Below, piece by piece: positions 1 through 39,736 of a stretch of 39,736 nt of DNA (the stretch's first letter is position 1; each line of letters starts with the position of its first letter). The position numbers were made by a program, and so were the translations under genes. The notes beneath the pieces are model-generated. The model searched no databases. It saw nothing but the letters and a program-made list of their open reading frames with translations, and was not told the DNA's origin. The stretch comes from Candidatus Heimdallarchaeota archaeon. Lineage in GTDB: Archaea > Asgardarchaeota > Heimdallarchaeia > Hodarchaeales > Hodarchaeaceae. Location of the stretch: assembly GCA_048881705.1 (NCBI GenBank), contig JBHLSH010000029.1, forward strand, positions 1-39,736, read 5' to 3'.

Positions 1-2022
1 CCCAACGAAGTTGATAGTCTATTAAGTGAGATAAATGATTTTCTTTACCTTAGGAGCAGTGAAATCGCAACAGATCCAGATGATAGGGTATTTTTCACGG
101 ACGCGATCAAAGCGATCGAGGAATGCGGTTCTCCCTCTGAAATTGGTGATTTCCTAGGCTCTGATGATCGCGAACCATCCCAGATAGAATCAGAATTTCT
201 AAAATCACGAGATTTTTCGAATTTTCCCCAAGATAAGTCCCAATCACCCGAATCAATAATCTCAGAGGATTCTGGCATTCAAACCAGCTCGGGTTACGCA
301 ATACCCTCACAACAAGCTTCTTTTGAAGATTTCTTCCAGCCATATACGCGTTTCAAGACGTTTGGATTTTATCGTCTTCTCACTCTAGTAATCGCCCTAA
401 TGTTCACGGTAACACTTTTGTTTGACGGTTATTATCCTTGGTCTGAATACGTTTCAGGTGTGGCACTCAACCTCCTGTTTGTTGCGGCCCCCATCATATT
501 CTTCTGGGAAGGAGTTCTCATACACCGATGGAAAAATGCCCTTGCAATAAGAGGTATGGATCGGAGACAAGATGATGAAATAGTGTTATTGTTTCTCCGC
601 CTAAATATGACTGCGATATTGTTTAAGATATCATTGTTTATTAGCTATTTCCACTTTTGGGCGGTCCCTGTATATCTAATTCTAATTATGACTTTAGAGC
701 GACAATTTCAATCCAATTTCTGGCGAATTAAATTGTCTCCTTGGATTTCATCTTTGGTAGGGCAGATATCTACAATTCAAGGGACATTTTCAGGAGTAGG
801 TTCATCAGAGCGCTTTTACCAGTTAAGAAAACAGACTTCACGGGAAGGATGGGTGGTAAATGGGTTAATGATTTCTGTATTTATTGTGGATTTTCTCGGT
901 CTGCTCTTTGTATCGTTTTCAACTCCAATGCAATTCTATTACCAGGTGTTTGGATTAAGGGTTTTCATGATTGGCATTTGCGTCTTTCTAGCAGTAATAA
1001 CTCTTGGATTGGATAGATATGGACAGATAGTCTTGGATTCCAGCTGGAGGATAACAACTTGGGATAGAAACATCATGATCTGGGGAATACGTTTCCTTCT
1101 GCTAAGGTTATTTGTAACGTTGCCTTGGGATTCATTCTCAAATTACTTCTTGCTATCGCTGATTATTGCTGAAATCTTTGCTGAGACATATGGAGGCACC
1201 CTAATCCGAACCTTACTAATAGCAATTTTGACACGATTGGCTATCGGTGCGCGAGAGAGTCCTCAGAAAAATCTCGTTGAATCCACAAACACGCATCCCA
1301 TCTCTAGAAGGACTGTGGATCAAGTTTATCTTGGCGACATGGCTGAAAATAGCCAAGAAGAAGGCCGTCATGCTCTTTCCTCAATTCCAAAAGTAAAACC
1401 TAGATTTGAGAGGGATATGCCCGTAGTTGATCAGTCAGAAAAAAAGAAATCACCTATTGTAGGATTTATCTATAAACTAAAACATATTTTAAACCCAATA
1501 GTACTTACGTTGTTTTTCCTGATCGTTTCTTTCTATGAGGTTATCCTCGCAGCAATCATTCTGGTGACCAGCTTCGCCCCTGATGGAACGTACTATGTAG
1601 GGCCGTATGATTTCAATGTTCGGTGGTGGATTATACGAATAGACTATTTACAGATAGCAAGATTCCCTATATGGATTTGGCATGGCCTTCTCTTGTTAGG
1701 AATTCAGTTGACATTCTTAGTGATTCTAGATTTTTATTCTCTTTCACGAAAAAGAGCAGAAGGAATTACAGTCAAAACGGGTAGAATTTTTAGTAGAATT
1801 TGGATGATAATAGCATTATTAGGGATTGTATACCGAATAAACTTTGGCTCTTCCGATCCATATACAATTCCACAAGGATTAATAGTTGTTGGCTTGTTGA
1901 TATTTTCTGAAATCACTGCATGGCGGAATCGCGTTGAGCATAGAAAAATCGCTCAAGAATTACAATCTATTCCTCGTAATCAAAACTCTCAACAAAGTGA
2001 TATTATCATACCGTCCAGGTAA
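1..2022 (+). CDS. Polytopic membrane protein, 5'-truncated, with an N-terminal HAAS-like helical domain
   Basis: Frame 1 has no stop from base 1 to the ORF-track start at 400, so the gene begins before the window. The extra N-terminal part reads PNEVDSLLSEINDFLYLRSSEI...AIKAIEECGSPSEIG, resembling the HAAS pattern (helix...GxPxxI). Two blocks of hydrophobic helices follow, separated by a polar linker. Confidence 0.7.
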   Translation, partial: PNEVDSLLSEINDFLYLRSSEIATDPDDRVFFTDAIKAIEECGSPSEIGDFLGSDDREPSQIESEFLKSRDFSNFPQDKSQSPESIISEDSGIQTSSGYAIPSQQASFEDFFQPYTRFKTFGFYRLLTLVIALMFTVTLLFDGYYPWSEYVSGVALNLLFVAAPIIFFWEGVLIHRWKNALAIRGMDRRQDDEIVLLFLRLNMTAILFKISLFISYFHFWAVPVYLILIMTLERQFQSNFWRIKLSPWISSLVGQISTIQGTFSGVGSSERFYQLRKQTSREGWVVNGLMISVFIVDFLGLLFVSFSTPMQFYYQVFGLRVFMIGICVFLAVITLGLDRYGQIVLDSSWRITTWDRNIMIWGIRFLLLRLFVTLPWDSFSNYFLLSLIIAEIFAETYGGTLIRTLLIAILTRLAIGARESPQKNLVESTNTHPISRRTVDQVYLGDMAENSQEEGRHALSSIPKVKPRFERDMPVVDQSEKKKSPIVGFIYKLKHILNPIVLTLFFLIVSFYEVILAAIILVTSFAPDGTYYVGPYDFNVRWWIIRIDYLQIARFPIWIWHGLLLLGIQLTFLVILDFYSLSRKRAEGITVKTGRIFSRIWMIIALLGIVYRINFGSSDPYTIPQGLIVVGLLIFSEITAWRNRVEHRKIAQELQSIPRNQNSQQSDIIIPSR

Positions 2023-2073
2023 ATCAGGGTGGGTGATAGATCACACCCGTCAAGAATCACACACGCTAGTCTT

Positions 2074-2892
2074 TCATCTCAACTCAGTCAATATTTCCGT
2101 AATTGTCTTCCAAAAGGTTCCTGGATTCTCTAAGTGCATAAAATGTCCAGTACCTGGGACATAATATAATGGTAACCCCGACTCTTTAACAAGTTCCTCC
2201 GAGGTGAAACGACCTCGATTTTTTTCGCCAAATACAAATACTGTCCGGACTTTGGTCGCCTGAATTCGCGAAAAAAGGGTTCCCTCTTTTGATACAGATG
2301 CTAAATCGCGACTGGACGCCCATAATACAAAAGGACCAACAACCTGCATATTTGCAGGATCTAATGGCGGATATTTTTTTAGAAAGTCATTGAATCCGAC
2401 CTCGAATTCCGAAAGAGTATATTTTGCTATTTTTGAAGACACAAATGCATCATTGTAGTCTAAGTTACCTTCCACATAAAGAAGGAGCAGGGGAATCCCT
2501 GGAAATGATCTGTATAATAGGAGTTCCAGTAATGAAACAGCAATAGGACCCCCCATAGAATGAGCCATGATCACAAGCTTTGAAATATCTACATTTTCCC
2601 TTAGAAGTAGACGTTCGAGATTGGCGGCTTGTTGATCCATTCTATAGGCCTGAAAATCTCGTGGTTTTGAGGAGGTTCCGTACCCCATTAGATCAGGAAC
2701 CAACCACCTATATTGGGCTAGATCAAAATCTTCATATTGACCTAAAAGCCATCTCTTATTTTGTCCAAGCCCATGTATGAAAAGAATAGTAATATCACTA
2801 CTTCTGGGTAGATCGGTTTTCGTCTTTTCAGTCAGGTAATACGAGAGAGACCCACCTCTAGTTTTTAGTGATTTCTCTTTAATAGCTGACAT
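2074..2892 (-). CDS. Alpha/beta hydrolase fold enzyme
   Basis: FIHGLG oxyanion motif, PDLMGYGTS, nucleophile elbow AHSMGG and catalytic His in GTGHFMHLE. Confidence 0.92.
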   Translation of the reverse strand: MSAIKEKSLKTRGGSLSYYLTEKTKTDLPRSSDITILFIHGLGQNKRWLLGQYEDFDLAQYRWLVPDLMGYGTSSKPRDFQAYRMDQQAANLERLLLRENVDISKLVIMAHSMGGPIAVSLLELLLYRSFPGIPLLLLYVEGNLDYNDAFVSSKIAKYTLSEFEVGFNDFLKKYPPLDPANMQVVGPFVLWASSRDLASVSKEGTLFSRIQATKVRTVFVFGEKNRGRFTSEELVKESGLPLYYVPGTGHFMHLENPGTFWKTITEILTELR

Positions 2893-3207
2893 GCGGCGCC
2901 GCAGCCAAATTAGCCACAGTGTATTTAAATCCTACCCAAGGGGACTTACATTAAGTTGGAATTAATAATGACGAGTCATAATATGAATTTTTACGTTCCT
3001 CTTTTTGCACTCGTCACCGTGATTTTCTAATCTCATGTGGAGATTTGCCAGAAATTCCAACTGATCGTTCCTGCTCGTCATTTTGCTGTCAAATCTTCAA
3101 TAACAACACTTTGCTGTAACAGAGCTATCAATTGTAGCTATCCCCCAGTTTTTTTAGGTTTTATAAGATAATTTGGTGATCAAGAATGTTAGGTAAGAGC
3201 GAACGAT

Positions 3208-4467
3208 GTGAATGTCATGTCTGATCTTAGGAAAAACCATCAACGGAGTCATGACTTCACCTCAAATCAAATTCAGAGGAACATACGTATCTTCGAAATT
3301 ACTGGAATTGATTTCACAGTTCTGTTGGTTCCTGTGATTGTTCTGGTATGGACGGATGCTAATCTCGCGTTTCATGAGATGCTCTTGCTCCAAGGAATCT
3401 TTGCCCTCCCTATATTGCTATTGGAGGTGTTTAGTGGATCTATTGCAGATTATTGGAGTCGAAAGAATAGTGTAACGCTCTTTCACGTTCTCTTCGGACT
3501 TGGGATATTTCTATATGCTATCGGGGACAATTTCCTGATGTTTGCACTAGCAGAACTACTTGCTGGTATCGGTGTCACGTTTCAAACGGGAAGCGCTACC
3601 GCTCTGCTATATGACTCCCTTAAAGTTAATCATTCTGACCCAAACGGAGTTTTCGGAAAACTGGTTGCGAAAAGGATGACTATAATGTTCTTTTTCAGTG
3701 CCTTTGGCGCAATTGCAAGCGGTTTTATTGGATCTTTCTTCATGATCCGCCTCCCCATCTATTTGGCTGTTCTGGGGCACTTCTTCTTTGCAGGATTGGT
3801 AGTCTGGGGCTACACGGAACCTCCACGGCTGAAACCCTCCACTCCAAAGGCAGCAATTTCCACAGCGATCACCTCGTTGAAAAAGACTAGCCTGCAACCA
3901 ATTGTGCTTTTCTGGTTGTTATATATGGTGTTTGGGCGCGTTGGATTCTGGGCAGTCCAACACATACTGATAGAGGAATTTCTAATTGATGCGTTCGCAA
4001 TGGGCCTACTTCTAGCGCTATGGAACAGTATAGCTGCGCTAAGTTCGCTTTTTGTACGTTCTCGAGTTGAAGAGCTCACCAATGGGACTGTATTCACGCT
4101 TGTGCTGGCAATAGAAACAGGATATCTTTCAGTACTGATCTTTCAGCCAATAGGCCTTGGAGGAATACTGCTAGCAAGCTGTCTTACCCAAATAACACGC
4201 GGTATACGCATGCCATTAATCCAATCGGTTGTGCAGCAAAATCTACAGTCCGAAGAACGGGCAACCTTCAGTTCCCTAATGTCGTTTCTTGGCTCTTCCC
4301 TATATTTCAGCTTCAGTGTGATAAATGATGCGATTGGGCTGTCCCGTACTCTGACGCTTTGGAGTGGTTTCGCATGCAGTGCAATATTGGTACTTTGTTT
4401 CGTAATGTTGACGGCTAGAAATAATCAAAAGACCAAAGCATCTCATCCTGAGCCCTCTTTGGGATAA
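3208..4467 (+). CDS. MFS transporter
   Basis: About 12 hydrophobic segments, motif-A-like GSIADYWSRK, EERATFSS in the C-terminal half. The start may be a few codons downstream. Confidence 0.88.
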   Translation: MNVMSDLRKNHQRSHDFTSNQIQRNIRIFEITGIDFTVLLVPVIVLVWTDANLAFHEMLLLQGIFALPILLLEVFSGSIADYWSRKNSVTLFHVLFGLGIFLYAIGDNFLMFALAELLAGIGVTFQTGSATALLYDSLKVNHSDPNGVFGKLVAKRMTIMFFFSAFGAIASGFIGSFFMIRLPIYLAVLGHFFFAGLVVWGYTEPPRLKPSTPKAAISTAITSLKKTSLQPIVLFWLLYMVFGRVGFWAVQHILIEEFLIDAFAMGLLLALWNSIAALSSLFVRSRVEELTNGTVFTLVLAIETGYLSVLIFQPIGLGGILLASCLTQITRGIRMPLIQSVVQQNLQSEERATFSSLMSFLGSSLYFSFSVINDAIGLSRTLTLWSGFACSAILVLCFVMLTARNNQKTKASHPEPSLG

Positions 4468-4560
4468 TAGACGCCCTTCACTTTCTCCACCCCCTTTTCC
4501 TTTTTTACATTCATCCCCAAATGGGATAGAACTAGAATCCAAGATAGCAATACGCGGAAT

Positions 4561-4800
4561 TTATAGTCCAAGTTCCTTTTTGATAAGTGTCTTAAGAATT
4601 TCTTTTTGGATTTTCTGCTGGTTTGGAATGTTTTTGTCACCGAGAATCTTCTTACCCGCCTCAAGAACTTGTTGACGTGCGATATCCTTTACACCTGTTT
4701 CGTCAATAACTTCTTTCACCGCTACATTCAGCGTAGTACGCAATGCTTCTTTTGCTGTTCCTTTTACGGCCCCTTTTGCTAGATCTCCGATTTTTTTCAT
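4561..4800 (-). CDS. Small Lys-rich helical hypothetical protein (79 aa)
   Basis: ATG start, fills an otherwise empty gap, protein-like amphipathic composition; AGGAG-like sequence just upstream on the minus strand. Confidence 0.65.
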   Translation of the reverse strand: MKKIGDLAKGAVKGTAKEALRTTLNVAVKEVIDETGVKDIARQQVLEAGKKILGDKNIPNQQKIQKEILKTLIKKELGL

Positions 4801-4958
4801 TTTCCATTTCTCCTACATAACACGGAATGTCTTTATTATTCTAGTTTTGATTTTTCGTATTTGAGGTTTGCCATCGGCGCCCTGGGTGCAAATTTGATGA
4901 ATCTGGATCCCTTCTCGTCCGAACTCTCGGCACCAAGGAATGAAAAACGATCCGAGTT

Positions 4959-5492
4959 TTAAATATACGTAAGTTCGCTATCACGATGACGGAGAAGAAT
5001 ATATTCAGGATTATAAACATCCTCGGGAGAGGGTACGTATCTATCTTCATGGAAGCCATAAGGAAAGAGGGCATTAAGCCCCTGGACAACCAAACGGCCA
5101 ACTGGGTGACGAGTATCGAACATAGCAAGGGATATCGAACGGGTCAATTGCCTAGTTTTAGACTCGTTATATACCCCTGTTGCGTGAATGTATTCATGTA
5201 AGAGAAGATGGAAAAGGTAGGCCTTGTAAAAATCGTCAGGAGATTCATCCTTCATCACTCGTAAGGCAGATTTGTTTAGATAGATTTCGTTCGTCCCGAC
5301 TTTGTGGAATCCGCCCACAAACCGCCCCCGGTCATAACCTAATTCCAGAAGTCCTAACATAATTCCTGCTCTAGATTTTTTTAGAACGGTACCAACAATG
5401 TCGGATACCAATCTGAATAGACTTGAATAATCGTTAGAGGAAAGATCATCGTATCTAGTTCGAAAGATTAGGAGCTCTTGCTCGAATTTCAT
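4959..5492 (-). CDS. Small zincin-like (HEXXH) putative metallopeptidase
   Basis: HLLLHEYIHATG motif preceded by GGFHKVGTNEIYLN, the strand pattern typical of minimal zincins. Confidence 0.7.
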   Translation of the reverse strand: MKFEQELLIFRTRYDDLSSNDYSSLFRLVSDIVGTVLKKSRAGIMLGLLELGYDRGRFVGGFHKVGTNEIYLNKSALRVMKDESPDDFYKAYLFHLLLHEYIHATGVYNESKTRQLTRSISLAMFDTRHPVGRLVVQGLNALFPYGFHEDRYVPSPEDVYNPEYILLRHRDSELTYI

Positions 5493-5510
5493 TGGTTATC
5501 CCATGAAATA

Positions 5511-5524
5511 GGAGTAATTACTCC
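5511..5524. promoter_or_regulatory. Perfect 14-bp palindrome, candidate operator
   Basis: GGAGTAATTACTCC is its own reverse complement and lies 18 bp upstream of the ATG at 5492. Confidence 0.35.
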
Positions 5525-5722
5525 CTTATTAATGACTATGTTTCGGGAATCGCTTCTGTCAAGGAAGTTACATAAAATAGCCTAGTTCGGTACCTGTCTA
5601 ATCAGATTATTGCCAGCCACAAGTCAAATTTGAAAAAACGTCTCCGTATGTTCAGGTGATCCCCCCCATTCAAAAAAAGGTGAAAAACTGGAGGTTATAC
5701 TCGGTATGTCAGCTCTGTCCTT

Positions 5723-6247
5723 TTAGGAATCCCGCCACAACAGGTACATGAAAAACGTGGTAAATCCCCCTCCTATAAGGCCACCAAAGAAACCAACATC
5801 TAGCCACCAATCATCTGCTTCCTCGATTGTATAGATCAGAATGGCTAGAATACCTCCAAGCAAGCTAACAACAAACGCAACTCCAGATAGTACCAAACCA
5901 TAAAACAAAAGTTGTTTTGTTGGAGAATAATCCGGATTCATTAGCTTATAGCCCGAAATTGCTGCACAATAGAAGAGACCTCCAGCAAGAATCAAAAACA
6001 CCGGAAGTAATAATAGGGACATTGGATTACCTAGGTTCTCCAGAAGTGACGGAAAACCAACATATTCCCAGACTTGCACTCCACCTCCTCCCCAATACGC
6101 ACCTGAAAAATCATCTATGAGGAATAAAAGTCCACCGAGAACTCCAGTTATGACGATTAATCCGTAGAGATTCCTTTTCTCCTCTAGAACGTTTTGTAAG
6201 CTCATAGACCGAGTTGAATGATCATTTTTAATAAATCTTCTCATCAT
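5723..6247 (-). CDS. Hypothetical membrane protein with about 4 TM helices
   Basis: Four Gly-rich hydrophobic segments in 174 aa. Confidence 0.75.
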   Translation of the reverse strand: MMRRFIKNDHSTRSMSLQNVLEEKRNLYGLIVITGVLGGLLFLIDDFSGAYWGGGGVQVWEYVGFPSLLENLGNPMSLLLLPVFLILAGGLFYCAAISGYKLMNPDYSPTKQLLFYGLVLSGVAFVVSLLGGILAILIYTIEEADDWWLDVGFFGGLIGGGFTTFFMYLLWRDS

Positions 6248-6695
6248 AAACCATAATGAAGGATCATTTGTTTCGTTGTAAAAGCGATATAGACGGGTTT
6301 TGGATATAAAATCGTGGAGGAAGGTTCCTCGCGTACAATTCTTAAATTGGTACCATTATGGTTTTGGAGGATGACACATTAAGCATGACCACAGCGCCGT
6401 TTGAGCGTCATAATTGAACAGTCCTGTTCTATCGATGTAGAAAAAGGTTGGAAAATATAGTTTACAAAGTTAGCATCTTCTGTACCTGCATCGACCTCAT
6501 AGGTCTCTTTAACTGCCCCCACAGCGGCTACCACGGAAGGAGGGGTTATCAAGGAGGTCCTCACTGTTACTGCAGATAGGCCGGTGTTCAACCATTTAGA
6601 CCTTTCTCGTGTTTTCGTTTTGAAAGTCCGATCATGGGGATACTAGGACCTTTCATGCTCTTTTCCGCAGGTCCTCCGTTTTTCTGACGCTAATC

Positions 6696-8312
6696 TTAGT
6701 TAACCTTTTCATAGATTGCTCCTTTAGCATGTGGAGTAAATTCCGCAGTTACTGAACCCCAATTTTTGATTACTCCTGCCGTTGCAGATTTGTCTCGAAG
6801 ATATTCTATGTTCTTAAGGTGTGAATTTTGAAGATAATCGATTGCCAGCACGGAAACGCTCACAATGCTCGCCCCCAGCAATAGGAAAAATAAACCCACA
6901 GTCCACAAAATCAAAAGCGCGAGGCCGTAAATGTCAAGGGTGAACCCGGCTACCTGGATTTCTGCCCCGGTCGTTTCGGGCCTGAAATCCTCTGTGACCT
7001 CAACTGCCAATGCCCCCAATGATAAGATACCAGAAAATCCTATAATGATGCCCAAACCGTCTCTCAGGATTTTTCCCAGTGGTTTTACGGCGATTATATC
7101 GCCTTGTTCGCTTGTTACCACTCGTTTTACACCTCCATCGTTGAAGGCCCAAATACGCGGAAAATACGGAAGGAAAAGCAGTAATACGACAGGTGTGACT
7201 AATGGGGTGAGAACTAGTGCAACCCGTTGGTCTTCACCAGGAAAATTCTGTACAAAAAACACTGCGAGAATTGAGGCTAACGCCGTCGGGAAAACCAATA
7301 CATCGTACCATCGTTGTTTGTAAAGCTCTTTTATGGTTGATCGAAGGCCAGACAGATCTATGACGTTCACAAACCTTTCTTCAACAAAAAAATCGCCTTG
7401 AAAATCGAAAATAGGTATATAACTGACTAATCTCCCCAATTTGCCATTCAAGAGTTTAAGCATATAGTATGTGACTCTCTTACCTCCAATCAGCCTTGAA
7501 ATCCTCGTAAGCATGAGAATAAACGCGGTAATTATGCCAATCCCACCTCCGATTGCAACCGCATATAGGAAATTCTGAGCTATAAAGATGAAATGGTCTC
7601 CAAGATTGAACCAGATGGATCGAGCGATGTCTTGAAACCATAAGCTAATTCCCCCCTCTTGAAATTGGAAATAGGTGCCTATGACTTTCCTTTCTGTAAT
7701 ATCTTTCGTTTCCGCTGTCGTATTGAACTTCCATTTTATGATCTCATATTTGTTTCCAATAAAAGGCTCGAGTCTCAGAACTCTGTCGTGGACATCAAAC
7801 CAGAGGCTCCACTGCGGTGTTTTAACGGTTACTCTCGTACCATTCCAATATTCAAAGGCGAGGTCCTGTTCTTCAATGTAATAAGAAACGGTCCCATTAC
7901 GATGGTATTCTTGGATCCAGTGTATTTCTTGTGGTTCATAGAATTTCGTTTCACCACCTAGAACAGTTACCGCCAAACTATCCTCCTCAAATGTTATTGT
8001 AACATCAACATAAAGTTCCCCAGATGTTGGATCCAAGAAGGTTAGCGACTCAAGTGGACCCAAATCCCGGCGAAGATTTATGGCTGCGGGAGTAACTACC
8101 GAATAGAATCCAGGGCTATCTGGAAGGATCTCTGCTGTAGCGATAAAGGCTGCTCCCAGAATGGCAAAAAGGGCTGAGAATATCCATATAATGATGAAAA
8201 AGACAAGTTTTGTTTTCCTTGACATTGCAGTTAATCGATATACCATCTCATTGACCTTCTTCTCTTCACTAGCGACAATATTCGCTAAAATAATAGAATA
8301 GGTATAATTCAC
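6696..8312 (-). CDS. Hypothetical membrane protein with a large extracytoplasmic domain
   Basis: N-terminal TM, about 170-aa beta-rich region containing NGT, NGT and NTT sequons, then several TM helices. The true start is probably a downstream Met (MVYRL or MSRKTK). Confidence 0.8.
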   Translation of the reverse strand: MNYTYSIILANIVASEEKKVNEMVYRLTAMSRKTKLVFFIIIWIFSALFAILGAAFIATAEILPDSPGFYSVVTPAAINLRRDLGPLESLTFLDPTSGELYVDVTITFEEDSLAVTVLGGETKFYEPQEIHWIQEYHRNGTVSYYIEEQDLAFEYWNGTRVTVKTPQWSLWFDVHDRVLRLEPFIGNKYEIIKWKFNTTAETKDITERKVIGTYFQFQEGGISLWFQDIARSIWFNLGDHFIFIAQNFLYAVAIGGGIGIITAFILMLTRISRLIGGKRVTYYMLKLLNGKLGRLVSYIPIFDFQGDFFVEERFVNVIDLSGLRSTIKELYKQRWYDVLVFPTALASILAVFFVQNFPGEDQRVALVLTPLVTPVVLLLFLPYFPRIWAFNDGGVKRVVTSEQGDIIAVKPLGKILRDGLGIIIGFSGILSLGALAVEVTEDFRPETTGAEIQVAGFTLDIYGLALLILWTVGLFFLLLGASIVSVSVLAIDYLQNSHLKNIEYLRDKSATAGVIKNWGSVTAEFTPHAKGAIYEKVN

Positions 8313-8374
8313 GATATTGGATTTTTTAACCTATGCTTAAGATACTAGAAAAGAAATCCCTTCGTCTAATCCTG

Positions 8375-9493
8375 TTAATTAAAAAACCTCTCTAGTGAGG
8401 TTTGTCCAGCACTACTCTTTAGAGAAGAGACCTTTACTCCAATAAGCCGAACAGGTTTTGTAAATACCGCACCAGGTTCGGAAGTGAATTCCGAAAGTAA
8501 ATTCAGGGCAGTATCGTTGATTGTTTTCTCATCTGCAATGTGTGTTCTTAGGGAATGACTCCGCGTATAAGTCTGAAATCCCTGGAACCTAATTTTGATA
8601 GAAATTGTCTTTGATACTAGCTTCCTGTCTGTTAAACGCCTTGATAGATTTGTTGTTATCTGAGCGACCTTCTCCCTGATAATATTCCAGTCATTTTGAT
8701 CTGTTCCGAAAGTACGTTCAGAGCTTATAGATTTGCGTTGTACTCTGGAATTGCCGACCTCTTTGAAATTTTTTCCTTCCACGACTTTTTTCAGGTACAA
8801 TCCCCATTCTCCAATCAGAAGAAAAGCCCTCTCGCGCGATAGTCCCGCTATATCACCGATACTTCTTAATCCTTTATTGTGTAGGTGTACCTCGGTCTTT
8901 TTTCCTACGCCAACGATTTTTCGTACAGGGAGATGATATAATCTTCGAGGGATTTTGGAATTCGGAATTAAGGTAATTCCCCCAGGCTTATCAAGATCAG
9001 ACGCAATTTTAGCAATGGATTTGGATTCTGCGACACCTAAAGAGGCTGAAAGGCCAACTTCCTCCCTAATGGTTGTTTGTATTTGTTCGGCGATATCACG
9101 AGGGGATACTCCAAAATCACGCCAAATCCCGGTTACATCAAGGTAAGCTTCGTCCATGCCTGCATATTGAAAAATCGATGAGAATTCACGAACGATGTCC
9201 ATTACTTTTTCTGATTCCGTCGCGTATTCCGGGAAAGAAATCTGTTCCCGAGAGCAGATATATACTCCATCTGGGCATAACTGATATGCTTTTGATATTG
9301 GCATTCCAGAGTGCAGCCCAAAACTTCGTGCTTCATATGAGCAGGTCGAAATGACTCCGCGTCCTGCTCCGCCCCGAGGATCCGACCCTATGATGACAGG
9401 TCGCCCCATCAAAAAGGGGTTGTATTTAATATGCACCGCTGCAAAAAAGCAGTCTAAATCGATGTGAATTATTACATGACTCCAATCCTTCAT
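8375..9493 (-). CDS. dinB: DNA polymerase IV (Y family)
   Basis: HIDLDCFFAAV, CSYEARSFGLHSGMP, MDEAYLD, SKSIAKIASDLDKPGG, little-finger RLIGV, C-terminal PIP box QTSLERFF. Confidence 0.97.
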   Translation of the reverse strand: MKDWSHVIIHIDLDCFFAAVHIKYNPFLMGRPVIIGSDPRGGAGRGVISTCSYEARSFGLHSGMPISKAYQLCPDGVYICSREQISFPEYATESEKVMDIVREFSSIFQYAGMDEAYLDVTGIWRDFGVSPRDIAEQIQTTIREEVGLSASLGVAESKSIAKIASDLDKPGGITLIPNSKIPRRLYHLPVRKIVGVGKKTEVHLHNKGLRSIGDIAGLSRERAFLLIGEWGLYLKKVVEGKNFKEVGNSRVQRKSISSERTFGTDQNDWNIIREKVAQITTNLSRRLTDRKLVSKTISIKIRFQGFQTYTRSHSLRTHIADEKTINDTALNLLSEFTSEPGAVFTKPVRLIGVKVSSLKSSAGQTSLERFFN

Positions 9494-9662
9494 GTAACTT
9501 CAAAAATCATGTAACTCCTGGTAAATAAAAAGCCTTGGTTTACCTAATTCCAAACTTAACTACTCCTGGAATGGTGAGTTACAAATTTTTCCAACTAATT
9601 AGGCTGGGAGAGAAATTTCCGTGTATGAGAATCTCAATCCTAAACAATTAAGGTAATTAAGA

Positions 9663-10391
9663 TTATTTGGGAGCTTGAAAGGGAACTAAATCCAAAATAT
9701 TAAGCTCAAATCTCTCTATCGGATCAAAATGACACCGTACCGGGTACACCATTACTCCAGCACCAATGGCGCTAAGTAATGCAGTAGAAAATCTAGGGTC
9801 CATTAGATTATTAGGTTGAAATGCTGTCGCGTCACTGCGCTTAATAAAAAAGACCACTGCCGCTTCATAACCATCTTCAAGAGCACTCTCCAGTTCATGG
9901 ATATGCCTGGTACCTCGTGCAGTCGGAGCATCAGGGAATAGAGCCAGATTATCCTCGACCAAAGTGACTCCCTTAATCTCGATCAAAGTTTTCCTTCCAT
10001 TCGGGTTCTCCATCAGAAAATCAAAACGACTATTTCGATAGGTGAATTCAGAGCGAATTATCTTATAGCCCTCTAAACCAGGAATAACCCTAAAATCTTC
10101 TCGGAACAATCTATTGGGGATCTGAGAATCCACATTTACCCAGATATCATGATAACGTACTCCAACTAATGAATATCTAGTTTTACGGTGAGGACTATTA
10201 CTTTCTCTTAGGATCACCTGTGCATTTGGCAAAAATAACTCCTTTAATCGTCCTGGATCAGGTACATGCGTCTCTACTACTGATTTTTCACGACCTCCCT
10301 CAATTGTTCCGTCATCCAATCTAACCCGCGCTAAAAATCGATTTGGTCGTTCAATGAATCTTGCATGAAAATATGAACCGCTCAATCTCAT
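9663..10391 (-). CDS. sfsA: SfsA-family DNA/RNA nuclease
   Basis: ARFIERPNRF, HVPDPGRLKEL, SRFDF, EIKGVTL, FPDAPTARGTRHIHEL. Start placed at the ATG at 10391 (MRLSGSY) instead of 10529. Confidence 0.93.
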   Translation of the reverse strand: MRLSGSYFHARFIERPNRFLARVRLDDGTIEGGREKSVVETHVPDPGRLKELFLPNAQVILRESNSPHRKTRYSLVGVRYHDIWVNVDSQIPNRLFREDFRVIPGLEGYKIIRSEFTYRNSRFDFLMENPNGRKTLIEIKGVTLVEDNLALFPDAPTARGTRHIHELESALEDGYEAAVVFFIKRSDATAFQPNNLMDPRFSTALLSAIGAGVMVYPVRCHFDPIERFELNILDLVPFQAPK

Positions 10392-10639
10392 AATTAACCC
10401 AATGTTTCGATTTAACCTACTATCATGGAAACTAAGGTAATACTTCGTATTTTGGTCTAATTGGGAGTTGATGAGATAAAAACGGAAAAAAAGATAAAAA
10501 TATAAGAGATGCCAACCAACTATGTACAATCAAGCAGGAAACTCAGGATATACTATCGAAGCACATACGTGATGCAACTTAGGTATTCGCAAAGATAATT
10601 TCCATTATAAACCAGAAAAAAAGTATGGAGGCGCTCTAG

Positions 10640-11245
10640 TTGGGTAAAAAAAGAAATGGCGACCCGAAATCACTTGATCCTGAGGTTCTTGGCGAATATA
10701 AATCCTTCTTAAGACAGATCGGGGCCCTAGATCAAGACGGGGCGTACGATAAAGCGATAATTTTGGTAATAAAAAAGCTCAAGGAAGCAGAGAGACTAGA
10801 TTTTGTCCAACCAGAGGTGGACCTGAGAAATCACTTGGGAATTCTCCATTGGAAAAACAATGCTTTTGAAACGTTTCTGGAAGAAACTGCATCTGCCTTA
10901 GCTCTAGCCCGTGTTCATAACTATAAACGAGGAGTTGCAGAAGCCCTTCTAAATCTAGCATGGGTTCTTGCTATGGAAAGAAAGGATTTTATTAAGGCCT
11001 TTGATTTCACGGAAGAAGCTCTAGGAATAACTGAAGAGATAGGTTATGTAAAAGGAATGGCTACAAGCATGTACATCATTGCTACGGCCTATAAATATAA
11101 AAAGATGCAAAAAAAGGCCGATTATTATCTCGAAAAGTCTCTTCAGCTGTCTATGAGTCTTGCTGAAGAAACTGACCTTCTTATGCCCACCCAGCTTTCA
11201 GAGGAAGAGAAAGATCAGCTCAAAGGAGCTCTTGATCTGCTCTGA
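10640..11245 (+). CDS. TPR-repeat protein
   Basis: About 40-aa helical repeats such as AEALLNLAWV...AFDFTEEALGI and ATSMYIIATAY...ADYYLEKSLQL. Confidence 0.8.
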   Translation: MGKKRNGDPKSLDPEVLGEYKSFLRQIGALDQDGAYDKAIILVIKKLKEAERLDFVQPEVDLRNHLGILHWKNNAFETFLEETASALALARVHNYKRGVAEALLNLAWVLAMERKDFIKAFDFTEEALGITEEIGYVKGMATSMYIIATAYKYKKMQKKADYYLEKSLQLSMSLAEETDLLMPTQLSEEEKDQLKGALDLL

Positions 11246-11376
11246 ATGAAATGCGACACTTTGGAGCTTTTTTGAAATATCTCCTGCCTTTACAGGCCTT
11301 GAACACGCGAATTATTATTTCTGAGCCAAATCCGTATATGATCTAGCCGCATAGAAACGTTTAAATGTGAAAATAA

Positions 11377-12483
11377 ATGAAAGGAGAATCTTTCTCTCTA
11401 TCTGTAAACGAGAAACGGGTTTTAATTGGAATTTGCAGCCTTCCATACTCATCTGACAGCGAAATTGCGGAAGTTGTAAACACAAAACGCAGCACATTTG
11501 GAAATATAAAAAGGCGGTTGTTTGATGACTTTCAAGCCGTTCAGTCGCTTAACGTTCCCAACTTCCAAGCCCTTGGTGCTGAGCTTTTTATGTTTGGGTT
11601 GACTTTGATGAACCCTATTAAGATTGAGAGTTTGGATAGGCAGGAGATCCTAAGTAGACTTAATGCATTTCCAAATATCATTTACTCTGCCTCGGATTTA
11701 AACGCCGGTTTCGCGTACTTGGTCAGTAAGTCATTTACCGATCTATCTATTGCTCACAATTCGATCGCTAGTTATTATATCGAGGAGCTTTTAACCTATC
11801 CAGAGGACGTACACCGTGCGATCATTCCCTTGGGGAAACCCTACGGAATCATCCGCTTTTTAGAGTTCGGAAGGATTTTACAGAAGGTTTGGGATGTCTC
11901 TATCCATTCTCCCACTGATCTACCTCCGATTTCATCCCCTCTACAAGAAAGTTCACTCCAGATTTCTCCCCTAGGATGGGAAATTCTCAGAAGTTTGTTA
12001 AGACATTCCAGTTTCTCGATTATCGAACATGCCGAGGCTTTGAATCGATCCAGGAACACTATCTCCCGTTGGATAAGCAAATTGACTGGTATTCACCTAT
12101 ATCATCCTCGATTTATCCCGAATCTTCACCTCCTGGGATTTAATCTTCGCGTCTTGGGCTCATTTTCCTTGGAAGGATTAAAACAGATCCAACAGTTAGA
12201 ATTCTTGGAACTAGTCGACACTTTCTTATTGCCCGACTCCCTTTTTCTAAGTTTTAGGGAAATCGTGTTTTCTGCAGTCTACCCTGACTACACGACCTTT
12301 CGTTCCCGCGAGAATCAGCTGTTGACAGCGCTTAGCAAGAGGAATCTCCCTTTGATTGTGAAGTTCAAAATCGAAATGACGCTAGATCGGCTTATCGTAG
12401 CAAAGGATTTTTCATTCTCATCACTAATTGACTACCTTAGGACGCCAAAAGAACAAATTTTGGCATCTTATCAGCGGAACTAA
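11377..12483 (+). CDS. Internally duplicated Lrp/AsnC-like HTH regulator, paralog 1
   Basis: Two HTH units (SDSEIAEVVNTKRSTFGNIKRRL; SIIEHAEALNRSRNTISRWISKL), each followed by an Lrp-like linker (PNFQALG; PNLHLLG). Confidence 0.75.
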   Translation: MKGESFSLSVNEKRVLIGICSLPYSSDSEIAEVVNTKRSTFGNIKRRLFDDFQAVQSLNVPNFQALGAELFMFGLTLMNPIKIESLDRQEILSRLNAFPNIIYSASDLNAGFAYLVSKSFTDLSIAHNSIASYYIEELLTYPEDVHRAIIPLGKPYGIIRFLEFGRILQKVWDVSIHSPTDLPPISSPLQESSLQISPLGWEILRSLLRHSSFSIIEHAEALNRSRNTISRWISKLTGIHLYHPRFIPNLHLLGFNLRVLGSFSLEGLKQIQQLEFLELVDTFLLPDSLFLSFREIVFSAVYPDYTTFRSRENQLLTALSKRNLPLIVKFKIEMTLDRLIVAKDFSFSSLIDYLRTPKEQILASYQRN

Positions 12484-12627
12484 GGAACGAACATTGGCAC
12501 AGGACCCGTTTAATTCATTGAACCTGATGAAAAAATGCGATGAATTGCACTTAGATATATCAGTTAAGCTAGGCCGACTCCAAAGTCCCTCTTCAGCTAA
12601 TAAATCGGCGATAATGAGTGCTGATAG

Positions 12628-13704
12628 ATGAAAGGAGAAAATGTTAACCTTTCACTTAACGAATGCCGTGTAATGACGGGCTTATGTCAATTTCCGACTT
12701 TTTCAGACAGTAAAATAGCCGATATGATCGGAATTAACCATTCTACTTTCGCAACAGTTAAAAAGCGCCTGCAACAAGACGGATTATTTAATAAATATCG
12801 TTTACCAAATTTATCGGCGCTTGGCGTCGAGATATTATCAGTTTTGATAAAAAACCTAAGGAAAAATCCATCAACTGCACCTAATAATCTCTCCAGAATA
12901 GATATATCTTTAAATTCGCCAAATATACTTTTTTCCTTAGCTGAAACAAATTTCTCCTTACTAACTGTCGCGCACCAAAATTTCACAGAACTAGGAGAGT
13001 TTTTATCTAAATACGACCGATTTACTTCTGGTAATCAGCGGATCAATCATGAATCCAAACTCGAAATCCATTTTCCTCTCTTTTTTTCACTGATACCACG
13101 ATTTCTTGACTTTTCTCGTTCTCTTCCAGCACATCTTGGCTTATCGCCGTCCCCAGCTCCATTGAGAACCGTATTCCCCAAGGTAGACTATTCAGAAGTT
13201 AGAATTACGAAACTTGGTTGGCGAATCTTCCGGGCATATCTAGAATTTCCAGAATATACTTCCAAACAAATTGCTCAAATCGTTAATAAACCTCGAACTA
13301 CGGTCTCTCGCTGGCTCCGAGCGTTGACTCAGGCAGATCTCATTTCCCCCATTATCATTCCTAATTTTCAAAAATTGGGCTACCAGTTATTTTTGATTGG
13401 GAATCTTGCCGTAAGATCTTCAAATAAGAAAATTTTTTCTCACGTGTTAAGTATTTGCGATGAGGCGATCCTTCCTGTAGTTCTGATGCAAACGGATCAC
13501 GATGTTTTCTATATATCTCCTTTTTCTACCTTGGAAGATGCTCAAAAGGCCGAATTCGAATTCATTCAAAAAATGAATGACGCCAGGATTGGATTTCGAC
13601 GTGTATTTAGGAGTCTTGTTTCTCTTCCCCATTCTACGTTCACCCTTAAGCTGAATTCCGGATTTCTTGAATTTGCCGATAGTTTAGGGAGATCAACGTT
13701 GTAA
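12628..13704 (+). CDS. Internally duplicated Lrp/AsnC-like HTH regulator, paralog 2
   Basis: Same architecture (SDSKIADMIGINHSTFATVKKRL...PNLSALG; TSKQIAQIVNKPRTTVSRWLRAL...PNFQKLG); aligns by eye with paralog 1 from MKGE onward. Confidence 0.75.
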   Translation: MKGENVNLSLNECRVMTGLCQFPTFSDSKIADMIGINHSTFATVKKRLQQDGLFNKYRLPNLSALGVEILSVLIKNLRKNPSTAPNNLSRIDISLNSPNILFSLAETNFSLLTVAHQNFTELGEFLSKYDRFTSGNQRINHESKLEIHFPLFFSLIPRFLDFSRSLPAHLGLSPSPAPLRTVFPKVDYSEVRITKLGWRIFRAYLEFPEYTSKQIAQIVNKPRTTVSRWLRALTQADLISPIIIPNFQKLGYQLFLIGNLAVRSSNKKIFSHVLSICDEAILPVVLMQTDHDVFYISPFSTLEDAQKAEFEFIQKMNDARIGFRRVFRSLVSLPHSTFTLKLNSGFLEFADSLGRSTL

Positions 13705-13873
13705 TTCAAATCGACTCCATTTCGTCTTTTATATGAATGTTAAAAAAGGAGGGGGTAACAGTTCTGAATAGTTAATAAACCTCGATAATGATGAACATTA
13801 AACGTCTTTTTCCAATGGAATTAGAAGTTATAGCTGGTTCAGACACCTTCAAGGCAAAGGTAGAATTGATACA

Positions 13874-14269
13874 ATGGCAAGAATCCTCCTCGTCGATGAT
13901 GAACGAGACCTAATTCTTATTTATACGAAATTACTGCTTATGGAGGGCCATGATGTCATTGGATCCGCTGCAAATGGTAAGGAGGCTGTTGAAAAATTCG
14001 CCCAATTACCGATAAAGCCTGATATCATTGTGATGGACTATAGGATGCCAGTCCAGGATGGTCTGGTCGCGATGAAAGAAATTTTGAAGAAAAACCCGGA
14101 GGCAAAGGTACTGTTTGTGAGTGCGGAAAAACGGGTAGAGAAGGATGCGCTCGAGGCGGGAGCGATTGGATTTTTCACGAAACCCACAAGCATTCGTACC
14201 CTTCTTGATGAAATTGACCGAATTCAACAATTGCAGATTGAAAAGTTACAGCAAGCACGAACGTATTAA
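13874..14269 (+). CDS. Stand-alone response regulator receiver (CheY-like)
   Basis: LLVDDE, phospho-acceptor in IIVMDYRMP, VSA, and KP motif. Confidence 0.95.
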   Translation: MARILLVDDERDLILIYTKLLLMEGHDVIGSAANGKEAVEKFAQLPIKPDIIVMDYRMPVQDGLVAMKEILKKNPEAKVLFVSAEKRVEKDALEAGAIGFFTKPTSIRTLLDEIDRIQQLQIEKLQQARTY

Positions 14270-14271
14270 GG

Positions 14272-15351
14272 CTAGAAGTACGAAGTAAGGCTCTTAGTGG
14301 GTTTTGTCCATTTTTTTCTTTGATTCCTCATTAGTTCTTCCAATAGATGTGTTTCCCACGATTTTGTTATTTTTTCAGGGAATTCTTTCCGGAGAACCTG
14401 AATCACTTCGGTTAGGCGAGGTTTTGATGAGATATCCTTCCCGAGGAATTCGTAGACGATTTCTAGGATCTGGTAAAAATCAGCGGTTCCAAAGGTCTTA
14501 TACTGGCTCTGAATGCGTGGGGGTTTCCAGGGTTCCAAGATTCTTGATTGAATTAGCTTTTTGTAGTCCGAATTGATCTCATATCCGATTCCTCGTCTTC
14601 CAATCAGCCTACAGACCTTTAAAGTTGTCCCAGATCCCAAAAAAGGGTCTAGGACAGTTTCTCCTCGCACAGAATGCATCCTGATTAACCGATATGGGAT
14701 ATCCTCCGGAAATGGTGCAGAATGCCCAAATTTGTTTTCACCGCGATGATTGATCTTAAATACGGGAGAAATATCATCCCATATACATCGAACGGCCCAG
14801 TGTCGCCATTCTTCTTTCGTCAAAAGGCTTTTCCGCATTGCTGCTTTGTCAACTTTCCTAGTTTTTCCTTGTTTAACCCACACAAAGACTTGTTCAAATC
14901 CCGTGTTGGATGCAATATTGGTGGGTTTAGGGTACGATCCCCAGGAAACATTAGACACATACTCCGCTTTATCCCAATAATGCATGCCTGAGAGGAAGGC
15001 CCCTTGTGCCTGCAGATATTTCTGTATATCAAACATAATATTTTTGATAACTCGACGTCCAAATCCGGACCTATCCCTATTAATAGGAAGAGGTTGTATA
15101 TTGATCGCAATTTTACCATTAGGTTGAAGAACACGCATACATTCGGCCCATACGCGGTTTAAAGAACTAATATAATCCTCATATGCTTGACCAAATCCAA
15201 TTTGGTCACTTCCATAATCTCGTACCGACCAATAGGGTGGAGAAGTCACAACCAAAGTGACCGACTCATCAGGAACATCTTCCATCTTTTCTGCAGATTG
15301 GAAGAAGATGGTCTGGTTCTCGATAACAAATTTTTCCTCTACAGTAATCAT
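14272..15351 (-). CDS. Beta-class amino (N4-C or N6-A) DNA methyltransferase, apparently orphan
   Basis: Catalytic motif VTSPPY near the N-terminus, HSAPFP, then SAM-binding VLDPFLGSGTT, which is the beta motif order. About 80-aa C-terminal extension ending TKSLTSYF. Confidence 0.93.
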   Translation of the reverse strand: MITVEEKFVIENQTIFFQSAEKMEDVPDESVTLVVTSPPYWSVRDYGSDQIGFGQAYEDYISSLNRVWAECMRVLQPNGKIAINIQPLPINRDRSGFGRRVIKNIMFDIQKYLQAQGAFLSGMHYWDKAEYVSNVSWGSYPKPTNIASNTGFEQVFVWVKQGKTRKVDKAAMRKSLLTKEEWRHWAVRCIWDDISPVFKINHRGENKFGHSAPFPEDIPYRLIRMHSVRGETVLDPFLGSGTTLKVCRLIGRRGIGYEINSDYKKLIQSRILEPWKPPRIQSQYKTFGTADFYQILEIVYEFLGKDISSKPRLTEVIQVLRKEFPEKITKSWETHLLEELMRNQRKKWTKPTKSLTSYF

Positions 15352-15417
15352 TACATGAGGACTCCTGTTCTTGGATATGAAAAGGATAATAGAAGGCTTA
15401 TTTTGATTCTAGAAATT

Positions 15418-16299
15418 TCAACTTAAAAAAGCCCTGAGACGCTTTAATAGAGATATATTGACATAATCCCCCTTATCACGGTCTTTTGGAGTTTCAAGAA
15501 TCATAGGAAGCTCTTTGAATCGCCTATTTTGCATTAACTCACGGAAACATTCAATTCCTATTTCTCCCTTTCCGATATGCTCATGATGATCAATGCCCGA
15601 ACCAAGAGAACCCTTGGAATCGTTGAGATGAACTACCTTCACCTTGTTTTTACCAATCTGTGATTCGATTAGGTCGAATACTTCATGTAAACCTTCTGAA
15701 GTGGAAATATCATACCCTGACGAGAAAGCATGAGCAGTGTCAAAACATATTCCCACTTTTTCTGATTTTGTAACCAGATTCAGAATTTTTTCGATATCTT
15801 CTGTTTTAGTCCCCCAAGTTTTCCTTTTTGACGTTGAATTTTCCAGCAGGATCATTTGGTTTTCATCTAGATTTTCTAAAACCTGGTTTAAGGCATTGGC
15901 TACCCGATTTGCGGCAAATCCATTGTCAAGATCTTTTGGGCTACCCAAATGAGTTATTAAATAAAGGCCATTCAAAGAGTCGAGCGATTGGACTTCTTCT
16001 TCCAAAACCTGCAAAGAGCGAAAATAGATTCCGTCATCAGGAGAAGCCAGATTAGGCAGATACGGCATATGAACCGCTAGATCATAGTATCCTGCTTGTG
16101 TAGCCTTCTCAATGAATAATGAAACCGAACTAGGATTAAGTGTGTTTTTCCCCGCAGCCCACCTTCTTGGAGGCCGTGTAAAGATTTGCAGACATTCGCA
16201 AGAACTTTTAATCGCTCTGTCAACGGCTAGGTCGATAGAAAGGGCGATTGATTTATGGGCGCCAATTCGCGGTAGTTCGTAACTGATAGGGGATTTCAC
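15418..16299 (-). CDS. nfo: Endonuclease IV (AP endonuclease)
   Basis: HMPYLPNL, THLGS, LLENS, CFDTAHAF, HLNDS, DHHEHIGKG, ILETP metal-ligand motifs. Confidence 0.96.
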   Translation of the reverse strand: MKSPISYELPRIGAHKSIALSIDLAVDRAIKSSCECLQIFTRPPRRWAAGKNTLNPSSVSLFIEKATQAGYYDLAVHMPYLPNLASPDDGIYFRSLQVLEEEVQSLDSLNGLYLITHLGSPKDLDNGFAANRVANALNQVLENLDENQMILLENSTSKRKTWGTKTEDIEKILNLVTKSEKVGICFDTAHAFSSGYDISTSEGLHEVFDLIESQIGKNKVKVVHLNDSKGSLGSGIDHHEHIGKGEIGIECFRELMQNRRFKELPMILETPKDRDKGDYVNISLLKRLRAFLS

Positions 16300-16442
16300 G
16301 TATCAAAAATCCTTTATTATTTGTGATTTTTTCAGATAAATATTTGAAGGTATGTAAAAGTTTCCTATAAAGAATTAAGCTATGAGGGTCGTTTATCGTT
16401 CCTTCAAACATAGAGCTATTGTAGGTTTTTCGTTGGACTCTA

Positions 16443-17384
16443 ATGCCACTCAATACTTCTAGTTCGTTTCATCAAGGCCATCTTTCGATTATTGTCGCTA
16501 CGTTTGCCGTCTCTACGGCTTCAATAATGATTCGCATTGCTCAATCTTCAGCAATTGTGATTGCTTTTTGGAGAGTAACCCTCTCCGCAGGATTACTTTT
16601 TCCTATTATGTTTAGGAAATCTGTGCGTACTCAGTTTCGGGTGGTTATATCGAATCCGCCAATAATGCTGTGGCAATTTGTGGCCGGCTTTTTTTTGTCT
16701 CTCCACTTTTGGTCATGGTTTCAAAGTGTAAAATATTCTCCTATTGCAGTATCAGTACTTTTGGCCAATTCGTCCCCTATTTGGGTGTTACTCATGTCCA
16801 CTCTATTTTTGAAGAAAAAGATATCCATTCCTCAGCTGGCTGGCGTAATCTTGGGAATTTTGGGAATGTTCATAATAAGTGTTTTACACACACCAGTATA
16901 TTTCGCTGACACATTTAACCAAGGAGTTATTTTGGCCCTAATAGGAGCTTTAATGATAGCTGGGTACTTTTTGGTCGGCCAGGAGGTCAGAATCAAACAA
17001 GTACCTAATATTCCTTGGGTTTTTTTTATCAACCTCTCCTGTAGTGGATTTCTTCTTTTTTATTCGTGGTTACTTGGTGTAAACGTTGCCATATTTCCAT
17101 TAAAAGACTTAATTTGGTTTATTGCATTGGCGATAGGGCCTAGTCTAGCTGGTCATGCCCTCTATATTTATTCAATGAAATTTTTTTCAGCCCAAACTGT
17201 GTCAATAGCGGTAATTGGTGAGGCTGTCGGAGCATCTCTTCTTGCTATCTTCATCTTCGGTGAAAACCTCCCTACATCAACCATTCTCGGTGGTTTGTTG
17301 GTTTTCCTAGCGATTTTCCTCAATATCAAATATGATAAAGGATTTCAAAGCTCAGATGAGAATAGTCTTTATTTGGTTGATTGA
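16443..17384 (+). CDS. EamA/DMT-family transporter
   Basis: About 10 TM helices in two repeats, with motifs such as SPIWV and GEAVGASLLA..IFGE. Confidence 0.92.
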   Translation: MPLNTSSSFHQGHLSIIVATFAVSTASIMIRIAQSSAIVIAFWRVTLSAGLLFPIMFRKSVRTQFRVVISNPPIMLWQFVAGFFLSLHFWSWFQSVKYSPIAVSVLLANSSPIWVLLMSTLFLKKKISIPQLAGVILGILGMFIISVLHTPVYFADTFNQGVILALIGALMIAGYFLVGQEVRIKQVPNIPWVFFINLSCSGFLLFYSWLLGVNVAIFPLKDLIWFIALAIGPSLAGHALYIYSMKFFSAQTVSIAVIGEAVGASLLAIFIFGENLPTSTILGGLLVFLAIFLNIKYDKGFQSSDENSLYLVD

Positions 17385-17403
17385 GTGCTGGAGTTGAATC
17401 GGC

Positions 17404-19755
17404 TTAACGCTTCTTACGTACTATTCCGAAGTAAACGTAGAAAACGCACACGATTCCCAAAGCAAAGGCCAGTATGAGAAGATAAGTATCGACTAGGGGA
17501 AATTTGGGCTGAATGCTTGAACTTGATGTTGTTACAAAGGATGAATTATTAGGAAAAGAGAAGAAAATCAAGGTTTTGTTGAGGAGAAGACGTAAAATAG
17601 ATTTTGGTACCATTTCAGGTTGAAACATATAATTTACCAGTTTATAACCGCCTGAATCAACATAATATCCCTTTGTATCATAGTTAGGAAATTCAGGATT
17701 TTCATCGCGTAGAATAGGCAGAGCCCCGAACATAAGATCAGCTACCTCGCCGTCGCTCCGTCGTGTTTCACGGAGGGTATCGTTTTTCCCTAGCTCGAAC
17801 ACTGGAATATCACCTAAGAAATCTTGGCCAATAATTCGAGAGGTTGGTGCTCGGAAATTTTTCGGACTGGAAGCTCTAAAAATCTCCCGTATTTCCTCCC
17901 CATAGGCTGTTTCTTGAAAACTAAAATCAAATAGAGTATAGCTACACATTACCATAATCCGTGGAGGATTATTATTCTGAGATTGCGTCAAATAATCCTT
18001 TATTTCTTTAAATTCTAGATTATTAATGTGTGAACCACTTAATGGCGTAATAGCAGGGTTTCCAATCCATAAAATAGCTTTATATTCTTCTAACATATTT
18101 GAGGATACCGCTGAGTCAGATAAAGAGGAACTCTGGACAACTTCATATTCACCTCTTAATCCCAATGAATCCAAGGCTTCCAATATTGGAATCTCGGATG
18201 TTCTGCCCAAATCATCATCTACAATTAATATCGATCCGTTTTTATTATCAACATCCACGATAATGAAGTCTGAATATCCTCTGAAGGGAATGGTGGCATT
18301 ATCGAGTGCTCGGGCACGAACAATGTGAGTTCCTTCTCTTTCTTCGGTAGTATCCCATTCATAAGAGTACAGACTCGGATTTGACGCATTACACGATAAC
18401 CATGGACCGTTATCTATTGAGATTTCTACGCTAGTTATCGATCTGCCACGAGTTCCATTAGCTTTTACCCAAAGTGTCGAAATGTCAGATAGCGGCTGAA
18501 TCGGTTTGATTGGTACAACTTGAGGGATATTACTTGAGTTTGTTACTCGAATCCGGTAAGAAAGGTTGGAATACCTTTCTACTATTTGAATAGCCCAGTT
18601 TGCGCCATATTGGGAGGTACTAAAGCCTCCGATACTACCCAATTTTGGATCAAGAGTAAACGCTGCGTCATTTAAGTTTTCGGCGCTTTCTGGATGGGCA
18701 TCAATCACTTGAAAAGCGGGGTAATATGGATCTGAGATCTGGACTTGGGAGCGAGGATAAACCTGGGTATTTGCGATGATAATTCCGTGGTTCGGAAGAA
18801 CTTGATCATAATTGAGATTTTCTCTGTTGGTGATGGTCCAACCACGGCCATAGTTCTCATTGGCGAATCCAGAAGAATTCCAACCTAATTCGATCCACAT
18901 AATACCTTTTGGCGTTTCGATACCAAGGGGATTTAGAGTAACAAATGTATCGGAATTGAGATTGCCAATCTGCAATCGATAGGACTCATTTAAGAACTGG
19001 GGGGATTCAATCCATGTTACGTGACTGTAGTACTTACTCCAAATCGAAAAATGTCCAGCCCCGCCAGCCATCATTCCATAGGGACCAACATATTCGTGAG
19101 TAAAATCATATTTCCAGTCGTACAAGTCGGGGAATTTCAATGCATGCCCGATTTCATGTGAAGGGGTCTCATAATTGACATATTCGTGGATCATCAAGTA
19201 TGGTAGGTCAGGTCCGCCTTCAAATTGTTGAATAAACCACTGGTGAGACCATATATCATCGGAATTTCCTGAAAACTCCTGGCCGTCTCCCGAGTGTATT
19301 ACAATAAGGAAATCATAATCTAATACGTTTTTATTCTCTTCCTTAGCCTTATTGGCCGCCTCTTTTGCCAGTTCATCTGGCCGAGTATCTTGCCCATTTG
19401 GGATACGATTACCTGCTCCGTAATAAGAAAGTTGCTCTGCGGCTGTGTACCATCCAATTACGTCTCCCTCCAGGGTGAAGGTTCCATAAGAATTAGTATA
19501 ATAATACTGACGAATCGAGGAATTTGTATTGCCGAAAAATAGTTCATTGTAGTGATTGATGGTATGCGTATCATGATGAGGATCGTCATATAACTCCATC
19601 AAGACAACAAGAACTGTCCATGAAATTGTATCAGTGAGAGAGGGGCTTAGTGAAGGCAAATGGATCTCTTGACGCGTGTCAGATTGTATAACGGGGAAAA
19701 CTGTAGGAAAAATCGATATTGAAATTAGAATGACGGCCCAAATTCCAGTTTTCAT
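17404..19755 (-). CDS. Membrane-anchored M6-family (immune inhibitor A-like) metalloprotease
   Basis: Signal-like MKTGIWAVILISISIF (ATG 19755), IIVIHSGDGQE-like segment (LIVIHSGDGQE), HEIGHALKFPDLYD, MMAGG Met-turn, Ig-like domain (SVEISIDNG...YEWDTT...GTHIVRARA), C-terminal TM followed by RKKR. Confidence 0.85.
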   Translation of the reverse strand: MKTGIWAVILISISIFPTVFPVIQSDTRQEIHLPSLSPSLTDTISWTVLVVLMELYDDPHHDTHTINHYNELFFGNTNSSIRQYYYTNSYGTFTLEGDVIGWYTAAEQLSYYGAGNRIPNGQDTRPDELAKEAANKAKEENKNVLDYDFLIVIHSGDGQEFSGNSDDIWSHQWFIQQFEGGPDLPYLMIHEYVNYETPSHEIGHALKFPDLYDWKYDFTHEYVGPYGMMAGGAGHFSIWSKYYSHVTWIESPQFLNESYRLQIGNLNSDTFVTLNPLGIETPKGIMWIELGWNSSGFANENYGRGWTITNRENLNYDQVLPNHGIIIANTQVYPRSQVQISDPYYPAFQVIDAHPESAENLNDAAFTLDPKLGSIGGFSTSQYGANWAIQIVERYSNLSYRIRVTNSSNIPQVVPIKPIQPLSDISTLWVKANGTRGRSITSVEISIDNGPWLSCNASNPSLYSYEWDTTEEREGTHIVRARALDNATIPFRGYSDFIIVDVDNKNGSILIVDDDLGRTSEIPILEALDSLGLRGEYEVVQSSSLSDSAVSSNMLEEYKAILWIGNPAITPLSGSHINNLEFKEIKDYLTQSQNNNPPRIMVMCSYTLFDFSFQETAYGEEIREIFRASSPKNFRAPTSRIIGQDFLGDIPVFELGKNDTLRETRRSDGEVADLMFGALPILRDENPEFPNYDTKGYYVDSGGYKLVNYMFQPEMVPKSILRLLLNKTLIFFSFPNNSSFVTTSSSSIQPKFPLVDTYLLILAFALGIVCVFYVYFGIVRKKR

Positions 19756-19890
19756 AACATTATAAGCCCCAGTACGTACTTTATTGCCCATCATAGGCCT
19801 ATATGAATACCAGTATGTAAACTTAGTAGTGACCATTAACAATCGAAACATGGATTTTTCAACGCACCTATCGCAGGAATTGATCATGGA

Positions 19891-20904
19891 ATGGTGGATA
19901 AAGAAACGATCAGAAAAATAGTCGACCTACTTCTCCAGAAAATAGAAACAAAGGATCAAGAGATTGGGCGTCTCCTGGTTTTGGATCCCTTTGATAAATT
20001 CGATGATAGGATAGATCTCTGGGCAATTCGAAAAAGCGTATTAGATTTGAAAGAAACTACGGTAACAGATTTAGATGAGATCCGTGATATAGAAATTAAA
20101 CTCACGTTTGCCCCGCCCACGTTCTTTTCCCACGTGATTGAAGGAAGGGACGTACCCTATTGGCAAATTGCTACGGTTTCTCGTCTGTTAAATCATGGTA
20201 ACATTGTTTATGATCCGCACGGTCAAGTCCAGGAGTGGATTGATAATCTTCCCCGAATTGAATGGAATCCCGAAATAGTCTCTCTCAAACGAAAAACGAC
20301 CCAAATGCTTCTTGAGAGGATGAAGAACCGCATTCGCGAGGACATGCTCGCAGATGCTTATATATGGCTGATTAAATCAGCTGAGGAGGCATTCTGTATT
20401 CCTCTGATGGAAAACAAAGCTTTCAACGTTGGAACCGCCTCACTCATGTTAGATACTTTACGGCGAGGTGATCAGTATCTCTATGGTGCTTTCCACGAAT
20501 TGCTACGTGTTTCTTCTTTCAACGTTGAAAAACTAGAACGGGCACGATCTGAATTAGAACGATTAGCTGATCACTTATTCCAAGAGAATATCAAAACAGA
20601 TCGAGAGATGTGGATTCTATCAGCCTTTGTGTCTATCAATGAATCCGAACGAAGGTTAATCCAGTATAAACGGGCAGTAAAAGAAGGGAGTGATTCTCAG
20701 GAGACAGTAGCACTATTTGACACCGCTGTAGGAGAACTTTGGCAAGCTTATTTTCTAGTAGCGCAATATCCCCGTTCGAAATTTAAACTGGATCCGTATG
20801 TTGTGAGTTCTTTTTGGAATTGGTTTGGTTTTGAAGATATAAATGAGGAGTGGTTGATCAAACAGGGCAATGAAATACTCTCGATGGTTGGGACGTCAGA
20901 ATAA
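19891..20904 (+). CDS. Hypothetical protein, possible degenerate nucleotidyltransferase fold plus helical domains
   Basis: DRIDL, DIEIKL and GNIVYDPHG resemble minimal-nucleotidyltransferase elements, but the GS motif is missing; the C-terminal two thirds are helical. Confidence 0.55.
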   Translation: MVDKETIRKIVDLLLQKIETKDQEIGRLLVLDPFDKFDDRIDLWAIRKSVLDLKETTVTDLDEIRDIEIKLTFAPPTFFSHVIEGRDVPYWQIATVSRLLNHGNIVYDPHGQVQEWIDNLPRIEWNPEIVSLKRKTTQMLLERMKNRIREDMLADAYIWLIKSAEEAFCIPLMENKAFNVGTASLMLDTLRRGDQYLYGAFHELLRVSSFNVEKLERARSELERLADHLFQENIKTDREMWILSAFVSINESERRLIQYKRAVKEGSDSQETVALFDTAVGELWQAYFLVAQYPRSKFKLDPYVVSSFWNWFGFEDINEEWLIKQGNEILSMVGTSE

Positions 20905-20919
20905 CTCGTTTAGCCGGTA

Positions 20920-21843
20920 TCAAAAGGATTTGAACCAATTCCAAGTCTTCTCAATTCCATTATAAAGATCTGTCTTGGGCGTCCAGCCAAGTAACCGTAG
21001 AGCCTTTTTAGAGTCTAGCGCAATATGATGAATATCACCTGGTCTTGGTGGGTAGAACTGCTTATCTGCTTTAAGTCCCGTTACCTGCTCAATAATATTT
21101 ATCAAATCTAATACGCTTGTTTGTTGCCCAGTTCCACCGTTAAAAACCTCATTCATGGGTTCACCCATCACTTTGACACATAAATCTACTATATCATCCA
21201 CATATACATAATCTCTTGTATCTAAGCCGTTTCCGAAGATCGTCAATGGTTTTTTCTGTCTTAGAAGGTCTAGAAAAATGGATATAACGCCTGCCTCGCC
21301 GAGCGGATCTTGTCGTGGACCAAAAATGTTAGCAGGCCGTATGATCCCATAGGAAAGCCCATACTGCTTGTGATACCAGACGACGTATTTCTCGCCACTG
21401 AGCTTACTAAGGCCATAAGGGGACTCTGGAGACTCTGTCATCGTTTCAGATGCTGGAATTGATTTTGGTTCACCGTATATGGCACCTCCAGTTGAGGTAA
21501 AGACCACTCGTGAGATTTCATTTTTACAAGCGGCGTTTAGAACATTTAAGATCCCATTGATATTGACACTAGCATCATATAACGGTTCACGAACGGAACG
21601 ACTTACCGAAATTTGAGCTCCAAGATGATAGATTGCCTCTACCTCCTTTACAAGAGATTGAACCGTCTTGCTATCCCTCAGGTCACCAGAAACAACCTCA
21701 ATTCGGTTTATGCATGCTTGAAGGTTCTGTTTCTTTCCTGTACTAAAATCATCTAAACAGACGATAGAATGGCCTTGTTGTAGGAGAGCTTCAATCAGGT
21801 GACTTCCTAGAAATCCTGCACCTCCTGTGACTAAATATCGCAT
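20920..21843 (-). CDS. NAD-dependent epimerase/dehydratase (GalE-like extended SDR)
   Basis: TGGAGFLG, STGGAIYG, YGLSK (YxxxK), GPRQDP. Confidence 0.95.
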   Translation of the reverse strand: MRYLVTGGAGFLGSHLIEALLQQGHSIVCLDDFSTGKKQNLQACINRIEVVSGDLRDSKTVQSLVKEVEAIYHLGAQISVSRSVREPLYDASVNINGILNVLNAACKNEISRVVFTSTGGAIYGEPKSIPASETMTESPESPYGLSKLSGEKYVVWYHKQYGLSYGIIRPANIFGPRQDPLGEAGVISIFLDLLRQKKPLTIFGNGLDTRDYVYVDDIVDLCVKVMGEPMNEVFNGGTGQQTSVLDLINIIEQVTGLKADKQFYPPRPGDIHHIALDSKKALRLLGWTPKTDLYNGIEKTWNWFKSF

Positions 21844-21985
21844 TAAAACACCTTAAAACTCTGAAACGGTATATAATCTGTAGTATAAGCGGAAATAGAA
21901 GCGTGTTAAAGAATTTTTTTCATCGCAAGGAGAATAATAGGAACTACTAAAAGCCTGGAAACCTTGTCAGAGTTGGTGGCAAACC

Positions 21986-22783
21986 GTGAAACTAGGTATC
22001 TCAAACGGGGTTCTAATAACAGTAAACTTTGATATCATTAATAAATATCCTCAGATACCGGATATTCGACGTGTGATCCGCGATATCACCTCCTTGGATC
22101 GAGCAAATGCTGTTAGGTTAGATAAATTTCCTAAACCAGATCTTCCTCAATGTTTTCCATCGAAGATCATATGCCTGGCAAAAAATTATGCTGAACATGC
22201 CCGAGAAATGGGGGTTCGGCCTACAGACCTACCAAAACAACCTTCAATATTCTTAAAACCCCCTTCTGCTCTGGTTGGGCCTGGGGAAAACATAATGATC
22301 CCTTCACAGACGCAGGAAGTTCATCACGAAGTAGAACTTGCAGTGGTTATAGGTAAACGAGTGAAGGATGTCCCTGTCGATGCGGCCATGGGTGCCGTCT
22401 TTGGTTATTCGATCCTTCTTGACATTACAGCTCGAGATCTTCAGTCAGTCGCAAAGCAGATGGGAAGACCCTGGTTTGTTAGCAAGGGATTTGACACTTT
22501 TGCTCCAATGGGTCCGTATGTGGTTACAACAGAAGAGATTAAGGATCCCCATAATCTTGATCTAGAATTAAAGGTCAATGGAGTCACTAAACAGAAGGGA
22601 AACACTAGAGACATGATTTTTAAAATCGAGCAGATTGTTTCGTATTGTAGTACAATATCGACGCTGGAACCTGGTGATATAATTGCGACAGGTACCCCCG
22701 AAGGTGTTGGAATATTTCATAGAGGAGACCAACTCGAGGCAACCATTGATTCCATTGGGGAACTTCGGTTGGGAGTGGTTTGA
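21986..22783 (+). CDS. Fumarylacetoacetate hydrolase family protein
   Basis: KIICLAKNYAEH, IFLKP, HHEVELAVVIG, DITARDLQ, SKGFDTFAPMGP, GDIIATGTPEGVG. Confidence 0.96.
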   Translation: MKLGISNGVLITVNFDIINKYPQIPDIRRVIRDITSLDRANAVRLDKFPKPDLPQCFPSKIICLAKNYAEHAREMGVRPTDLPKQPSIFLKPPSALVGPGENIMIPSQTQEVHHEVELAVVIGKRVKDVPVDAAMGAVFGYSILLDITARDLQSVAKQMGRPWFVSKGFDTFAPMGPYVVTTEEIKDPHNLDLELKVNGVTKQKGNTRDMIFKIEQIVSYCSTISTLEPGDIIATGTPEGVGIFHRGDQLEATIDSIGELRLGVV

Positions 22784-23169
22784 ACGACATTCCTAGACCT
22801 TTTATTATCCCAATGTTCTTCCGAAGGCCAGCCGCGATCTTCGTATCAAATTTCCCCCTATCACTTAGTTTTTCATTTCCAAGAGACACAATTCGTTAAA
22901 TTTTTAGAAGATATCAATGCATTTAAGGTTAATGCGGAATTTGCAGAATCGAGGGCTTTCGGATCTCTGGATGTCCACCTCGGGATCGAATTAAGCGGGA
23001 ATCATCATTCCCGAGTCACATGTAGGATCGATAATTTATCTCCATCTTTTTTTCAATGGATTGAGGCCGAATTTCCATCCCTGGCAATTTTTACGAGAGA
23101 AATTTTCTGGAATCAGTCAGAAAGCTGATTTTTCGTGCAGTGATATCTTCTCCAAAGAAATCATGTGGC

Positions 23170-23195
23170 ATTATCAAACCCACTGGTTTGATAAT
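23170..23195. repeat. Perfect 11-bp inverted repeat with 4-nt loop, possible terminator or protein-binding site
   Basis: ATTATCAAACC-CACT-GGTTTGATAAT, lying between convergent genes. Confidence 0.45.
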
Positions 23196-23335
23196 AGGGG
23201 AATTTCATTACAAAACAATGCATTGAGGAGTTTTTTCTACAAATTCATTGATTATTTCACACTAGGTTCTCATATTGAGAAAAGAGAACCGCTTTTATCC
23301 CTCAATGTTTTCAGTACCGATTCCATGATTTTCTT

Positions 23336-24247
23336 CTATAGATTTCCTCGTTTTCTATTTAGTTTTAGTTTCGAGAACATCAGAATCGTTAAAATCGCGG
23401 GGGGAAGAATTGAGAATGTCCAGCCGGGGGACGAATGTCCATTTGTAGCTGATGCACTTACGGTTGCTTTGGTTTTTGTAGTTGTGTGCTTTGGATACCA
23501 CTCATAGAAGGACTCAAGAATAATAACATTGCACTGGGCGAGTTCGCTGAATTGAAGAGCATCGTTTTTTGTTCCAGCTGTGGCAGTATAATGCATTGGA
23601 ATAGCATACTCTAAATCAGAAGAGTTTTTTAGGTCCTCTACCGCGCCTGCAGCTTCTGCTGCTGTCATCCATGCATAACCTGAAACAGGCAATAATGCGA
23701 TATCTGTTACAACAGCTTTCATCTCTGGGATTCTATCTGTATCTCCAGCGTGATATACCTTAACACCGTTGAAATCAATGATTACACCCATCCAGCCGTA
23801 TTCTGGAGGGTGAAAAAGGGTGTTACTTTCAGGACGATATTTGTCAACATTATAGGCTGGAACAAACTCGAAACTCAGATTCCCGTATGATCTTGTTTCT
23901 CCAATGTCAACCGATGAATATTTAACGACCTTTGTCTCATCATCAATCAATTTATAAATATCTGGTTTAGAATTATGCGGTGTATGACTATGTGTTATGA
24001 GTATAAAATCAGCAGGCTCAAAAACCGGGGTCATATACTCTGCGATGCCATAAGGGTCAATATAGATAATTGTATTATTCCACTTGAACTTAAATCCTTC
24101 AACTAGCAGCATCCGGATTTCAACCCCCTCATAATCGAATTTTTCGACCTGCAATACAGTTTTTTCAGGCATAAAACCTTTAGAATCAACTGCATTGATA
24201 TGATTAAAAAGGATTACGCATATAAGTATTACAAGGGTCTTTTTCAT
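23336..24247 (-). CDS. Secreted, C-terminally anchored MBL-fold protein
   Basis: Signal peptide MKKTLVILICVILF, IYIDPY, THSHTPH, YHAGDT, DIALLPV, IPMHY, Thr/Ser-rich linker, SPGW plus hydrophobic stretch plus basic tail. Confidence 0.85.
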   Translation of the reverse strand: MKKTLVILICVILFNHINAVDSKGFMPEKTVLQVEKFDYEGVEIRMLLVEGFKFKWNNTIIYIDPYGIAEYMTPVFEPADFILITHSHTPHNSKPDIYKLIDDETKVVKYSSVDIGETRSYGNLSFEFVPAYNVDKYRPESNTLFHPPEYGWMGVIIDFNGVKVYHAGDTDRIPEMKAVVTDIALLPVSGYAWMTAAEAAGAVEDLKNSSDLEYAIPMHYTATAGTKNDALQFSELAQCNVIILESFYEWYPKHTTTKTKATVSASATNGHSSPGWTFSILPPAILTILMFSKLKLNRKRGNL

Positions 24248-24418
24248 GTGAGAAAAACCATGGATTATGGGATATTACCATGTTTAAAAGGAATTCATTC
24301 GTGGCAAATCCGGCTAGGCTTAGAAGTCTTGAACTCGATAAATCTGATATCTCATAACAATAATTATAGAATAGAATCAATTAGCTTTCAGGAAGCTTTG
24401 AGATGAATGAACAGAATT

Positions 24419-24814
24419 CTATTGATCACGTGATCGAGTGATATGAGTGCGTATAAGAGATAGTAGATCATCAGCACTGAAGGGCTTGTTAATATAATCA
24501 TCTGCACCTGCCTCTTCACCTGCAATCCGATCTTTTTTTCCAACTTTGGCTGTAAATAGTAATACTGGAATTTTTTTCAGATTAGGTTGCGATTTGATCC
24601 ATCGACAAACTTCAAGTCCGTCAATTTTAGGCATTAAAACATCTAACAGGACAAGATCTGGTTTAATATCTGTAGTTTTTAAGAAATCAATTGCCTCCCT
24701 TCCATTGCTCGCTGAAAACACATTATAGTTTTCATATTCGAGAACCATCCTCGCTAGTTCAACTGTATCTTCTTCGTCATCTACAACTAAGATAGCGCCC
24801 TTGTACTCTTCCAT
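24419..24814 (-). CDS. Stand-alone response regulator receiver
   Basis: LVVDDE, LVLLDVLMP, FTA, KPF. Confidence 0.95.
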   Translation of the reverse strand: MEEYKGAILVVDDEEDTVELARMVLEYENYNVFSASNGREAIDFLKTTDIKPDLVLLDVLMPKIDGLEVCRWIKSQPNLKKIPVLLFTAKVGKKDRIAGEEAGADDYINKPFSADDLLSLIRTHITRSRDQ

Positions 24815-25361
24815 TCTCCATACACCACTGTTTTCTCAATTATTTCAGCAAAAAGGAAATATTTTGGATTGAATAAATACCTGGATTCGGTTGTTGAGAT
24901 TCTTGCCCATGCGGGGTGATTCCCTAGGAATGATATCTTATCTATCGACTATCTATTTGTCCTCACTTATAAAGGTTAGAAAACGATTTCGACCCAAATC
25001 GAAGAATCATTTAAAGAAAAATCATTATCGCCAGGATTGTGGGAGACAGGAACGTACCCAACAAGAGTTAGGACGGTGGCTGCCGGATATCTTCTATTGG
25101 AACATTTGGAAGTCAATAAACCACCGAAATCGACATTAGGCGCCGTTCACGCTCCCAGAAGTGAAAAAGCTCATCTATTCATATTTCGATATAAAAAGTA
25201 CACTCCCCCTCTATATTGCACGGCCAGCCCCTCGGTGCCAATGTTGGCCTGCTCCGATTCCAAATGGATTTGGATTTTGTCTTATTCAAACTATACAGTA
25301 TATACCGGAATTTGGCCTCTAACCTAAAAGGCTTTCAACGTTAGTTACCTTAGATTACTAA

Positions 25362-26612
25362 ATGGGTATCTCAGAAATTTTCGGAACATCTGGAGAAGAA
25401 TTGAAGGGGAAGCGGATATTAATTGGGGTAACTGGTTCCATTGCAGCTATTGAAGTGCCTCACCTGGTTAGGGAGATCTTAAGACATTCTGGAGATCCCA
25501 TAGTGGTTCTTTCTGAAGCTGCTTCCCGTTTTGTGGCAAAAGATGCGTTAACTTGGTGTATGGATAAAGAACCGTACACTCAAATTTCTGGGGTCTCAGA
25601 ACATATTCAATGGACATCTAATCCTCAATCAAAGGTTGATCTTTTTATTATCTGCCCCGCAACCGCCAATACAATAAATAAAATGGCTCATGGTATTGCT
25701 GATGGTCCTGTTACATTGACAGCATTGGCGATTATTGGCGCGAAAATACCCTTGATTATTGTTCCCGCTGCTCATTCCGTCTTACTTGATAATCCAATAA
25801 CAGAGGAAAACGCTAGATTTCTAAGAAAGAAAGGAATTATTGTCTATTCAACGCCAGAAGATGAAGACAAGCACAAGTTTCCTCCTCTTAAAGAGTTGAT
25901 GGATCTAATTATTGAGACAACTACATTAAAAGCTGAATTGGAAAGTAAAAGATATTTAGTTACTGGGGGAGCAACGCGCGAGTATATTGATGACGTTCGA
26001 TTTATTTCAAACCCGTCAACTGGAAAAACAGCGTTCTTTATCGCTGAAGCCTTGAAAAGAAGGGGTGCCGGGGTATTGCTCGTTTTGGGGGAAGGAAATA
26101 CCATATCAAAAGACACCTCTCTAATTCCATCTCGTGTTGTACGTTCTGCCAAGGACATGTATGAAACCGTAACAAGTGAGCTTTCAACTGGCCGTTATGA
26201 TGCATTTATTTCGGTCGCAGCCGTTTCCGACTATCAGCCAACCCGAACTAATGGTAAAATTCCATCTAACAAGAGAGACTTATCTTTGGAACTGATCCCG
26301 ACCGTCAAGATCCTTGGTGCGGTTAGGGATCAATATCCGGATCTTTTCATAGTTGGATTCAAAGCAGAAGTGGGAGTTTCTCGTGAAGAGCTTTTAGACC
26401 GTGCTACTACATCATTAAGGAAAAATAGACTAAATCTAATCTGCGCAAATTGGGTTGGGGAACCTAACAGGGGTTTTGCTTCGCCAACAAATGATTTATT
26501 TGTTATAGGCCCAGAAAAAGATCCTATCTTTCTGAGAGGTTCAAAACGAGAACTGGGAGAAAAACTCGTTGATTTAATAACCAGTGCAATGACTCAAGGG
26601 AGGGCGAATTGA
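25362..26612 (+). CDS. coaBC: Bifunctional phosphopantothenoylcysteine decarboxylase/synthetase, archaeal type
   Basis: GVTGSIAA, CPATANTINKMAHGIAD, VTGGATREYIDDVRFISNPSTG, AAVSDY, VGFKAE, ICANWV. Confidence 0.96.
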   Translation: MGISEIFGTSGEELKGKRILIGVTGSIAAIEVPHLVREILRHSGDPIVVLSEAASRFVAKDALTWCMDKEPYTQISGVSEHIQWTSNPQSKVDLFIICPATANTINKMAHGIADGPVTLTALAIIGAKIPLIIVPAAHSVLLDNPITEENARFLRKKGIIVYSTPEDEDKHKFPPLKELMDLIIETTTLKAELESKRYLVTGGATREYIDDVRFISNPSTGKTAFFIAEALKRRGAGVLLVLGEGNTISKDTSLIPSRVVRSAKDMYETVTSELSTGRYDAFISVAAVSDYQPTRTNGKIPSNKRDLSLELIPTVKILGAVRDQYPDLFIVGFKAEVGVSREELLDRATTSLRKNRLNLICANWVGEPNRGFASPTNDLFVIGPEKDPIFLRGSKRELGEKLVDLITSAMTQGRAN

Positions 26613-27520
26613 TGCAAATAACGATTTTCGGAGCAGGAAGCATAGGTTCGCTGTTTGCTGGCCGTATGGCTTTTTCTGGATTTGATTCATCGGTTATTGG
26701 GCGTCCTCGCCATGTTGCTGAGATTCGAAAGAGTGGCTTAAGAGTAATTAATGGAAAAAGCCAGATACTATCTCATCTGCCAGCCCATACACATTTTCAA
26801 CCTGGCCTGATTAAGCCTGATGTCTTGTTTATCACGACCAAGGCATACGACAATTTTCAGGTAGCAGAAATCCTCCAAAGACAGTTAAAGCCTGGAATTC
26901 CTCTTGTTTTGATCCAAAATGGAATGGGGAATGAAACAGCTTTTATGGAATCCTTACCGAACAACCCAATCTTTCGAGCAATAACAACCGAAGCAGCGGA
27001 ATTAATTACTCCCGGTGTCGTTAAACATGTAGCCTTTGGTAGAACATCATTCAATGGTATCACTGGTGATGAAAATGGCTTTAAAACAGACATCAAAGCC
27101 ATCTTGGAAAAATCAGGGTTCCAATCTCGAATTGCTCGAGATATTCAGCTTACTATGTGGCAGAAGCTGCTCGCTAATGCCGCCATTTGCCCTTTGGCGG
27201 CTCTTCTCCACGTACCAAACGGATTAATCTTAGAGAAACCTTCGAATCAGAGGATTTTCGATGCGTTGTTGGCCGAAGGGCTTCGGTTAGCTAAACAGAG
27301 TGTACCTGACGCAGATTTCTCCCAAACGCGTCAGTTCATCTTGAAAGTCATTAAAAAAACTGCCAACAATAAGTGTAGCATGTTACAAGACATTGAACGT
27401 GGACGTAGAACTGAGATCGATTTTTTAAACGGTTTCATAGTACAAGAGAGCAAAAGACGGGGGTTAAATGCTCCCGTTAACGCCGCGGTAACTAATCTTG
27501 TTCATCAACTGGAACCTTGA
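26612..27520 (+). CDS. panE: Ketopantoate reductase
   Basis: GAGSIG, TKAYD, IQNGMG, WQKLLAN, SMLQD, RRTEIDFLNG. ATG at 26612 overlaps the coaBC stop (TGATG). Confidence 0.93.
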   Translation: MQITIFGAGSIGSLFAGRMAFSGFDSSVIGRPRHVAEIRKSGLRVINGKSQILSHLPAHTHFQPGLIKPDVLFITTKAYDNFQVAEILQRQLKPGIPLVLIQNGMGNETAFMESLPNNPIFRAITTEAAELITPGVVKHVAFGRTSFNGITGDENGFKTDIKAILEKSGFQSRIARDIQLTMWQKLLANAAICPLAALLHVPNGLILEKPSNQRIFDALLAEGLRLAKQSVPDADFSQTRQFILKVIKKTANNKCSMLQDIERGRRTEIDFLNGFIVQESKRRGLNAPVNAAVTNLVHQLEP

Positions 27521-27541
27521 CTCCGTTATAGAGGTATACTA

Positions 27542-28444
27542 GTGGGTACTTCGGCCTCATATTGGGTAGCATCTCACTTGACTGGATTATTCGCAATCAA
27601 GGATGGAAACGATGAGATTCTCTCTCGAGGGTCGATAGGAGCAGGAGTTTGCATAAATCGAGGTACAGTAACCACCGTTACAAGAACAGACCATGCATCA
27701 TTAGAAGTTTACTTTAATGGCGTGAAAACTCCCTTATCTATTGCTACCGTAACCAAGCGAGTTTTGGATCTACTCTTTGAAAGGGACTCCCAGCAAGGAA
27801 TTCGGATTGAGCATCGTTTTGGAATTCCAATTTCATCGGGATTTGGCGCTTCGGCAGCTGGAGCGCTAGGAACCGCTTTTGCAGCTAATGACGCATTTGA
27901 CCTGGGTTTTTCTAGGATTAGGCTGTTTCAGATCGCACATCTAGCTGAAATATATTCTAATACAGGACTTGGTGATATAATTGGCTTGTATCAGGGAGGT
28001 GCAGAAGTGCGAATCAAACAAGGAGCGCCAGGGGTCGGACAAACCATTGCAATGACGAATAGAGATAGCTGGAAGATAGCAACCATTCATATTGGTCATT
28101 TAGCTACCCCAAAAATCTTGTCTGATCATCGTAAAAGGAGAGCCATTAACCTTGCAGGAGAGCAACTGATTGAAAAGTTGATTTCCGAGCCTGATTTTGG
28201 AAATTTCGTTGGCCTTGCATCCCAATTTTCGAGAAAATTAAATTTGTGGTCAAAGGCGCTCATTGGAATTTCTGAATTGGTGCCGCCCGAAGTGGTCACT
28301 GCCCAAATCATGCTTGGAGATGCACTATTCCTGTTTTACAAACCAGGAACCGATCTTGAGACGCTATCGAACCTGGATTCCTCCTTCAAAAAGGAAACAA
28401 TATGCCAACAGACCGTAGTAAGGCGTGAAAGTGATGCGAACTGA
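27542..28444 (+). CDS. Archaeal pantoate kinase (GHMP family)
   Basis: SHLTGLF, GSIGAGVCI, PISSGFGASAAGAL GHMP loop, TGLGDII, GGAEVRIKQGAPG; CoA operon context. Confidence 0.9.
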   Translation: MGTSASYWVASHLTGLFAIKDGNDEILSRGSIGAGVCINRGTVTTVTRTDHASLEVYFNGVKTPLSIATVTKRVLDLLFERDSQQGIRIEHRFGIPISSGFGASAAGALGTAFAANDAFDLGFSRIRLFQIAHLAEIYSNTGLGDIIGLYQGGAEVRIKQGAPGVGQTIAMTNRDSWKIATIHIGHLATPKILSDHRKRRAINLAGEQLIEKLISEPDFGNFVGLASQFSRKLNLWSKALIGISELVPPEVVTAQIMLGDALFLFYKPGTDLETLSNLDSSFKKETICQQTVVRRESDAN

Positions 28445-29228
28445 AGTACCATTAGATCACCCCCGTTATGAATCTTTAGTAGTTCGTGAGCGGATTATTG
28501 AAGGGATGCATAATAATGTAGTTGCTGAAGCTGGCCTAATCGCACACGGGCGGGGGGAAGCATTTGATTATATACTAGGTGAATCAACCCCTGGTATAGT
28601 TCTAGAACAGGAACGATTGGCAGTTATAACAATGTTATTGGCTGAGTCACCCATCATTTCTGTCAATGGAAATGTAGCGGCGCTTTGCGCTGATGGCATT
28701 GTTAAGCTCAGCAAGGTTTTGCGTGCTCCTTTGGAGATAAATTTGTTTTATCGGTCAAAGGAAAGGTTACAGGCGATCGAAAAAACGCTTTTCGATGCAG
28801 GTGCTGGTGAGATCTATGGAACAGATCCTAGGTATCATACAACCATTTCTGAAATCACCCATAAGCGCCGTATAGTGGACTCTCGTGGGATTAAAATGTC
28901 AGATTGTGTTCTTGTACCCTTGGAGGACGGAGATCGTGCGGAGGCCCTGAGACGAATGGGAAAAACGGTGGTAACTGTAGACTTGAATCCTTTATCGAGA
29001 ACTTCAGTGGCGGCTTCGGTAACAATAACCAACAATATAATAAGAGCAGTAGAAGAAATGGCAGATATAGCAATAGATTATTCCGATAAAAGCCAACTAG
29101 AGTTACTGGAATTAAAGTCAAGCTTAAATAATGAAAGTCTCTTACGGAAGGTGTTAAAGCTTATGTCAAACCGATTGAGTACGATCGCAGAAGACGCAGA
29201 ACCTTTTACAATTCACGAGGTGAAATAA
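28425..29228 (+). CDS. Archaeal phosphopantothenate synthetase (4-phosphopantoate--beta-alanine ligase)
   Basis: HPRYESL, GLIAHGRGEAFDY, ISVNGN, VPLEDGDR, DLNPLSRT. Confidence 0.95.
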   Translation: MKVMRTEVPLDHPRYESLVVRERIIEGMHNNVVAEAGLIAHGRGEAFDYILGESTPGIVLEQERLAVITMLLAESPIISVNGNVAALCADGIVKLSKVLRAPLEINLFYRSKERLQAIEKTLFDAGAGEIYGTDPRYHTTISEITHKRRIVDSRGIKMSDCVLVPLEDGDRAEALRRMGKTVVTVDLNPLSRTSVAASVTITNNIIRAVEEMADIAIDYSDKSQLELLELKSSLNNESLLRKVLKLMSNRLSTIAEDAEPFTIHEVK

Positions 29229-30028
29229 TGGCAAAGAAGACGGTTTTGGATATCCTTGGGATGCTAAACGAAGGTAAGAAAATAACAATGCTGACAGCGT
29301 ATGATTTTGTCATATCTTCAATACTGGATGAAGCAGGAACGGATATTCTTCTTGTTGGAGATACTATGGGGATGGTTGTCTACGGGAATCCAACAACTTT
29401 GTCTGTATCCCTTGAGGACTCAATTCGGCACACGCAGGCGGTTGCTCGTGGTGCAAAGTCAGCCATGGTCGTCGGAGACCTTCCGTTTGGAACCTTCCAA
29501 GTGTCGGCAGAGGAAGCGGTGAAAAATGCAATTAAACTGGTTCAATTGGGAGCTGCTGAGGCCATTAAACTCGAAGGAGGTAGTGAGCGAATCGAAGCAA
29601 TCGAAAGAATTTTAGATGCAGGGATACCAGTCATGGGACATCTTGGATTAACCCCTCAGTCCTTTTATAAATTTGGAGGTTTCAAAGTTCAAGGGAGAAA
29701 CGAAAAAGCGGCTGAATTTTTATTAGGGGAAGCATTGGCGCTAGAAAGGGCCGGCGTGTTTTCTTTGGTACTGGAAGCAATTCCATGGAAATTGGCGAAG
29801 AAAATAACAGAAAAGCTGACCACTTGTGCTACTATCGGCATAGGTGCGGGCCCTTACTGCGATGGACAGGTTCTTGTTACTTATGACATGTTAGGTTATT
29901 TTGAATTCAAAGCAAAGTTTGTAAAACGCTTTGCTAATCTGAAAAACCAGATACTGGAAGCTGGGCAAAAATACAACGATGAAGTTCGTAAAGGTATATT
30001 TCCTGATCTTGATTATAGCTATGAATAG
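29228..30028 (+). CDS. panB: Ketopantoate hydroxymethyltransferase
   Basis: MLTAYD, LVGDT, GDLPFG, KLEGG, PVMGHLGLTPQ, IGIGAG, DGQVLV; TAATG overlap with the upstream gene. Confidence 0.97.
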   Translation: MAKKTVLDILGMLNEGKKITMLTAYDFVISSILDEAGTDILLVGDTMGMVVYGNPTTLSVSLEDSIRHTQAVARGAKSAMVVGDLPFGTFQVSAEEAVKNAIKLVQLGAAEAIKLEGGSERIEAIERILDAGIPVMGHLGLTPQSFYKFGGFKVQGRNEKAAEFLLGEALALERAGVFSLVLEAIPWKLAKKITEKLTTCATIGIGAGPYCDGQVLVTYDMLGYFEFKAKFVKRFANLKNQILEAGQKYNDEVRKGIFPDLDYSYE

Positions 30029-30087
30029 AAACCTGTCATATTCGTCATTTTCATCCTCCTCTCAGTCTTTTGGATATTTAAACTCTC

Positions 30088-30435
30088 ATGGATAGCCTTA
30101 TTAAGGTAAAAAGACCCTGTTCTCCTTGTTTCCTAATGCAAGCCGACCAAAGAAGATTAACGGGGTTCGAAGTTGGAAAAGGCTTCTCTCTTAAGCATTA
30201 TCTTCTTGACGAGTTGTTTAAGGCTAAAAAACGGATTTATACGAATTTAGAGACCCCTCATCCATATTGTGAGCTTGATTGTCCATGGCTTTCGATTTGT
30301 CGGCATTCTTTACCGCCCGCTTGCATTCTTCCAGATCTTCTGGACTATAAAACTTGGATAGCGCTAACCAAGACCGAAAGGCATCAGGCTGAATTTTCCG
30401 CAAAACCGAATTTCACCGAATATAACAAGCTTTGA
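30088..30435 (+). CDS. Small Cys-rich hypothetical protein
   Basis: 115 aa with CSPC, CELDC and two further Cys; fills the gap between convergent gene runs. Confidence 0.6.
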   Translation: MDSLIKVKRPCSPCFLMQADQRRLTGFEVGKGFSLKHYLLDELFKAKKRIYTNLETPHPYCELDCPWLSICRHSLPPACILPDLLDYKTWIALTKTERHQAEFSAKPNFTEYNKL

Positions 30436-30471
30436 GCTTTGATGGGAACAATAAACGGATTCCAAGGATTA

Positions 30472-31182
30472 TCAGACCTTTTTTGAGGTCTGAAGTAATT
30501 CTTGATTTTTTAAAACGTATTTTGGCCCAAATCCTTCGAGACTAGCAAGCGGCCCTTCTAAACCTTTTGGATTTCCTGTTTTCGTATAGGTTATCTGAGT
30601 ATCCACTATTCCCTTAAAGACTTCAGATGGGCTACCATCAAACGTTTGTAAAAGTGTTTCCGCTTTCTTGATTCCAGTATTATGTAGACCTTGGATAAGA
30701 AACAACTGTTGATCCCTAATGCTTCTCTTTTTTGGGGATGATCTGATAATTATCGGATCGGTTTTTTCCTCTTGTACCCAGGAAGCGATTCGGTTCAGGC
30801 AGATGGCAGATTCCCCCATGTTTACGGTTGGTACCACTGGAACCTGGCGTTTAAGAAAAATATAGGTCAACGCGCCGTACACATGTTTCTTTCGTTTTTT
30901 CCATTCTGTTCGGGCGAACGCTGAGGGTAAATCTTCCAATAGTAATAAGGGTTGCTCGTAGGCTTCAATCAACCGATCGATCTGTTCAAACAACCTATTA
31001 TCCATTAGAGAGGATATTAAATCGGCACCGGTCTTCCGCTCACAAGCCACCTGTTCTGAGAAAACATAATCTCCAATATCAAGCTGCCGTTCTTCAACTA
31101 CCATCTCGAATCTCTCAGACAGAGCTTTTTTAATTCGGAGCGGCTCTCTATGGTCTACTATCAAACGTAATCTACTATTCAT
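30472..31182 (-). CDS. ERCC4-domain nuclease (XPF/Mus81-like short form) with HhH region
   Basis: IVDHRE, LDIGDY, ERKTGADLISSLMDNRLFEQ, LLLED, then HhH-like LIQGLHNTGIKKA and LEGFGPK. Confidence 0.92.
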   Translation of the reverse strand: MNSRLRLIVDHREPLRIKKALSERFEMVVEERQLDIGDYVFSEQVACERKTGADLISSLMDNRLFEQIDRLIEAYEQPLLLLEDLPSAFARTEWKKRKKHVYGALTYIFLKRQVPVVPTVNMGESAICLNRIASWVQEEKTDPIIIRSSPKKRSIRDQQLFLIQGLHNTGIKKAETLLQTFDGSPSEVFKGIVDTQITYTKTGNPKGLEGPLASLEGFGPKYVLKNQELLQTSKKV

Positions 31183-31201
31183 TTAAACTCCAACGTATCA
31201 T

Positions 31202-33598
31202 TCATTTTGGATGATACCCAGACTTGTTCAGAGAACCTGGTAACATATTATTTTGTACCATCGAGGTTACCATTCGCCGAATGAGATCTGGGGGAATATT
31301 TAGGGTCGAAAAATCCCCCCATCGAATAATTTTTTTCGCTTGTTGTTCAGGGCGGTTAATAAAGTATAAAACCCTACCGGCCGCATTTTTTAGAGTTAGA
31401 ATTCTTTCATCGCTAGTACGAACAAGCTTCTCATTTTTATCTATCAATTTATGGAATAGATCCAACTGGCTTTGGCCAAGATCTAAATCGAGGATTTCCC
31501 CAAGTTCCGCCAGTGCCAGTTCTTGTCGATATTCAAGGATTCCATTAATTTCCTGCAGTATTCCTCTTTCTGTGATAAATTCCCCAACGGAATTCGTTAT
31601 TCCCGAAAGCTGGAGGACTTCATGCACGATAATCCTCAGGATAGAGTCAGGGAGTTCTAATTTGAAGGCCAGCACGTCAAAATTGATCCTGGGATGCGTA
31701 CTGATTTCATTCTGCACTCGTGTGAGGAGACTTTCCTCTATATAATACCTACCATCTTTGTCTTGTCTACTCACATACTCTTGAAGAAGGAATTCGGATA
31801 TTTGACGTTTTATTTCAGTACTGAGTCTGCTAAAACCAGATTCCTGAATAAATTGCTCCAAATGCAAGTAACCGTGTTTATCATAATGGTCTTTCACCAG
31901 ATCCAGAACGTTTTTTATTGAGGTAACCTTTCCTGAATCAACTCGAAAAACTTGAAGCTTTATGGATTTTACCAGACTGTCGAGAAAATCAGAAAAATCA
32001 ATCCCGATAACCGGTAGGAGATGCTGAACTTCGGTTTCACCTAAATTGTTAATATCATGTTCTATCTTAGCTAGTTCGGAAAGGTCAATGAAAACCTGTA
32101 ACCCTTCCAACCATCTTCCAGGGTGAACCCCGTTAATAAAATCGACAAATTCCCGAAATTCGATTTGTGGATTACCTAGTTCTTGAATAAACTTGTTGAA
32201 TCCTTGGATCTTGTATTGGGCCAAATTCATCCTCCATTTTTCCCTCACAAATCGCCGAGTAAGGAAAACCTCTTCCGAATTTAACCACCCGTCTGTAGGA
32301 TCATATATTTTAGGAAGAATAACCTCTCTTATTCGTTCTGGAGAAACATTTGTCCGTTTACTGAGATCTAATAGAGAGAAATATCCTTTATTTTGAATAT
32401 CGTCAGATATCTCTGATAACAACGCCTCAGTAATATAGATCTCAGGAGAAAGCCTGTTGGTACCAGAAATCTCAGACACTACCGTTTCAAGGATATCCTT
32501 TCCAATCTGATCAAAGGGGGAGCGCTGTAGTAGAATGGGGAGTTGAATCACATCAAATTGCTCAAATTCAGCTTTAATAAGCTTTTTCAGTCCGTTTTCG
32601 GTAAATATCGTTCCATCTGATAGCGGATATAATTGCAGTTTCAGCATATCCTCGATTAGTATCTTGATGGTAAGTTCGGTCAATTGAAATTCATTTGCAA
32701 GTTCGGAATAATGGAACTGAGATTTATTGGATACACGGCTTCGAAAGTCTTCGATAGCAAAAGACATCTGATTTTGTAAAGCAGAAACTGCTGAATCGAA
32801 ATTTTGTTTCGTATTTCTAGTTCCAAGGTGAAGTAAAGCCAGCAGGTCAAGTTTTCCTTGCTCAATGACGGTTTTTATTATTTCAGATTCACTTTTCTTA
32901 AGAAATGCCGCCGCTGTTTCACGTACATATTCATTTGAGTCGGTTAAATTCTCAATAAAGGAAATCGTAACTTCTGGGCTAAGTTTTTCCTCCATATGTT
33001 CAAGGGCAGAACTTGCCTGATTGCGTGTTAAATCATCGAATTCTGGATTTCGCATGATCTCGATTAAAGCCCCAATAGCCCGTGGTGTTTTTAGCTTACC
33101 TAAGGCATATATTACAGTACGTCGAAGTCCACCTGTCTCGGTCTCTAGTAATCGTAAGAGAATTGGTTCTACTCCCTTGATCTGATGTTTTACGACGATA
33201 TTGAGTGCCGTATTCAAAACTGCCTTATTGGGATCCTTTAGTGCTTTTATAGTAAAATCTGGTAACTTAGAATGTCCCTTTTCCGATAACCACTCCAAGG
33301 CGTACGATCGAATACCAGGATTTGGATCTTGGGGGTCGCTAAGAATTGAAAAAACTAAGGGCGCAACTAGTTTTGGAGTTTCCCTAGCTGTTCCGATGAG
33401 CGTGATAATTGCTGCCTCTCGTACTTGGTCATTGCCATCTTTTGTCAGTGTTTGTAAAGACTTTCTGACCATTCGTTCACGAAACTCTTCTGGACTAGAT
33501 TCCAAGAATCTTCTAAGGTTGATTACCGCAGAAAGTCGAACTTCATGGTTTTTTGCTTTCAAGTTTCTTAAATCGGTGACTACTGATGATTCTGACAT
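31202..33598 (-). CDS. HEAT-repeat protein with C-terminal tandem winged-helix-like repeats
   Basis: About 7 HEAT/PBS-like units (VRLSAV, VREAAI, IRSYAL, LRRTVIYALG, TRNQASSAL, VRETAA) then repeated units like FHYSELANEFQL, FSLLDLSKRTNVS, INFDVLAFKLELP, LALAELGEILDL. Confidence 0.75.
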   Translation of the reverse strand: MSESSVVTDLRNLKAKNHEVRLSAVINLRRFLESSPEEFRERMVRKSLQTLTKDGNDQVREAAIITLIGTARETPKLVAPLVFSILSDPQDPNPGIRSYALEWLSEKGHSKLPDFTIKALKDPNKAVLNTALNIVVKHQIKGVEPILLRLLETETGGLRRTVIYALGKLKTPRAIGALIEIMRNPEFDDLTRNQASSALEHMEEKLSPEVTISFIENLTDSNEYVRETAAAFLKKSESEIIKTVIEQGKLDLLALLHLGTRNTKQNFDSAVSALQNQMSFAIEDFRSRVSNKSQFHYSELANEFQLTELTIKILIEDMLKLQLYPLSDGTIFTENGLKKLIKAEFEQFDVIQLPILLQRSPFDQIGKDILETVVSEISGTNRLSPEIYITEALLSEISDDIQNKGYFSLLDLSKRTNVSPERIREVILPKIYDPTDGWLNSEEVFLTRRFVREKWRMNLAQYKIQGFNKFIQELGNPQIEFREFVDFINGVHPGRWLEGLQVFIDLSELAKIEHDINNLGETEVQHLLPVIGIDFSDFLDSLVKSIKLQVFRVDSGKVTSIKNVLDLVKDHYDKHGYLHLEQFIQESGFSRLSTEIKRQISEFLLQEYVSRQDKDGRYYIEESLLTRVQNEISTHPRINFDVLAFKLELPDSILRIIVHEVLQLSGITNSVGEFITERGILQEINGILEYRQELALAELGEILDLDLGQSQLDLFHKLIDKNEKLVRTSDERILTLKNAAGRVLYFINRPEQQAKKIIRWGDFSTLNIPPDLIRRMVTSMVQNNMLPGSLNKSGYHPK

Positions 33599-33625
33599 CG
33601 ATCGGCCTCGAATCTACATATCCTT

Positions 33626-34090
33626 TTACTCAGATGCCCATTCCTTAAGAATGAAACTGGCATCCCAACCAGTCTTGGCCTGCACCACTTTTCCCTTGGA
33701 TCCCAATAGCGATAAGAAATCCAGATAGACCTTTACGATATTGATATCGATGTTTGAAACTGCCTCCGCAATTTCATCCTCGAGTTTTCCCGTGGTTGAT
33801 AGTTTTTTCAAGATTTCTGTCGCATCTTCAATAAGTTTATACCGATAAGGCTTTTTAGTTCGAGGTTCCCCTATCGGATCGAGCATCCATTTATTATTCT
33901 TTTTGATTGTCCGGCCGTACGAGTGAAGGTATGCCAGGAAAGATAATGAGTAATATGTATCACTCAGACATAGGTCAGTACCAGGTGAAACCTCATATGG
34001 GGTTACTTCATCAGCTAAATATTCCAGTTTCTCGATAACTTGCATGAAAGTGCTAAATGGGAATCCATTAAAGGGGGGGATCTCTAGCAA
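33626..34090 (-). CDS. Hypothetical protein with two similar winged-helix-like halves
   Basis: Internal repeat YSLSFLAYLHSYGRTI versus VYLDFLSLLGSKGKVV, each preceded by an HTH-like segment. Confidence 0.6.
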   Translation of the reverse strand: MLEIPPFNGFPFSTFMQVIEKLEYLADEVTPYEVSPGTDLCLSDTYYSLSFLAYLHSYGRTIKKNNKWMLDPIGEPRTKKPYRYKLIEDATEILKKLSTTGKLEDEIAEAVSNIDINIVKVYLDFLSLLGSKGKVVQAKTGWDASFILKEWASE

Positions 34091-34137
34091 GGATTAAACA
34101 TCCAGGTTTATATCTGAAGGAAGGTACTCAAAAAACC

Positions 34138-34674
34138 TCAAATCCGGCTATTAACTTTTTCGATTTCTTGTCCATGAATGTGGCCTGATAGAATAAAGAT
34201 TTTTTCTCCCAATACGGTTTTTTCCCCCGTTTGAATGTATCCTTGTTTTTCATAGAAGGTTTTCAAGTGGGGAGTTTTTTCGTAAATTTCTAGCTTTATG
34301 GCCTTTATTTTAGAATTTCGTCTCTTTAGCACGCGAGAAACTTCCTGAACTACCCATTTTCCATATCCCTGCCGTTGATAAGGTGGTGCGATTGAAAAGT
34401 GATACATCTTACATGTCTCCTCATCCTGCTCTTTCAGCGAGACGGTACCGATAATACGATCAGAAAGAGTGATGATAAAAAGCTCATGATTACTAAAAGA
34501 TTCCTTTATTTTCTTATCTGTATCATTTAATGCCCCAGGGGGTCGTGATAACACTTTTAAAATGGGAACGTACGCCTCACGGATAATTGCCTCTATTTGT
34601 GGAAGGTGCTCTATTTTCGCCTTTTGTAATTCTAATTTTTGCAAGTATAAACCACATTTATGATATTTTTTCAT
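34138..34674 (-). CDS. GNAT-family N-acetyltransferase
   Basis: SIAPPYQRQGYGK acetyl-CoA motif A, FYEKQGY; ATG at 34674 overlaps the upstream TGA. Confidence 0.93.
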   Translation of the reverse strand: MKKYHKCGLYLQKLELQKAKIEHLPQIEAIIREAYVPILKVLSRPPGALNDTDKKIKESFSNHELFIITLSDRIIGTVSLKEQDEETCKMYHFSIAPPYQRQGYGKWVVQEVSRVLKRRNSKIKAIKLEIYEKTPHLKTFYEKQGYIQTGEKTVLGEKIFILSGHIHGQEIEKVNSRI

Positions 34675-35441
34675 CAATGGGGAATTATCTCTTTAATTTG
34701 GGCTACGGTATCCGAGATTTTTACTACAAGGCTCTCGAGTCTAGTATCGGGATTGCCATCAATACAGAGTATCAATCCTTCAGATATTTTGTAAGCAACA
34801 AGATGAGTTGCTTCTGACGAAGCAATCAGATAACGTAAATTTCGCATGTGAGAGGAAACTGTTAGGATAGTAATGAAGGTTGACATTCTATCTCTGTCCA
34901 TTTGGAATTCAACAACCGGCTCGCCCGTAAATGAAACAATCATGGCACCTCGTATGCCGACATCCTCATTTTTAACGAGTTTTCGTAAATAAAAAAGCGC
35001 TGCTTCTTTTGAGGAGGAGAGTAACTCACGTGTCTCTCCTTTAAAAACTGCATCTACCTGTATGGAAAAATTTTTGAACATTTCTGTGTCGATCAATTGA
35101 ATATCCTTCTGGTTGGGGTGCTCAGATAAAAATAAACTGGAGATCGTTTTAAGTTTAAATTGCAAATCCATAGTAGAGACTAGTGGGGAGGCTAGAACGG
35201 CGAATACCAGGCCATCTTTTTCTATGAAAGAAAAACGGACGTCCTCCATATCCACTACTCGGAGATCACTTAGTGCTGAGGATTCCGCAAACGAAAACAT
35301 GGCGGTTAAGAAAGCAACCACCAAATGCGGATCGGGGGCTTGTCTATCAATTTCCTCATAAGATCTAGTTATTAGAGTATCCCCACTCTCTCGTCGGAAG
35401 ATAAAGAACGCTTTGATGTCCTTAAACGCATGCAATGACAA
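34674..35441 (-). CDS. Longin-like plus roadblock/LC7-like two-domain protein
   Basis: N-half: FFIFRRESGDTL...LVVAFLTAMFSFA...FSFIEKDGLVFAVLA...FKNFSIQVDAVF, a longin-type pattern. C-half: LRKLVKNEDVGIRGAMIVSFTGEPV...HLVAYKISEGLILCI, a roadblock-type pattern. Confidence 0.72.
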   Translation of the reverse strand: MSLHAFKDIKAFFIFRRESGDTLITRSYEEIDRQAPDPHLVVAFLTAMFSFAESSALSDLRVVDMEDVRFSFIEKDGLVFAVLASPLVSTMDLQFKLKTISSLFLSEHPNQKDIQLIDTEMFKNFSIQVDAVFKGETRELLSSSKEAALFYLRKLVKNEDVGIRGAMIVSFTGEPVVEFQMDRDRMSTFITILTVSSHMRNLRYLIASSEATHLVAYKISEGLILCIDGNPDTRLESLVVKISDTVAQIKEIIPH

Positions 35442-35453
35442 TGAAAAGTCACC

Positions 35454-36008
35454 TCATAAGAACTCTTTTGCCCTCACATTGAGGATATTCGTCGTCATGG
35501 TTTGGAATGCCTCATTTACATTCTTACCTGTTTTAGCGCTTGTTGTGATATAATCAATGACATGCATACTGTCTTTTGCCTTTTTTACTTCTGCCTGCGT
35601 AATACCTGGTTTTAGGTCTACTTTATTTCCTATTAGGATGGATAACGAATTTGGCGCAACACGGAGAACCTGTGCCTGCCAGCGTTCCTGAATATGGATC
35701 AAGGTGTCCGCACGAGTTAAATCAAAAACGTAGAAAGCTCCTAAGGCCCCTTTTAAGTATAAATGAGAATAAGAAACATGTCGAGCTTGACCAGCGATAT
35801 CCCATAACTGGAGGCTAACGTGGCGGATAGTATCTTGGGTATCTATAAAACGAATCGTTTTGGTTAGAAAATCTACCCCCAACGACATTGAATAATCTTC
35901 TTTGAATTTATTCTCAATAAACCTTAAAATTAAGCTTGTTTTCCCTACAGCCCCATCTCCCATCAAAAGCAATTTCAGAACATGTTTTATTTCTTTCATT
36001 TTGGGCAT
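35454..36008 (-). CDS. Rab-like small GTPase
   Basis: G1 GDGAVGKT, LGVDF, G3 WDIAGQ, YLKGA, VFDLT, G4 NKVD, G5 TSAK; no C-terminal Cys motif. Confidence 0.95.
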   Translation of the reverse strand: MPKMKEIKHVLKLLLMGDGAVGKTSLILRFIENKFKEDYSMSLGVDFLTKTIRFIDTQDTIRHVSLQLWDIAGQARHVSYSHLYLKGALGAFYVFDLTRADTLIHIQERWQAQVLRVAPNSLSILIGNKVDLKPGITQAEVKKAKDSMHVIDYITTSAKTGKNVNEAFQTMTTNILNVRAKEFL

Positions 36009-36291
36009 AAATCTGTCTCCTTACATTAATTGATTTTTGGACACGTTTTTGTTTCGTAACTCAGACAGCATGGTGGTTTTATTTGAAAACGAGGAAAACG
36101 TCTGCTACGCTATAAGAATAAATGGGCCGTAGAGAACCTGTTTCTCTCTTCAAAGAGGTCTTTAATATATCAAAAATCTGCCTATTTGAGACGGTTAAAA
36201 AACCTTTACACCCAGAGATCGCGCATGAGTAGGTTGATTCGCTCCAGAACTGTAAAGTGATGAATGTTTACCAGCAATTGTATATTGATAG

Positions 36292-36531
36292 GTGCCCTTG
36301 AATATGGAAGACGATTACCTGGGAACAGAGATGTGGATTAAGGTCGTTCTTAAGGATTTAGGCGAAGCAACCACTCAGGAGATAATTGATCACGTTAAAA
36401 TCTACAACCAAGAATGTGCAGATCGAATTCCAATGGCATTGGCTCAAATGCGAGCCAACGGGAAGGCGTATTACAAGATTCGGGCATCGCAAGATGAAAA
36501 AAGAAAGAACATGGTGTGGAAGTTGATATAG
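36292..36531 (+). CDS. Small winged-helix-like hypothetical protein
   Basis: VLKDLGEATTQEII...LAQMRANGKAYY...VWKL pattern; the start may be the ATG at 36304. Confidence 0.6.
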   Translation: MPLNMEDDYLGTEMWIKVVLKDLGEATTQEIIDHVKIYNQECADRIPMALAQMRANGKAYYKIRASQDEKRKNMVWKLI

Positions 36532-36535
36532 GAGG

Positions 36536-38254
36536 TTAAATCCTAATTTCTTGACCTTCTAAGGGAATAATAATGTCCGGACTCATCCTATGGATTTCAA
36601 CCACGGATTTTATTGTTTCATCCCCAAGATGCGTCAATACGAGCCGCTTGGTATATTCGGTGAGCTTCCTTGCTTGGTAATAATTTAGGTGCACTCCTGC
36701 GAGTTCACGACGAAAGAAATTGCACTCTACCACCGCCAGATCCGTGTTTCTGACAAGTTCAATGAGATTATCTGTCCATCCAGTATCTCCTGAGTAAGCT
36801 AATTTCATAAAGGGGGTTTCTATTCGATAACCCTGCGCTTCTGGCGTGTGTGCCATGGCAATAGGGATTATTTGTATCCCATCGCTGTTAAATGGCGTTG
36901 TATGAGTTATTTCAACGTAATTGCACGGATGGGAAAGTTCGGTTTTTGGGATATTTCCATAAAACAGGTGAAATAATTCGTCAATTCGGTTTTTGAGTAG
37001 AGGCGGGCCAATGATCGTGAGAGGTTTGGTGCGTGATGGGTGAAGATACATCAATTCTAAGAGGAGGAAGGGCATGCCAGCCAGGTGATCGCCATGAAAA
37101 TGGGTGATAAGAATCATATCGAGATCATCTGTACTTCTCCCCGTTGCCTTCAATGCCTGAAGAGCATGGGGTCCGCAATCCAAGAGAATTCCCTTATGCT
37201 GATATTCTAAAAAAATACCTGCACTCTTAAAGCCAGCCGAAGCATAAGGATCACCTGTTCCTAAAAATACCAAATTCCCATGAGATTTATTTTTCGAAAA
37301 TATCCGAGTTCCTACTGATCTGCTATTATTCAAAGCATAGGGAAAATCTTCTACACCAGTAACTACGCATTCTACATACCCTCTCGCCAGCCTAACAATA
37401 TTTTCCAATTTTCCCTGCATAGCACCCGTCACATCGTGTCCTCCACTGGCTTCCCCGCTTTCGAATTCCAATAAAGCGTTATTCTCTCCATAGCATAGAT
37501 AACGGTCAGGAAAAACTTCTATTCGGTTAATATATTTTGCTCCGTTTAAAAATGGATCTTTGGTATATATTCCAACCTTTTTTCCTGAAACTTGTGTAAT
37601 AAAGATTGCCCTGGTCAACCTAAGCCATGAAATACGATCCATGAGTGCAGATGGAATAATATCTCCTGAAAACACTCGCCATCCGTCGCGGGTGTATCCC
37701 ATATCTCCAAAAAACATAGGTATTACATTCGTATTACAAATTAACTCCTCCAGTACGTCAAGATTGGGTGCGGTTACCTTTTTTGCCGCTTTTTCTGTCG
37801 TAGGGTCTCCTCTCAAGATCTGATGCGAAGTAACAGAAACTGTTGGAAGTCCCGCCTGGATTCCTGCCGCGACAAGAATTTGATTCTGGATTCCTACTGC
37901 TAGTTTGATAACGGGGGAGATTTTTTGGAGGATTTTTACATCCCTGGCGAGTGTGGCAACAAGGGGATGACCAATAGAGCCAGCGCCATGAAGTAAGATC
38001 ATTCTTTCATGAGGATTCTGCCTGAGGTGACCACTTATGGTCGTGAAGATTTTATTAACATGCCGTAGATCAAGAAGATTGAGGATCGTGGCCTGTAAAT
38101 CAGGTAAATTGCTCGAAGAATCCATAAAACTTTCAATCGAACCCAAATAATCATGAATCAGATCACTATCATGCTTTCGTGTAATTACGTTTCCTCCCAG
38201 TTTAACTAGCGTAACTTTCTGCTTTATCATTGCTCTAATCCCAGCATGGCTCAC
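36536..38254 (-). CDS. Fusion of an isopentenyl phosphate kinase-like domain and an MBL-fold metallohydrolase
   Basis: N-part: KLGGNVIT, HGAGSIGH, FSGD, DVTGAMQGK, GTRI. C-part: FLGTG, LLDCG, THFHGDH, AHT, YSGDT, EC, LTH. One uninterrupted frame. Confidence 0.85.
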   Translation of the reverse strand: MSHAGIRAMIKQKVTLVKLGGNVITRKHDSDLIHDYLGSIESFMDSSSNLPDLQATILNLLDLRHVNKIFTTISGHLRQNPHERMILLHGAGSIGHPLVATLARDVKILQKISPVIKLAVGIQNQILVAAGIQAGLPTVSVTSHQILRGDPTTEKAAKKVTAPNLDVLEELICNTNVIPMFFGDMGYTRDGWRVFSGDIIPSALMDRISWLRLTRAIFITQVSGKKVGIYTKDPFLNGAKYINRIEVFPDRYLCYGENNALLEFESGEASGGHDVTGAMQGKLENIVRLARGYVECVVTGVEDFPYALNNSRSVGTRIFSKNKSHGNLVFLGTGDPYASAGFKSAGIFLEYQHKGILLDCGPHALQALKATGRSTDDLDMILITHFHGDHLAGMPFLLLELMYLHPSRTKPLTIIGPPLLKNRIDELFHLFYGNIPKTELSHPCNYVEITHTTPFNSDGIQIIPIAMAHTPEAQGYRIETPFMKLAYSGDTGWTDNLIELVRNTDLAVVECNFFRRELAGVHLNYYQARKLTEYTKRLVLTHLGDETIKSVVEIHRMSPDIIIPLEGQEIRI

Positions 38255-38277
38255 AATTTTGCAGATTTTCGTAAATA

Positions 38278-39327
38278 TTATGGCTTATTGAATTCATCCA
38301 GAATTGCTGCAGCAAGAAGATCTAATGTAGCTTGAACATCGTTCATTCGAACAGTTTCAAAATCAGTATGGGTGTAACGGGTCGGTACAGCTACCATTAC
38401 CGTGGGATGGCCTCTTTGGAAAAAATGTACTCCATCTGTGTTGAAATTACTGAAAACTGCTTTTTGTATAGGTATATCGGAATTTTGCGCGCTTTTTTCC
38501 AAGATTTTTATGTTATCTATAGAATAATGGATTGAAAAGTCTTTATAGACGACAATTGGCCCCGCTCCTAATTTTGTAGGTAGAAAATCCTGTTCGGATG
38601 ACGGAATATCACCTACTAGGCCCACATCAATAATGATCACCAAATCATACTTTTCCCGAAGTGCAGCAGCGGCGGCTCCTTTCATTCCGATTTCTTCTTG
38701 AACAGTTGAGACCAATGTTAGATTTGGAGAGGCCCTTCTTCTTAAAATCTCATCTGTTAGAAGACACTGAAGAGTTAAAGCCACGCGATTATCCATACCT
38801 GGACCCACGATGTTACGCTGCCTATGAACTACGTTTGATGCAAAAATGGCTGGGGTTCCTATATCTATCCCTAGGGCTCGGACTTCTTGATCTGAATCGA
38901 TGCCAAGATCGATGAAAATTTCCGGAAAAAGCACAGGTTTCTTTTTCCCTTCGATTCCCGCTAAATGGCCGCTACGCAGTCCAATGTGACCCTCAATAGG
39001 TCCTACATCTGTAAGAAACTTTAAGGGAACTCCCGATAAAAACCGCGCATCAGGAGTGGTAGCTGCTGTGTTAAAAGCAACCTTCAAGAATCCATTGGGG
39101 AGAATTTGTTGAACCAGGAACCCTATTGTATCTGCATGCCCTACAACGGCGATATGTTTTCCATCGCCTTCCAGGCGGCCGAACAAGTTCCCGACCTTGT
39201 CTTCCGATATTTTTATCCCCATTTCCTTCCATGTATTTCTGAGAAAGTGTTGAACAGCCCCTTCTCGACCTACGGGTCCCGGTATTTCTGCTAGCTGCTT
39301 CAACAAACCAAATATGTCATGATCCAT
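38278..39327 (-). CDS. M42-family aminopeptidase (TET-like)
   Basis: PGPVGRE, GHADTIG, MDNR, VQEEIG, DVG, TDG, PTRYTH. Confidence 0.95.
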   Translation of the reverse strand: MDHDIFGLLKQLAEIPGPVGREGAVQHFLRNTWKEMGIKISEDKVGNLFGRLEGDGKHIAVVGHADTIGFLVQQILPNGFLKVAFNTAATTPDARFLSGVPLKFLTDVGPIEGHIGLRSGHLAGIEGKKKPVLFPEIFIDLGIDSDQEVRALGIDIGTPAIFASNVVHRQRNIVGPGMDNRVALTLQCLLTDEILRRRASPNLTLVSTVQEEIGMKGAAAAALREKYDLVIIIDVGLVGDIPSSEQDFLPTKLGAGPIVVYKDFSIHYSIDNIKILEKSAQNSDIPIQKAVFSNFNTDGVHFFQRGHPTVMVAVPTRYTHTDFETVRMNDVQATLDLLAAAILDEFNKP

Positions 39328-39736
39328 GCTGATCCAATCCGAAATTAATGATTGAACTTGTACTTAATAAGAGACCATTTAGAAAATCAATATCTGAATC
39401 GCTAAACTTGTAATTGAAACTCAATCAATACCAACTTCTTTGGTCCTTCAAAACGATAGAATGGATTGGGCATCATGGTACGGAAGAGAAACCTTTGGAA
39501 ATCCATCCTAAAGCTGAGATCCCCCTATGATGTAGCAATGCGAAGTACTCGAAATAAGTCCTGATAATATCAATCCATTAATCGTTTTTGTTCATCCTGT
39601 TCCTCATTCTTCCAATCTGAGGTTCTGGAACTCCTTTGAGACACTCGTAACTGCTTGTATTGTTCCTGATAACTCTATCTATTCGATCAAGATTTTTTTA
39701 GATCTTGAAGGAATATCTTATTAATAATTCCCCGTG

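Follow-up and report, generated by a model that had tools for sequence, protein, structure and literature searches.

A PIP-box-like tail on an orphan DNA methyltransferase of an Asgard archaeon points to a possible new kind of PCNA client

Does a DNA methyltransferase that stands alone in an archaeal genome carry, as its last eight residues, a peptide that would tie it to the clamp PCNA? The question arises from one gene in the window, i.e. the whole stretch of 39,736 nucleotides analysed here, for which an earlier note had proposed a clamp-coupled methyltransferase that methylates behind the fork. The same window also encodes an archaeal phosphopantothenate synthetase, a Ras-family GTPase and a HEAT/UFM1-ligase-like protein, and the closest database relatives of its proteins were labelled Hodarchaeota, Thorarchaeota or Promethearchaeota by their depositors.

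The methyltransferase gene and its neighbours

The gene lies on the reverse strand at 14272..15351 and encodes 359 amino acids followed by a TAG stop codon (14272-14274, reverse strand). Its assignment as an orphan beta-class N4/N6 DNA methyltransferase draws on the open reading frame and sequence, on PF01555 and on PADLOC, whose Type II methylase models are its best matches (E 6e-60). Residues 31-268 (14548..15261, reverse strand), delimited by Pfam and a genome profile search, match PF01555 (N6_N4_Mtase) with E 8e-39 and 134.3 bits against a cut-off of 26.7, and this catalytic domain is modelled with a pLDDT mostly >90. The motifs follow the beta-class order: the catalytic loop of motif IV, S37-P-P-Y40 (15232..15243, reverse strand), precedes AdoMet motif I, F237-L-G-S-G241, which is part of the AdoMet-binding stretch D235-P-F-L-G-S-G-T-T243 (14623..14649, reverse strand). 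Motif IV does not vary among 36 aligned relatives and is conserved to at least 90% in another alignment, and columns D235 to T242 are likewise invariant among the 36. The SPPY form of motif IV is typical of N4-cytosine enzymes, and orthologs in the database were named cytosine-N4-specific by their depositors; the best NCBIfam matches, all below cut-off, are adenine enzymes. We predict from these residues that the enzyme is probably N4-cytosine-specific. A structure model built from 150 sequences (pLDDT 92.2, pTM 0.90) superseded an earlier, poor one from 36 close sequences (pLDDT 60.7). The nearest solved structure is TTHA0409 of Thermus thermophilus (2zie/2zif; phmmer E 3e-34), and the model matched 2zif_A with a Foldseek E of 5.5e-22 and a target-normalised TM-score of 0.84.

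Upstream on the same strand and separated by 66 bp from the methylase start lies the gene for endonuclease IV (nfo; 15418..16299, reverse strand; PF01261, and TIGR00587 at 221 bits over its cut-off), while the convergent downstream neighbour encodes a response regulator. The order in five other genomes of the genus is nfo, a gene of ~190 aa, the methylase and the response regulator (loci L053-L058). This ~190-aa gene was considered as a nuclease and rejected, as it encodes a flavin reductase (PF01613). Neither nfo nor the response regulator, nor the flavin reductase of the relatives, is a cognate restriction nuclease, and a PADLOC scan of the 9 proteins neighbouring the methylase gave no match. 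Given that no restriction partner is visible at the locus, the methylase is an orphan, as the earlier note had held.

It is most improbable, in our judgement, that the enzyme nevertheless belongs to a restriction-modification system with an unrecognised or distant nuclease, in which the tail, if functional, would only speed protective methylation. Profile libraries often fail to recognise restriction nucleases, the best PADLOC matches of the methylase are Type II models, and the family, although kept in 7 of the 8 genus genomes (the window's own counted), is patchy across the phylum, where 10 of 151 species-representative genomes searched have an ortholog with at least 60% identity, 7 of these genomes belonging to the window's genus. 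These points are countered by the surroundings of the gene: both flanking genes belong to clear housekeeping families, their order is kept through the genus, the extra gene of the relatives is the flavin reductase, and the 9 neighbours are without a PADLOC match. The contrast that the earlier note had drawn, clamp-coupled rather than restriction-modification, is not forced.

The C-terminal extension and its terminal box

The catalytic core is followed by an extension, as the earlier note had seen, whose size is 91 aa when counted from the PF01555 end at residue 268 and not the ~80 aa given there. Most of it forms a three-helix segment, residues 289-349 (14305..14487, reverse strand), delimited by the model and the alignment of 36 relatives; the 150-sequence model places the helices at 289-304, 313-323 and 330-349, and the alignment contains a conserved FP.K.TKSW..HL stretch within the segment. 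The three helices may possibly contact DNA. No Pfam family matched the segment, and solved relatives do not cover the extension, the structural alignment ending at about residue 271 (258 aligned columns). An Atlas search with residues 277-359 returned scores ≤0.80, i.e. chance level, and gave no lead.

The protein ends in ...RNQRKKWTKPTKSLTSYF followed by TAG, its final residues reading RKKWTKP-TKSLTSYF-stop. The PIP-like box T352-K-S-L-T-S-Y-F359 occupies 14275-14298 (reverse strand) at the extreme C-terminus; the open reading frame and sequence place it exactly where the earlier note had it, and translation confirmed that Thr352 replaces Gln. The aliphatic residue expected at position 4 and the aromatic or hydrophobic residues expected at positions 7-8 are provided by L355, Y358 and F359, whereas the Gln of position 1 is absent. 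It is also absent in several accepted clients of the same genome, in which the position is E (RFC large subunit) or K (UDG and SRAP). A basic flank, R342-NQRKKWTK-P351 (14299..14328, reverse strand), was delimited from the sequence and a charge count, and RKKWTKP, the seven residues preceding the box, carries a net charge of +4. According to the available portion of PMC6881253, a positively charged flank can strengthen PIP binding by as much as four orders of magnitude and can make up for a degenerate motif. In the structure model confidence is lowest in the last block, residues 351-359 (mean pLDDT 64), where a short turn is modelled at L355-T-S-Y358. The box follows the last helix after only ~5 residues in this model, so that its access to PCNA is not assured.

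How often a tail of this kind occurs was determined in a proteome background of 3161 non-nested ORFs (≥100 aa) from the 3.96-Mb genome. Three C-terminal rules were used: a loose one, xxx[LIMV]xx[FYW][FYWLIM] ending ≤6 residues from the end; a relaxed one, in which Phe is also allowed at position 4 and Val at position 8 and the motif ends within 10 residues; and a strict one, set by script, in which it ends ≤3 residues from the end and the 10 upstream residues include ≥2 K/R and ≤3 hydrophobic residues. The loose rule was satisfied by 245 ORFs (7.75%), the relaxed rule by 496 (15.7%) and the strict rule by 32 (1.0%), the methylase among these. With such a background frequency the methylase tail alone is not decisive; it is the comparison with orthologs and paralogs, given below, that lifts it above chance. 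By Pfam, the 32 strict-rule ORFs include 10 non-methylase enzymes of DNA metabolism (a Topo VI-B fusion, PolB, the RFC large subunit, FEN1, SRAP, UDG, DUF4130, a radical-SAM/HhH protein, HerA and TatD) and 4 PF01555 methylases, one of them that of the window. A further 10 are clearly unrelated (a P-type ATPase, SecY, GH57, a tRNA synthetase, a nitroreductase, ICMT, DoxX, L7Ae, PFOR-beta and Cdc48), and 8 are of unknown or ambiguous role. The strict rule is enriched for clamp-type clients yet not clean, and it missed the boxes of DinB (QTSLERFFN), of a second PolB (QVNLMEFFT) and of Nre (QKRLTDFFNSSKFQ).

The comparison with the host's own clients is more direct. The window itself encodes one, the Y-family polymerase DinB (CDS 8375-9493, reverse strand; IMS and IMS_C domains), whose translation ends GQTSLERFFN and thus contains the canonical Q-x-x-L-x-x-F-F box QTSLERFF at 8381..8404 (reverse strand), in agreement with the tail that the earlier note had ascribed to it. 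The XPF-like protein of the window was considered as a further example and rejected, as it ends LLQTSKKV, which holds no box. Among the docking peptides of the genome (EKSLTDFF in the RFC large subunit, RQSLDQFF in FEN1, QTSLERFF in DinB), that of the RFC large subunit is nearest to TKSLTSYF and lies in the same register. A position matrix made from nine known-client tails of the same genome ranked the methylase tail 59th of 3161; this matrix is overfitted and was left untuned. Judged by its residues, the methylase tail is a weak version of the PIP motif.

Might the tail dock elsewhere? The proteasome-docking motif is a hydrophobic-Tyr-X ending, and a proteasome tail was rejected as Ser or Lys precedes the aromatic residue. 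More generally, a conserved tail could bind a partner other than PCNA, such as another replisome or repair hub, or fold back as a regulatory element, and one could point here to the short distance between box and predicted helix and to the place of the gene in a conserved array with endonuclease IV. We hold this to be quite improbable, since the same peptide ends the classic PCNA clients of this genome (the RFC large subunit, FEN1, two PolB, DinB, Nre and UDG), the tail is unlike the proteasome-docking ending, and we know of no other hub that reads this motif in archaea.

Recurrence of the tail among orthologs and paralogs

The earlier note had looked to conservation of the L..YF pattern among orthologs and to Gln in others, and L..[FY][FL] does recur, in both major clades of the family, with Gln found in a paralog family. 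Among the best 120 database relatives (59-71% identity), 40 carry the loose motif against 7.75% of the proteome and 55 the relaxed motif against 15.7%; related sequences are not independent, so that these counts overstate the support. Common endings are KTVLDKFFD, RKTVLDKYL, QKVVLDNFF, KSLDKFLKID and FKSFDEFLKK; position 1 of the motif is mostly K or R in the orthologs. An L-D-x-[FY]-[FL] column aligns after a linker that has no conserved column in the 36 relatives, which had been picked for having tails. A quick IQ-TREE maximum-likelihood tree of catalytic cores was made from 116 of the 120 rows (P0069, P0075, P0081 and P0107 were left out, as the pattern used to excise the core failed on them). 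Tailed orthologs fall in both of its major clades, the tail label is clustered (0 of 500 shuffles was as low), and the well-supported branches require at least 8 tail changes, mostly losses by whole clades, for instance 19 rows ending just past the KSW..HL helix. The simplest reading of this pattern is that an old tail may have been lost repeatedly.

Within the genus, the tail is present in 5 of the 7 genomes holding the methylase, namely the window's genome, G102 (KSLASYFQP), G136 (VVLDNFFNNS), G139 (TNLDQFFNTS) and G130 (KSLDKFLKID), and absent from the methylases of G107 and G119. The tail is dispensable, given that these two genus members and large ortholog clades do without it. The closest comparison is with the 90%-identical relative, G102 (TKSLASYF): 6 of 14 flank residues differ, and the box differs at one non-consensus position.

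These data bear on the view that the tail of the window's methylase is a decayed or chance look-alike that no longer binds PCNA; the enzyme would then be free, an orphan methylase of the ordinary kind, and the box might have worked in its ancestors. About 8% of ORFs show the loose motif by chance, Thr stands for Gln, none of the nine reference tails has Tyr at position 7, and the tail ranks 59th of 3161 in their matrix; the methylase also sits on a long branch (0.52) beside relatives with a better L-D-K-F-F, and sister lineages lack the tail entirely. On the other hand, L, Y, F and the terminal position were kept in the 90%-identical relative despite the changed flank, the tail passes a rule that 1.0% of ORFs pass, it is close to the EKSLTDFF of the RFC large subunit, and its flank charge is +4. 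On balance we think it unlikely that the tail is such a look-alike, and a PCNA-docking tail is the reading we retain.

The paralogs of the same genome provide a second comparison. In 13 PF01555 genes the profile is matched over nearly its whole length, and the loose motif ends 9 of these 13 full-length methylases, a set that was fixed after the table of matches had been seen, against 236 of the 3148 other ORFs (Fisher p = 4.8e-8). The nine tails are RLKLTEFL, DEGLTRYL, KRTLIEFM, RKGLDPFM, TKSLTSYF, SRDLQHFL, KTPLDHFL, AKSIDVFL and LENLDSFL, and the neighbours of these paralogs are ordinary metabolic genes. Three paralog families were followed across genomes of the phylum. In the C77 family (252 aa) 9 of 17 loci satisfy the loose and 12 of 17 the relaxed rule; its members in the genus end in a canonical Q-x-x-L-x-x-[FY]-L (KQSTLESYL, KQATLEKFL, KQSNLENFL), and five further loci end QTGLDAF or QTGLDNF. 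The corresponding counts are 8 and 12 of 29 loci in the C10 family (310 aa), and 3 of 30 by either rule in the C30 family (370 aa; in 65 of 151 genomes). The C30-family tail occurs only in the window's genome and its 83%-identical closest relative, and would represent either a recent gain or weak evidence.

As a control, 80 loci at 34-44% identity (1 true ortholog and 79 distant homologs, 4 of the 80 without a complete ORF) were taken from a contig scan dominated by a generic AdoMet-motif pattern; among those whose ORF is complete, 1 of 69 bacterial and 0 of 7 other archaeal homologs have the loose motif. It ends 2 of the 22 large PF02384 methylases of the genome, neither in a basic context, and 15 of 149 cluster representatives, the two of these with organism names being from Hodarchaeales and Heimdallarchaeaceae. 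By these controls the tail is not tied to the fold as such; it accompanies the small stand-alone methylases of this archaeal group.

PCNA, the proposed mechanism and known systems

In the genome, which is 91% complete, one bona fide PCNA gene (288 aa) was found. Its product matches solved archaeal and eukaryotic PCNAs and has a long acidic C-terminal tail that is common to relatives. From the residues of the tail and their recurrence we consider it fairly likely that the window's methylase is PCNA-tethered and works as an orphan enzyme from clamps on nascent DNA or repair patches. The terminal box TKSLTSYF would insert into the hydrophobic pocket of the single PCNA, aided in docking by the basic flank; the methylase would then ride a clamp left on newly made DNA and could modify its sites shortly after replication or repair synthesis. 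The conserved place of the gene beside nfo gives a mere hint that a repair role may fit. PCNA binding, timing behind the fork and the modified base are all three what we infer. A broader proposal, which we put forward tentatively and regard as possible but doubtful, is that a whole battery of orphan amino-methyltransferases may be PCNA-tethered in this Asgard lineage, drawn from at least 4 unrelated PF01555 families, some with a canonical Gln box. If so, genome-wide m4C/m6A patterns would be copied as replication and repair synthesis proceed, and the tails would be a modular add-on, gained and lost repeatedly.

Archaeal PCNA clients have so far been pictured as polymerases, nucleases, ligase, glycosylases and the clamp loader. 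Those with a C-terminal PIP box that are named in the available portion of PMC4929162 are PolB, the RFC large subunit, Fen1, the Y-family polymerase, UDG, NreA and NucS, with the consensus peptide KTTQSTLDSFFK. The methylase resembles them in ending, behind a basic flank, with a short L-x-x-aromatic-aromatic peptide; it differs in that the carrier is a methylase, that Thr stands for Gln and that it is a predicted client. DNA methyltransferases are not among the archaeal PCNA clients in the available portions of PMC4929162 and of the Haloferax review. The nearest hint in the former is a putative adenine methylase that co-purified with NucS, PCNA, RFC, Hef and Topo VI in Pyrococcus abyssi. A term search of Asgard methylome and replisome papers gave no methylase-PCNA link, and a search of full-text literature, at the level of abstracts and passages, brought up no archaeal DNA methyltransferase described as bearing a PIP box. 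As judged from its tail, the methylase probably adds a new kind of client to those of a known motif.

Persistent stand-alone m4C/m6A methyltransferases are documented in archaea in the available portion of the restriction-modification survey PMC10609329, whose main text nowhere mentions PCNA (0 occurrences). The window's methylase is like them a stand-alone, Type II-like and probably m4C enzyme, kept in its taxon without a nuclease; unlike them, its family is kept in the genus but patchy across the phylum. The catalytic fold and motif order are those of TTHA0409 (PDB 2zie/2zif/2zig), M.PvuII, M.RsrI, CcrM and the rotifer N4CMT, none of which has the three-helix extension or the terminal box. 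If orphan methylases do ride the clamp, the nine-residue tail would be a testable handle on how 'persistent' orphan methylases are retained in archaea, and for what reason; the claim can be addressed with peptides and recombinant PCNA without culturing the organism.

The remaining comparison, made already in the earlier note, is with eukaryotic DNMT1; its idea of recruitment to the clamp carries over as an analogy, and the enzyme class and the position of the motif do not correspond. DNMT1 is coupled to PCNA, and it is a C5-cytosine enzyme of the PF00145 type with its PCNA box in the N-terminal region. The methylase described here is a PF01555 beta-class amino-methyltransferase with a C-terminal box; only PF01555 was found in it, the one PF00145 gene of the genome lying on C115, and homology to DNMT1 does not extend beyond the AdoMet fold. 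What the two would share is a maintenance-type idea, in which the clamp recruits a methylase and freshly synthesised DNA receives its mark early, a likeness that is to be taken as analogy and not as shared ancestry. If orphan methylases do ride the clamp, DNA methylation in these archaea would be timed by replication, as in eukaryotes; on the broader and more doubtful proposal of a tethered battery, the closest prokaryotic relatives of eukaryotes would have a replication-coupled epigenetic maintenance of their own, with enzymes unlike DNMT1 and the same clamp logic.

Tailed methylase paralogs and a related family

L-x-x-[FY]-[FLM] tails close eight more PF01555 DNA methyltransferases of the window's own genome (G000), namely those at C10:51460-52392, C77:1786-2544, C30:29831-30943, C17:6437-7450, C48:783-1643, C16:6192-7247, C85:7624-8394 and C14:9265-12162 (C-numbers denote contigs of G000), and ordinary metabolic genes adjoin these eight paralogs. 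Within the genus, genes for endonuclease IV, a flavin reductase and the methylase follow one another in a conserved order (window 15418-16299; loci L054-L058 of other genomes), from which the flavin reductase gene is absent in G000 and its closest relative.

The phylum also holds family f10 (loci L062-L071) of shorter methylases, about 280 aa long and 41-46% identical to the window's methylase. In contrast to the basic PIP-like tails, the f10 methylases end in a conserved acidic peptide, D-[TS]-F-E-F-[IL].

The clamp, and proteins with PIP-like ends

The single PCNA found in G000 (L001:964-1830, contig C24) has an acidic tail at its C-terminus, about 30 residues long, which relatives have as well. 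Directly downstream on the same contig lies the gene of the RFC large subunit, in which KKKKKRVKKKEK precedes the PIP.

PIP-like ends recur on other G000 proteins. A 2338-aa fusion protein (C68:4391-11407), in which a Topo VI-B-like ATPase and transducer are joined to many helix-hairpin-helix/RAD51D-N-like repeats, ends in LGQLDKFMGE. An SRAP (HMCES-like) protein (C6:41555-42226) ends in KKKSPKTTLSEFF and an O6-methylguanine methyltransferase (C59:7006-7584) in PTTLDNWLYH; by these ends, the two repair proteins appear to be tethered to the clamp. A PIP box is also present in eukaryotic HMCES. On C7, neighbouring genes encode a DUF4130 protein (15704-16303) and a radical-SAM/HhH protein (16325-17497), each with a PIP-like tail (LKSLDIFFS and YSRITEFL, respectively).

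Other genes of the window

Of the eukaryote-like signature proteins that typify Asgard archaea, the window encodes a HEAT-repeat protein of 798 aa whose E3 UFM1-ligase-like match is weak (31202-33598), and a Ras-family small GTPase (35454-36008). Adjacent genes at 11377-12483 and 12628-13704 encode two paralog-like proteins, each about 360 aa long, which both contain double helix-turn-helix regions (HTH_23, MarR-like) and, beyond these, match no known family. The 236-aa ERCC4/XPF-like nuclease (30472-31182) ends in LLQTSKKV without the C-terminal PIP box looked for there, whereas crenarchaeal XPF does carry such a box at its C-terminus.
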